Below are positions 1-64,000 of a DNA stretch of 64,000 nt, piece after piece. This DNA comes from Albugo candida. Taxonomy: Eukaryota. The stretch spans positions 806,001 through 870,000 of the forward strand of contig JBDOQK010000003.1 of the NCBI GenBank assembly GCA_040437565.1, written 5' to 3'. The stretch's first letter is position 1, and each line of letters opens with the position of its first letter. Below the pieces are notes generated by a model, which made no database searches, was not told the DNA's origin, and worked only from the letters and a program-made list of their open reading frames with translations. The position numbers and the translations under genes are program-made.

Positions 1-3000
1 GCATTGACAGCATCATCTTCGGTCAATTCGTCAACGGGTTCTGTCTCCTCATTCTTCGATTCCGCTTCTTGGTTCTGTGCTTCACAAGCTTCATCCTTAG
101 CTTCCGTGCCGTTGTTTTCTTGATCCTCATTTTTACCACGGATCTCATCTTCCATAGCCTGGGCGCCATCAGAGCGTGCATTTTCATCAAACTTCTCCTT
201 CTCAGGATCAACGTCTTCATTGTCATCGTCAGAATCTTCTCCCCACAGCTTATTGTCGACCAGATTCTCATCCTCCTGATCCACGTCACCCATTTCTCTA
301 TCCAGCTCCTCTCCGTCATCTTGCTCGTCTTCCTCTTCGTTGTCTTGATCTGGAGCATCCTGCATGGACCCTTCAAAATCATTTTCCATTTCCAACCCGG
401 TGTCATCTGGAGGCTGTTTTTCTGCAGATTCTGTCTCATTCGTCACTGGATCATCTCGAAGTCCGAGTAACTGCTCTTCATCCTCAATCTGATCACTCAC
501 ATCCTTCTTCCCTTCTCCTTGACCCATACCCGTGCCATCAAACTCCTTTCCAGCCTGCGTCTCACCGTCTTGTTCATTTTCGTCCTCTCCATCTTCCTCT
601 TGTCCTCGGCAAAATCCATGCTCTAGTAAGTTCCGGAACACGCGAATGATGATGTAATTAAACTTGACCACTGCCTTATGAGTCAGGATATAATTCACCA
701 AATATTGCCTGCTAATCAATTGGACCTGCACTATGGAAGGCAGCAGAGCTTGCAACGTTGAAAGACTACTCTTCAAAGTATTTCTCAAGTGATTACTGGA
801 GTCGTTCTGCGTCACTTTGTTGTACATTGACATTAGCATACTTTCCAGTGTGTTGAGATGCTCGAGAATTTCCCCAATGCGCGCCTGAGAGATGTCACGC
901 TCAAGTCTGTGCATCTGAGGAATTATTCCTTCTGGCTGGGTGACAGACTCACTCTCTTTCAGAGCCTGTACAGCCAGCAAGATTGTCTCTAATATCGAGT
1001 CGGACGCTCTTACGAAACGCTGAACGGTATCATCACTTGCATCATCTTTCGTCATAATGGCTTTTGATGCCGATTTTCCCAACCATATCGACTCTTGTTC
1101 ACTCATCTCTTCTACGTAGGGGATAAGCTCACCATAGCCAAAAGATGGAATGATTCGTGCTCGTGTCGTCGTTTCTCGAAGCTTGCACAAACAGCTGAGC
1201 AAACTGTCGATACCTTTTGCGTTCTCAATCAAAATGTCTCGTGATGGTGAGAATTGAGCGCTGACATTTGCCTCCAGCCTTTTGACTAATGCAAAGCCTT
1301 CCTGCAGAATCGACTTTATGGAATCTTTGGTCTCGCAAACGTACTCCGATGTCTCCATTGCGACATTAATCGTTGCTTCAAGTTCCCGCAGAGGTTGCTG
1401 AATATGCAAAATGGTCTCTTTCTGTCGAGCAAACCATTTTGTAACCATACACAAATCCTCTCCTTCCTTTTCCAAATGTATGTCACACCACGTCTTTAAT
1501 TCCCGAAATCGATCAAGAAACTCCACCAACTTGACATGCCGTCGAGTTGTTTGGAGCAGTACTTGACGCTGCTGGAGACAGATATGAAGCATATTCTCCG
1601 AGTATCCACGCAATTGTATCACCTCATGCAATGAAAGATCGGACGAGTACGCTTTCGACACTCGAAATCGTAGAGCTGTCACTTGCTCAACAAGGCGATA
1701 GTAATATAGCTCAGCTCGATCCCAGCTCCATTTCAAAGCTTTGTAGATACCCTCGCCTTTAGCCAATTTGGAAGCAAGTGTACTGATGCTTTTGCTTTCA
1801 GACAAGTCAAGCTCGAGATGTTTGATTTTAGGAGCTTCCAGTGTAAATAGATGCAGCATACACTGCAGCTGTGATGGTAACTGTGCCATCAAATGTCGAA
1901 AACCGTGAGCTTTAAGCTCACCTAATAAGTCCAATAACGCTTTTTTCTTGGCTCCTTTTGGTAGTCTATACGATCGATGCTCCTCAGCGTCACCTGTAGC
2001 CTTATTTGCCACAGCAGAAGCAGCCTCTTTGAACTTTCTCAGTCGTTCAAAGATGCTAGCACAAACCATCTCACACACAAAATGAACATTCTGACGTTGT
2101 AAAACATGTTCGGCATCCATAATGTCGCGTTGTGTGTACTTGATCACCTTTCTGGTCAGCTTTGGGAGTTGAGATAAATATTGACATTGAGAGACATAAC
2201 TATTGGAAATGTTAGTCATCCGATCGCTTGGAATTGTAACTGGTGAGAGATGTATAATAGGCACGTCAGCCTCTGAGAGAAACTCTAAATCATGAGCGTC
2301 ATGAAGCTCCTTCCACGTCACATCAATGGCTGTAAAGCCATCCGCTTGAGACACTTGACCATCCATTGCTCGATCCAAGAACGCTTGCATAGGACGAGCC
2401 AGTATGTCGTCCTCATATTCGCGACATAGCTTTGACAGCTTTCGATGAGACTTATCTGCCGATTCCTGGAGTGAGTAATACGTTTGTTCGTCCCAACGAC
2501 AGAGTTTACAGAATTCGACAAGCTTTTTCTGAATCCGAGCTTTCATACTATCCCACTCGTGCTTGATGAAGGGCCAATGCTGACTATAGTATCGACGCAA
2601 ATGATACAAAATATTCTTTACCTTCCATGCATGCAGCCAGTTACTTTGCTTACGTTGGTCGATAGATATGCTACTAATTTCGACGTCAAGCTGATTGTAA
2701 AAGGAGTCTAACAGCGTCAGACGTTGTTGAAACTGACCGAGCGAAGATGTACGAAGATACGCGTCGAGTGCATCAAAGAGATTGCAGAGCCATTCGTCCG
2801 TAGTTTCCTCAGCTGACGATGAAGCTAGAACCCAAACGCACCACGGAAGAACGTCCACAGATCGATATGTTTGAACATCTACATCACACTCTGCCTGCAA
2901 TTCGTTATTGCCAGTAAGGATCGAATATAAATGTGGCCATGTCTGTTTCGCCGCAGACCGAAACTTTTGCTCACGAAGTTCTAAAAGCTGTGGCCACGAA

Positions 3001-6000
3001 TGTAATTCTATTTGTCGCCATCGAGCCACAATTTGTGTCAGTGGTTGAAGCTCTTCCTTGATGGAGACTTGACTCGCAGCGTATGCTTCCCACTCTTGCG
3101 CTTTACGAAGCAACAATTGCACTGCTGATGAGGTTCGGCCCAAGGGCGAATCGATATCAAAATGTAATATTTGGATGGCAGTTGTCACGAGTTGCTGGAG
3201 AATTGCATGTTCCGGCCATTGTCGGAGCAAAGTCTGTAATTTGGTAAGCAATCGGAGGAGCGGTGAGGCGATGCGCATCATTTCATTCACATTGGAATCC
3301 CGCTGAAATGCCTTCACATTAGAATTGTGATTCAATTCCGCCTGACTGAGAATCGTAGTGAGATAAGTCAAATGAGCGATTTGTGTATCCAGACTCTTAT
3401 CGCGAGGCATGTTGCCCACAACGTGACGCACCTTGTGCATCATTGTGAATGCGCGCATCACGGTATCCCGGTCAAGGTAGGAGACTGACTGTCTGGTTTC
3501 ACCATACAATTGCTCATGATAAAAGCTGAAAATCTCGATGGTAGCTAGATCCATAATACAGCTGGATGCCGTCCCTGAGGCTACATCTTCGTTGCATGCG
3601 GTGTCGTCATTTATACCGAAATCCTGACTGATGTAATCCGGATATTCCTTTCGGAATTCGGCTTCTTTCATAGCTTCATCGGACAGGATTTCGGTCGTGC
3701 GTAATTTGTATTTCATAAATGCGTTTTCTTCCTTCTCCTTTGCTTCGATTTCATCCTTTTTCAATTGCCACAGCTTCAGAAAAGCATCAAACACAGCTCG
3801 CACGTCTTTCAAGCACGTTTTTTGCCCACATTTATACGATCGCAAAAGCCAATATAAGCTGTGCTCCATAAGCATCAAATCGACGTCTTCCTCACCAAAA
3901 AGATCATCCAATCGACTCTGTTCCAGCGACATTATCTTTAACATATAGCTTCTTGGCTTTTCATAATCACGAGGGATGATTGGAATGTTTGTTTGTGAGA
4001 GACTTTGTACAAGTTGATGCTTGGTCGTTCCCAGATAGTGCTCATTTTGCTTTTTATCGAGAAGAGAAGATGCCGTCAATGCAATTCCTTCTTTAATCAG
4101 ATGGATAGCGCCAAGAATAGGATCAAGAATGTCGTAAAAGCTGGGTCCATACTTGTGTCGCCATTGCCGTAACACTGACTCCACTGTCTTGTCAATGCCA
4201 TCTACTTCATCAAGCAGCTGTTGACACTCTGAAAGTGATAAAGGTGACGTATTGGGCACTTTAAGCAGCTTCGATGCCGCCGTTAGAATCGCACGGATTC
4301 GTTCCGACGAAAGTATCGTCTTTTGAAGTTGCTGGATATCCCAAAAAAGCTCTGTAAACTGAGTACTTGGAACCGAGCAAGCACTACTGTCCTTCACCTC
4401 GAACCGCTCTATGGCGACCAGCTTTAGCTTCTCGGCAGCTTTGTGTGTGACCGCAAGTGCACTTTTTGGACAGAGTAGGTGATGATCAACAAGACCGGAA
4501 TCAATAGCGACTTGATCTGCAGCGTGTTGGAAAGTGTGCACTGCGAGACGTTCGAGCAAAGCCTTCTTCTTCAAAACAGCTTTTGCCAACGGGTCCACCG
4601 GAACACTAGGACTCAGCAATTTTACTCTGAGTAAGCCCAAATGAGCAAATATGCTCCCTATCGAGAGCTCGGATGCATTCGCCTGATTGCATTCGGACAA
4701 TAACGGAACGATGAGAGATCGTACGTGTGTATTGAGACAGGAGTCATTCCATCTTAATAACAGATCCGTCAACGTCTGTGGCTGAAATGTTGAATGTGCT
4801 TCTCGGAAGAGGTTTATTTGTGAACGGATCTGTCGATATAACTCCATCTTGTCGGATGGTATTGCTTTAAAAAACGCCAAAAGAGTGTAAATAAGAAGCT
4901 CTTTACCATATTGGAAAGTAAGATGTTGCGTGTCAGACGTCTGGAGATCGAATAAGTAGTCTCTCAAGCCTTTCATACGAGACACCTGATAGTACGATTC
5001 GATCAGTGCACAGCCGGATGATGAAGAGCTTGTTGAGGTCTTCACACAGCATTCCAATTGCCGTAAAAGCTCAGCTCCATCTCCATTACGAAACATCTGC
5101 GGAAATCCTCTCATCTTTTTGTATTGTAAAGATGTCAATGTACTCGTAAAAGAATTTCCGCTCCTCTTTCCATTCCCGCTCGAATGCACTAACAAACTCA
5201 ATATCTCTGGATTTTGTGAGCTGCTAATGCGCAGAAATCGATGCGTATCCGCCACGATCGTTGTCAAATACTGTCGTAATCGCGTCACATATTGGCGTAC
5301 TAGCTCTTGTGAGCAAGATACTTGTAGAGCTTTGCCTTGCCAAATCAGATCTTGATAGATAAATATACTTGCAGGGGATCGCGTTTGTAGACGCAAAAGC
5401 GCTTTCACACATTCTCTTAGCGTCTGTAGCATCGAATCAATCCTTTCCTTGACAAAAGTAAGATAGCTATCTTCCAAATCGAAAGCATTCACAATGCCAA
5501 GTACGGAGACAATGACGAGTAATTCAAGGCGCAAAGCTCTTGATTCATAAAGAGCGCTCAGTTGGACATTGACGATAGCTTGCTTCATTCGTGTTGCGAT
5601 AGGATCACTTTCCGTATGGTCAAAGAGCAGAATCGGCCTGCCGAGCGGTACACTGCTCACACTGGGGTCTTGATCAGCCTTGAGTGACACAAGGCTAACT
5701 GCTTCAACATCCTCATCGGTATCGCCATATGCGTCTCCAGAGAAGCCCCGACGTTCGTTGAGATAAAACACTCGATCATGTAGCCACTTTGTCACGAAGT
5801 CACGTTGTCGTGTGAGTTTTTCGAGTAGTAAGGCTGGATATTCAAGCACTTTATTCTGCTTCAATAGACCATTTTCACCATTCCGTAGATAGTTGCACTC
5901 GCAGAAGGCATGCATCAATTCTTCGCGATCAGATTGCTCCGTGAATAAGATCGGATGAACTCTCACCAATGACTTTTGTACTTGCGGTGTCTGCTGATGT

Positions 6001-9000
6001 GCCGCTGTATCCAAGTCATAGATCAGCGTCCAAATAGTAAGTGTATTCGGTTCCGCATTTTGACCGCACTGAAGGGATTCCAATCGATGTTCCAGAGAGA
6101 AATAAGCAGTGGCTATATATTCTAATGTCTTCCACGCGAGCCATTCTTCGGCGTTTGCGGGTAATAAAGCATGTCCTCCATACTTCCACAACGTCATTTT
6201 GCGCGACTTGGAGCCCAAAAGGGTATCCAACCTTGACTGAACATCTTCAAATTGATCCAAAAGAGAACGTAACGACAAGCATTCGAGCAATACTGGTCGC
6301 CAGGTTTTGTACAGCCAGCTCCAAAAGATCAAAAAGCGAGTCCAATCGAAGACTTTTGCTTTACAATTTGCCGGTATTGAGTCCAGGATCAAGATGAAAA
6401 CGGATTTTTTCCAGAGGAGCTCTTCGAGCTGCTCGATGTGAGGTAGATCAAGTGCTAAGGATACGATGGATTGCTCCATTCCTCGAAGTAATGTGTAGAG
6501 CGTGGAAAAGAGTCTGAATTCGTCTGGATTTTCCCGAAGGCGCATTATCAGTCCTTGCAACGATCTATACCTGACGTTATTGCCTCCATTGCTCGCAACC
6601 TCACGTGCCTGTGGATGATGAAGCAAATAGATCTGCTGGAGAAGCGTCCAGGACGGCTCTGGTGTTGCAACTTTCACACGCTTGCTACTCGGCTGATCAC
6701 CTTCATGCTTTTGACCATGCGATAACGAGGCGTCAAGTACAGCTCGAATCGCCACATCAACAGCGTTATACTGCTCTACTTGACAAAAGCGGTACCATTC
6801 AAATCGGAGCAAGAGATCAAGCATCTCCTGCTTTGGCTGGTACGACAATGCTTCAAATTTGCTTAATAGCTGTGTATAGATCGACTTGCTGCTCAGACAT
6901 TCGCGTAGAAAACGACCGAAAAGTTTGTACCACGCGATATCGACCGAGGTCTTCCATTTGTATTGAAGAAATTTGTGATATAGGAAGGTCAGCTGGTTAG
7001 ACAACATCGATGGTTTCTGCTTGTATAGATTGCATTGCAATGATGAGATAATGCGGAGAATGGAGAACGGAGAAAGCGCAAGACGATCTGAAAGTCTATC
7101 GAAAACCCGCGCTGGGTACAAATGTTTCTGAGCCTGTAATAGCACCTGAGTTGATGTGCTTGATTCAGACCCAGCTAGACAGTCTGGCCATATAATCTCT
7201 CCTTCGTAGCTGCTGTGGACGGAAGCTTTAGAAGATAGCAGCAAGTTTAATTGCCAAAAGTGGCGTTCCAGTACCCATTGCTCACAATCTTGACCAACGG
7301 CAAATACGGTCGAAGTAGATGCTGTCGGTGCTGTCAGTGCTTCGAAAGGCATTCGAACGAGTTTAATTCCATCTTCGCTTTCGTCTGTTTCGCTAGCTTC
7401 AGCTAGTATCGATGCTAGAATGGATGCAATCTGTGGGATCTGAAGAAGATCTCTTCCATATGCTCTTTCAAATGACCGATGAAGAGCGAAGCGCATGGAA
7501 ACCATTCTTGCCCGCTCATTTTGAAGAAGCTGTGCCCAATTTGCCAGATTTCGGTCATTGATGTCAGACAAGTTGACACCGAGTGAAGAGATTTTAAAAC
7601 TCTGTCGGGTTTTGGACGAGTGTTGGATTCCCAATATCTCAGAATGCACAGCTACCATTCTTTCCACAAGCTCTCGACTTACAATGCCACAGGCAGCCAC
7701 AATGTGCTTACAGTCCATAATCCGAGCACATTCCTTCCCAATGGATGGCGAGTAAGGCAATGGTATGAGCGCTATCTCCACACAACGATTTCTCATCGCT
7801 CTGGAAATCTCGCCATGTTGTGCGTCCATTGACAGAAATATTCGAAAGTCGGGATGTGGCTTGATGATCCGCAATTGACCTCTCACGAGTCCACATTCGT
7901 TCACTACAAGTTCTCCATTCGGTTCCAGTAAGGCGTTCAGACGGTCCAACACGGATGCCGGACAAAAGTTGACGTTTTCAAGTAGAACCCAGTCACCGCA
8001 TTTCATCGCTTGTAATAAAGTGCCATCAACCCATTCGAATTGAGCGGCGTTACTTGTACAAGCACTATTTTTCACCATTTTCGATAAGTGATCAAATTCC
8101 GCTCTGAGACCTTTCAAATTGTGTCGATCACTGAATGGAGATAATAGGCTTAACAACTCTGCTATTCGGTGCATTTGCTGGGTACTTTTTATGGTCTGAG
8201 AAGAGGAAGCACGCTCAGCATTTGCTGCAGATATTTCGACCCTGTCCTCTTTATAGATTCTCATCAATGCAGACCACAAGGCCGTCGTGTCTGCTATCGT
8301 TGTACGGAGACTCTCACTTTGTCCAGCAAATCGCTCCTCGGTCAAATGAACCATCATGCCCGGTAGAATGACCTCGGATACCATAACAACTCTCTGGTGT
8401 AGAGAGAGCACGAGTCTGTTCAAATCCACTTGTTCAAAGCAGCCAAGTAGCTCCGATGCATCGAAACCGGCGCTGAGTACGATCTCATGCAATTTGTGAC
8501 CTGTTAGAGACGCCAATAATCTGACACTACCGCTTTTCCCACTAGCTGGTGGGCCGACCAACAACGCAGGCCAATCTCGATTCACACAATGGATAAGAGC
8601 TTCCATGGGTCGCCATAATGTCTGTAGTGACACAGGTGGGATAGAGCGTACCGAGTGAAGGTTTAAGGCTCCTTTCCGAGCAAGAACAGCACGGCCAACA
8701 CGAAGTTCATTCGGTGAAAGATCAAGTGCGACTGGATACGCTTCCAGCCACGTTGAGTCATGCTGAGGAAGAAGCATTGTGAGTCGTTCTCTAGCTCGAT
8801 CTCGATCCGATTGGAGTCGAAAGCGATTGATATAGACGAGATTCGCGTAATACATTGCACATTTCTGGACAGAGTCTGAAGTATCTAAATCCGGAAGTCG
8901 ATTGATATGCTCCTTGATGAGTTCACACAGCCTTAGAATGTCACGTAAATTGAACTCCCAGGGAGCTCCCTGTCGGCCATATGAATGGGTAATCATCGTA

Positions 9001-12000
9001 TCCTTGTGTATCGTCATTGTGAACTGAACAAGTAGCGTTAAAAGCCCAATCTTCGACCCATCTTTCTGGTCTACAATCAGCTCCTGTAGCTCGGGATATA
9101 GGCTTTCTGAAATAAAAAGAAGATCACTTTCTTCAAGACATTCAACAAGGACCCGAGTGAATCGATTCAGAAATGATTTCGGAAGTCCTTTGCGCCCTCC
9201 TCCTTGTCGTAGTGGATTTTGTGCACCAAAAATGCGAAAGTCTGGTGAACAAGCAAATGACTTGTCTAGTTCGGGAATGTAGACAGTTCCACGATGATCC
9301 AGACACGCGTTGAGACCTTCTAAAACCGACTGGGAGGCGAGGTTCAGTTCGTCAAGAAGGATCCAGCCACCAGCTTTTAGCGCTCGTAGGAAGACGCCAT
9401 CGGACCACTCAAAGACTCCACAAAAATCTTGATTTATTTCGTCGTTTTCAGTCGTATTTGTAGGAGCTGGAAGGTCTGAGCCAAACAAGTCCGAAATGTC
9501 TGTCTGCTCGGAAAGATTTATGCGAACTAAATGGTGTCCAGAGGCCTGCGCTAAGGCTTGGATCAAACTTGATTTGCCAACACCAGGCGAGCCTTCCAGC
9601 AAGATGGGCCGTCGGACTTGCAGACCACGAAGCACACGAAAGAGATTGGAATAGGTTGCTGGTGATCGAATGGAAAACATCATCGGTTTTTGACCAAGCT
9701 CCTTTCGAGGAATAAAGAATGGAGAGATACCGAAAAGCTTGTCATTTGAAACCATTTCGTTTGATGCTGAAAGTGCTGAAATCAAATTGCTGTCTGCCAT
9801 GTTTTGAATGATCTGGAGACTGAGTAGTGCTTGTTGTCTTCCTGAAGATTGAGCCTGAGGAATCATTTCCAGCAGCTTCTTGTACGCTTCATCTCTGATA
9901 CGACTAATAATTTGTGGAGGCTGATCTAGACCCAAGCCGAGACCATCAAGGACAGCCAAAGCCGCACCTTGAACGAATGCCACCCACTTGTCAGCATTTG
10001 GACGCTCGTTACTTCCCTCTTTAGTTACTTCTTGAATAAAGTGTATCCACGTCAATACATCGCGCAAAGTGATCGATACACCGCCACGCCCACCGACGCG
10101 GCCGAAATGGTTGAAATACTCGATAAAGTCTAAAATAGGACCGCACAACGGCTCCAAATGAAGACTTTTTGGGAATCGTACTAATCGGTCGTGAACAAAG
10201 ACTTGGAATTCGTTCAGATTGGCAGCCGATGGGACCCAGATCTCAGTAAATCGATTTCGGAGTGCCGGAGAGAGCTCCCGTTTACCAAAGTCACCTCCAG
10301 GGTTCATAGTGGCCAAGATTCGCCATTTTGGATGGGCTTTGACTTCCTCTACAGAATCGCCTTTTTCACTCAGTAAGAGTGTACGAGTGGGTTCGAGCAC
10401 AGAGTTGAGACGTTCGAGGACAGCATCTTGCGCCAAATTGACTTCATCGAGTAGCAGAATACCACCTTCTTTCATTGATTTAACTAAGGGACCATCATAC
10501 CATTCAAAAATACACCCATAACGTTGTATCAAGCAATCCATCGACACGATCAATGCTTGGAATTCTTCATCGGCTATCCGTAAGAGCTCTGGTTTCAGCC
10601 TTTGGTACAAAGTGATCACATTGTCCACCGTTGCGTCGGCCTTTGTCTCGAGTTGGTCAAGCTCTCTTTGAATCATGCACGATATCTCAATGGTGGATCG
10701 TTGCAAGTAGCTCACCAGACGCCGTAAAGACGCCTTGAGCTCAATTGCCAGTTCTTCTTTCTTGCGATTCGGACGAAAGCAACCAACAATGTCGGACGTT
10801 TCTGTGTTTTGATGGCAATTGAAAAGGTAAAGTGGTTGTTGGAGCAATAGCGCGTATAGCTGGCACACTGTTGTCTTTCCCGAACCAGTCTCACCGACAA
10901 GTAGCACGGGTTCTCCATGCTGTAGACACCTACCGACCAGAGAAAATAGTCGTCGTAGTGACTTGGTGACGCTGATTTGTTCCAGTCCAGCAGCAGCAGA
11001 ATACTCTCCACTGTGAATCATCTCCTGCACCGATTGAAAGTGAGCGGCTGTGCCCCAAATCGCCTCCCTTTCAATCTCTCCAGTTTCATTCACAACGCCT
11101 TGGTCGTAGTCGTCACGAGATTGCTGTCCATCGTAAAGCGCGTCAATGTTGAGCTGCACATTGCATTTCTCCTCAAGGACTTGGCGAATTACGGTTTTCT
11201 CTTCGTCCTTGCGCAGACGTTCCGCTAGAAGACAGTATCCCTGTTCAGCCAGCTGGAGTTTGGTTAATGGTCGACGTTCGGCCCAACGGAGAAGATCACG
11301 GGTCGTGATGTAGCCGCTTTTGCCTGCGAATAAATGTGATTGTTGTCGTCGATATTGTAAGACTTTCATGATTTCTATCAAAAGACTGCAGAACGAAGGT
11401 GGAATGGCACAACGTTGACACAAAATCTCTTCTAATTCTTTTGATGGAACCTCTTCCATTTGTATTTCAAGGAATCGATTTCGAAACGCTTTGGATAAGA
11501 TTTTACGTCCACCATAAAGTCCCGGCGGATTCTGCGTCGCAAACAGTAGAAATCGATCGTTTGGCCGTATGACTTCTTGTGTCTCCGTTATAAACAACTC
11601 ACGATGATCGTCCAGCAATCGATTAAGGGCTTCCAAGACATCGGTTGGCGCCAAATTGAGCTCATCCAGAATGATCCACCATCCATTTCGAACTGCTTGT
11701 ACCAGGCCGCCTTCACGGAAAACAAGCTTCCCAGTCTTCGGATCCGATACGTATGCCCCCAAGTACTCTTGCAGATCGGTGTGTTCGTGGTTGTTGATAC
11801 GGATACACTTTTGACCGATACGTTGAGCCAAATACATAATCAGTGAAGTCTTTCCAGCAGATGTAGGACCTTGGAGTAAGACTGGGAACTTCCCGATCAT
11901 TGCTGCGCGCGCAATGTGGCACAGATTCGCTTCTACTGTTTTGGTCAATACGAACTGCTTTTGATTTGTCAGTGGATCGGCTACACTCCAATCATTCGGT

Positions 12001-15000
12001 TCGCAGTACGATGTCTTTGGAATCCAGTAAGACTGAACCAGGACGTACTCGTGTTGGCTCTGACGGCCTCCAGGTCGTGGAGGAGCTCGGGACAATTCTT
12101 TCGGCTTGAGTTGCTTTGCAAATGTGGAACGAATCTTTTGCTCGATAAACGTTCGTGAATCATGATCGAGTAAGGTGCAAAATGTGCTGGAAAAAGCTTC
12201 ATACAGAGTACGGGGTATTCCATACCCTCGCTGGACCAAAATATTTGCAATGTATAACGCACGACAAAGCGTTCGGAGAGAATATCGGGGCTTTTGGTTC
12301 GCTCCATCACTCAGTCTGGTGTCAGCAAGCTGCTTTGTCTCGAGGTAGAACGACACGATTGTCTGCGAAAGACTTTTGTTATCCCCGTCGGTAGCTTGGA
12401 ACGCAAGTGTGTGTTCCACAACTTGCATCAAGTCCTGTGGTGAGAGGCATTCATCGACGTATATCTCTGTGAATCGATGGCGTAAGGATGGTGGAAGATC
12501 GCGTTTGCCAACGTCCGTTGACGGATTCATTGATCCGAAAATACGAAAATTTGGATGAGGTTTGATACTTTCGACATCGCCGCGTTCCACAATCGAAAAA
12601 GCCGATTGATCGCTTTCCAATAATGTGCTAATTCGTTCTAATGTCTCTGCTGACGCCAAGTTGATCTCATCCAGAAGTATCCAGTGTCCATGGCGAAGTG
12701 CTTGCACTAAAACACCTTCGACAAATTGGAAGGCGAAATGATTCTCAATTTGCTCTTTTTGACGCTCAAAACGATCGAGATCGAAATGGAAGGTGTCCCA
12801 AGCCGATAACAAAGACTTTGGATGGGATACCATGCATTTCTGCCTCTTTACAATTGGGCTGTCGTTCGACTGCCAAGCAGTTTGTTTGTTGGTGAGAGAC
12901 TTACGTGCCATGACGACCGCTTTACGAAGCCCTCGAAGGAATTTTTTCCAGTCTTTTTGTTTCCATGCGTCATGAACAAGGCTGAGATACGCTGTATTGC
13001 TTTTTTGAGAGAATGTAGACGTAAATAAATCGACAAATTGCAAGTACAAAGGCCTGGCGATCAGCGCGAGCTCTACGGGCTTATATCCACCGATCAAGTC
13101 ACTACTTTCACTTTGAATGTTGAGATTCTGCACAGCCAAAGGCTGGTTCAATGAAGCAGCTAAATGCTGGATCATAGCTGTCTTCCCGCAACCTGTTTCA
13201 CCAATTAAGAGCACAGGCTCTCCAATATCAACCGCAGCCGATATTTTTTCCAGAAAACGAAGTGTGTGCTTGGTCATTACGAGCCGGGTACTAGAAGTTG
13301 GCATCACAATATTGTCTGGGCGTACTGGTTGCGTCGGTAGACTAACGCGGCCAATTTTGATGCCATACTCATTGCTCGATACTGCGGGTTTTTGCTCCGA
13401 AACGTAATGCTGCACTCGTGAGCATTCAATGTCCCACAAAGTTCCAACGATGCACGCCGCTTGGATTCGGGTTGTGGCGTCACGGATACCCGCACAAAAC
13501 ACATCGATTGCTTCGACCAAAATATGAAATCGATCTTCTTCGGTCACATATCCGTTTCGACTCGCGTTGGAGTTTTCTATCGCTTCAGCATAGCAAAATG
13601 TACAGATTCGATTGCACCATTTGAGAAGGTCACGAAGACTGAACGCCCGCCCGTAATCACGTCGAGCCATTTTCCACAAATGCATCGTATTGTCCTCATT
13701 GCTTTCACACGTCACGACACGAAATGTCTTCATAATGCGATCCATTAAAAACAAAGGTATCGAGGCATAAGACGCTTTTAAAATCTCAATGTACTCGTTT
13801 TGCGATAAGATATCCATATCGATGACTGCCCACGCTGAAAATTGCCATCGCTTCCTATTCTGATGTCCTGCAATTGTTGCGATGAACTGAAAATTTGCAT
13901 GTGCTTTAATGTTCTCACCACCACGCCCGGGGATTTCCATCTCCCCTGACTCTAGAAGCGGATCCAAAGCAGCCAGCAGTTCGAATGGTGCACGATCAAC
14001 GTCTTCGATGAGAATCCATTTACCTTGACGTGCAGCCGTAGTGATAGCGCCAGGTTGCCATATAAATTCTCCTTGTATATCGGTGCACACATACGATCCG
14101 AATAACGTTTTCGTGTCAGTCTGATCATCCAAATGAATCTCTAATAAGTTGTTTCGATTCCCCGATAAACGAGCAACTTCTCGAATCACAGCGGTCTTGC
14201 CGCTTCCACTTGGTCCTGTCAGTAAAATAGGTTGCCGAGATTGGATCGCTATTGCAAGGGACTGAATGTTCTTCTTCGTAGATTGCGTCATTATGATGTT
14301 TTTATAAGTTCGTGTAGCGTCCTCGTCCCTGAGATGCTGAAATGCAAGAGACAACCTGTCTTGAAATACGACGCCAAAGATATTGTGCAAAGACTCATGA
14401 GGTTGAATGGGAACTATCTGATCGCTTTCCGAAAACTGCTTGATGAAGATTTTATCCAAGGCGCCATTTTCAAGCAGAGTTACCGAAGCTTCTTCGTATC
14501 GAGAAGCTCGCTCAAATTCTTCAATTGAAGCTCTGATAAGATCAGAATGATTAGGATCCAAGCAGTTGTCCTTGGCAATTGCCCTTGCAGCTTGAGCAGC
14601 AAGACCCTCTGCGTCTAGCTTTAATGACTTTAAGAGATGTGTTCGAGTTTGATTTGACATATTCAATACTATCGCTGCCGAACGTGCCGCAAACCACCGT
14701 AATTGGCAATCCGAATGGAAGCAGAATCGCATGAGGATGGAGTAATCCCAAGTGCTTCGGAAATCCAAGGGATACATGCTCAGTAAACGATAAACGGTCT
14801 GGAGAATACACAATTGGCGTTCTCTAGTCTCATTCTCTAATGCATTATCTGCTTGCGTGAAGCTCAAAAGATCGAGAAATCCGCTAGTGCTGTTACAAAA
14901 TTGCAAAGCGATTGGCAGCTCATTGGGAAGGAGCCGTAAGACGTTCGATAATGCAGCTATGATAAGCTGTTTTGCATGTGAGAGATCACGGCAACGGGTA

Positions 15001-15443
15001 AATGTGATCTCGGACGCATTTTTAATTTTTCCAATATAAATGGGTGTCGAGGATTCGACCAAATGAACTAGTAAATCGAGCTTAAATGGCCGCAAATGAT
15101 GCACTATGGGCACCAGAAACGGCTCATATACAATACAAGATGCAAATGATTGCAAATAGGCATCAGCTGCTACTTGACTCAGTCCTTTGGAGCTGTGAAT
15201 GCTTTGCGCATCCCACTTGTATTTTTCTTGACATTGTTTTATCATCGGATGTTGAGTCAATCTCGACTCAGCTTGCAAAAGCCGATTTATTGCTGTTTGG
15301 AGCCATTGCAGACTCCGTAGATACTCATCAATGGAGACTAGTTTTGACATTATTAAGCTCGCAATGTCGTCTCCGCGGTCAACCAACCACTGCGATATTC
15401 GCTGGTAAAGTTTGATGGTACCGTTTTGTGAGTAACGGTGCAT
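1..15443 (-). CDS. MDN1: Midasin (Rea1/MDN1) dynein-related AAA+ ATPase, 3'-truncated at the window edge
   Basis: Minus-strand frame from ATG at 15443 is the same frame at 14777 and 620; no long minus ORF appears in the track, consistent with no stop before the window edge. AAA Walker A motifs read by eye (GPSGSGKT ~14200, GETGCGKT ~13190, GPTSAGKT ~11860, GETGSGKT ~10885, GSPGVGKS ~9580, GPPASGKS ~8545), with LDELNLA/LDEINLA Walker B motifs, and an acidic tail containing GTGMGQGEGKKDVSDQIEDEEQ near 480-540. Confidence 0.95.
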   Translation of the reverse strand, partial: MHRYSQNGTIKLYQRISQWLVDRGDDIASLIMSKLVSIDEYLRSLQWLQTAINRLLQAESRLTQHPMIKQCQEKYKWDAQSIHSSKGLSQVAADAYLQSFASCIVYEPFLVPIVHHLRPFKLDLLVHLVESSTPIYIGKIKNASEITFTRCRDLSHAKQLIIAALSNVLRLLPNELPIALQFCNSTSGFLDLLSFTQADNALENETRERQLCILQTVYRLLSMYPLDFRSTWDYSILMRFCFHSDCQLRWFAARSAAIVLNMSNQTRTHLLKSLKLDAEGLAAQAARAIAKDNCLDPNHSDLIRASIEEFERASRYEEASVTLLENGALDKIFIKQFSESDQIVPIQPHESLHNIFGVVFQDRLSLAFQHLRDEDATRTYKNIIMTQSTKKNIQSLAIAIQSRQPILLTGPSGSGKTAVIREVARLSGNRNNLLEIHLDDQTDTKTLFGSYVCTDIQGEFIWQPGAITTAARQGKWILIEDVDRAPFELLAALDPLLESGEMEIPGRGGENIKAHANFQFIATIAGHQNRKRWQFSAWAVIDMDILSQNEYIEILKASYASIPLFLMDRIMKTFRVVTCESNEDNTMHLWKMARRDYGRAFSLRDLLKWCNRICTFCYAEAIENSNASRNGYVTEEDRFHILVEAIDVFCAGIRDATTRIQAACIVGTLWDIECSRVQHYVSEQKPAVSSNEYGIKIGRVSLPTQPVRPDNIVMPTSSTRLVMTKHTLRFLEKISAAVDIGEPVLLIGETGCGKTAMIQHLAASLNQPLAVQNLNIQSESSDLIGGYKPVELALIARPLYLQFVDLFTSTFSQKSNTAYLSLVHDAWKQKDWKKFLRGLRKAVVMARKSLTNKQTAWQSNDSPIVKRQKCMVSHPKSLLSAWDTFHFDLDRFERQKEQIENHFAFQFVEGVLVQALRHGHWILLDEINLASAETLERISTLLESDQSAFSIVERGDVESIKPHPNFRIFGSMNPSTDVGKRDLPPSLRHRFTEIYVDECLSPQDLMQVVEHTLAFQATDGDNKSLSQTIVSFYLETKQLADTRLSDGANQKPRYSLRTLCRALYIANILVQRGYGIPRTLYEAFSSTFCTLLDHDSRTFIEQKIRSTFAKQLKPKELSRAPPRPGGRQSQHEYVLVQSYWIPKTSYCEPNDWSVADPLTNQKQFVLTKTVEANLCHIARAAMIGKFPVLLQGPTSAGKTSLIMYLAQRIGQKCIRINNHEHTDLQEYLGAYVSDPKTGKLVFREGGLVQAVRNGWWIILDELNLAPTDVLEALNRLLDDHRELFITETQEVIRPNDRFLLFATQNPPGLYGGRKILSKAFRNRFLEIQMEEVPSKELEEILCQRCAIPPSFCSLLIEIMKVLQYRRQQSHLFAGKSGYITTRDLLRWAERRPLTKLQLAEQGYCLLAERLRKDEEKTVIRQVLEEKCNVQLNIDALYDGQQSRDDYDQGVVNETGEIEREAIWGTAAHFQSVQEMIHSGEYSAAAGLEQISVTKSLRRLFSLVGRCLQHGEPVLLVGETGSGKTTVCQLYALLLQQPLYLFNCHQNTETSDIVGCFRPNRKKEELAIELKASLRRLVSYLQRSTIEISCMIQRELDQLETKADATVDNVITLYQRLKPELLRIADEEFQALIVSMDCLIQRYGCIFEWYDGPLVKSMKEGGILLLDEVNLAQDAVLERLNSVLEPTRTLLLSEKGDSVEEVKAHPKWRILATMNPGGDFGKRELSPALRNRFTEIWVPSAANLNEFQVFVHDRLVRFPKSLHLEPLCGPILDFIEYFNHFGRVGGRGGVSITLRDVLTWIHFIQEVTKEGSNERPNADKWVAFVQGAALAVLDGLGLGLDQPPQIISRIRDEAYKKLLEMIPQAQSSGRQQALLSLQIIQNMADSNLISALSASNEMVSNDKLFGISPFFIPRKELGQKPMMFSIRSPATYSNLFRVLRGLQVRRPILLEGSPGVGKSSLIQALAQASGHHLVRINLSEQTDISDLFGSDLPAPTNTTENDEINQDFCGVFEWSDGVFLRALKAGGWILLDELNLASQSVLEGLNACLDHRGTVYIPELDKSFACSPDFRIFGAQNPLRQGGGRKGLPKSFLNRFTRVLVECLEESDLLFISESLYPELQELIVDQKDGSKIGLLTLLVQFTMTIHKDTMITHSYGRQGAPWEFNLRDILRLCELIKEHINRLPDLDTSDSVQKCAMYYANLVYINRFRLQSDRDRARERLTMLLPQHDSTWLEAYPVALDLSPNELRVGRAVLARKGALNLHSVRSIPPVSLQTLWRPMEALIHCVNRDWPALLVGPPASGKSGSVRLLASLTGHKLHEIVLSAGFDASELLGCFEQVDLNRLVLSLHQRVVMVSEVILPGMMVHLTEERFAGQSESLRTTIADTTALWSALMRIYKEDRVEISAANAERASSSQTIKSTQQMHRIAELLSLLSPFSDRHNLKGLRAEFDHLSKMVKNSACTSNAAQFEWVDGTLLQAMKCGDWVLLENVNFCPASVLDRLNALLEPNGELVVNECGLVRGQLRIIKPHPDFRIFLSMDAQHGEISRAMRNRCVEIALIPLPYSPSIGKECARIMDCKHIVAACGIVSRELVERMVAVHSEILGIQHSSKTRQSFKISSLGVNLSDINDRNLANWAQLLQNERARMVSMRFALHRSFERAYGRDLLQIPQIASILASILAEASETDESEDGIKLVRMPFEALTAPTASTSTVFAVGQDCEQWVLERHFWQLNLLLSSKASVHSSYEGEIIWPDCLAGSESSTSTQVLLQAQKHLYPARVFDRLSDRLALSPFSILRIISSLQCNLYKQKPSMLSNQLTFLYHKFLQYKWKTSVDIAWYKLFGRFLRECLSSKSIYTQLLSKFEALSYQPKQEMLDLLLRFEWYRFCQVEQYNAVDVAIRAVLDASLSHGQKHEGDQPSSKRVKVATPEPSWTLLQQIYLLHHPQAREVASNGGNNVRYRSLQGLIMRLRENPDEFRLFSTLYTLLRGMEQSIVSLALDLPHIEQLEELLWKKSVFILILDSIPANCKAKVFDWTRFLIFWSWLYKTWRPVLLECLSLRSLLDQFEDVQSRLDTLLGSKSRKMTLWKYGGHALLPANAEEWLAWKTLEYIATAYFSLEHRLESLQCGQNAEPNTLTIWTLIYDLDTAAHQQTPQVQKSLVRVHPILFTEQSDREELMHAFCECNYLRNGENGLLKQNKVLEYPALLLEKLTRQRDFVTKWLHDRVFYLNERRGFSGDAYGDTDEDVEAVSLVSLKADQDPSVSSVPLGRPILLFDHTESDPIATRMKQAIVNVQLSALYESRALRLELLVIVSVLGIVNAFDLEDSYLTFVKERIDSMLQTLRECVKALLRLQTRSPASIFIYQDLIWQGKALQVSCSQELVRQYVTRLRQYLTTIVADTHRFLRISSSQNPEILSLLVHSSGNGKRSGNSFTSTLTSLQYKKMRGFPQMFRNGDGAELLRQLECCVKTSTSSSSSGCALIESYYQVSRMKGLRDYLFDLQTSDTQHLTFQYGKELLIYTLLAFFKAIPSDKMELYRQIRSQINLFREAHSTFQPQTLTDLLLRWNDSCLNTHVRSLIVPLLSECNQANASELSIGSIFAHLGLLRVKLLSPSVPVDPLAKAVLKKKALLERLAVHTFQHAADQVAIDSGLVDHHLLCPKSALAVTHKAAEKLKLVAIERFEVKDSSACSVPSTQFTELFWDIQQLQKTILSSERIRAILTAASKLLKVPNTSPLSLSECQQLLDEVDGIDKTVESVLRQWRHKYGPSFYDILDPILGAIHLIKEGIALTASSLLDKKQNEHYLGTTKHQLVQSLSQTNIPIIPRDYEKPRSYMLKIMSLEQSRLDDLFGEEDVDLMLMEHSLYWLLRSYKCGQKTCLKDVRAVFDAFLKLWQLKKDEIEAKEKEENAFMKYKLRTTEILSDEAMKEAEFRKEYPDYISQDFGINDDTACNEDVASGTASSCIMDLATIEIFSFYHEQLYGETRQSVSYLDRDTVMRAFTMMHKVRHVVGNMPRDKSLDTQIAHLTYLTTILSQAELNHNSNVKAFQRDSNVNEMMRIASPLLRLLTKLQTLLRQWPEHAILQQLVTTAIQILHFDIDSPLGRTSSAVQLLLRKAQEWEAYAASQVSIKEELQPLTQIVARWRQIELHSWPQLLELREQKFRSAAKQTWPHLYSILTGNNELQAECDVDVQTYRSVDVLPWCVWVLASSSAEETTDEWLCNLFDALDAYLRTSSLGQFQQRLTLLDSFYNQLDVEISSISIDQRKQSNWLHAWKVKNILYHLRRYYSQHWPFIKHEWDSMKARIQKKLVEFCKLCRWDEQTYYSLQESADKSHRKLSKLCREYEDDILARPMQAFLDRAMDGQVSQADGFTAIDVTWKELHDAHDLEFLSEADVPIIHLSPVTIPSDRMTNISNSYVSQCQYLSQLPKLTRKVIKYTQRDIMDAEHVLQRQNVHFVCEMVCASIFERLRKFKEAASAVANKATGDAEEHRSYRLPKGAKKKALLDLLGELKAHGFRHLMAQLPSQLQCMLHLFTLEAPKIKHLELDLSESKSISTLASKLAKGEGIYKALKWSWDRAELYYYRLVEQVTALRFRVSKAYSSDLSLHEVIQLRGYSENMLHICLQQRQVLLQTTRRHVKLVEFLDRFRELKTWCDIHLEKEGEDLCMVTKWFARQKETILHIQQPLRELEATINVAMETSEYVCETKDSIKSILQEGFALVKRLEANVSAQFSPSRDILIENAKGIDSLLSCLCKLRETTTRARIIPSFGYGELIPYVEEMSEQESIWLGKSASKAIMTKDDASDDTVQRFVRASDSILETILLAVQALKESESVTQPEGIIPQMHRLERDISQARIGEILEHLNTLESMLMSMYNKVTQNDSSNHLRNTLKSSLSTLQALLPSIVQVQLISRQYLVNYILTHKAVVKFNYIIIRVFRNLLEHGFCRGQEEDGEDENEQDGETQAGKEFDGTGMGQGEGKKDVSDQIEDEEQLLGLRDDPVTNETESAEKQPPDDTGLEMENDFEGSMQDAPDQDNEEEDEQDDGEELDREMGDVDQEDENLVDNKLWGEDSDDDNEDVDPEKEKFDENARSDGAQAMEDEIRGKNEDQENNGTEAKDEACEAQNQEAESKNEETEPVDELTEDDAVN

Positions 15444-15524
15444 TTCCTTGGCAAACCTTAATGACTCGCTAATTCACGCTAAACTAGGACAATCGTGCCT
15501 TTGATTGGATAGCATCGAATCGAA
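15444..15524. promoter_or_regulatory. Candidate bidirectional promoter shared by MDN1 and PWP1
   Basis: Only ~81 bp separate the divergent start codons of two ribosome-biogenesis genes. Confidence 0.55.
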
Positions 15525-17258
15525 ATGATCTCGGCGTTGACATGGGTTCCGAAAGGAGCGTCGAGACAAATGCCGGAAAAGCACAAAATGACAGATGAAG
15601 AACTCACTATGATGCAGGAGATGGTGATGGAAAACGAAGAACAGGAGGCTGATAACAAGGTCTTAAAAGATATACCTGAAGATGAAATTTCAGATCTGCC
15701 GGCATCTTTTCATATGGAGACGTACGATGAGGAAGAGAATGATATTGCAATCAAAAGTTGTATTGGATCCTCTCTCGAGGAGGATAAACAACTATCAGAC
15801 GAAGAAATTACCGATCAGGATATGCAGGATGACGAGGAAATTGATGTGAGTCGACTGAAGCTTGACGAAGAAGATGAGAAAGACTTGGAACTTGACCGTG
15901 AAGATCTTGAGATTCGACCTAATGATATCGTCATCTTAGTTGCCAACACAGAAGACGACTTTAGCAATTTGGAAGTTCAAATTTATGATGAGGAAAATGG
16001 GTCGCTTTATGTTCATCATGAGATCAATCTTCCAGATTTCCCGTTGTGCTTGTCGTGGATGGATTTTAATCCGGTGCCAGCAGATCCAACCAAGGGATTG
16101 GAAAGCGGTAGTTTTGTTGCAGTTGGAACTTTTAAACCCGGAATTGAGATTTGGAATTTGGATATATTGGACGTACTAGAGCCCTCAGCAATTCTTGGAG
16201 GTGAAGAAGAAAGTATGCGTAAAAATGTTATGCCAAAGGCAAGCAGTAAGAAAGATCGGCAGATACGACTACGACATGGTAGCCATACAGATGCAGTCAT
16301 GTCTTTGGACTGGAATCATACTCACCGAAATATGCTAGTTAGTGGATCTGCTGACCATACTGTCAAAGTCTGGGACATTATGACACAGAAATGTCTGCAC
16401 ACTATGCAGCATCACACTAACAAAGTTCAGTGCGTGAGATGGAATCCATCCGAAACAACCGTCCTTGCAACGGCTTCCTTTGACCATCGCCTGCTAGTTC
16501 TTGATGGGCGTCATCCAGATGCATTCTCATCTTTTCCGCTAAGCGCGGATGTGGAATCTATAGCTTGGGCTCCGTATCAGCCAAACAAACTGGTCGCAGC
16601 TACAGAAGATGGTGTTGTGGTTTGTTACGATGTTCGAATGAATGCATCTGAGCCGCTGACTCGCTTTCAAGCGCATGCTGGAACAGTGTCGGCAGTGTCA
16701 TTTGCCGCTCAGATACCAGGAATGTTTTCAACTGCAGGAATTGATAAAACCGTGAAAANNNNNNNNNNNNNNNNNNNNNNNNNNNNNNNNNNNNNNNNNN
16801 NNNNNNNNNNNNNNNNNNNNNNNNNNNNNNNNNNNNNNNNNNNNNNNNNNNNNNNNNNGTGAAAATTTGGGATCTGCTACATTTTGATAAAGAACCAAAA
16901 TGCATTGCAACAAAAGAAATGAATGTGGTACGTGACTGTGTTTCACAATTGTTATTGATTGCCAAATTTTATTGTGTCGCTGCTGCAGGGCGGTCTATAT
17001 GCAATGTCCTTCTGTATCGATACTCCGTTTTTGCTAGGATGTGGTGGAGCAAGTGGTACTTTGGCATTATGGGAAAGTTCTGAGAAATGTGTTATCGAAG
17101 AGCATTTTCAATCACGTGTTCAGAAAAATCAGCAAGCAAGTGTACTTGCAGCTGCTGAAGTAGGTGAAATTGCAGCAACATTACACGCTGTGGATACGCA
17201 AGCTTCCACAAAGCAGAAAAAGAAAAAGCCCAAGAAGAAGCGATCTTCACAAGAATAA
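15525..17258 (+). CDS. PWP1: Periodic tryptophan protein 1 (WD40, ribosome biogenesis); spans a gap, one small intron near 16927-16988
   Basis: MISALTWVPKG start, acidic N-terminus, YVHHEI..FPLCLSW, VAVGTFKPGIEIWNLD, WD40 repeats and a basic C-terminal tail. Confidence 0.92.
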
Positions 17259-17371
17259 ACTGTTGCAATCATATAAACTATAGAAGGCTACTGTAACGAA
17301 TCTTGATCTATCCTACTTTCATGTACCACACAATAGTAAACATCTTCTACGACCACTCCCAGTTTCTTTTG

Positions 17372-20300
17372 ATGGATCATCACTCACGATTCCCAACTTC
17401 TTCCGCGCCTTCGACGGCGTCTTTCGAGGACTACAGTGCCATCGACACGTCTTTTTTACAAACGCAACCTTCTCAAACGCTTCAATTTGACGAACCGTAC
17501 GCTACCCCATCTCGGTCGTATGAATTTATTGAATCTGTTGCCGATTCTTCGCTTCCCAACCAGATGAAAAGTCTCAAATTTGAAGAAGCAGTTGAAGAAG
17601 AGGATGAAAATGATGGTCAGAACCATTATGATGCAGTACTTCCAAAAGAACTCCCTGCCCACGCGTGTGCGTACTGCGGTCTTCATGATCCTGCGTCGGT
17701 TGTCAAGTGTGTTGCGACCGACAAATGGTTTTGTAATTCCCGTGGAAATACTTCTGGCTCGCACATAATCCAACATTTGGTGCGGTCGAAGAATAAAGAA
17801 GTCGCTTTACATCCGGATTCTCCGTTAGGTGAAACAGTTCTGGAATGTTACAATTGCGGATGTCGTAATGTATTTCTGCTTGGTTTTATTCCCGCCAAAC
17901 AAGATTCCGTTGTGGTACTACTGTGTCGAGATCCGTGTTTGCAGATGAACGCGTTGAAAGATATGAGCTGGGATATGTCACAATGGCTCCCACTTATTGA
18001 AGATCGTAGTTTTCTGTCGTGGCTGGTCAAAATTCCGTCGGAATATGAGCAATTGAGAGCAAGGCAGATAAGTGCAAATCAGATTGCAAAATTGGAAGAA
18101 TTGTGGCGGGAAAACCCTCTGGCTACATTGGAAGATGTGGATCGTCCAGGTGTGGATGACGAGGTTGCGCCCGTTCTTGAACGATACGACGATGGATATC
18201 ACTATCAGAATATCTTTGCGCCGCTTGTCAAAATGGAATCGGACTATGACCGAAAAATGAAAGAAGCGCAGACGCAAGATAACGTACACGTTCGTTGGGA
18301 TCTTGGACTGAACAAAAAGAGGAATGCGATTTTCAGCTGTAATCGACCAGATTCTGAAATCAGACTGGTTCCAGGTGACGAAATTCGTTTGCGTCTGGGA
18401 CCTAGCTCGATTCTGCTGTATGGTGGAGAATGGGAGGGTTCAGGGCATGTGCTTCGCATTGAAGAGTCAGAAGTGACAATGGAGATGCGAAACAATGTTG
18501 TCCCAGTCGAGATAACAGATGGATTTCTAGTTGATTTCGTGTGGAAAGCGACCTCATTTGATCGCATGCAAGCAGCTATGAAGACATTTGCGGTTGACGA
18601 TACTTCACTGACTGGCTACCTGTATCACAAGATATTGGGACACGATGTCGATGTACAAGCTCTTCGAGTTCCCCGATCAATTGACACAAAGCTATTGGCT
18701 CCGGGTCTTCCGGAATTGAATCCGCCACAAATGGAAGCCGTCAGAGGGGTCTTATCACAGCCATTGAGCTTGATACAGGGACCTCCGGGTACTGGAAAAA
18801 CAGTGACTTCTGCATCAATCGTTTATCACATGTCACGGCAAAATATGGGTCAAGTCCTTGTTACTGCTCCTAGTAACATTGCGGTTGATCATCTAACCGC
18901 CAAGATTAGTGCGATCGGTCTGAAGGTTGTCCGATTGGCAGCCAAAAGCCGCGAGGCAGTGTCTTGCTCGGTCGAACATCTGTCCCTTCACACAATGGTC
19001 AAATTGCTTACATCGCCTGACAAAGCCGAGCTTCGTAAGTTGATGCAACTTAAGACCGATCAAGGCGAACTGTCTTCACAAGACGAGAAAAAGTTCAAGT
19101 CTCTCAAGCGTCAAGCAGAGCGGGAAATTCTGCAGGCTGCAGATGTAATATGCACCACTTGTGTGGGTGCTGGCGATCCACGCTTGTCAAACTTTAGATT
19201 TCGCCAAGTTTTGATCGATGAAGCTACCCAAGCCACGGAACCCGAATGTTTGATTCCTATCGTGCAAGGTGCAAAGCACGTCGTTATGGTAGGTGATCAT
19301 TGTCAACTTGGTCCCGTGGTCATGAATAAACGAGCGGCCAGCGCCGGCCTAAATCAATCGCTTTTCGATCGTCTGTTGAAATTGGATCATCGTCCTTTCC
19401 GACTCCGCGTACAGTATCGTATGCATCCCTGCTTGTCTGAATTCCCTTCAAACACATTTTACGAAGGAGAGCTACAAAATGGAGTCTCTTCGACTGAGCG
19501 GCAGTTGAAAAATCTGGATTTTCCATGGCCAAATCCCAACAAGCCAACGTTCTTCTATATCTGTTTGGGAGCGGAAGAAATCAGCTCGTCTGGAACAAGT
19601 TATCTCAATCGCACTGAAGCAAGCAATGTGGAAAAAATCGTGACTGCATTCCTAAAATGCGGAGTCCTACCGGCTCAAATTGGTGTCATCACTCCGTATG
19701 AAGGACAGCGGGCGTACGTTGTTAATTACATGCAACGTAATGGTTCCATGCGCGCTCAACTATACAAAGATGTCGAAGTCGCAAGTGTGGACTCGTTTCA
19801 AGGGCGTGAGAAGGATTTGATCATTCTGTCTTGTGTACGCTCTAATGAGAACCAAGGTATCGGTTTTTTGAGCGATCGAAGACGGCTGAATGTCGCGCTG
19901 ACTCGGGCGAAATATGGAGTTATCATTCTGGGCAATCCGCGCGTATTGGCAAAGCAAGAGCTGTGGAATCGATTACTGAATCACTACCGTGATCATCAAC
20001 TGGTTGTTGAAGGTCCGTTATCCAATCTTCAGCCCTCTTTCATGCAATTTCCCAAACCAAAGCAGAGTCGCTCAGGCAATGATGGAAATCGATACTCTCG
20101 TCCCCGAAATGGTCCATTACCTCCTCTGGACTCACGGTTTGATCCACGATACGATCACATGTCCATCCCGTCTAATGGAATGGGTGTGATGGGTGAACTT
20201 GGTCCTGAGTATGGAATGCCGCCGCCAGGTCCCATGGGATATGCACAGCATCACCCATCAAACTCGCACTCTCTTAATCATCAGCTACCTCACCAGCGTG

Positions 20301-20551
20301 TTCCTCGCGGGAATATGAATGCCAACAGTGGCGGATTTGGTCCTTTGACCCAAGATAACACTTCTCTGCACCCTCTTGGCACAGGGTTGGATGGACCCTT
20401 CACTCAAGCCGCTCAAACGCAACCGTTCAGTCAGTTGTCAGTGGGCGATAAATTTGGACTATCACAAGAAACGTTGTCGTACGATCAGAGTTTCCAAACG
20501 CAAAATATGGCAATGTCTCAAGATTTGCGCCACAGCCACGACTTTTATTAA
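17372..20551 (+). CDS. UPF1: Regulator of nonsense transcripts 1 (UPF1 RNA helicase), single exon
   Basis: CH zinc domain ([29 protein letters not shown]), [39 protein letters not shown]. First ATG is at 17372. Confidence 0.98.
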
Positions 20552-20988
20552 AGCTGTCATTTTGCATCATTCCGAATTCAAGCGATATCATCACCACTTG
20601 ACGCCATGGTAGGCTGATACTATGGAATCGACTCTGTCTAAGTACTTGAGCTAGCCGAGCATCAAGCTCGCTTTGAGTAGAGGTGCTCGAAAGGGATATG
20701 ATTGCAGATAGGGCCATCAGTGTTTACAGGAAAAGCAAGTAACATGCTTTCTTTGGAATTCTAGGCATATAACTGTGCTGACTTGACTGCTTCGTTTCGT
20801 CCGCGGTTTGCGCTACCGGATCCGACCTTTTGAATGGGTGCCATTTTTTGTACCGGCGGAATCGTATGAGCTGATATTGGGACTTTCGTAATATGCTTAG
20901 TTTCCCAACGAAGAACCGCTTGATGTTGACTTCTGCGTCGAACTGATTGTCATTGCTTGTTTGGCGCATACGCACTGCTTGATACAGC

Positions 20989-23900
20989 TCAAAATGCCAT
21001 TCTAAAGGTAGTCGGTGGAATGATATTGGCCACTTGACACCTCTCCGACTTTGAATAACGCTTTTTGATCACGGTGAGATTATTGGATGGTGACGAAGAA
21101 TACAACACTTTCAATTCAGCCATACATTCCCGTAAATCTGACCACTTGTACATTGTGGCATCAGCCAGTTCTTTCGTCTGTTTGGAAAATACGTTAGATT
21201 TAGTAACTTTTCGAATGACAAATAAATACCATTGGGAATCCTTCAATTGTGTACAAAGCCAGCGATAAGCAGCAAGTTGCGACCACAGAAGGATAATACT
21301 TGAGCATTTGATATTCCTGCAATGCTAATTCCAACAAATAGTGCGCCAACATTGACGTTTTCATACTCACCGGAGGGATCATTCGCTCGTAAACATTGAG
21401 GAAGTCCAGTGCTACAGAGAATAGCTTAGTAAACGAGAAGGAATCGAAGCTGGGCAAACTGTACCAGTTGGTACTGCCAGCGTGAAATTGAGTGCGTTTA
21501 ACAATTTCTCCTCCATCTTCAACACCTCGGTGGATGTGTACACATTATCTGCACACATGGCCAAATCCTCGACTCCAATATATGACACATCTTCACATTT
21601 TGATGCTACGTGAAGACATGTAGCGCCTAAGAGCTGGAATCGGGTCTTCTTGACCATGACGATATTGAGAAAGCGATCAGTATAATTGACGGCCAGAAAG
21701 GCTGTGCGTAGACACATCTCAAAGACATCAACGACTGAAGGTATAGAACTTAGCAACGATATACCATCCACGAAACTATCACTCGTACCTTCGATCAGCC
21801 AGTCCACCAGCATTGATCGATGTGTCGGTCTTAAAGTTTTCTGACGACTGCACATCCCAACGAGTTAGTCAATATCAAGTTTTATACGGAGCAGAGCTTA
21901 AATCACCTGAGATAGTCAAACCGTCGCCAAATGTCCGTTTCTGTTTGCCTTAGATACGCATGGAATAAGATGACATGCTCTGGAGGTATTCCGGGTTTTC
22001 CATCGGTCAAGCAGTACTGTATATCTCTTAGCGATATGGAAGGGATCAAAGACTGCGGAAACGCGTCATGCTGGGCAAAGTACGGATGCCGAAGAGCGTC
22101 CTCCGCAGTTATACGCTGCTCGGGGTTGTATATAAGCATCTTAGACAAAAGGTCGAGACCAAGATCAGATACTCCAGAAAATAATCGTCTTAACGGTCTT
22201 CGTTTCCAGTTGGGAAATGTGAAGTGATAATTTGGCAAAGACGTGAATCCAGGCCAGGTGCCAGAGTTTGGAGTCGACAACTTACTAAATATCTGGAAAA
22301 GCTGATCAATCTCTGATATCCCCGTGAAAAATGGTTTGCCCAGAATCATCTCAGCGAATATGCAGCCAACAGACCAGATGTCCACAGCTGATGAGTATCC
22401 TCTAACACCCATCAATATCTCTGGCGGCCTGTACCAAAGCGTCACAACCTCCATTGTGTACTCTCGTTTGGGTATGCCTGTAGCACGAACAAGAGCAAAA
22501 TCTGATACTTGCAGCACGGCATCGTCTATAAATTCACATTAGAGCTGCATAGATACATTCTGTTTTAGTTGTTATACCTAGCGAGATCGGATCTGTTGTG
22601 TCTATCAAAAGATGCTTTGGCTTGAGATTTCGATGCAGTACTCCCCTTCTGTGACAATAAGCTATTGCGTCCAGTATCTGATGCAAAAGTCGACGAATCT
22701 ACGGTGATACATCATAAGAATAGGGCATGACTTTTGCATGTGACTGTAATGGATCGTACCACTTTCTCGGAGAGCACACGACCACCATTTGGATCTCCAG
22801 TCGGATTGATAATACCATGCAACGTTCGATCCACGTACGGGAAGAACACATAAAGTTCATCCTTTGCAAGACTGATCATCTCAATAGATGCGATATTACT
22901 ATGCTGAAAGCCCCGGAGAACAGCCAATTCTCGTAGCATATAATAAGGTACGCCTTCTCCCTAATACATCATACTTGCTGAGTAAAGACGAGCATTAGAA
23001 GTTTGTGATTAAGTACCTTTGGAAATACGCGAGCTTTCTTCATCGCTAATATTTTGCCTGTCGAACGCTGATAGCATTTGAAACAAGTTCCTTCCGTTCC
23101 TTTGTTTTTCATCCCGAGATTCTGAAAGTTTAGCCAATTCACACTTCCGTCACTATTCAGACTAGGAAGATCTCGACACAGCGATTGACTGCTCGTGATG
23201 GTTCGCCACTTTCTTGAAACCTGACCCAGAATGGGAAGATTCTCTGCGGACACCAGAAATGAAAAGACATGAAGGATCATATCGGACGGCTGCATGTCGA
23301 TATGTTCCTTGTTCTTCAAAACTCCTCCAGCGGGGAATTGCTGCAGGCTTGACTCTGAGAATGCCTCACTATCGTCTTCGTCATGTGCTGCTGGTGAAGC
23401 GATTAAAATCTCACGTCGAACCAATTTATTGGCACGATGCTCCACAGCTCGGTCAGATGGATCAATGGAGAATCCTTCTTCACCAGGTTCTTGATTGTGC
23501 ACGTGTTCACGCGCGTACGCCACATAGGAGGTCTCCGAGCTGTCCTCTTTACTTCTTGTAAGCTTCCTTTTACCCAAAGCTACAACAAAATCGTCAGGAA
23601 TCTATGAATGACTTGGCCAAGTACCCACCGGCAGTAGAGCCATTTGAGCTGCCATATCTCCTTTCCTGGCCTTGTATGTCGCTAATGCTTCTCGAACGTG
23701 GAGTTCCTCCTAGCTCCACCAATAAAGTGTCGGTCGAATTAGGCACAAATGTTGATGCTTCCCAGTTCGCTTGTCCATGATCGAGTGCCCTAATACCATT
23801 GGGATTCGAAGACTTGGCCTGTCGCCTTTTTTTGTACGGAGTTGTTTCGACGACGTTTAACAGATCTCGAACGCTGTTTCCTCTCTGTGGCTCGGACGCG

Positions 23901-24019
23901 CGCGAATTTTCTTCCGTTTGTACATTGGCATTACTGAGTACATTTGCTGTTGAGTCACGCTGATCCATTTCATCGGAATCGACTGAAACCCGCTCTCTTT
24001 CTGCGGAATTTCCTTCCAT
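20989..24019 (-). CDS. Multi-exon fusion protein: F-box + CDK-like (probable pseudo)kinase + cyclin A/B-type boxes
   Basis: F-box-like PSDMILHVFSFL..LGQVSRKWR; kinase AMKK, GVPYYMLRE, HRNLKPKH, DFA, YTMEVVTLWYRPPE; cyclin RSMLVDWLIE, FQLLGATCLHVASKCED, LAHYLLELAL. GT-AG introns join the pieces in frame at the junctions checked (e.g. 21848-21906). Confidence 0.85.
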
Positions 24020-24160
24020 TTGAACTAAGAAATTTCCTTTGGAGTGGAAGCTAAACGACAATCTTCAACCCCGCACCAAATCAATGTGATGTGACCACAC
24101 AATAAGTGTCGTGAAGTACCCACTTTGTATGCGATGATTGAATAAGTTATCAGTCAAATT

Positions 24161-25028
24161 AAGGACACGATGACGTGATCACTGCTAACACTGATGTAAA
24201 TGCGTTGTAGATGCTTCTCCCTTCTAGTCTAACACGATGTCTGAATGCTGTCGACAGTCTTGTAATATGATTTTGGGGTTTTCTTCTCTCCACAAGCCTC
24301 TCCCTTATACTTATACGTGTAATATACAGTTCTATACGGTAATCTGATTCCAGTTACCGTCTCTGATTCTAGCGATGCAATCGAAAGGAAAGCATTTGCG
24401 CTGTCGCATTTGCGGAGGTTTTGGGCTCGGTTTGGTTCGTAACGTTGAGAAAATCTGTACACATTGCGCTCGGTGATGCACACTTGCGTATTTTTCATAT
24501 AAAATCCATTGACGCACTGACTATAGAGAAACAAAAGCATTTTTNNNNNNNNNNNNNNNNNNNNNNNNNNNNNNNNNNNNNNNNNNNNNNNNNNNNNNNN
24601 NNNNNNNNNNNNNNNNNNNNNNNNNNNNNNNNNNNNNNNNNNNNAAGGACACGATGACGTGATCACTGCTAACACTGATGTAAATGCGTTGTAGATGCTT
24701 CTCCCTTCTAGTCTAACACGATGTCTGAATGCTGTCGACAGTCTTGTAATATGATTTTGGGGTTTTCTTCTCTCCACAAGCCTCTCCCTTATACTTATAC
24801 GTGTAATATACAGTTCTATACGGTAATCTGATTCCAGTTACCGTCTCTGATTCTAGCGATGCAATCGAAAGGAAAGCATTTGCGCTGTCGCATTTGCGGA
24901 GGTTTTGGGCTCGGTTTGGTTCGTAACGTTGAGAAAATCTGTACACATTGCGCTCGGTGATGCACACTTGCGTATTTTTCATATAAAATCCATTGACGCA
25001 CTGACTATAGAGAAACAAAAGCATTTTT
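24161..25028. repeat. Apparent 384-bp direct duplication across a 100-N gap (24161-24544 = 24645-25028); assembly overlap artefact
   Basis: Identical sequence on both sides of the N run at 24545-24644, offset 484. Confidence 0.85.
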
Positions 25029-26800
25029 TGACCCCGAAAAATGCAAGTTTTGCAGCGAACAAGGCTTTTATGATATATCTCCGGATGCTGACGGAAAGAT
25101 CCTAAAAAAGGTTGTAGGCGAAGATATTTAGAATGTTACATGACACCAAAGGCTGTAGATTGTCCGCGAAGGCGACAGAAGCGCAAAATGGATCGAGGAA
25201 GGATGCCCCACTTTTGGTCAGTCGACACGCTCTGTTTCTCCAGCACAAGGGTTGACAGGATCTTATCAGTGCAATATATTGGACGCTTGATGGATGGCTC
25301 AATATTTGATACAACGTAATCCGATAAAGCGATGGGATTGACTGCGATGCTTATGTTGTGTTGATGGAATCAGACGTGATGTTGTGGACGGAAAGCATGT
25401 GGGAGGCACTGATGATGAATTTGAATTCCAAATTGGACGAGGTTTGCGTTGTACAGTCCTGCGTTTCGATGCTGAGTATTTATTACAGGCAAAGTCATTA
25501 AAGGATGGGATATCGGTGTTATTTCCATGAAGCTTGGAGAGATGGCTCGATTCATCATCAAGCCCGAGTACGCTTATGGATCACAAGGATGTGCCCCAAA
25601 AGTATAAATTGCGCGGTACTGATTTGGTAGAAGATACCTTTTCCTTCTTTGGATAGATCGAGCCGGATGAGACTCTGGATTTTGAGATCGAACTGGTTCG
25701 ATTTGGAGTATGTGACTCTGATTGTGGCTGTACCCAATCGCGTTATTGATAGCTGAATTACTAGGATCCCTTGCCTCGATTCCCAACTCCTGCGGAGCTC
25801 GCTGAAACCAGGAAGCAACAGCACGAAGAAAACAAGAAAATGCTGGAGGAGAATCCTCCTCCAACTGTCGGTATGATCCCATCACATATGCAAAAACCAT
25901 CAACTAACGCCCAGGAACCCAGACGAGCGCGTACGGCTTGCCACGGAAGAAAAGCAGAAAGGAAATTCTTGCATAGCCGAAAAGGATTATGAAGCCGCTC
26001 AAAAGCATTACGATTCAGTAAGACCATTTGCATGAGAGTATACAGAGTATAAGCGAACCACGATGGATGTTGTCAGGGCTTTGTAAACATATTCTACGCC
26101 AAGGACGAATGGGATCAGCTGCTATCCGAACAAGATCGTGCCGAAATCAATCAGATAAAGGTGCGTTATTTCGCTTCAATCAAAGTCTGATTGTGTGACG
26201 AGCGCAAGCTTTTAGCTGCTTTTGTATCTGAATCGCGGACTCTGCAAGCTCAAATTGAACAAGATCGAGGACGCATTATGGGATTGTGATCAAGTTGCGT
26301 TGTAGCATTGATTTGGCTCCAGAATTCTAATGAGCTTGTTGCTATGTGCACTACGGAAGGCTATCTCTCTGGATGCTACAGCTAGCAAAGCCCATTTTCG
26401 ACGTGGATTGGTTTACACCGAAAAACTCAAACAAGAATTCGAGAAAGAGCGGAATGGGCAGTTTTGGGTCATTGATAAAGGCGTCAAGTATGCAAAGGAG
26501 GCCCAAGAAAGCTTCAGAAAAGCTTCAGAGCTTTGCTCTAATGCAGATGCTGGTATCGCTCGCGGAATGCTCGAGCTTGAACGTCAAAAGGTGGAAATAT
26601 AATCCTTGTGATCGATGGCAACTGATTTCCGATTATAGGCTCAACTCCAAAGATACGCTTCCAAATACAAAGAAGACGAAAAGAGATTGTATAAGGAGCA
26701 GATATTCGATCGGATGGTAGCGAAGAATAAGAAGCTGCAGGAAGAGGAAGCAAAGCGAGCCATGGAGGATGTATTCAAGGATATGCCAGCTCTAGAATGA
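24859..26800 (+). CDS. FKBP-type peptidyl-prolyl isomerase with TPR repeats and a Cys-rich N-terminus; multi-exon
   Basis: Spliced by eye: [76 protein letters not shown] segments [12 protein letters not shown] and KAHFRRG; stop at 26800. The start is uncertain. Confidence 0.8.
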
Positions 26801-26853
26801 ATGGGAATTGCCAGATCTCATCAAACTCGATGTTTACGTAACTCGCGAATGAA

Positions 26854-29687
26854 TCAGTGTCCTTCATCATCTGATTCCACGTCACCATATCGCCACAGAC
26901 AGAGCCGATTCTTCTTTGCTGCTGCTTGAGCGGCTGTGAGATCGTCCAATACCGCTTGCTGGTAGGAAGCAGCATCACGCACAGACTTTCGATCGATTCG
27001 AATGACTCCGGCTTGCAACAGGACAGCAGAGATACTCTTGCCATTTTTGAACAAAGACACTTGCAGTCTACCCTGTTCGTCTCGTCCATGAACGCTCGCC
27101 GACAAAGTGTGTCCCCATGCGGTATCGGCAAGCATGGTGGCGGCCTCATGACCAAATTCTTCGGTCACTGGCATCGATTTGACAAACCCAAACACGCATT
27201 CTTTGGCTTGCGGTGGAAAGTGCATCACAGTGGAATCCAAAGGCCGAAGACGATTCACCGGCAACACATCGACATTTCCGTAATCAATGTAGCGAACTCG
27301 GACCTTTCCATCCGGCAATGAAGATTCGACTTTTGCCCGATTCCAAACTTGACCGCTTTCGTCGGTGAATAGCGCAGCGCAAATGGTATTTTTTCGAACT
27401 TCAAATGTCTTCCCGCTGACGCCATTCAAACGGGTGAATTCACCCAACTTTTCTTCGATTGTGGCACAGGTTCGAGAAGAGAGATCCTGGATGTAAAAGT
27501 GAGTCCCATTTGCAATTTCGGAGATCTTCACGCGAGGAAGCGTGTCGTCAGCTGTTTTTGTCACTTGAATTAGGGCCAGCTTTTTCGAGACTTCAGCATC
27601 AGCGGAGCTCCAGTAGTTTTTCTTGCTTTGTTGAGCAGAATCTTCGGCACGTTTCAATTGAGCTGCCGTGCCTGTGCGCTCCACAGAGAACGCATCGATC
27701 CAAGCGAGTCCTTCGTTCAGAAGCATACACCCAAAATTACTGCGTTCCGTCTTATTGGAATCAGTGTAAAGCGGTCCAAACGCATTTCCCCCACGATCCA
27801 TGTCTTCAATCTCGACAGTCACCGACCGCTGTAAAATGGTTCGCTTTGTGTACAATTTGGCTTGCTCTCCAAAAGGCTCTGCCTGAGCTGTCACGACACC
27901 CTGGCCGCCGTATCGAGTGGGTTGTGGGCATTTGATACCCGCTATCACAAAATTAACCATACAATTCTCTTTCGGGACAAACAGCTTGACGCGTGTACCG
28001 CTGTACACATATTCGACCACAGCGCGGAGTGTTTTCTCTCGGGATAAAAATGGAAGATATTGCTTTGCTTTCACAGAATCGAAGCATAAGTCGGTGTATC
28101 GCTGTCCAGTGACTACTTCTTTTCCAGAGTAAATTCCTTTTTTCTTCGTTTGTGCTGAGCCTTCCGCCGCGATCAGATCGTCATAATACGCGGATTTCTC
28201 ATCTTCCGGTCGGTGTCGAACCACTTCAGCGAAGCCAGCAGATACGACTTCAGACGCCACATTGGCCAGATTGGAGGTCGTATTCTCCACGTTTTTCTTC
28301 TTACTATCCATTAGAAACACTGACGCGTATGTCATGAGCGCATTGTCATTAAGCATTGGATTCTTCTTCTCATAATCGACTTCGACTTTGACTTTTCTCC
28401 CGATGCAAAAATGTCGGACAAACTCTTTGGATTCGATTGCGTAAGGAGCATTGCTTTCTTGTCGTTTGGCATTTCCGAGTCGAGGAGCACGAATGGAAGA
28501 CAGATAAAGTCGCTTTTCGACTGATTTCTCGTCAACAAACACCACGATACAATCTCCACTGACAACTTCGATCACCGTTCCATTGAAATTTTGATCACAT
28601 TGAAGTGCGGGTGGCTGATAATCTCTCCATACACGCAATTTGGCCGATTTCGCCTCTTTTTCAGCGCTTCGCATGGTGGCACGGACAGCGTAGCTTGTGT
28701 ATTGACTGCTCCAATCCACCATCCGCGCATAGCCATTGCGAAGTAATTCCACACTGATATTTCTTCCCGACGGATGCACCACACTGCCATAGAAATTGCC
28801 AAATTTGTCAACTCCTTGCAATTTAACTTCCACATTACGGTGTAAGAGACGCATTTCGGTAAAGTGTTTAGCTTCTCTGGCAAATGGAGCTGGTTGTACG
28901 ACTGTTGTACCTTCTGCTCCTTTGTCTTTTGACGCGTTATCAGAGATTTCGTTATTGAGGGCGGGAGGAGTTGTTGCGTTCATCCGTGGGCACTGAACAC
29001 CTGCAAGTCCAAAATTGATCATTTGCATACTTGGTATCAGTAACACGCGCATAAACGCTCCTTCTCGGACATTATCGACCAATGCCGGAATCAACTTGTC
29101 CTTATTTTCCGCGAGAATCGATTCTGCATCCTCGACAGAGATATTCACCATCCATTTCACAGCTGCATACGGCCCAAATTCAGCTTCTTTCGTGTCATTT
29201 GGATCTTGATAAATTCCTCGTTTTTCAGCGATTGCTAACGCTTCCAATTGACGCAATTTGTCCAAATCGTACGTGAGACTCCCCTCATTGCCCTCCTGCT
29301 TCACTTTTGCGTATCCTCCCTGCACCATGAGCGTATTCAAATGCTCTTCTCCATCCGCATTTTGCAGCCAAACGGATCCGAAGTCGCGATTGATCACATT
29401 CACGTGATATTCGACTTTGAAGCGAACAGTTTTACCGATACACAGTTTGCGAAGAGATTCTCTGCTGGCCCACGCATACGGCTACAGAAAACTGTGTAAG
29501 AGCGGAGACACATCAAGTCATGAAGCTGTACCTCGTTCGTTTGATCCGATCCACGCGCTAATTTGGGAGCCTGTAGGGAGGATAGGGTGAGAGTGAGTTC
29601 AGGAGGAGGACCGGTCTTCGCGGATCCAACAAGAACAAGAGAGTCGCCCGATGTTACGGCTTTTACAGTAGCGGTTCCGGATGCCAT
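26854..29687 (-). CDS. SND1: Tudor staphylococcal nuclease (Tudor-SN/p100); intron near 29485-29531
   Basis: VKAVTSGDSL..LSSLQAPKLAR start, four SN repeats (APFAREAKHF, YLSSIRAPR, AEPFGEQAK), Tudor (WNRAKV..VRYIDYGN) and the LWRYGD C-terminus. Confidence 0.95.
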
Positions 29688-30128
29688 TTTGATCGATTAT
29701 GAAAGTGTGAGGATTGTGTTCTGCCACGTAAGTGAGCGATTAATATTATGTGTGTACACTATGTTATGCAAAATGCATCGTAGACAAATGACATGGATCT
29801 TCATGCTCCTTCCAAATCGTTCATAGAAGATCGGTAGATACGACCGCGTTCAACAAAGCTGCATCATTCAGCGAGTGGAATGCGACATGATCGAATGTGT
29901 CTACATTAATCACAATTTTGTGAAAATATCCTTTACAGCGGTTGAACTGTTTCTGCAACCACCGCTCATCTCATGCAATTCGCGGTTATAAAATGACAGT
30001 TGCGACATAGGAAATGCTATTTCCAATCTCAAAAAAATTCGGTTTAGCTGAAACAGCTCAAGAATTCCGTTACCGAGTTCCTTTTGCGATGACACAAGTC
30101 ACAGCTTATTTTTCAACACGGACGAAAA

Positions 30129-31403
30129 ATGGTATTTAACGGAAATCGCTTTTGGGCTTCATTGATTGTTTTTGTCATACTGATCGAATCAAAGCCGTCA
30201 CTTTGCTATTGCGAAGTCGAAAGTCAAAGTAGCTTTTACGACGATACAAACCAAGGCAGCAGTGAGACTTATGAAGCGGATTACTCTCATGTCAAATATG
30301 CTGTCCGGGATGGCATGATTCAAAGCAAAGGCGTCAATATCGGTGGATGGCTTGTGGCGGAGCACTGGATGACTTCTCAAGCGGATATATGGAAAGGTGT
30401 CAGCCCGAACGCCGTCGACCATGGCGAGTATCAAGCCCTGACGAATTTCACTGATACGAATGACTCTAGTTCTTTGCATGATCAATCGTTGACGCAATTT
30501 GATTGGCATCATAAAAACTTTATAACAGAGAAAGAAATCAAAAACATACACGAAGCAGGATTTAATACTGTTCGAGTTCCTGTCGGATATTGGATCGTTG
30601 GATTCGATGAACATGACAAAAGCGGAAGCGGGCAATGGAAAAAATATCCGTCCAACGAGTTGGTTTATCTTGACACACTGATCAAAAGCTGGGCTAAAAC
30701 ACATAATGTGTCGGTGATGATCAGTATGCACGCCGCGAAAGGATCTCAAAGTGGTGCGGAACATTCATCGCCTGAAATGTATGGTCAAGCTCTCTTTGGG
30801 CAATATCCTGAAAACATACAGTCCACACTCGACGCGGTTACCTTTCTGGCAGCACGATATAAAGACGAGGATGCGTTTCTTGGAATTGGACTTTTGAATG
30901 AACCAAGTGGCAGCACGACCAATCAAGTTTTATATCAGTACTATCAGGCCGCATATGATGCGATTCGCGTGAACGGCGGGAACGACTGTATCCTTACTGT
31001 TGCTCCTTTGCTATGGGAGCAGGGTCCAAAGCATCTGCTTGATTTGTTGCCTGGAAGCACAAATGTCTGGGTCGAATGGCACCGATATTTCATCTGGGGC
31101 TACGGAGATGATTCTGCCAATAAAATACTGACCGAAGCCATTGACGCATTTCGTAAAGACGCCGAAAAGTGGAATGAGCTCAGTGATAAAAAGTTATACA
31201 TTGGCGAATTTTCATTTGCAAATACGGGTCAATTCACTGACGTGGAAGGGCTGCGAAAATTTGCGGCGCAACAAATGGACGTGCTGAAGAATATCGTCGA
31301 AGGTGGATGGGCGTATTGGTCGTGGCGGACATACGGCGACGAAGAAGGTCTATCTCCTTGGTCGTGTCGAAATATGATTCGAAATGGCATTTTTCAGGTG
31401 TAA
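30129..31403 (+). CDS. Secreted glycoside hydrolase family 5, exo-1,3-beta-glucanase-like
   Basis: Signal peptide, GVNIGGWLVAEHWM, FNTVRVPVGYW, catalytic LLNEP and IGEF motifs. Confidence 0.92.
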   Translation: MVFNGNRFWASLIVFVILIESKPSLCYCEVESQSSFYDDTNQGSSETYEADYSHVKYAVRDGMIQSKGVNIGGWLVAEHWMTSQADIWKGVSPNAVDHGEYQALTNFTDTNDSSSLHDQSLTQFDWHHKNFITEKEIKNIHEAGFNTVRVPVGYWIVGFDEHDKSGSGQWKKYPSNELVYLDTLIKSWAKTHNVSVMISMHAAKGSQSGAEHSSPEMYGQALFGQYPENIQSTLDAVTFLAARYKDEDAFLGIGLLNEPSGSTTNQVLYQYYQAAYDAIRVNGGNDCILTVAPLLWEQGPKHLLDLLPGSTNVWVEWHRYFIWGYGDDSANKILTEAIDAFRKDAEKWNELSDKKLYIGEFSFANTGQFTDVEGLRKFAAQQMDVLKNIVEGGWAYWSWRTYGDEEGLSPWSCRNMIRNGIFQV

Positions 31404-31506
31404 GCCGCAAGCTGTGAGCAGGGAATCATAAGAAGTAATGAAATGTCGTTTTTGTCGGTCTTACTCGCTGATTCTATTTATGTCTAATCGCTAATCGTTT
31501 TGTGTT

Positions 31507-33031
31507 ATGCAATCGCCACGAGACTTTCGCCAATCGAGACAATCGGAGTCGGAGGAGGATGGGAAGAACTGGCTGATTCATCGTCTGTATCTGCGTCAAG
31601 AGTATGAAGAGTGTATGGAGCTAATTGAGGAAGTGATGACATCCTCTCAAGGGCTGTCCGAGTATCCCATTTACGTCAAGGCACTTATCCTTCGCCATTA
31701 TGGAAAAGTAGAGCAAAGTCTTCAGCTATTTCAAGCAATTTCGTGCTTGAATCCAGGAAATAAAGAAAACATCAAACAAATTGGTCGATCGCTGTTGTTG
31801 CTGGGAAAGCACGCAAACGCAATCAAAATCTTCAAAGAGGTGCTCACACAGGAGAAAGCGGAGGATTGGCGGGTCCATCTCAATATCGGAACTTGCTTTA
31901 CGTTTTTAAAGCAATTTGATAATGCGATTCAGAGCTTCCAGCGAGCGAATGCAATCAGCCGACATGATACAACGTTTCTTCAGCTTGCGAACGTGTACAT
32001 GATTCAAAACGATTACAAAAACGCGATCAGAACCTACCAAGAAGCGCTTGAATTCTCACCTGATAATCCAAAACTTCTCTCGGGTCTCGGGCTCGCGTAT
32101 CTCCGTAATGGCGAGAGCTTTGCCGCATTTGATCACCTGGGGAATTCACTGACCCATGATCCCCTTGACCCAAAGACGATTCTCGCTGCTGGTTCCATTA
32201 TACAGGATAATGGAGACATGGACGTCGCACTTGTGAAATATCGGGTTGCTGCTGTTCAGACACCGCATTCCGCTCCTTTATGGAACAATATCGGAATGTG
32301 TTTTTATGGAAAGCAGCAATTTGTAGCGGCAATTGCGTGCTTGAAACGCTCATTGTATCTCGATCCGTTTGAATGGATCACTTTGTACAATCTTGGGCTG
32401 GTTCACCTTCAAACAGAGCAGTTCGCATCGGCTTTTCATTTCTTCAGTGCTTCAATTAACATGAAAGGGGATTTTCCAAGCTCGTACATGTACTTGGGCA
32501 TCGCATTAAGTAATTTAAAGGATTTTGACAACTCATGCAGTGCGTTTGAGAAAGCCATCGAAATGGAACGGTGCGTGCAAAGTNNNNNNNNNNNNNNNNN
32601 NNNNNNNNNNNNNNNNNNNNNNNNNNNNNNNNNNNNNNNNNNNNNNNNNNNNNNNNNNNNNNNNNNNNNNNNNNNNNNNNNNNTTCAATTAACATGAAAG
32701 GGGATTTTCCAAGCTCGTACATGTACTTGGGCATCGCATTAAGTAATTTAAAGGATTTTGACAACTCATGCAGTGCGTTTGAGAAAGCCATCGAAATGGA
32801 ACGGTGCGTGCAAAGTGTTTTGATGACAGCTTCTTTCACTATTGCGTGTCTTATTGTAGTAATCACTTGTTTCATCTAAATTATGCGATAGTACTGCAAA
32901 AGAACGACGAAATGGAGCAAGCGAAAATGCATATAGAAATATTTGACGAGTTATTCAGCGCGCTTGATGCTGAGACGCAAAATAGCGATCCCGATGTGAT
33001 CGAGCAGAGAAAGCTGTTCAGTGCTAGCTGA
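31507..33031 (+). CDS. BBS4: Bardet-Biedl syndrome 4 protein (BBSome TPR subunit); spans a gap with a 133-bp flank duplication
   Basis: NWLIHRLY, EYPIYVKALILR, FDHLGNSLTHDP, DMDVALVKYRVAA, LWNNIGMCF; final exon HLNYAIVL. Confidence 0.93.
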
Positions 33032-33230
33032 TAATTACAACCAATAATGAGGTATCTTGTGTCTGATTACACGTTCGGATTGGCTATTGCGCAACACAAG
33101 TGTGTTATTTTGAAGCTTTACAAGTGCGAATATCGAAAGTAAAATCATACCTTTTTTACATTTATATACTTTCACAGAGTTCTCGTGGCTCATTTACGCT
33201 TAAAATCGTCAGTCTTTAGTGTACGGCAAG

Positions 33231-34265
33231 ATGAATGATGAACGGGAGAAATTGTGGCGGCAAATTTGTCGTCAGTTTTACTTTCAGAATGACGCGTTAG
33301 CGCAACAAATACTCCGACAGTTTGAGATTTGCAAGACGGATGATACTGTGTATGTACCTGATAAGCAAACGTCTATGAGAATTGTAAGATAATTTTTTTA
33401 TGTGTAGCATTTCTGTGGAAACGCCGATGGAGAAATTGAGTATCGTACAAGAAAACTGCAAAGCCCTCGGACTGGAGAACTCTTCTGACCCGATGCACAA
33501 AAACGCGATGGAGCAAATGTAAGCAACGAGTTTTTATGTGAGTGCATGATATAAAATGTTTTTGTTAGCATTGAGCGCTATGAGTTTATCAAAAATCAGA
33601 TTCGCTCAGAATACCATCAAAATCTTGCGACACATCGCTACGAGGAATTTCACAAACTTTTGTTACAACGGCAGAGCACAAACTATTGTCTTGATGATAA
33701 GGTGCTACTGGTTCGGGAAAAGGAAGCATTTATTCGACTGTACGACAGCCATCATGAGAAAATGAGCAAAATCACAAACTTTCTTCGACAATATATGGAC
33801 ACATTGGGATCTCATCCATTTCTATTGGGACTGAAACAAGTGATACAATGGAATTTGGAGAGCTCGAATGTCGTGGGATGGCGATGTAAGGAAATTCACG
33901 TGTATCACCGACACTTTATAAACCTTTGGCTGATTGTAGTATCCGATGCGGTTTTCCTGGAGAGTGCCGGAAAGACTTTTGCTGCTGATTCAGTGGATCT
34001 CTTGATCAATAGTCTAAACTTTGGACACTATGAATTGACAAAAGTCGCGACCGAAAAATCAGAGCCTCGAAATCGAGTCTGGCTCATGGACCCATACCTT
34101 TCGGATCAAGATATGCGTGACCTACTGCATTTATTCCCTCCAAAATATCGGCTGGAAGGGCGTCCGTCTGGTGATAAGTATATGACCGGGCTTTTTCGCA
34201 TGAATTTGATCGGATTGTGCGATGAGCCTCAGCCTTTTTTTCAGCGGTGGTGTGTTCTTCTTTGA
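33231..34265 (+). CDS. Hypothetical multi-exon protein ending in a CaaX-like motif (CVLL)
   Basis: Protein-like exons (MNDEREKLWRQ.., YEFIKNQIRSEYHQ.., 33660-34265 ORF) separated by short GT-AG introns; no family recognised. Confidence 0.6.
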
Positions 34266-34292
34266 TTCTGCTATCGTTCATATATGACCCAA

Positions 34293-35212
34293 TTATTCAG
34301 TATACGTCAAGTAACGGTCCAACAAAGTATTGACGCAGCCAGCAGCTTCCCAATCTCGAAGCACGCGTCGTGATCGAAGATCTGCCTGTCGAATTGGTTC
34401 AGGCACACGGTATAGTGAAGACGCTTCCACGACTTTAATGCAGGTATCCAGCGAGACGCGGTGGCCGACAGAGACGTAAACTGGATTCGTCGCACTTTTG
34501 AAGCAGCAAGCAGCACCCCAAATCTACAAATCCGTGTCACCAATCATATCAGCGAAACAATCAAAGTCTTACCCTTCCAGAGTCTCCCTTCAGAAAGAGA
34601 ATATTTTTTCGTTGCTTGCGCATCCTCTCAACAACTGTCGCTTTTGTGAGTCCATCGACATGGAAAAACGATTTTGCAACACCGATAGTCGGAATCTGTA
34701 ACTCGATTCCGAGATGACAAGCGCTTCCAAAGCCACGCGGATGAAGGACACCGTTCCCATCAACAAGCAGCACATCTGGACGCAATTCTACAGAGCATTA
34801 CAAGTGTCTAGAAGCTTATTTATATGGTACCTGGGTTCCTCGACATCAATTCGTTCAGCAATTCTGTAAAAGCGGGAAGCTCACGGAATGCCAAAAAGCC
34901 TGGAATGTAAGGAAACGCTATGGAAACGTAGCGATACGCCTCATAGAGCATTCGCATTGATGGTAATTCGACAATTACAAGCGAAGCGCACGCTTGCTCC
35001 TTGGAGTTTTTGCAGAAACTTATATCGACGCCGCCAATGCGCCAAGGCTGCGTTTCCTGTGCGCATATCCTTTCAGACGTATCTGTTGTGTCTAGCAATT
35101 GCTTCAATGTCTCCTGCTGCGCTACTTACAGCTCTGATCAAACAATAGTAAGCGAGAGGACGAGAACTATACCTCGCCAAATGTCTCGAATGTCGTTCTC
35201 ATTTCCGCTCAT
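34293..35212 (-). CDS. ENDOV: Endonuclease V; multi-exon
   Basis: [64 protein letters not shown]. Confidence 0.93.
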
Positions 35213-35292
35213 AACAAAAGTCATAAGTGCGATACAGAAACATGAAAATATATTAAGTCTCAAGCAAACAATTTTTTGATTCATATAAACAC

Positions 35293-36768
35293 TTAGTCTG
35301 AGCTCAGATAGATGTGTTCCGTGTTGTCTTCTTCGTACGTCGAAAGAAGCTGGTAATTTTGGTGCAGCGAGAGCTCTCTCCATTGCACGCGTTCATAAAT
35401 GAGCACTGTAAGTGCGACCCCGATGAACAGGAATACGCACAGAATGATTTGATGGATCCACATGGAAAACAAGCCTGTGATCCCATAGTCACAAAACGCT
35501 GCGACCGCGTGAGTTCGCTGGGATGCGATCGTATGACATTCTTGATTTTGTGTGAATGAGTGTATGCCTTCCTTCACTTGATGAATCATTTTCTCTATTG
35601 GATAAAGAAATTCTTTCAGCATGACTGAGCCAGTTCTGTTGTGATTTTTCGCATATTCTGATAAGGAAGACTCAATCGACGCGACATTCTCGAGACTTTT
35701 AACCAGATTGGAAGTGGTTTCTGCAAACGGTTGTGTGGAATTCTCGCAAATTAAAAAATAATCGGAAACAGTCGTATTGTGAAATAGCGCCAAAGAATTC
35801 TCCACAGGATACGCACAGAAATCGGCTGTGAGCAGGGTGGACGAGAAGTACAAACCGATCAATGTGTGTGAGATCGGAACCAAAGTCATCATCAAGAGCA
35901 CTGAAAGACGAAGCGGAGATAGCATAGACCAACCGATAGAAGCAACTGATAAGAGTGTGGCAAAGACCACGCTCAAAATCACAAAGTTGGTGGTGCCCTG
36001 TACCATGAAATAACTTTTCTCCCAGGTTTCAGCCATACGAGAGATATTTTTTGGGACATCATTCATCACATCAACCACATCATTAGAAGCATAAACCAGT
36101 CTACGTATGGCACATTAGGTAGAGGTAATCGAAATGATACAGTGAAAAGTCATTTACCTCAATGCTTCCAAAGAAAGCTGAAATGCTTCCGAAGGGAGAT
36201 CAGTCGCGTTAAACGAAGTAATTAGACGATCAGCATGTTGACGGAGATCAATACTCGAGTTGACTGCCGAATCGACATCCTTGTGCAATGAACCGAATCT
36301 ATAGCTGATGTTCATCATTGTGTCTTTCACAACTCCGGCACTGTAGTCGACTTGAGCTTCTCCCATAAGTCCACCTAGCGCAGATATCGCCAGAAAGGAA
36401 AGTAGTATAGCCACAGAAACCTCTATCGCGTAAGTTTTCTCCATCCATCGATGCGAGTATACGCCTACACACATGTTATACGAATGAGACAAAAGTATAG
36501 CTCGATAGAGGTATTCGGTACCATATTTGGTCGTGTGCAGGAAGCAGCGACGCATAACGAGGATACAAAGCAGCAAAAAAACGATGGTCCCAATGCCCAT
36601 ACAACAAAAAATAATCGATTGGAACGTGTCTGTGTACGCTCTATTCTCCAAGTCAAAGCGATTTATTGATGGGATACTTGAACCGTAAAAGTTGTGGAAA
36701 AAATCAATAAGTTCATGCGCGATTTCTTTGTGATAATCGTCGGGTAATAGAGGCAATCCGACTCGCAT
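35293..36768 (-). CDS. Multi-pass membrane protein, tweety-like; intron near 36097-36157
   Basis: About five hydrophobic helices, ADFC..P motif, Cys-containing luminal segments (YFLIC, QECH, AFCDYG); topology resembles the Tweety family. Confidence 0.5.
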
Positions 36769-38140
36769 TTTCAATGTTTCGATTTGTTCAGAAAGAAAAC
36801 AGATGTGTGATTAAGTACTAGTTACTCGTATCAGTTAATGTTTGCTCTTTAACAAGAGAAGCTGACATAACATGTTAGCATATTAGATATATTCGCTGAC
36901 GAGATCAAGCTGGTTTGATAAAGTAGCGTCAACGAGAAGACTCAATATGGACGGTGCTCTGAATGGTCGAACGTCCTTACGTTATTCAATATGGTGAAAA
37001 AGGTGCACACTTCAAATTCAAGTTGAAAAGCGCTTCCAACGCAGAGAAAAGAGCGCAATCTCAACCTAATGTAGCGGCTTCAATGAAATGCGTGTGAAAT
37101 CGGTTCTGCTACAGCTGTAGATCGATTATTAAAGCTACTTATTTATCTGGTAGTAAAAGATGGCGATACGATAGCGGTAATATTAGAAGTCTGGCATCGA
37201 ATTAACATTGATCAAATTAAGTCTTCTCATGCAACAGCACAATTATTCCATTTATGTACCTATTAACAAGAAATCGGCAGGCGTTATAATGCGCACATAA
37301 CGGACGCCCAGGTTGCGCTACAACACCTTGAAACCCTCCTTTCATCACCACGATCTTATTGTAGCCTACATGCACCTGGCCGTAGTACATCTTGCGCCGC
37401 ACTAGCATTTAGTCGCTGTCCTGCTTTTCCACTTTTGAAGCACATCGCTCAAAGCGTACTGTTTGACCACTTTGCGTAGGTCTTGTCTAACCCCCGACCG
37501 AGCCATAAGAGCAGCTGTGATTGTGGCTTACGATATACGCTGAGTATAACAAACATGAAAGCAAAAGTGGGCGGCGTTCCCGCGACCACCTCGTAGTTGC
37601 GCGTTTGGTCCTTTTGCGGGCTGGATTAGTGCAGGAGATAGTAGCGCTGACAAAAAAGCTCTCTTTTCCGTCTATCAAAGTCGCTCTCGCTCCAATAGTA
37701 GCGATCATAGCATGGTCACCTCATCATAGTATGCTTATAAATTAGCAGCGGAAAATGACGAAAGGCATGTATACGCCGTGCTGATGGCAAACCATCACCA
37801 CTACAGCAGCTGCACGGTCTTTATGATTGAATTTTGAGAACAGCCTAAGAGCACACAACAATGTGCTTTTGATGGAATGAAGGGCTTCTAACGCGCTTTT
37901 CGGGTTCGAATGGCTCATAGAAGTTAGCTGTACGAGATCGAACCCAATATCGGAGTGCTAATTGCTTTTACTTGACTCATTTGAAAGGTTATCTTTCCAT
38001 GGGCGCGGGAGACACCCACATGAATTTATCATAATGAACAGACTCAAGCACTCTACTTATCTAAAATGCATCAACATTCATCGGAGTCAACAAAACCATT
38101 TTGGTGTATTGTCCCCCAAATCAGGTAGCACTATTCGTAC

Positions 38141-39217
38141 TTAGGACTTCATCCTCCAAGTTGACTGACGATGGTGGGGGAGGCAGAGCATTTGTGTCCT
38201 CAATAGGGGGGGCTGGCGGAGGTTCTGGACAGGCCGTGTCTATTGAATAACGACGAAGCCATACTGCTTGAACCTGACATAAAATGCCATCAACAAAGTG
38301 TTTTAATGCGGGCGCTTCCTACCGTTTTTCCGTTTGTGAGATCATGAATGCACGGCAACTTGACGAGATGTGTTCCTAACAATTTCGGTACCGATTGCTC
38401 TAATGGCTTCAAATCGAGTGAGATCACATTTTGAGTAACGTGCGAGTAATCGTACCATATCGGGGTATTTTTCAGCAGCAATCAATCCAAGAGCATCTAG
38501 GAAACGTGCATAATTGATGCGGCGCTCTCCCTTCTTTTTCACCTTGACAAAGATCAAATCAATTTCAGTGCGCGTGAGTCTCGAATCGACAAGCTCTGGA
38601 CATTCTCGACACAATTTGCTAAAGTTTGCATTATCTGCATTTCAAGAAATGTGGTTTCTATACAACTGAATAAAATCACAACATACCAAGTGTTTTTGCA
38701 TCAACTCCTTTGGCCGCCGTTCGTCCAAATCGACAATAATAATGAAAAATGCCTTTCAAAAGTGTGTGAGGGTCATTAAAATCATTCTTCTCTTCCTTTG
38801 TTGGACTGGGACACGGAACGTTTTCTCCCACCTGCAGCATCATTGAGCATTCCCCAATAGCTTACCAGATCAGTGCGTCTACTTACCGCGATTTGATTTG
38901 GAGCGCTGTCGACCGAATGCTCTGACGATAGACCACTACGTGGCGACGTGCACTTTCTAAATTATTCATTCATCCAAATATGAAGCGGAATTGTGTGAAA
39001 GCGCAAATGCATACTGCGATCGTCGCGATTTAATGTCGCTACTTTTGGTCGCCGAGTTTCGAATTGTCTCAGATAAATTGTGTACATTCTGTTCGCTCAA
39101 ATCGTGCGTGTCGGGCTCAAATCGTTTCTTATGTACCCCCGTATAGGATCGCACATCAGACAAACGACTATACACATCCCGTTTTTGCTCTGTTTGCGTG
39201 TCAGGATGATTTTCCAT
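38141..39217 (-). CDS. p25alpha/TPPP-like microtubule-associated protein; multi-exon
   Basis: VYSRLSDVRSYTGVHKKRF (partial p25alpha motif), IFHYYCRFG..DNANFSKLCREC..LTRTEIDLIFVKVKKKGERRINYARFLDAL; Pro-rich tail. Confidence 0.8.
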
Positions 39218-39353
39218 TGCCAAAGGTGAAACGACACAATGACTTGGCACTCTTTCCGCAATTCTCGCAATTAGCCACTCAAAACACGACAAAAGACTGA
39301 ATATTCGCCAATCCGAGTGATTCAATTAGGTCACCAAATTCAGTGACATCATT

Positions 39354-39945
39354 ATGGCATGCTCTACAAGTACCGCTGTTCTGCACATGGCTCGCAATTA
39401 ATTTCGCGATACTCACATTCTGTATATGTATTTAGAGTATATTGTGCTCCTCATCTTCTTTTTCTCGGGATTTGCGTTCTTGGTACGTTGTAAATGTGCG
39501 TCTTCGCAGCTTCTCCCATTGATAACATTGCATCAAAACAGACCATTTTGGGAGCATTATTCCGGCTACAGCCTCAATTCATCCGTAATTGCACGAATAA
39601 ACATAACGCATCTGCTTTATGTTTCCGAGCGTGTGAGTATTTCTCTATATCTGATTTGTAATTGTGAGTTTGACGCGCTTGTCCACCTCAGCTGGATTGT
39701 ACGCATTTTGCACGGTAGCGCTTTATTGCTACTGGAGGCGAGATCATCTTGGAATCGGGAGAACGAGATGGAATGGTTCCAATCGAAAGAAGCGATTCGG
39801 GTATTACGATATGGAAGATTCCGATGCACATATTCCATTAACCGAGGAATTTTCCCCCGCTTTTACTGAATCAACTTTGCCTTCCATATACTCCACTTCG
39901 TCCTCCATCCATCATAGAAAAATAAATCGCGGTTTTGAAATGTAA
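39354..39945 (+). CDS. Small two-TM protein resembling RNase kappa / V-ATPase subunit f, with a C-terminal extension; three introns
   Basis: Spliced by eye: MACSTKYIVLLIFFFSGFAFLTILGALFRLQP..NASALCFRASGLYAFCTVALYCYW; the CFxAxGLY pattern recalls RNASEK CFIAAGLY. Confidence 0.45.
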
Positions 39946-39973
39946 TTTTTGTGTATCAGATTGACGCAAAAGG

Positions 39974-41709
39974 TTACGCGCTTCGATTTCTATCAGGTGG
40001 TCGAGATGAAAGTCGTTTTATTTGTGCTTTTGTGGGCCGACTGCCGTACTTTCGAACAAGATGCTTTGGAAATGTGATTTTATGCTGATTCCATAGTGAA
40101 AGCAGCTCTGGAATTAGCTTTTTGTCTTCGTTGCATACAAAAATAATTGCGCTTCGCTTTTTTTCACAATTTCGATTCCGTAAACGTCCAATTTGATGAA
40201 TGTAATCCGTGATATTTTGTGGAAGATCGAATAGTAAAACGTTATCCAAACGACTGAGGTGGATTCCACGTGCAAGGACCAACGTAGCGACGAGGACTTG
40301 AACTTGTCGCGTTGTGAACGCTTCCATTATTGCGAGCCTTTCCAGCTGCGTCTTACCACCGTGCACAGATCGTGCTTCCATCTGTGAGCACTTTTTTGTA
40401 ATTGAATCCGTCAGCATATCTGCTCCAGCTCGAGACGCCACAAAAACGAGCTACACACCATCAGATACTACATCAAAGTGTCATGCATTTGGAGCGTACC
40501 GTCGATTCCTTGGGTCGAGCTTCAAGGAACTCAAATAGAAGGTGCTTTTTCTCGTGAACTTTTGTCCACATTACACGAGGCCGGATAGAATGAACACACT
40601 TATCATTTACCGTTGCTGCATCAACGTGTATCCATAACTTGTCGGAATGGCCGAAAAAAGAGTGCAAAAGCGCGTCGATGGCTTGCTCCAAAAAAGGCGA
40701 TACGGTCGCCGTGCATGCAATGAATTGCAGGGATTCGCTACGATTCGATCCTTTTGATAAAAGTGTCACGATCTCCACAACTTGATCACAGAATGAAGCT
40801 TCCAACATTTTATCCACCTCATCTACAGCTATGGAAAGCACATTATGAAGTAGAGCCTCCCAATTCCCATTCTCTGTCTCCGAAAAAATCTCCAGAAAGC
40901 GTCCTGGAGTCGCAATGATCATTTCTACACCACATTCCAATCGATACAATTGTGAGGGAAGTGGCAACCCGCCCATTAAAAGCGCTGTTTTCATCCGCGG
41001 GATGTTTTTCATTATGGATTTTGCACAGCTTTCAATTTGGATACAAAGCTCCCGACTCGGTGCAATAATCACTGACAAAGGACCTGTTTCATCCGGAAAA
41101 GCTTCACGCTGAAATACAAGAAATGAGGAATTTAGTAAAAAAACCTTTTACTTTTTGCCTACATGATCGAGAATTTGCGTGACAATTGGGAGCAGATACG
41201 CCAACGTTTTTCCTTCATCAGTTGCTGCACTAAAAACAGTCTGCACGACAACTTTGTGATTATTCATGTCTAATACGCGTAAAAGCATACATGTTTTCCT
41301 GTCATGATGGCTGGAATTGCTTGCATCTGCACTGGTGTTGGAATGATACAATTGAGCGTGTTGAGATTTTCAGCGATTTGTGTCGAAAGCGAATCAAATG
41401 ACGCGATGGGAGGTGGTACGTCTTCTCCTTTAACTGAAATGCGATTATTCGATCGGATATCATGTACTTTGTTCTTTGCGCTCGCGTCCATGCGTTCGGA
41501 TGCGAAGCGATTCCGACAGATATCCCGACATTCCAAACTGCAGACGTCTTTCTCAGTCCAATCACAAATATATTGACCGTATCGACCACATATCTACAGT
41601 ACAAAATCACTGAAATGATAATTCTGTCAACAATCAATTGAAGACATACGATGCAAATTGGCTCGCCCATCAGCGCTGATCGCTGATCGCATGCTTTTGA
41701 ATGAACCAT
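39974..41709 (-). CDS. DDX59: DEAD-box RNA helicase with an N-terminal HIT-type zinc finger (DDX59/RH41-like); multi-exon
   Basis: PICIV/CGRYGQYICD..DVCSLEC, PTPVQMQAIP, EGKT, PSRELCIQ, TPGR, DEVD, TAT, ARGI, YIHQIGR. Confidence 0.7.
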
Positions 41710-41807
41710 TTGGAATCGAGCTATATGATTGGTTTATATGACGTTTTAACTGCCTCTGATTGGCTTAAAGGTCATCGCGAAAGAATTTTGACGAAGAAAT
41801 CGGAGAA

Positions 41808-42199
41808 ATGGCGGTACGTGTTGTAATGCATCGATTATCAATGACTACCTATAATTTACACGCTATTGACGACAGAAAGAACTTCATGATGCGAATACAT
41901 CGGCACAAAGCCAAAATTTGCAACCACATGAAACGATCAGAGGACAAAATGTAGTGTCCGATCTACCGCTTCAATGTGGAGTGTGTAAGCAAGTGCACAT
42001 TGTACATCACGCAGTGCAAAATGCAACGTTCACTTGCGTTTCTTGCGGTGCGCAGAATCGCATTTTATTCGAAGCACAACCTCAGCCACTCGGGTACCTC
42101 TTGTCACCTCTTTTCGCTGCTCTACTCATCGGATAATAATGCAGGCATATGCGTTGGTTTTGCATCCCAATTCCTCTGTTTTTTTGTAACATTTTGTAA
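41808..42199 (+). CDS. Small zinc-ribbon protein with a probable C-terminal CaaX (CNIL); two introns
   Basis: QCGVCK..FTCVSCGAQNRI; a GT-AG intron after QPLG yields HMRWFCIPIPLFFCNIL-stop. Confidence 0.55.
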
Positions 42200-42224
42200 A
42201 AAACTCAGTATCATTAGCCTTTTT

Positions 42225-43449
42225 CTAGTATTGATAATCTTTCCATTTCAGCATCACAACAAGAATCAAAACCAGTGCGTACACAGCTCCTACGACCCGA
42301 AAATTGAATCCATCCCAAATCGAAATCGGTTTTGCTGTGGTGATGATCGGTCGAGAGGAATTGGAATTGTGGGCACTGCAAGTCGCCTGACATGAGCCGC
42401 ACGGACATTGTTTTATCGCATTTTTGGAACTGATCGAATCGAGTCGCTGTGCCTGTTGTGGTAAACTTTGACGAACTGTATCGTTTTCCACAATCGAGTA
42501 GTTGGAGCAGCTGAGTACGCTATGGTCGAATGCATGAGGTACGGTATCATTAAAATGTAAAAACAGGTACTCTCCGTGCGCGATTGCCCCGGTCTGAGCC
42601 TGATAATTCAAAAATCCTAGCGAGGATTTCATTGCTGCCGCCATCGACACAATCGCCGTGCTCTTACACGAGTCGAATAACGAGCAGGTCAATTCCTTTT
42701 GCAGCGAGATATCCATCTACAGTACAATATGAGCATTAGTAGGTGTCTTCACTTCTTCAAATTCCACTCAACCTCCAGGACTTTAACGTGATCCGTGCCT
42801 GTCATTGGATCTGGACGATAATGTACGCTTGGATACGGTGAGTGCATTTTCATAAAATTGGACTGATGAGGAGAGCAAATAAGACCACACCATAACATCA
42901 TGAGATTGGAAGCGCATGCATCACATCCGCCAGCTGCATTCTTCCCGAAAACACTCGATAATAGTTTGAAATTCTCTGCGAGTCCTTGGTTTTGTTCCCA
43001 TGAGCAGCAAGCTGCGTCCTTGTATTCGGGGCATTGAATCGAATATTGATCGCAATGCGGACCGGCGGTCATTCCGTCGTCCGCACAAACGCAATGACCA
43101 CGTATACATTGTCCGCGATCGTGACAATCGGACGCAATAGTGCAAATTCCACCCCCGGTAGCTATAAAGAACAAAATGTGAGCAAGTTACACTTTTTATA
43201 CGACAAAACGCGCTAACTATTAGCCCATCCGGTGCCACGCATCTAATGCTGAAAAAATGAGAGGTTTTCATTCGTGGAATGATAAAAACTCACAGGTTTC
43301 GCGATGGCAGGAATTGCGTACGCTTCGGGAATGCATTGTTTATAATCAGGGATATTATAAGGATTTACGCAGCGTTGTGTCATTGCACATGCGCCAAAAC
43401 ATTCGGAAATTTCAAGAGCGAGTAGCAAAAGATGGAAGAGCATGAACAT
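42225..43449 (-). CDS. Single-pass membrane protein consisting of an NPC1 N-terminal (sterol-binding) domain with an EGF-like insert; multi-exon
   Basis: Signal peptide then CAM..C; ACCSWEQ..L..NF; CDACASNLMMLWCGLICSPHQSNF; LFDSCK; CPCGSCQATC; one C-terminal TM helix; no RND body. Confidence 0.75.
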
Positions 43450-43565
43450 TGTCAGCAACCTTTTTTCATTAAATGTGTTGGGGTATGCATATAGCAAGGG
43501 TATGTATTTGCGCGATGTGAACAATACTTCATGAATTCTTCCCACAGAAATGGAACTTTATGAGC

Positions 43566-44669
43566 TCATTGACGCGGCTTTGGCGTCATGAAATCATCTC
43601 CATACTCCTTCATGAGAAAATCCAAAGGATCGGCAATGGTATCGTACTCGACACCATTCACCACAACTCGCTTAAATGGCTCGACTTGCTCGTTTTTCAA
43701 CAGCCTTGATTGATTCTTAATCTGATCGATGCGCCAATGTGAATCACCTTCTTTCTCCATCTCGTACATATCAAGATATGGAATCACACGAATCGGAACA
43801 TCCATCTGAGTGTTGGGATCATACAAATTGCCTGCTAGCGGGTGATCTGGAGCCACGCAAACGCGATAAATACTCTGATAAAACACGTGATATCCCTTCC
43901 GAGCCATTGCATGCTGAAACGTAGACATGTCGAATGCACCGATGTGTTGATATCCAAGATCAGCGTCTTCAGTGAACGGAATGATAGACTGATTACGGAA
44001 AGCGCCCAAGAGCGATCCAAACAAAAGCACTGGTTGACCTCCCATCTTTCTCAACTCTTCATAAGCGTCTAATAACAGCATGTGAAGCACACTTCCAAAG
44101 CATCGAGTCGCTGAGGTCTTGGGTACTAGGATATCTAGCCGATCGGGGACCACGCAGTATGGCTCGTCAATCCTTCCCGTGATGGGTAGACAAGCTTGCC
44201 AATTTTTCCGTTGTCGAGCGATGTAATCATCCAGGCATAAGTGACGATGAGAACCTTGTAATCTTGGTGGACCAAACACTCGACTCGCAGTGCTGGAAAG
44301 CGCATCAAAATCATGACCTTGATCGTGTCCAGAGCTGTAATCGCGGAAGACGAAAGATGATGGCATACATGAGCTTTCCGATAGATCAATGGATGGTTTC
44401 ACTATAAGAAAGCCGAATTGAGTGAGCAGAAGAAAGACTCCAACCAAGAAAAGTCCAATTTGTAGAGATAAGAACACCCAACGATCCAAAATGCTTTTGT
44501 GTGAGTTGTCGAGATGAAACACACAGAAGCGACTTCTTTTCGTGCAGCATTGATAATTGATATGCATGCTGCATCTCGGTAGACATTGACCGCTAGTCTT
44601 ACGTCCTTGCCGCAACGTCGATGATGCAGAGACCATACAACATGGAGTCGCTGGTCGATTCGTTGTCAT
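43566..44669 (-). CDS. LicD/fukutin-family nucleotidyltransferase-fold, type II membrane protein
   Basis: N-terminal TM anchor, FGSLLGAFRNQSIIPFTEDADLG motif, YLDMY, FLMKEYGDDFMTP. Confidence 0.8.
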   Translation of the reverse strand: MTTNRPATPCCMVSASSTLRQGRKTSGQCLPRCSMHINYQCCTKRSRFCVFHLDNSHKSILDRWVFLSLQIGLFLVGVFLLLTQFGFLIVKPSIDLSESSCMPSSFVFRDYSSGHDQGHDFDALSSTASRVFGPPRLQGSHRHLCLDDYIARQRKNWQACLPITGRIDEPYCVVPDRLDILVPKTSATRCFGSVLHMLLLDAYEELRKMGGQPVLLFGSLLGAFRNQSIIPFTEDADLGYQHIGAFDMSTFQHAMARKGYHVFYQSIYRVCVAPDHPLAGNLYDPNTQMDVPIRVIPYLDMYEMEKEGDSHWRIDQIKNQSRLLKNEQVEPFKRVVVNGVEYDTIADPLDFLMKEYGDDFMTPKPRQ

Positions 44670-44748
44670 TGCAAAGTACGAGCCAAAAGACGCGTCTGCT
44701 ACTATTTTCGGATCGCTGCGAGTAATTCATGTGACATGTGAATTGTGG

Positions 44749-47700
44749 CTATGCGTTCGATGAGTCACTTCCACTGCTACTTATGGCGGCATGTGACTTG
44801 GCTTTCGCGGTGCGGATGACTAAAGCGACTTCTTTCGTTTTGATTCGATACGATTCGTTACTGATTGTGTCTATTGGACCATTCAGAAGCAAAGGAAGTG
44901 ACGAGTTATTTGAATGTACTGTCTTGAGAGAAGCTTGAATCGCTCTTCGATCGTCTTCGCTCCAAACATTTGCTTCCACACGCGAATCAATGACGAGAAA
45001 AAATTCAGGATCGCTGTTTGTCGATATCTGAGCCGCCAATTCACTCGCACATGAGAATTCCAGTGTGTAGGCTTCCAACATGTTGATACTTTGCCGGAAT
45101 TGTGGTATGCGTGCGAATTGAACAAATTTTGGTGCGATTGAGAATGCGCTGCTACTTTGTCGAACCAGAAAGTCGATAAGGTCGTTTGATTTATATGATT
45201 CTTCATTTTCCGGTTTATATTGGTGGATGAGTTCTTTCTTCTTCGCATGAAGAAACCGCCAGGACGATCGATCCAACAACGCGATCGTGACGACTTGGTG
45301 AGGCAACGATTTGGATTCAGGACTTTCGAGTATTTCTGCAATTATACTTCGACCTTCGTACAATGAGAAACTCATCAATTTGCCCAGTATACATCCGTCC
45401 ACAAGAATGCCTGTCAGGTGTCCTTGCCGACTGTCACGCAAGCGAATATGTTGGGTGGTCATACAATCTTGTACGCACCCTTTTTCCACAAATATGTTCC
45501 ACACTTGCTGTCGAACGTTTTCCACTCGCATATGTTCTCCAATGACAATATTTTGCACGAACGAAAGGGTAGAATCTTGATCCGTTAGTCGAAGTATCAG
45601 CTCCGATGGAAGAATTGAGCTTTCTGGTGCAGCAAGTATGGATGGCGCCTCCGCAGTACGATTGTACAGCATTAGACGACAATTGTATTCTCCTACTCCA
45701 AGCGGTATGCCTTCCACCACATGAATCGTATTGTTGTTTCCAATTGAAAGCTTGTAAAGAGTGCTGTCAATAGCTTTAAGCTCGATACCTGCAGTATTAG
45801 CCCCACGTAAGAGTTTGAACTGGTCAGCTGGGATACAAATCCGTTTCTCAATTTCGTTCTTCAAAGCGCGAACCGTCTCTCGCCGGTCGATGCGAATAGC
45901 TAATGTTGGTAATGTGGAGTAACGTATATTCACATTGATCATATTCGCCTCTTTCTCGTAGAATTTTGCAGCTTCTGAAGGTGCTTCTGGATCCTGACAC
46001 TCTTCAACGATCACTTCTGTGCCACTTGCAATATTCAAATCATCTTCGAGCTTTAAAGCCAATGTCTGAGGTGAGTTATCAGGGTTCAACATCGTGATTG
46101 GATTCTGTGAATAGGCTGCATAACTTCGTTTCAACATCCGAAAGTTGCTTTCTGCAGCAGTGAAGTTGAACTTGTTCCTGATCGTTTCATATAGTTCACC
46201 AACTGTGGAGTCTTGTGGTAATTGGATCCAGCGAGACTTGATGCTCGAATCGTTGCATTGGGCCGTTGCCGGCAGGTAGCGCTTCACAAACACTTGCAAC
46301 TTCTCTTCATCAAACTTTTCCCACTCTTCTTCGGCTTCTTTTGATTCCAAAAGTAGTTGATGTCCTTCTGAGATGCCAATCTCCTGACATGTTTTGAATA
46401 AGCGATCGTCATACGTATGCAACGCGATACCGTTGTAGTCGTTATAGCGACGCAGCCGGACGAGCTCAAGAGATTCAGGTAGAGTGATGCCCTGTTGAGT
46501 AAGTGATGCTGCATCGTTCTTGAATGTGTCGAACACTACTTTGACCGCTTCGCTAATAGTCGTATCTTTGTATATCAAAATCTGCTTGTCCACTTTCTGG
46601 CCATAAGAGCCGCGTACAAACACTTGTAACATGATTTGTTTGGCACGTTCCAGTTGTTGACGTTCTCTAAGGCGAAATCTGGACTCTTCCTGCTCGATTC
46701 TCGCTTTCAAGTAGACGGGAATTTCTTCCTTCGAGACTGAATTTACATTGCGAGCCGATGATAAAAGTCGATACATGAGCATGTAAGCACATGTGGTGTA
46801 GTTGGAGCGATACCCATATTTGTTCCCATTGGTCGATTGACCTCCAAAGGCTACACTGACGTCGTGCTCTGTGATTTCTGAAACGTGCGCATCATTAAAG
46901 TTGTACCATTTTCCATTTTCAAAATTCTTGATATACGCATAATAATGTCCACCGAGTGCACTACCGGAGTGCATAAGTACAGAGTACAGCTCATACACAT
47001 TTGGTCCTTCCTCGAATAACCCGTTCACATCAAAGTCTGGATCCCAAGTATCTACCACACGGTCTTCGCTACTGATTTGTGCCGTCTTTTCACAGTCAAT
47101 CTCGTCTTGCACGGGCCAGAGATTCGATCTATCTTGTTCTCTATGCTTTTGCTCAATATCATGATCTTGCGTTCCTGAGCATCCATTGACTTTCCGCCGT
47201 TGCATCACCTCTAATTCATGACGTTCCAGCGATATTCTTCGTGCCAATTGCCCTTTCTTCCTGCTGTGAGTTGATTGCAGCTCAGCATCACCACTCGCAC
47301 CATCGCCTTTTATCTCCTCATTTGACAGAAACGAGTTCATATCCAGATACTTTGGGAATGTGATGCGATCGTGAAGTTTGATACGGTCCATTGTGTTGTA
47401 ATCGAAATCAAATCGCTTCAACTGTAAGGAAAGCAAATACGGAAGCCGATGAAATTTGAGTCCTTTGATTGCATCCCTCTTCGTTTCACATTTATCGCAT
47501 TTCCATTGATTTTCTTTGTCCAATACCTCCGGCTTGAGGAAAAACTCGAGTGCTTTTTCCAGACTTTCAATTTTGCGCACAGTAAATGCATTATCTTCCA
47601 TGCCAAATGGACGAATTACCAATGAGAGATCAAGAAAGTGGTCCATACGACTGCTTTCGTACCCACAAGTACAGCATTTGACGTAATCTTTGAGTGTTCC

Positions 47701-48354
47701 ACGGTATAATTCATTGACAAAGTCTTCTTTGCAAGTTCCTTTGAAAGAATGCTCGAGCGCGTCTAAAAACACACGACATAGCTCTTGCACGTCGTGCTGC
47801 TGAAAGACGTCATTTCCTGTCCACCCAAAACTCCGCGTGAGTGATTTTGTGTCCACGCACGTCTTGGAAGTCGTCTGAAGCTTCGCAAAGAGCTTTTGAA
47901 GTTGAAGTGGAATATTTTCCTTCTCATCTTCAACTTCGTCGTCAGAATCCTGACTGAGCTCAATATTTGGATGAGCTACACTATTTTCAGCAACATGTGG
48001 GCTGATCTTAGGATATTCCCATTGATATAATCCTTGTCGGAATTCCGGTGTCATGTATAGCGTTTGTAATAAACTATTCATGTAACAAGTTGCACCTTGA
48101 TTAGATAGACCTGTCATGTTGCGTTTATTGGAACCGGTAGCGGGATTGGTCGAATGCATGGAGGTGTTCAAAACGGACACCTTGTCTTCTAAGTCTGTTG
48201 GCTCCCCAGAGTTGTGGGAATGCACACTTTGTAATTCAGAAATCGTCTTCTTGAATTTATGACGCGGTGATTCGCTATATTGCACGCTTTGATCACTTTG
48301 TGATGGAATTGCGGAGTCTCCATTTGCAGCACCATAGACTTCGGGGCTGACCAT
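44749..48354 (-). CDS. USP47: Ubiquitin carboxyl-terminal hydrolase, USP47-like, with C-terminal Ubl domains
   Basis: GLSNQGATCYMNSLLQ Cys box, TRSFGW, QQHDVQELCRV, LQLKRFDFDY, HSGSALGGHYYAYIK His box. Confidence 0.88.
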   Translation of the reverse strand: MVSPEVYGAANGDSAIPSQSDQSVQYSESPRHKFKKTISELQSVHSHNSGEPTDLEDKVSVLNTSMHSTNPATGSNKRNMTGLSNQGATCYMNSLLQTLYMTPEFRQGLYQWEYPKISPHVAENSVAHPNIELSQDSDDEVEDEKENIPLQLQKLFAKLQTTSKTCVDTKSLTRSFGWTGNDVFQQHDVQELCRVFLDALEHSFKGTCKEDFVNELYRGTLKDYVKCCTCGYESSRMDHFLDLSLVIRPFGMEDNAFTVRKIESLEKALEFFLKPEVLDKENQWKCDKCETKRDAIKGLKFHRLPYLLSLQLKRFDFDYNTMDRIKLHDRITFPKYLDMNSFLSNEEIKGDGASGDAELQSTHSRKKGQLARRISLERHELEVMQRRKVNGCSGTQDHDIEQKHREQDRSNLWPVQDEIDCEKTAQISSEDRVVDTWDPDFDVNGLFEEGPNVYELYSVLMHSGSALGGHYYAYIKNFENGKWYNFNDAHVSEITEHDVSVAFGGQSTNGNKYGYRSNYTTCAYMLMYRLLSSARNVNSVSKEEIPVYLKARIEQEESRFRLRERQQLERAKQIMLQVFVRGSYGQKVDKQILIYKDTTISEAVKVVFDTFKNDAASLTQQGITLPESLELVRLRRYNDYNGIALHTYDDRLFKTCQEIGISEGHQLLLESKEAEEEWEKFDEEKLQVFVKRYLPATAQCNDSSIKSRWIQLPQDSTVGELYETIRNKFNFTAAESNFRMLKRSYAAYSQNPITMLNPDNSPQTLALKLEDDLNIASGTEVIVEECQDPEAPSEAAKFYEKEANMINVNIRYSTLPTLAIRIDRRETVRALKNEIEKRICIPADQFKLLRGANTAGIELKAIDSTLYKLSIGNNNTIHVVEGIPLGVGEYNCRLMLYNRTAEAPSILAAPESSILPSELILRLTDQDSTLSFVQNIVIGEHMRVENVRQQVWNIFVEKGCVQDCMTTQHIRLRDSRQGHLTGILVDGCILGKLMSFSLYEGRSIIAEILESPESKSLPHQVVTIALLDRSSWRFLHAKKKELIHQYKPENEESYKSNDLIDFLVRQSSSAFSIAPKFVQFARIPQFRQSINMLEAYTLEFSCASELAAQISTNSDPEFFLVIDSRVEANVWSEDDRRAIQASLKTVHSNNSSLPLLLNGPIDTISNESYRIKTKEVALVIRTAKAKSHAAISSSGSDSSNA

Positions 48355-48670
48355 TTTCTTTGATTAGAGTTCCTAATCAGATCCGACGCTATTTTGGGTG
48401 AGAACGTTACAAGGAAATAACGTCGGATCAGATCTGACTCAGTGAAGCTGAATACTTTCCCCAAGCGTATATATCATATGATAGCGGTTATTATATTAGA
48501 TGGGTAGGAATGAGTCACATTCCAGCTAGCTGAAAATAAAGTAAGCTCTTCTATCAATAAATACAGTGCTGCTTGGGTAGAAAACAGCATATTTCCCCAG
48601 TCATAACCACCCGCATTACGCAAGCGTTCGTTTCTGCAAGTTTCGTTATTTTCGGGCGCACGCGAAGGTG

Positions 48671-49803
48671 ATGGACGGAGTCAAACAAGAACAAATAGAC
48701 CCTATTGCATGTGAGAATGTAAGTCCTCATCTACATGACGTTATGTGCCAGTTTCCGACATCTGCTTGACTTAGGACAATCACACGCTCGAAAATGATGA
48801 AATCGACGAAAGGGAAGAGTGCTTGGGGCCTAAAGTATTATTGAAAATAAAAACACTGAGCGAAAAGCCAATAGAAGTCGAAATACTACATACAGCAATG
48901 GTCGGAGAGCTAAAGCAAATCATCAAAGTCCGAGTGAATGGGGATGGCAAGTTCCTCCGATTGATTCATCATGTTTGTGCCGGTTGCAATGTGGCGCAAG
49001 TTTTTATCTGATTTTTGATGAGTAGGGGAAAATTCTAGCCGATGACAAGTCGTCTTTGCAGTTTTACAAGATCAAATCAGGAGATTTCATTCATTGTGCT
49101 GTCAGTTCAATACCGCCAAAAGCAGTCGGACAGCAGGTAAATGGTGTCTGAGACACGGTAATGACTTCGATTTGACAAATTGCTGATATATTAGCTCATT
49201 GTCCCCGGTAACGTGCAAGAAGAACGTGATGATCAGAATCGCAGAGGTTTTGATCGTTTGCGTGATCGAATGAGTCGAGACGAAGTGCAAGCTCTTCGAT
49301 TATATTTCTACCCTCAAATTTCTGCATTCATTCGGGAAGCTGAGACTGTGGAAAATGAAAATAGTGAGGATCGAATTTATCGACTAGAGGAGGAATGGAT
49401 GAATACACAGGGGCCCCAGTCCGAATTTGGTGAGGTCATCCTCATTAGCCTTCTTCTTACACGGATTTAAATGATATCTTTTGTAGCACTAAATGTGATG
49501 CCATCGGCTCGTATAGCGTTGGAACATCAAATTGACATGACCGGTCTGGGAGGATCGATTTTGGCAGCGGATAACGAAGGCACAGGAACAGAGTTTTTGT
49601 GGGGATTCTTGATGGGACTTTTACTCGGAGTGTTCATGCTATTGATGGTACGTGACTATTTAGCAGACTGCGTGGCTAAGACTGCTAACATTTTTCATTA
49701 GCTTTTGGACAGATCTGTCCCACGAAAGCAGAAAATTGGTCTGCTATCAGGTGTCGGCGTCAACTTTGTCTTGAGTATTGTGCCAAAAGCAATGGCAACA
49801 TAG
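48671..49803 (+). CDS. Dsc3-like (DUF2407) ubiquitin-like membrane protein; multi-exon
   Basis: Ubl domain (LRLIHH/GKIL..FIHCAVS), RGFDRL, RLEEEWM, FLWGFLMGLLLG, KIGLLSGVGVN. Confidence 0.8.
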
Positions 49804-50074
49804 GCNNNNNNNNNNNNNNNNNNNNNNNNNNNNNNNNNNNNNNNNNNNNNNNNNNNNNNNNNNNNNNNNNNNNNNNNNNNNNNNNNNNNNNNNNNNNNNN
49901 NNNNNGTGCCAAAAGCAATGGCAACATAGGCGATAGTTGCTCGAGATAGAGTAGTCCACATAACAATAGTGTAAGCATATTCTCCATACAGTATAGGACA
50001 CTGTACATATGATTTGTCATGATTGGCTGTAATATCCACTTTCACTAATATGAAGTGATAAGTGTGTGGAATAG

Positions 50075-51567
50075 ATGTTGCGGGCATTATCGGAAGATGC
50101 CAATAGCGTAGTAGAAAATAACGAAGTATCTGACGCTGTCACTCCAACTGAAATTGACGACCATCATCATAATCAGTCCTTATCAGACGACCTACCTAGA
50201 AAAAAGCGCAAATTTGCGACAATGACGAAAGAACTCAGCCCCGATCAAAAAGCTATTGTAAAACTTCATGTTTCCAGAGAAGCTACATCCGAAGGATTCG
50301 TTAAGTGTAATTTTTGCAACAAAGAAATCACATCTAAAAACGTTGACCGATGGGCATCTCATTTACGCGGATGCGGTAAGACACCGGAAGATGTGAAAGT
50401 ACAAATTCAGCCTTTTCGAACGGTTGTAAATGCACACGCGAATATCATTTCAGCTGCTCTTAGCGCTGCCAATGTACCACAAGCTTCACTTCAGCATAGC
50501 ACAAATACCAANNNNNNNNNNNNNNNNNNNNNNNNNNNNNNNNNNNNNNNNNNNNNNNNNNNNNNNNNNNNNNNNNNNNNNNNNNNNNNNNNNNNNNNNN
50601 NNNNNNNNNNNCCGGAAGATGTGAAAGTACAAATTCAGCCTTTTCGAACGGTTGTAAATGCACACGCGAATATCATTTCAGCTGCTCTTAGCGCTGCCAA
50701 TGTACCACAAGCTTCACTTCAGCATAGCACAAATACCAATCATCTTGGAAATCTACAAAATGCTATCACGACGAGCTATAATGAAGTATTCAAAGTTCAT
50801 GTTGCCAAAGATTACATGAAGTTTAATGCGGCTCACTTCATCGCATACAAAGTAAGAGTCGATATGGAAACATGGTGACCCAACTCAATGCATTCATCTC
50901 CTGTATTAGGGATACCGAGAAAAACTACATGGACATAACTATCGTGTTGCCGTGACACTAAGTGGAGTTGTGGGACCTGATGGATACGTCGTCGACTTTG
51001 GCGAAATTAAGAAAATTTCGCGGGTAATCAGCAAAGATTTGGATGAGTCATTTTTGGTACCAATGAACAGCGATGTTTTGAAGGTACAAAAGGTCTTGTA
51101 CACGTGGACAAAAACCTATATCTCAATTGTTTGTGTAGATTACATTTGATGGAACAAATGTGCACATTCTAACAGAAGACAATGCCAAATTTAGGTGACA
51201 TCATTCTGTGGGATTTTTGTAGAAAACGGACCAACGTTTCTCTTTTGGTGTGCTATATAGCTTTCCAAAATCCGATTGCTCGCTTTTGCCTATAGTCCAC
51301 TCCTCAGCAGAAGAATTGGCGATCTATTTCGTAAGTGCTTTGGCATCAAGCATCATGACGTTGTATCTCATTCTATCTTTTCTAGAGCAATCAGCTAATT
51401 GATGCGTTCACACTTGTCGCATTATTGGCAAGTAAATCCATTATCCTGAACTGACGTATCACACTTATCTATTCTACTCGCAGCAACGCGGAGTGAAGAA
51501 AATTGAAGTTAGCATTTCGGAAGCCAATATGCAACTTGCCTCCTACGAACGAACAATTCTCACCTAA
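50075..51567 (+). CDS. BED-type zinc finger fused to 6-pyruvoyl-tetrahydropterin synthase (Glu-type, PTPS-III-like); multi-exon, spans a gap with a 128-bp flank duplication
   Basis: PRKKRK; VKCNFCNKEI..WASHLRGC; then in frame KFNAAHFIAYK/GYREKLHGHNY..GYVVDFGEIKK..LPIVHSSAEELA..IEVSISE. Confidence 0.85.
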
Positions 51568-51705
51568 CAGCCATTGGATGAAAATGCGATCATTTATATC
51601 CAGCCATATCTCGTTTAATGTCTACCATTAATTTAAAACCTACAACATCAATTAAACCTCAAATACACATTCTCGACTTTTCCGCATTTAAAGAGTAAAG
51701 ACTCC

Positions 51706-54037
<2,332 letters not shown>

Positions 54038-54225
54038 ATTGAGCTAAAACTCTTCAACAACAAATGCGCTCTTCAATCCTCCATCCTTGTCATCATGACA
54101 GTGTGGAATTAGAGAGTTCTTTCGACTCGTCGGACGAGTTGTAAGAAGAAAAATAACTCTAAAAAAGATAGTGAAATTGCTTTGTGCTGCATTCCTTCTG
54201 CTTTATTGTTATGCGTATCCACAAA

Positions 54226-54650
54226 TCAGTTCTCAGAGAGCATTTTTGCTTTTCGTTTGCACTCCAAATCGAAAAAATCACAATCGGAGTATTTCCATGG
54301 GAACGGCTTATTACGCAGTTTAAGGTACGCGTACTCGGGTTTCTCTTCGTCGTGCTCGTGATGTTCGCCCAAATGTGAAATGACTGTGACGACAGTGAAC
54401 ACACTGGTGAATGCTATCATTCCCATTGATATTTGCTTCCATCGAGCCACTTGCTCTGCGCATTCAAATTCAGTACTTTAGAGAGAGTATAAATGAATGC
54501 GCTTGTGTACCTTTCGCTTCATGTTCTGTAGCAGAAGACATTTGCCGTGCATTCGACGAGATTGACTTGGTTGAAATACGGTTTAATTTACGCAGTAGGG
54601 ACTAACAAAACATCCTTAGCAACGGCACATCGCGCATGATAACGCACCAT
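54226..54650 (-). CDS. COX6A: Cytochrome c oxidase subunit 6a; two introns
   Basis: Basic, Ser-rich presequence MSLLRKLNRISTKSISSNARQMSS, WKQIS + TM helix, HHEH, YAYLKLRNKPFPW. Confidence 0.85.
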
Positions 54651-54748
54651 TTTCTTGTCAAGAAGTATTATGGGAAGCACCCGAACCGGTTTATGCGGTA
54701 TTTATCGATATCTTTCTGTTTCGACGAAAAAATGGAAGTGTCTCTAAA

Positions 54749-55834
54749 ATGAGCGAATGCGAAGCAGTTTGCATAGCCAAACGGCCGAATGCATCCGATA
54801 CATTGAATGCAGAGAAAGAGAATTTGACAAATCAAGTACGACTATGCATCAAAGTGATCTCTCCAATTGTGCATCGTCTCTCGTTCTATGAAAAACACAC
54901 TGAAAAGATCTCACCGTTGGGACCGAATCACTTATCTCTGCCACAACTAATCAAAGCGATTGAGAAGAAGTTTCAATCCAACAACCTGTACGACAAAAAA
55001 TTTTCATTTATCGACTTGTTAGAGTAAGTCTCATGCGTACATCTAACCGATCATTTCACCGAGTCATTGCTTTACTGTGAGTAGACATTACAGCGGCGAT
55101 CTGCGCGAACTATTNNNNNNNNNNNNNNNNNNNNNNNNNNNNNNNNNNNNNNNNNNNNNNNNNNNNNNNNNNNNNNNNNNNNNNNNNNNNNNNNNNNNNN
55201 NNNNNNNNNNNNNNCCGAATCACTTATCTCTGCCACAACTAATCAAAGCGATTGAGAAGAAGTTTCAATCCAACAACCTGTACGACAAAAAATTGTCATT
55301 TATCGACTTGTTAGAGTAAGTCTCATCGCGTACATCTAACCGATCATTTCACCGAGTCATTGCTTTACTGTGAGTAGACATTACAGCGGCGATCTGCGCG
55401 AACTATTACCATTCTCATTTGTGGATCCGACAAAAACGTACACGCGGAATCTCATTGCGACAGACAACGAGTCGTACGCTTTAATAATGATCATATGGAA
55501 TCGTAATCGCTACAGTCCGATACACAATCACCCGTGTGATGGATGCTGGGTCAAGATAATTAGCGGAGCCATGAACGAAGTACAGTATCGGATCCAGCAG
55601 AATAAACTGTACGAAGTATCCAATATCATCCTGGATCGTGGTGTGACTTACATTGATGACTCAATGGGGCTCCACAAAGTAGGAAACCCTCGTCACGATC
55701 AGCTTGCTATCACACTTCATTTATACTCGCCTCCATTTGATACATGTCGGGTATGGACGGACGCAGAGAATTCCAATCAATCCTCGCTAGCAGATTCGTA
55801 TTATTTTAGTGTATTTGGCAAACCAATTACTTGA
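54749..55834 (+). CDS. CDO1: Cysteine dioxygenase; spans a gap with a ~190-bp near-duplicate of the flank
   Basis: YTRNLI, SPIHNHPCDGCWVK, YIDDSMGLHKVGNP, TLHLYSPPF. Confidence 0.9.
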
Positions 55835-56027
55835 GAAAACAAAGTTTGACGCGTGCTGAATTGGGAGCATGTAGATGGTCAATGTTCTCACTGACCTGTC
55901 CTCACCAACTTCTTCACACTACCTGCTTCTACAGCTAACGCTTACAAGGCAGACACCAAAACGTGTGCCTGATGTATTCTAGAGATTGTCATTCGTCTAC
56001 TGAAAAAAATGTCTGTGGCGTCATGTA

Positions 56028-58950
56028 TCATGGATTCTCGGGGACCAATTTGTCGAAACAAAGCGCCAATGCGGACCGATACACACGTGATGGATGAGTA
56101 GCGAGCTTGTGCTTGGATCCCACCTGTAGCTTTTTCTCAATAAAGCTTGGACCGACAATCAGATTCCCTTCCAAGTCCAATGCGACTTCAGTCCCAATAT
56201 GTTGATACAAACCCCACTACAGTCAATTACTCATTCAAGCAATCTCAACGTTCAGATGGAAGAAATCAAACTTACAAATTTCGGGACTCCAGGCACAATG
56301 TCTCCGTCCATAACCACACGATAGCTGTTGGGTACGTGTCTGTTGTAATTTCTCACAAAGCTCGGATTGCCAACTCGTGGTCCTCCGAAATTGTACATCT
56401 CAACAGCGATGTCAAAGCTTACACTGAAATCATACGCGGCCAATATGGCTAATGTGCCTCCCATGCTATGTCCAGTGACATAAGTAGAGACTCCAGGATG
56501 CTCATCGAGTAATAATCGAACCACACGCTTGAGGTCCGAGCGTACCGTCATGTATGCTTGCCAAAATCCTATCGTCTCGCCTCAGAAAACCAAAACAGTA
56601 GGACGACTTGCGAGCACATACCGCTGTGAACACGAGGTAGAGCCATATCGAAAAGTGGGATTTTGGAAAGTATTCGTTTGAGTCGTCTTCTACAGCCGTC
56701 ATTCCGATTCGCTCTCTGTGATTTGATCCATAAGACTGTCTGATGAAAACGCAAATTACTTTTCCAATTCTGTCGACTGGAAGTCCCACGAAATGCCACT
56801 ACCAAACGATTCTTTGTGGCATTATAAGCGATAAGGACGTGGGTGTCCACTACCGCATTTCGAAGTTGTGCGATCAACTCGAAGCCGTATGGCTCTAGAT
56901 TGATTTCTCCATACCCAGATTCTGATGGTTGACCAGGAGAATCGAAATACGCTTGCCAAGCGAGCTCCAACAGCCACAAAGCCGTCTCGATGCAAAATGA
57001 GTCGGGTCTTGTCATAGACGAAGAGCCAACTTGAGATTCTTCTCGGATCTTGATGGATGCAGTACGAGTCTTTGTACCGTTTGTTTGACAGCTTGGTGGA
57101 AGGTGAACGTATAAGAGGAGATACACGTAGATAGAGAGAAAGATAAATTGCCCCAACGATGATTGACCAACGTCAAGCTCCAGGAAGGTCTCGATGGCGT
57201 TTTGGAGAAAGGCCTCATACCCGATAAGATACCATACTTGCAAAAGACTCCAATAGCGAAAAGTGGTCATCACAAGAACATACGAGAGAATCAGGATAGA
57301 TTCCAGAATCAGAAAGCGATATGAAAGCTGCTGGTACCGTGTCGACATGTAGGGAACTGATTTTAGATATGACGCTGTTTTCCAGCTCAATTGCACAGCC
57401 CAAAAGACCCAATAGAGGAGCATTGTGAGACGAATAAAACCCAACATGACGAATAAAGTCTTGTAGACAATTTCACAAGCTTGGAGTACTGTTGTCGAGG
57501 AATTTAGTCCAAATAGAGCCATACATAAGGTGATGATGAAGAGTGATATACCAAATGAGAACTTTTGTACCCTCATTCGTGATTGCAGATCGACTAACTG
57601 CAGCCAGCCAACATAGAAAAAGGACTCCGCAAACGCTTGGCAGCATGCCACTGATTGACGTAATCGAGGATTTGTAGAGTAGCCCGAGTCGATGATGAGA
57701 GAGATTGGATTTTGCCAGAATAGGAGAACAACGCCGAGAAAAAGAGTCCATTTCTGAGCTGATAATAGTGCCCACCAACTGCCGCTGAATCGCAATACGC
57801 TTATCAACCAGCATGGAAGTGCTATACTGGTAAATACTAAAAGAATGGCGCGCATGAGTAGTTCGCTGAATTCGAATGACGCTTTGCTGTTGATAGGAAT
57901 GTGAGACAAGAGTGATATTATTGCGACACTATAGAGGCATTCCTACGGGTAAATAAGCTTGTAGATGACCCGGCTGCCAATGAGGTTCGGATATCTTCCA
58001 TAAAAGCGTATTTGGATGAGATAAGACTGTTGTAGACCTGAAAACTATCAATACGAATAGGAGTGAGCTGTGGTACCGTTTATGCAAAAGTGCTTACAGA
58101 GTGCTGAGGAAGTTCGATGAGTTTTGCTTCTTCGCATCCGCTCTCCGGAAGGCAACTGATCCAAGCGGTTTGGTTGGATTCGAATGCGATTTGCTTCTTT
58201 ATGGTCGCATTATCATCGGACAACTCGTACAGACTCCATTCAAAGTCTAAAACGAAAGCATTTTTCAATCGAAGAAAGTCCGTGTGGGACAATCGAGTAG
58301 GTCTTGAAGCCAGCAGTTTGACTTGATCTGTTCGGATATTCAGACTGATACCACCTCCAAACCGGAGAACGTCGTGCAATTTGGCTGACCATACCGCGAC
58401 ATCTCGTTTCGTGTCAATACGAGTGCATGGAATCCCATTCTGATCGCTCCTCCACGCAAATGGTTCGCTGCAGAGATCGCCTGAAAATGCTGTCGTCTAA
58501 AGTATAAGACGCCTATGAATGGAGTGATTGCACGCTTACATAGCACTAACGCACCTCTGAAAGGTATCCCTCGCTCTGTAGGTATGGTAATAGCAATGCA
58601 AAAGCGAATGCAACGTACGCAATCCATACGATCGTTGTGGCCAAAGTCGACGAAAGTGTTTCGAGTCGAATTTTCGGACGTATCGAATTATTGTCACACC
58701 TTTTAGTCAAAAGCCCATCTCTTTTATGCTCAGACGTATGTGAAATACGCTTTTGAATCTCAAAATTATCGCGATACAGTTCGGAAGAAGCGTATTCTGA
58801 CGTCTGTGTAAGCGTTAAACGAAAGCTTTTCTCTGTTTCTTTCTCTGCAGCGAGAAGACCCGATGACATTTCATTATCTGACGAGTCTTCAAAGCGTGTA
58901 TACGGTCTCGAATGTTGTTCTGCTAGCCAAAGCGTTCGCCACCAGCTCAT
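56028..58950 (-). CDS. Multi-pass membrane (TMEM181/Wntless-like) protein fused to a class 3 lipase domain; multi-exon
   Basis: AQKWTLFLGVVLLFWQNP and SVPYMSTRYQQLSYRF in the TM region; lipase LVVAFRGT, VHSG/F, TGHSMGG, NFGGPRVGN, DGDIVPGVP. Both ends are approximate. Confidence 0.8.
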
Positions 58951-59098
58951 TTTCGTGGCATTAATGTGTTCAAATAGAACAGCTTTACAAACAATTTTTG
59001 TCCAGTTGGATGTAAAACCGGTCAACTATCGCATTTCTACGCAAAATAACACTACGTTTACAGCGCATTCACTCGACATTCTTCGTGTATATAAGCTA

Positions 59099-62000
59099 AT
59101 GCCTTGGTGTGCGTCAAGTCATTGTGAAGATTAGCTCGATTTTGACGCTTTTGCAGCGATTTTCAAGTCGGGAATGAGATCAAGTAGCGCGCTTCATAGA
59201 GACGTAAGAATGATACTTCGATCGACTCATATACTCCAAATCTCCCAACAAATATATTGACATGAAAAGTGCTTCAGGCTGTAATGTGAGCCTTTCCGAC
59301 CTCCGCGACTCATTTGAAACCTCGCAATACCGACTTTGATTCTCTATAGCCGCGTTGATGTCGAATGTATCCTTAAATAAGCGCAATCGACTGTGAAAAG
59401 ACACGAAGGATGCAAGACAGCAATGCACACAATGATGTGCTTTCAAACTCTAAAAAAATTCTTCCCAAAGCGCAAAAGCTCTTATTGCTCGCTTCCGTTC
59501 GCAACGACTCACTCACACTGAGAGAGTATCGCAATGTCTTAGCGGTACGCCACCGCTTTTCAATTGCCATATTCTTCTCACTTTTGATCGCAGGAATGCC
59601 TTCAACCTGAGGCGTCCGCAAACCTTAAAGCTATCGGCTTCCAATTAGCGCATCAGAGCCCAACCTGTTCGACCAGCGCTACTTGGAACATAGTAATGGA
59701 GGCGTTGATCACCGAACTTGCGTCTTCCGAAGATACCTCCGTCCTAAAACACGCGATTCCCCTTTTCGATATCCTTCCCGTAATCGCTCTGATTGAATTC
59801 GTAATGGCGAGCGAGAAAGAACCGATGAATAAATTCCGAAATGTACTTTTGCACGCGGATCCACATATTCACTGTCTCGCAATCGCTGTATTGACACGAT
59901 TATCGATCAGAATAGCGTGCAGCCTTGCTGATGAGATCCTCCAAAGCTTCCCATTCGAATCTCACGAAGCGCGAATTATCTGCCAGCAGGATATCAATCT
60001 GATCCTCATCGATATCCATAAGCTCATATTCCAAGATCTCTTCGCTTCGAATAATTCCGTTCGATCGGAAGCTTTTACGGCAATGTCAAATCTCTTTTCT
60101 CAAAGTGCTCTTTTTCAGCAATCTTTTCCAAAAGAGACGAAATCCTCATCAAGCTATCGTGCAGAGGCACTGGCATTGAATGATTTGGTGTGTCTGGTTC
60201 TCAGAGAAGCGTGTCCTGCCATCTGCAGTCTCGTAAGAAGCGCAGATACATTGCCTGACGAGAGGAAAGCTGACGGAATGTATTGGCTTGCGATGGTGTT
60301 GGGCTTCCTCATGGACCGCACAGGGGCCCGTTGTCCCGGCATTAGCGTTCCATACCTCACGGTGGATTACGATAATGACGTCGAGGTCTCTCAGATGGAA
60401 GGCGCTGAGGAAGAACTCGCTCAACCATCGACCCAGCGTCTTCGTATGGATCAATTCGCACACGATTTTCTCTCTGTAAAGCTTTATTCGATCCTCAGAT
60501 ATGCGTCATTGCTTCAAGCCAGTGTCATCTGTCGTGCCAGTTTCCACCTTTTGCTTCACCCGCTGCTTGAATTCTCCCGATTCCAAATGGCTCGTCCCCT
60601 TTTGAATCATCTCATTACTCAATGTCATCATCAAGAAACCATCAAAGCGAAAGAAGAAATGGCAAAAATGCTCTTCCACACATTTCTATGGCTTTCAGCT
60701 TCCGACTGCGTACAAGCTTTTCCACAGACTTTGGACGCCTTACTACTTGTTGATAGAGAAAGGTACCAGATCGCTCTCATCAATCAATAAGGCTTGTATC
60801 GTGAGTATCGTGCTGCTACTTGTAGAGAGGAGTCTTATTTCGTACCGCTTTTGATCCATGGAATCGTCTTGAGAGCGATCTGTCAGAGTGAACTTGTGCT
60901 ACTAAAGCTTCTGTATGGATTGGACCTATTTCAGAGATTTTGCAGTGAGAATACCACAAAAGCTATTTCTCTGTCGGCAACATGTGCACTTGACCAATTA
61001 TTGCAGGCTCATATCACGATCCCAGCCGCTCTGAGGAAGCGAGGCCTTGCTGAGGATTCCAAAGCTCTCGAAAACATTCCAGCTTCTCAGATTCTAGTGC
61101 TTGAGTCCTTTTTTCGACTGTTGTATCCATTCCCTGAGTCAAAATTATTCGACATCCACCACCTCCAAAATGGCTTCATGGCGCTTCTTATGGATCATTT
61201 TTGCCATATCTTATCGGGTACACAAAGCCCATTCCAAGAATCGCTTCAATTGATGGCTAATCTGCTTGATGCAAACGCGTATCCGCATATTTCATCTCAA
61301 AAAGCTCGATTACAACTGGTGAGTCTCGCCATTCGAATGATCCCCCAATTTCAAACAATTTCGGCTCCTTTGCTTCTCACATATCTTGAGCATGAATTTG
61401 GCCTGCTTCAGACTGCTTTTGACGCGAACGAGCCAGCTATTGACTTTTTCAATAAGCCAAATAGAAAGAATCCGTTCTTCGACACTGAAGATCACCTCGA
61501 AATCGTATCGTCGATGGTAACGTGCATAAAGCTTCTGACAATGATTCAGCCATCTATGCGTATGCAAACCACAAAGATCTCGACACAAATAGCTTCCATT
61601 ATGGCCAGCAAGCGTGAAGAGCACATGTGCGTTGAAAACCTCGAGTGATCTCTTAGGCTGAATTCGGTCTGATAGGTTCCTCACACAAATCGAATCACAG
61701 GTGCAGCCATCAGTGCATGCTACAAGCCCGTACCTTCACGATTGGTTTCTTCACTGTGGTTCCTCGTCAATTTTCAATCTGGCTCCTCTCTTTGCATGCG
61801 ATCCTTTCAGCTCAGATCGAGCGCTTGCATGGGAGCAAGACTCAGTGGTTGTTAGCGGTAGTAATGATCCTCTGAGTATCGCAGTCTCCTATCGACATGC
61901 TGATCCAAGCCAGCGAAATCGTATCACGCTTATTGTGTCGGCTTGCAATTGTACCAATTTTGAGATGAGTGACGTTGAGCTCTTCATTCGGTACAGCGCG

Positions 62001-62903
62001 AATGTGTCGTATGAATCCAAATGCAATGATCTCGTGCTTACTATTCGACCCCACGCATATGGAGCAGCATTGTTACCGAATGGAACCATCAGAATTGAAC
62101 GAAACTTCCATGTGCATCAATTCAGTCGGCCCACATTCGGATTCCAGCTTGTGTTCAAGGAAGACTCAACGACCGATCAGGAGAGTATCGCTGTAGTAGA
62201 AAGAATAAAGCTGGCTGCGTGTGATCCATTCATAGTTGGCTTTGATGCTTTTTTAAGGCTGAAAGATGAAGTGGCAGCGCCATCGGCATCAGTCTTCCGT
62301 GTCATGTGGCAAGGGTGCGTCCATTGTCGGTTGATTCGATTTCTTTGCTCATGAAAATTGAATTGTAGCGCGGACGATCGATTTGCGTTTTCTGTTGTTT
62401 CCACAGCCTTAGAATCGACATCATCGCTCTCGTTTGCTCAGACGCTGATCAACGACTGTAAGGCTTGTGTGCACATCCTTCCCGATCTCTTGATCGACTC
62501 GGCTTCTCATATTCACGTACTTTTTCTTCATCTGTTTTCCTTTGTCTTTAGACGTAATCGTTGTGTGTAGATCGCATACATTGCTCAAACGCAATGGAAA
62601 TCACGTATTCTTGGATCCCTTGTGCTGACAGCACGAAAGAATGCGACGAAAAATAGCGTTATAGAATGGATTGGGTCACTCGAAGTTCGTAGCTCTAAAT
62701 CGGTGATTTTCGAGCTACAGAGTGCTCCTGAAGCCTGCCTGCGAATTTTCGTATCGAATCATGTACGACTGGACCAACCGCAGGCTCACGCAGCCGAACC
62801 GTTTGAGACACTTGTGCATGAGAATGTGCTCAAATCGAGACCACAGCCTCACAAAAAGGTCGACGAGGAAATGCTAGAGGACATGTCGACTGCTGTGCCG
62901 TAG
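59099..62903 (+). CDS. Large adaptor-complex subunit, TPLATE (TSET)/beta-COP-like; multi-exon
   Basis: N-terminal HEAT-like region (LKAIGFQL..TWNIVMEALITEL..DILP) and appendage SGSNDPLSIAVSY..RITLIVSACNCT, resembling the TPLATE TGSSDP..RVTLHLKIINLT pattern. Confidence 0.55.
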
Positions 62904-62965
62904 GTCAAAGCATTGAAATCCCGGAAAGTGAAGCAATAGTATATGGAAATTGTACTTTGACTGCA

Positions 62966-64000
62966 TTAAGAACTGATCACACTTTCCTGTTCCTCTTTCA
63001 CTGCAGCGTTCTCGCTATCGTCAGTCCCTTCTTGTTCCATGTCTGCGAGCGCTGGCTCTTCAAAAAGCGTATCACGCAAGCTCTGTTCTATCTTCTTTGC
63101 AATATCTTCATGTAATTCCAAAAAGGCTTTGGCTTTTGCTCGGCCTTGACCCATGGGAGCTATTCAGTGCGCTCACCTCAGGTTTGTGAAATGAAGTTTA
63201 TAGCAAGAGAACCTTACCTTCATTTTCGACAAGAGAGTACCAGGCTCCCGACCGATTTATTAATCCGTGTTGTGTCCCCAAATCCAGCTACAAAGTATGC
63301 CTCAGACTCTCAGATCTCAATATATACGCTGACATCTCACCAATTCTGACATTCGATCGATTCCTTTACCGTAAATCATATCAAAACGAGCAATTTTGAA
63401 TGGTGAAGCGAGCTTGTTTTTGGCAACCTTGACGACCGTCTCATTCCCAATGATAGCATCCCCTTGCTTTATTTGTGTCTGACGGCGAATATCCAGTCGA
63501 ACAGAGGCGTAATATCGCAAGGCTGTGCCACCGGATGTGACTTCCGGCGAGCCAAAAATGACGCCAACTTTTTGACGTATCTGATTGAGGAAAATAAGAG
63601 TACAATGTGATTTCGATAAGGAGCCGGTGAGTTTACGAAGAGCCTGACTCATAAGTCTCGCTTGCAATGCGATTTGTTGGTCACCCATTTCTCCTTCTAA
63701 TTCTGCACGTGGAACTAGTGCAGCAACACTGTCCAACACGACCAAATCCACTGCACCAGAGCGTATTAATGTATCTGTAATTTCAAGTGCTTGTTCACCA
63801 GAGTCAGGTTGTGACACATACAAATCTTCAATATTGACGCCTAATGCTTTGGCGTAATGTGCGTCAATTGCATGTTCGGCATCGATGAAAGCGCAGACGG
63901 CTTCATCCTACAGCATTTGATCAATCATATGGAAAAACGCTGTGAGCGGAAAAATCGTGTAACCTTTTTTTGAGCCTGAGCGATGCAGCTGAGCGCTAAC
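62966..64000 (-). CDS. recA: Bacterial-type RecA (probably mitochondrial), intron-containing, 5'-truncated at the window edge
   Basis: [95 protein letters not shown]; introns visible near 63330, 63215 and 63910. Confidence 0.95.

Follow-up and report, generated by a model that had tools for sequence, protein, structure and literature searches.

In a 64,000-nucleotide stretch of Albugo candida DNA (the window; contig JBDOQK010000003.1, positions 806,001 to 870,000 of the forward strand), a gene on the minus strand extends from 24019 to 20989. Its nine exons, joined across eight GT-AG introns of 49, 56, 61, 52, 59, 54, 53 and 52 nt, form an open frame of 2595 nt that encodes 864 amino acids and a stop, from the ATG at 24019–24017 to the TGA at 20991–20989 (minus strand). 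From its N-terminus, which is disordered, the product runs through an F-box, a CDK-like kinase and a linker of about 40 residues to the cyclin domains Cyclin_N and Cyclin_C (Table 1). An earlier sequence-only reading had proposed a fusion of F-box, kinase and cyclin over precisely this span, and the exon join and its open frame show that the coordinates and the frame were right.

Table 1. Features of the F-box–pseudokinase–cyclin gene, in window coordinates; aa, amino acid positions in the product.
Feature	Coordinates	Strand	Basis
Whole coding region	20989..24019	-	Exon join; spliced contigs X1, X3
Exon 1, 391 nt: ATG and the bulk of the disordered N-terminal region	23629..24019	-	Exon join, contigs
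Exon 2, 563 nt: end of N-terminal region, F-box, start of kinase N-lobe	23017..23579	-	Pfam, exon join, contigs
Exon 3, 201 nt: PSTAIRE-equivalent helix (PYYMLRE) and remaining N-lobe	22760..22960	-	Exon join, contigs, CDK3 alignment
Exon 4, 121 nt: catalytic loop	22578..22698	-	Exon join, contigs
Exon 5, 619 nt: DFA, T-loop, C-lobe, linker, first cyclin helix	21907..22525	-	Exon join, contigs, Pfam
15 nt coding FDYLS, intron in the public annotation	21907..21921	-	Contigs use the 21907 donor
Intron 5, 59 nt, GT-AG, kinase–cyclin junction; holds in-frame TGA 21905–21903	21848..21906	-	Contigs X1, X3
Exon 6, 59 nt: HRSMLVDWLIE, MRAIL-type groove helix	21789..21847	-	Exon join, contigs, alignment
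Exon 7, 270 nt: cyclin box 1	21465..21734	-	PDB sequence matches
Exon 8, 182 nt	21230..21411	-	Exon join, contigs
Exon 9, 189 nt: ends in TGA	20989..21177	-	Exon join, contigs
F-box, model aa 228–266	23173..23289	-	Pfam F-box-like and F-box, above cut-offs
CDK-like pseudokinase domain by sequence, aa 290–575, split by introns 2–4	22077..23103	-	Pkinase profile, PDB matches
Codons cat-cga-aat, H-R-N (H-R-D in active kinases), aa 407–409	22627..22635	-	CDK3 alignment
Codons gat-ttt-gct, D-F-A (D-F-G in active kinases), aa 434–436	22494..22502	-	CDK3 alignment
Kinase–cyclin linker, aa 576–615	21957..22076	-	27% mean identity, low pLDDT
Cyclin_N, aa 616–737, across introns 5 and 6	21478..21956	-	Pfam
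Cyclin_C, aa 740–856, across introns 7 and 8	21016..21471	-	Pfam

Transcript structure and the public gene model

All eight splice junctions are found at the predicted borders in contigs of runs X1 and X3, which belong to one study, are presumed to represent RNA, and have a reach that ends short of rare isoforms and single full-length molecules. These contigs join 21847 to 21907 and so remove the 59-nt kinase–cyclin intron exactly where the sequence-only reading had drawn it. The second intron named in that reading is spliced as well, with borders one nucleotide away from those proposed (22961–23016, given as 22960–23015). A DNA contig (X7) retains all eight introns, and run X5 contained only short, low-depth, unspliced pieces.

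After splicing, the kinase–cyclin junction reads ...RRFDYL-S-RQKTLRP.... The Cyclin_N match of the full-length orthologue P0002 begins at residue 616, within the kinase exon and upstream of intron 5; the cyclin domain itself thus spans the junction. This start and the skipped junction intron both bear out the proposal that the locus holds no separate cyclin gene. The gene is real and spliced, and a single message codes for F-box, CDK-like pseudokinase and cyclin.

The public A. candida model (P0001) places the intron 5 donor 15 nt upstream, with exon 5 ending at 21922. When the 21922 donor is used, our exon join and P0001 differ by two residues and no more. Across the alignment columns of the skipped segment, FDYLS, all five residues are present in 36 of 39 rows; P0046 and P0047 each lack one, and P0001 alone is fully gapped. 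One splice donor in the public model appears to be set 15 nt too far upstream.

Domains of the encoded protein

Pfam scans of single exon pieces yielded F-box-like at 31.0 bits (cut-off 24.3) and F-box at 23.4 bits (cut-off 20.5), both modest scores, at nt 23289–23173, where the sequence-only reading had expected an F-box (about 23190–23290). P0002 scored 33.6 and 22.8 bits for the same two profiles. PDB sequence matches of the F-box at E ≤ 10 were weak (E 0.08–0.96), and all nine were F-box proteins; the Skp2 F-box came first, and FBXL5 and FBXW7 were also among the best. A full-length AlphaFold2 model of P0002 (pTM 0.72, 245 of 864 residues disordered) has three F-box helices at 229–259 (pLDDT 79–86), followed by an ordered connection to the kinase (blocks 260–290, pLDDT 86–91), with the kinase and cyclin folds C-terminal to the F-box. 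Residues 1–219 fall below pLDDT 50, giving a disordered N-terminus of about 220 residues.

Of the 24 family members scanned, 21 have an F-box or F-box-like match immediately before the kinase: six score above the Pfam cut-off and 15 below it, and three have no match. Mean identity to oomycete orthologues is 57% in the F-box, 26% in the N-terminus, 27% in the linker, 84% in the kinase and 87% in Cyclin_N.

The kinase is CDK-like. Pkinase matches reached 12.3, 18.1, 34.8 and 89.7 bits on the window pieces and 175.4 bits on P0002, and the closest kinase sequences in the PDB were CDK3, CDK2 and CDK1 (about 260–266 bits). In the P0002 model, the kinase fold matches CDK2 and CDK3 chains with TMt 0.89–0.94; the 50 best PDB fold matches are all CDK2 or CDK3 chains, and 46 of their titles name a cyclin or Spy1 partner. 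The full CDK fold claimed in the sequence-only reading is borne out as a fold. What that reading overlooked is the absence of the catalytic Asp.

The catalytic loop hrnlkpkh aligns to hrdlkpqn of CDK3, with the catalytic Asp replaced by Asn and the loop Asn by His. HRN, His in place of the catalytic-loop Asn, and DFA in place of DFG each occur in 35 of 35 aligned relatives. The glycine-rich loop is altered too: its first Gly is Asn in 24 of the 35, and its Tyr is Glu in every one. Judged from these residues, the domain is a pseudokinase. Other parts of the kinase machinery are kept. The β3 Lys, αC Glu, DFG Asp and two of three loop glycines are invariant or nearly so in the same relatives, 34 of the 35 retain the T-loop Thr, and PYYMLRE aligns to PSTAIRE with its Arg and Glu retained. 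These residues may permit nucleotide binding or a weak or unusual activity.

Among 248 collected proteins scanned with local profiles, 79 F-box-positive proteins carry HRN and none HRD, with the motif unmatched in 16; of the 116 kinase-only proteins in the set, 101 carry HRD.

Between kinase and cyclin lies a linker whose residues 582–603 have pLDDT below 50 in the P0002 model and whose length varies among relatives. Both cyclin boxes follow in frame with the kinase, as had been claimed: Cyclin_N scored 99.7 bits on the window piece and 118.6 bits on P0002 (aa 616–737), and Cyclin_C scored 41.8 and 32.5 bits on the window pieces and 79.7 bits on P0002. Cyclin box 1 is most similar to cyclins D1 (58.8 bits), A2 (50.9) and B1 (49.7) in the PDB. 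Cyclin F is absent from the best 60 of 87 PDB matches, which comprise cyclins D1, A2, B1, D3, a viral cyclin and E1. This supports the term convergent, which the sequence-only reading had used of the likeness to cyclin F.

All 35 relatives share six cyclin surface residues: R642, E651, Q685, L686, K697 and E726. In the groove, which has the sequence HRSML, R, L, W, E, Q and L are conserved, and the first residue of the motif is His, not Met. K697 and E726 correspond to the conserved Lys and Glu with which cyclin A contacts its CDK.

Complex prediction was run without an alignment on kinase residues 278–585 and cyclin residues 608–864 of P0002, a protein from A. laibachii that is 92% identical to the window protein. 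The docking score was 0.74, with the best control at 0.01; in the benchmark, 51 of 78 solved complexes attained that mark, as did 2 of 108 mismatched pairs, and on so textbook a pair the result may reflect memory of solved CDK–cyclin complexes. Contact agreement between runs was at least 89% and partner pLDDT at least 87. Predicted contacts run from helix 319–335 to cyclin residues 693–698 and 723–738, with K697 and E726 inside the interface. The intramolecular docking that the sequence-only reading had put forward for structure prediction is thus predicted, with the pseudokinase on its own cyclin through the canonical interface.

A known family and its F-box

The kinase–cyclin fusion and its dead catalytic site have been known since 2010, and public databases already contain the three-domain protein. 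The accessible part of Judelson and Ah-Fong (2010) reports that Phytophthora has CDKs with integral cyclin domains, shows by RT-PCR that kinase and cyclin share a single transcript, and already notes the Asp-to-Asn change in subdomain VIb (PMC3019232). The sequence-only reading was correct in suspecting that kinome surveys might already hold the fusion. As far as that part of the paper describes them, the P. infestans proteins have a kinase followed by Cyclin_N and Cyclin_C, one transcript and the Asp-to-Asn change; the window protein matches on each point and belongs to the same family. The term F-box occurs nowhere in the accessible part of the paper (PMC3019232). Literature searches returned no description of F-box, kinase and cyclin together and no functional study, and UniRef lists the oomycete proteins under the name Cyclin-F.

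Two P. infestans proteins, P0039 and P0040, are 58–60% identical to the window kinase exon. The two P. infestans models that we scanned start within an F-box remnant, in which residues 3–19 correspond to profile positions 26–42 at a score below cut-off; since they begin in mid-F-box, these models may be truncated. Four such genes are given for P. infestans in the accessible part of the 2010 paper, and our searches returned one protein from A. candida and one from A. laibachii.

Members occur in oomycetes, in a labyrinthulomycete and among several ochrophyte algae, and a dinoflagellate has at least a kinase–cyclin relative; the records of the fused form include transcriptome-derived ones. Across oomycete orders, conservation is very strong, at 84–87% identity over the kinase and the first cyclin box. 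The family occurs in major crop-pathogen lineages and, within these searches, was not found as such in their plant hosts.

Kinase–cyclin fusions that retain HRD occur elsewhere and form a separate cluster in a FastTree tree, a rough guide built from 96 rows (the two largest groups thinned to one row in three, the remaining groups complete) with local supports only. A scan of viral contigs with one such HRD-type fusion (P0167) gave 598 pattern matches and no confirmed relative. For a chlorophyte Atlas cluster that combines Pkinase with F-box, the region search yielded no counterpart by name.

Candidate functions and known counterparts

We give even chances to the view that the window protein is an SCF substrate receptor with the layout of cyclin F, in which a dead CDK takes the place of the CDK-occluding domain. 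This reading is consistent with all the observations and is favoured by an F-box above cut-offs, the identity of its PDB matches, an MRAIL-type groove, and a kinase predicted to lie on the CDK face of the cyclin. More tentatively, and somewhat short of even chances, we extend it to the whole family as SCF receptors whose substrate module is a catalytically dead, intramolecular CDK–cyclin pair that arose independently of cyclin F.

In this proposal, the PYYMLRE helix is predicted to pack on its own cyclin at the Lys/Glu face, in the way that CDK2 packs on cyclin A, which would give a closed, catalytically inert CDK–cyclin body tethered to the F-box. The F-box would bind Skp1, making that body part of an SCF ubiquitin ligase. 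Proteins that normally dock on CDK–cyclin pairs, such as RxL-motif substrates and CDK inhibitors, could then be recruited by the MRAIL-type groove, and perhaps by surfaces of the pseudokinase too, and would be ubiquitylated, not phosphorylated. If so, a natural CDK–cyclin pair would have been reused purely for recognition, and a ligase would recognize the docking signals of CDK substrates and inhibitors, responding with ubiquitin where a kinase would add phosphate.

An inert body could also act by binding alone. As a decoy or scaffold without ligase function, it would sequester CDK inhibitors, Cks, CAK or RxL proteins and so withhold them from active CDKs; the F-box would serve only to turn over the protein itself, to contact Skp1 outside SCF, or to cap the N-lobe structurally. 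A pseudokinase with conserved cyclin surfaces suits such a role equally well, most relatives with an F-box match (15 of the 24 scanned) score below the Pfam cut-off, and a role for the cyclin domain in the protein's own stability is suggested in the accessible part of the 2010 paper (PMC3019232). However, the F-box keeps the same place in 21 of those 24 and is far better conserved than its disordered flanks, and its PDB sequence matches are, without exception, bona fide F-boxes of SCF. We regard this alternative as unlikely, though it deserves weight.

The pattern of retained residues could instead belong to a single-chain kinase that activates itself through an atypical mechanism, its destruction timed by the F-box. 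Such a kinase would keep the Lys, Glu, DFG Asp, T-loop Thr and two loop glycines, and would adopt the cyclin-bound conformation in which the domain is modelled; kinase–cyclin fusions with an intact HRD are indeed known. Those fusions cluster apart in the rough tree, however, and the catalytic Asp and catalytic-loop Asn are replaced in every one of the 35 relatives, as is DFG by DFA. We consider this improbable, and the self-contained cell-cycle module with an active kinase that the sequence-only reading had offered is disfavoured by the same residues.

There is also little to commend a cyclin that works in trans, activating a separate, active CDK while the pseudo-CDK serves as a removable lid or competitor. 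The cyclin does retain the Lys and Glu of its CDK-binding face, and the long, disordered linker varies in length, but the confidently predicted intramolecular interface occupies exactly that face, and a tethered partner would have a large advantage in local concentration. Finally, an annotation artefact, in which a kinase ending at the TGA at 21903–21905 was wrongly joined to a cyclin starting from an ATG near 21853, is barely credible: the unspliced kinase frame does stop there, with the ATG 50 nt downstream, but the contigs skip exactly this intron, Cyclin_N begins upstream of it, and the fused form recurs across oomycetes and other lineages, with RT-PCR support from Phytophthora in the accessible part of the 2010 paper (PMC3019232).

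Several known systems resemble the window protein in part. Giant viruses (Pithovirus, Orpheovirus, Marseillevirus-like and Moumouvirus) encode kinase–cyclin proteins with both folds in one chain, as here, according to BFVD descriptions and Atlas clusters; their predicted structures in BFVD align with the model over about 570–630 columns with TMt up to 0.82 at 15–25% identity. By description, no F-box is listed for these viral proteins, whereas the window protein has one. Engineered cyclin–CDK fusions in yeast with a minimal cell cycle reportedly show that a covalently linked pair folds and docks. Those fusions are artificial and active, place the cyclin first and have no F-box; the window protein is natural and places the kinase first.

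A functional parallel to the proposed SCF receptor is SCF-Skp2 with Cks1, CDK2 and cyclin A, in which an F-box protein uses a bound CDK–cyclin pair in recognition of p27. There the components are separate proteins and CDK2 is active, whereas here one chain carries an inert kinase and an F-box most like that of Skp2. The Skp2 and cyclin A2 chains of entry 7b5l are both among the PDB sequence matches.

In layout, the window protein parallels animal cyclin F (FBXO1), an SCF substrate receptor. According to the accessible part of a 2025 paper, MRYIL in its cyclin box engages RxL, and the region separating F-box from cyclin box forms a domain that occludes the CDK face and sets the orientation (PMC12232547). 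Cyclin F and the window protein share the order of an F-box, a domain on the CDK face (by prediction in the window protein) and a cyclin box with an MRAIL-type groove. In cyclin F, as far as that source describes it, the domain on the CDK face is a 10-helix CDK-occluding domain, whereas the window protein has a CDK-like kinase fold in that position; cyclin F continues into a C-terminal PEST region, whereas the window protein ends just after Cyclin_C. A shared fused ancestor was considered and rejected: the cyclin boxes are not close, and, according to the same part of the paper, the occluding domain has no homologues in proteins other than cyclin F (PMC12232547). The likeness to cyclin F is one of design, not orthology. 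If the window protein is indeed an SCF receptor, it would have reached the design of cyclin F by a second and independent path.

One spliced gene for F-box, kinase and cyclin

The gene is a minus-strand frame running from an ATG at 24019 to a TGA at 20991-20989, in which eight GT-AG introns (49, 56, 61, 52, 59, 54, 53 and 52 nt) interrupt nine exons that join to 2595 nt, or 864 aa. As the sequence-only reading had proposed, an F-box, a CDK fold and both cyclin boxes lie in this one frame. Pfam scans of single exon pieces placed two F-box profiles above their cut-offs, F-box-like at 31.0 bits (24.3 required) and F-box at 23.4 bits (20.5 required), followed by Pkinase in four exon pieces (12.3, 18.1, 34.8 and 89.7 bits), Cyclin_N (99.7 bits) and Cyclin_C (41.8 and 32.5 bits).

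Coordinates of the fusion gene and of features in and around it
Feature	Position	Strand	Basis
Exon 1	24019-23629	-	exon join
Exon 2	23579-23017	-	exon join
Exon 3	22960-22760	-	exon join
Exon 4	22698-22578	-	exon join
Exon 5	22525-21907	-	exon join
Exon 6	21847-21789	-	exon join
Exon 7	21734-21465	-	exon join
Exon 8	21411-21230	-	exon join
Exon 9	21177-20989	-	exon join
F-box-like and F-box matches	23289-23173	-	Pfam
Glycine-rich loop (aa 289-294)	~23088-23105	-	
FDYLS	21907-21921	-	
UPF1-type RNA helicase	17297-20551	+	single open frame
Run of 100 N	24546-24645		
Direct repeat, copy 1	24161-24460		
Direct repeat, copy 2	24645-24944		

Assembled contigs from X1 and X3, two sequencing runs of one study, skip exactly all eight introns. 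No indexed run is recorded as RNA and the type "RNA?" assigned to these two is a guess; we infer that they are RNA because the precise excision of eight GT-AG introns gives them the appearance of cDNA. A DNA contig from a third run, X7, is unspliced across the gene and near-identical to the window, of which it is perhaps the source. The proposed 59-nt intron between kinase and cyclin (21848-21906) is removed to the base, joining 21847 to 21907. A second proposed intron, at 22960-23015, is real with borders off by one (22961-23016). This evidence is at contig level, without the power to show one full-length molecule or rare isoforms. In P0002, the full-length Albugo laibachii orthologue (864 aa), the Cyclin_N match spans aa 616-737 (profile positions 5-126) and therefore begins within the kinase exon, upstream of the kinase-cyclin intron. 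A hypothetical separate cyclin gene starting from the ATG near 21853 would lack the first cyclin helix, and the span lends independent support to a single message.

P0001, the public A. candida "unnamed protein product" that UniRef names "Cyclin-F", matches the kinase exon at 100% identity. It has 859 aa and is reproduced with two substitutions when exon 5 ends at 21922, a donor that removes the five residues FDYLS. In a 39-row alignment, these columns are wholly gapped in P0001 alone; two brown-algal rows (P0046 and P0047) each lack one residue, and the other 36 have all five. The X1 and X3 contigs use the 21907 donor and so include FDYLS. The public model thus looks slightly wrong, its exon 5 donor probably mis-called, and the junction of the sequence-only reading is the better one since relatives keep FDYLS and the contigs use 21907.

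Around the gene, the run of N has copies of an exact direct repeat (at least 300 nt) on both sides, an arrangement more like a gap bridging two contig ends that overlap than a real duplication. This region lies ~140 nt upstream of the start codon, inside the 5′ region spanned by the RNA contigs. On the other side, convergent with the fusion gene, is a 1084-aa UPF1-type RNA helicase (UPF1_Zn_bind 255.8 bits, AAA_11, AAA_12 and 1B domain); the spliced contigs of both X1 and X3 continue into it.

Catalytic residues of the kinase domain

The closest solved relatives of the kinase are CDK3, CDK2 and CDK1 (~260-266 bits). Alignment to CDK3 shows hrdlkpqn replaced by hrnlkpkh, dfglar by dfalvr, and gegtyg of the glycine-rich loop by nkgteg. 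The valkk Lys and the ythev Thr are kept, as is the Arg-Glu pair of pstaire, which reads pyymlre in this protein. All 35 relatives in the alignment share H-R-N-L-K-P-K-H, D-F-A-L, G-T-E-G, K311, E329 and D434 without exception, and 34 of them have the T-loop Thr. Within the glycine-rich loop, all 35 have Glu at the CDK Tyr position, which we take to be the site of inhibitory phosphorylation in CDKs.

Local profiles built from the alignment were run on the 248 proteins gathered in this analysis. Among 95 F-box-positive proteins, 79 have HRN and none HRD, with 16 unmatched by the simple motif pattern; 116 kinase-only proteins include 101 with HRD and five with HRN, and 36 kinase-cyclin proteins without an F-box divide into eight HRD, nine HRN and 19 unmatched. 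Judged by its residues, the kinase is a pseudokinase, and loss of the catalytic Asp and the catalytic-loop Asn is a fixed family trait, because it is invariant across relatives and HRN occurs without HRD in the F-box-positive set. The nucleotide-binding residues are retained, so the protein may still bind ATP.

Family distribution and the F-box

Among the best 120 longer proteins from a search with the kinase exon, 70 by our count of the table are marked for both Pkinase and Cyclin_N, 39 of them for F-box-like as well. The sequence-only reading had suggested an architecture search across stramenopiles; the named sources of these proteins lie in all main oomycete orders (Albugo, Phytophthora, Peronospora, Hyaloperonospora, Bremia, Plasmopara, Peronosclerospora, Pythium, Globisporangium, Lagenidium, Aphanomyces, Saprolegnia, Achlya and Thraustotheca), in ochrophyte algae (Discosporangium, Choristocarpus, Chrysoparadoxa, Phaeothamnion and Tribonema) and in the labyrinthulomycete Hondaea. 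A second search with the F-box-to-N-lobe region (62 matches at E≤0.001 among 125 candidates) added a kinase-cyclin record from the dinoflagellate Durusdinium. The same search added P0279, labelled as the chytrid fungus Batrachochytrium salamandrivorans, which has an F-box-like match, kinase and both cyclin boxes, with 36% identity over the F-box-to-N-lobe region; either the contig is a contaminant or the family is more widely distributed.

A Pfam scan of 24 family members (E≤0.5) found the F-box(-like) match above cut-off in six, below it in 15 and absent from three (P0066, P0067 and P0071); wherever found, it lies immediately N-terminal to the kinase. Given this consistent placement, the F-box looks like an old and regular component of the family, not an Albugo peculiarity. 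In the Phytophthora infestans models P0039 and P0040, aa 3-19 match F-box profile positions 26-42, the final third of the profile, below threshold, which suggests that these published-genome models may be N-terminally truncated and that the real proteins would carry an F-box. Further upstream, a short block at aa ~165-190 (exon 2) of the disordered N-terminus is common to oomycete orthologues, with consensus IDPS.R.VEHR..K.VRREI.IASP in poorly conserved surroundings, and may be a short linear motif.

In a FastTree of 96 kinase domains (a thinned set with local supports and no rooting test), the HRN rows and the F-box rows fall on one side of a branch with support 92, and a group of HRD-retaining kinase-cyclin and cyclin-kinase metagenome proteins clusters separately (97), in the midst of ordinary CDKs. 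The metagenome fusions, all without the family F-box, run kinase-then-cyclin (P0141, P0151, P0162, P0167, P0168, P0170 and P0244) or cyclin-then-kinase (P0159, P0210 and P0213). At least seven of the ten keep HRD, and eight stand apart from the HRN family in this quick tree, P0159 being an exception and P0141 and P0168 not included. Giant-virus clusters with Pkinase and Cyclin_N are listed in Atlas, and "cyclin-dependent kinases" of Pithovirus, Orpheovirus and Marseillevirus-like origin (476-640 aa) have predicted structures that align with the AlphaFold2 model described below over ~570-630 columns (TMt at most 0.82). Single-chain entries in BFVD also include Moumouvirus, with the overlay spanning both domains; one giant-virus entry is named "Cyclin-domain fused to serine-threonine kinase". 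Owing to the separate HRD cluster and the giant-virus forms, single-chain kinase-cyclin proteins probably arose more than once.

Predicted docking and comparison with cyclin F

Cyclin box 1 is nearest to cyclin D1 (58.8 bits), A2 (50.9) and B1 (49.7); cyclin F is not in the best 60 of 87 matches when the threshold is relaxed to E≤10. In HRSMLVDWLIE, the helix equivalent to MRAIL, R642 and E651 are invariant in all 35 relatives, as are D671, Q685-L686, K697 and E726 elsewhere in the cyclin. By cyclin A numbering, we take K697 and E726 to be the Lys and Glu that grip the CDK.

An AlphaFold2 model of P0002, built with a 35-row alignment, has mean pLDDT 73.5, falling below 50 only at 1-219 and 582-603. 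Its pTM of 0.72, despite 245 of 864 residues being disordered, suggests that the ordered domains are confidently placed against each other. The modelled F-box has three helices (229-239, 242-248 and 253-259) and an ordered connection to the N-lobe. CDK2 and CDK3 chains make up all of the best 50 PDB fold matches (TMt 0.89-0.94), and 46 of their titles name cyclin A, cyclin E or Spy1 as the partner, the other four being silent; the kinase is therefore modelled in a partner-bound shape.

Intramolecular docking, raised by the sequence-only reading, is also predicted by a separate complex prediction that used kinase 278-585 and cyclin 608-864 of P0002 and no alignment. The score was 0.74 versus 0.01 for the best control; 51 of 78 solved complexes reach this mark, as do two of 108 mismatched pairs. 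Contact agreement between runs is at least 89% and partner pLDDT at least 87. The predicted contacts run from the pyymlre helix (315-335) and residues 347-352 to 609-616, 693-706 and 723-738 of the cyclin and center on K697 and E726. This is the textbook CDK-cyclin interface, and the score may stem from likeness to solved complexes; the interface is intact in sequence, and its formation is a prediction. Conservation is lowest in the linker (27% mean identity), whose length is very variable outside oomycetes, as expected of a tether.

With roughly even confidence, we favor an SCF substrate receptor whose dead CDK would dock on the attached cyclin and act as cyclin F's occluding domain does. Such a protein would presumably bind Skp1 and serve a ligase, and its cyclin groove, possibly with CDK surfaces too, would recruit proteins bearing CDK-cyclin docking motifs. 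A decoy or scaffold that works independently of any ligase is a good deal less probable. An atypically active, self-activated kinase is unlikely beside the fixed loss of catalytic residues, and a fused cyclin acting in trans on another CDK is equally unlikely beside the predicted docking. That two genes were mis-joined is very improbable, given contigs spliced across the junction.

The family is already known and the protein already annotated. As the sequence-only reading had suspected, a kinase survey holds a precedent: Judelson & Ah-Fong (2010; PMC3019232) described four P. infestans CDKs with C-terminal Cyclin_N and Cyclin_C, a combination then undescribed according to that paper, confirmed their structure by RT-PCR, and reported catalytic Asp changed to Asn in all four, with related genes carrying the same change in other oomycetes, two ciliates and Theileria. 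"F-box" occurs nowhere in PMC3019232. In the full-text literature, where subscription journals are thinly covered, we found no further account of a natural CDK-cyclin fusion and no paper joining F-box, kinase and cyclin. The F-box does show in database names: proteins of Achlya and Thraustotheca are called "cyclin-dependent kinase with F-box domain", and UniRef uses "Cyclin-F".

The architecture seen by the sequence-only reading thus stands, and its interpretation as a cyclin-F-like receptor is partly supported. Cyclin F itself consists of an F-box, a CDK-occluding domain and a cyclin box, and its middle domain covers the face corresponding to the CDK2-binding face of cyclin A, according to a 2025 structure paper (PMC12232547). 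Where cyclin F has its CDK-occluding domain, the Albugo protein has a dead CDK, the proposed counterpart.
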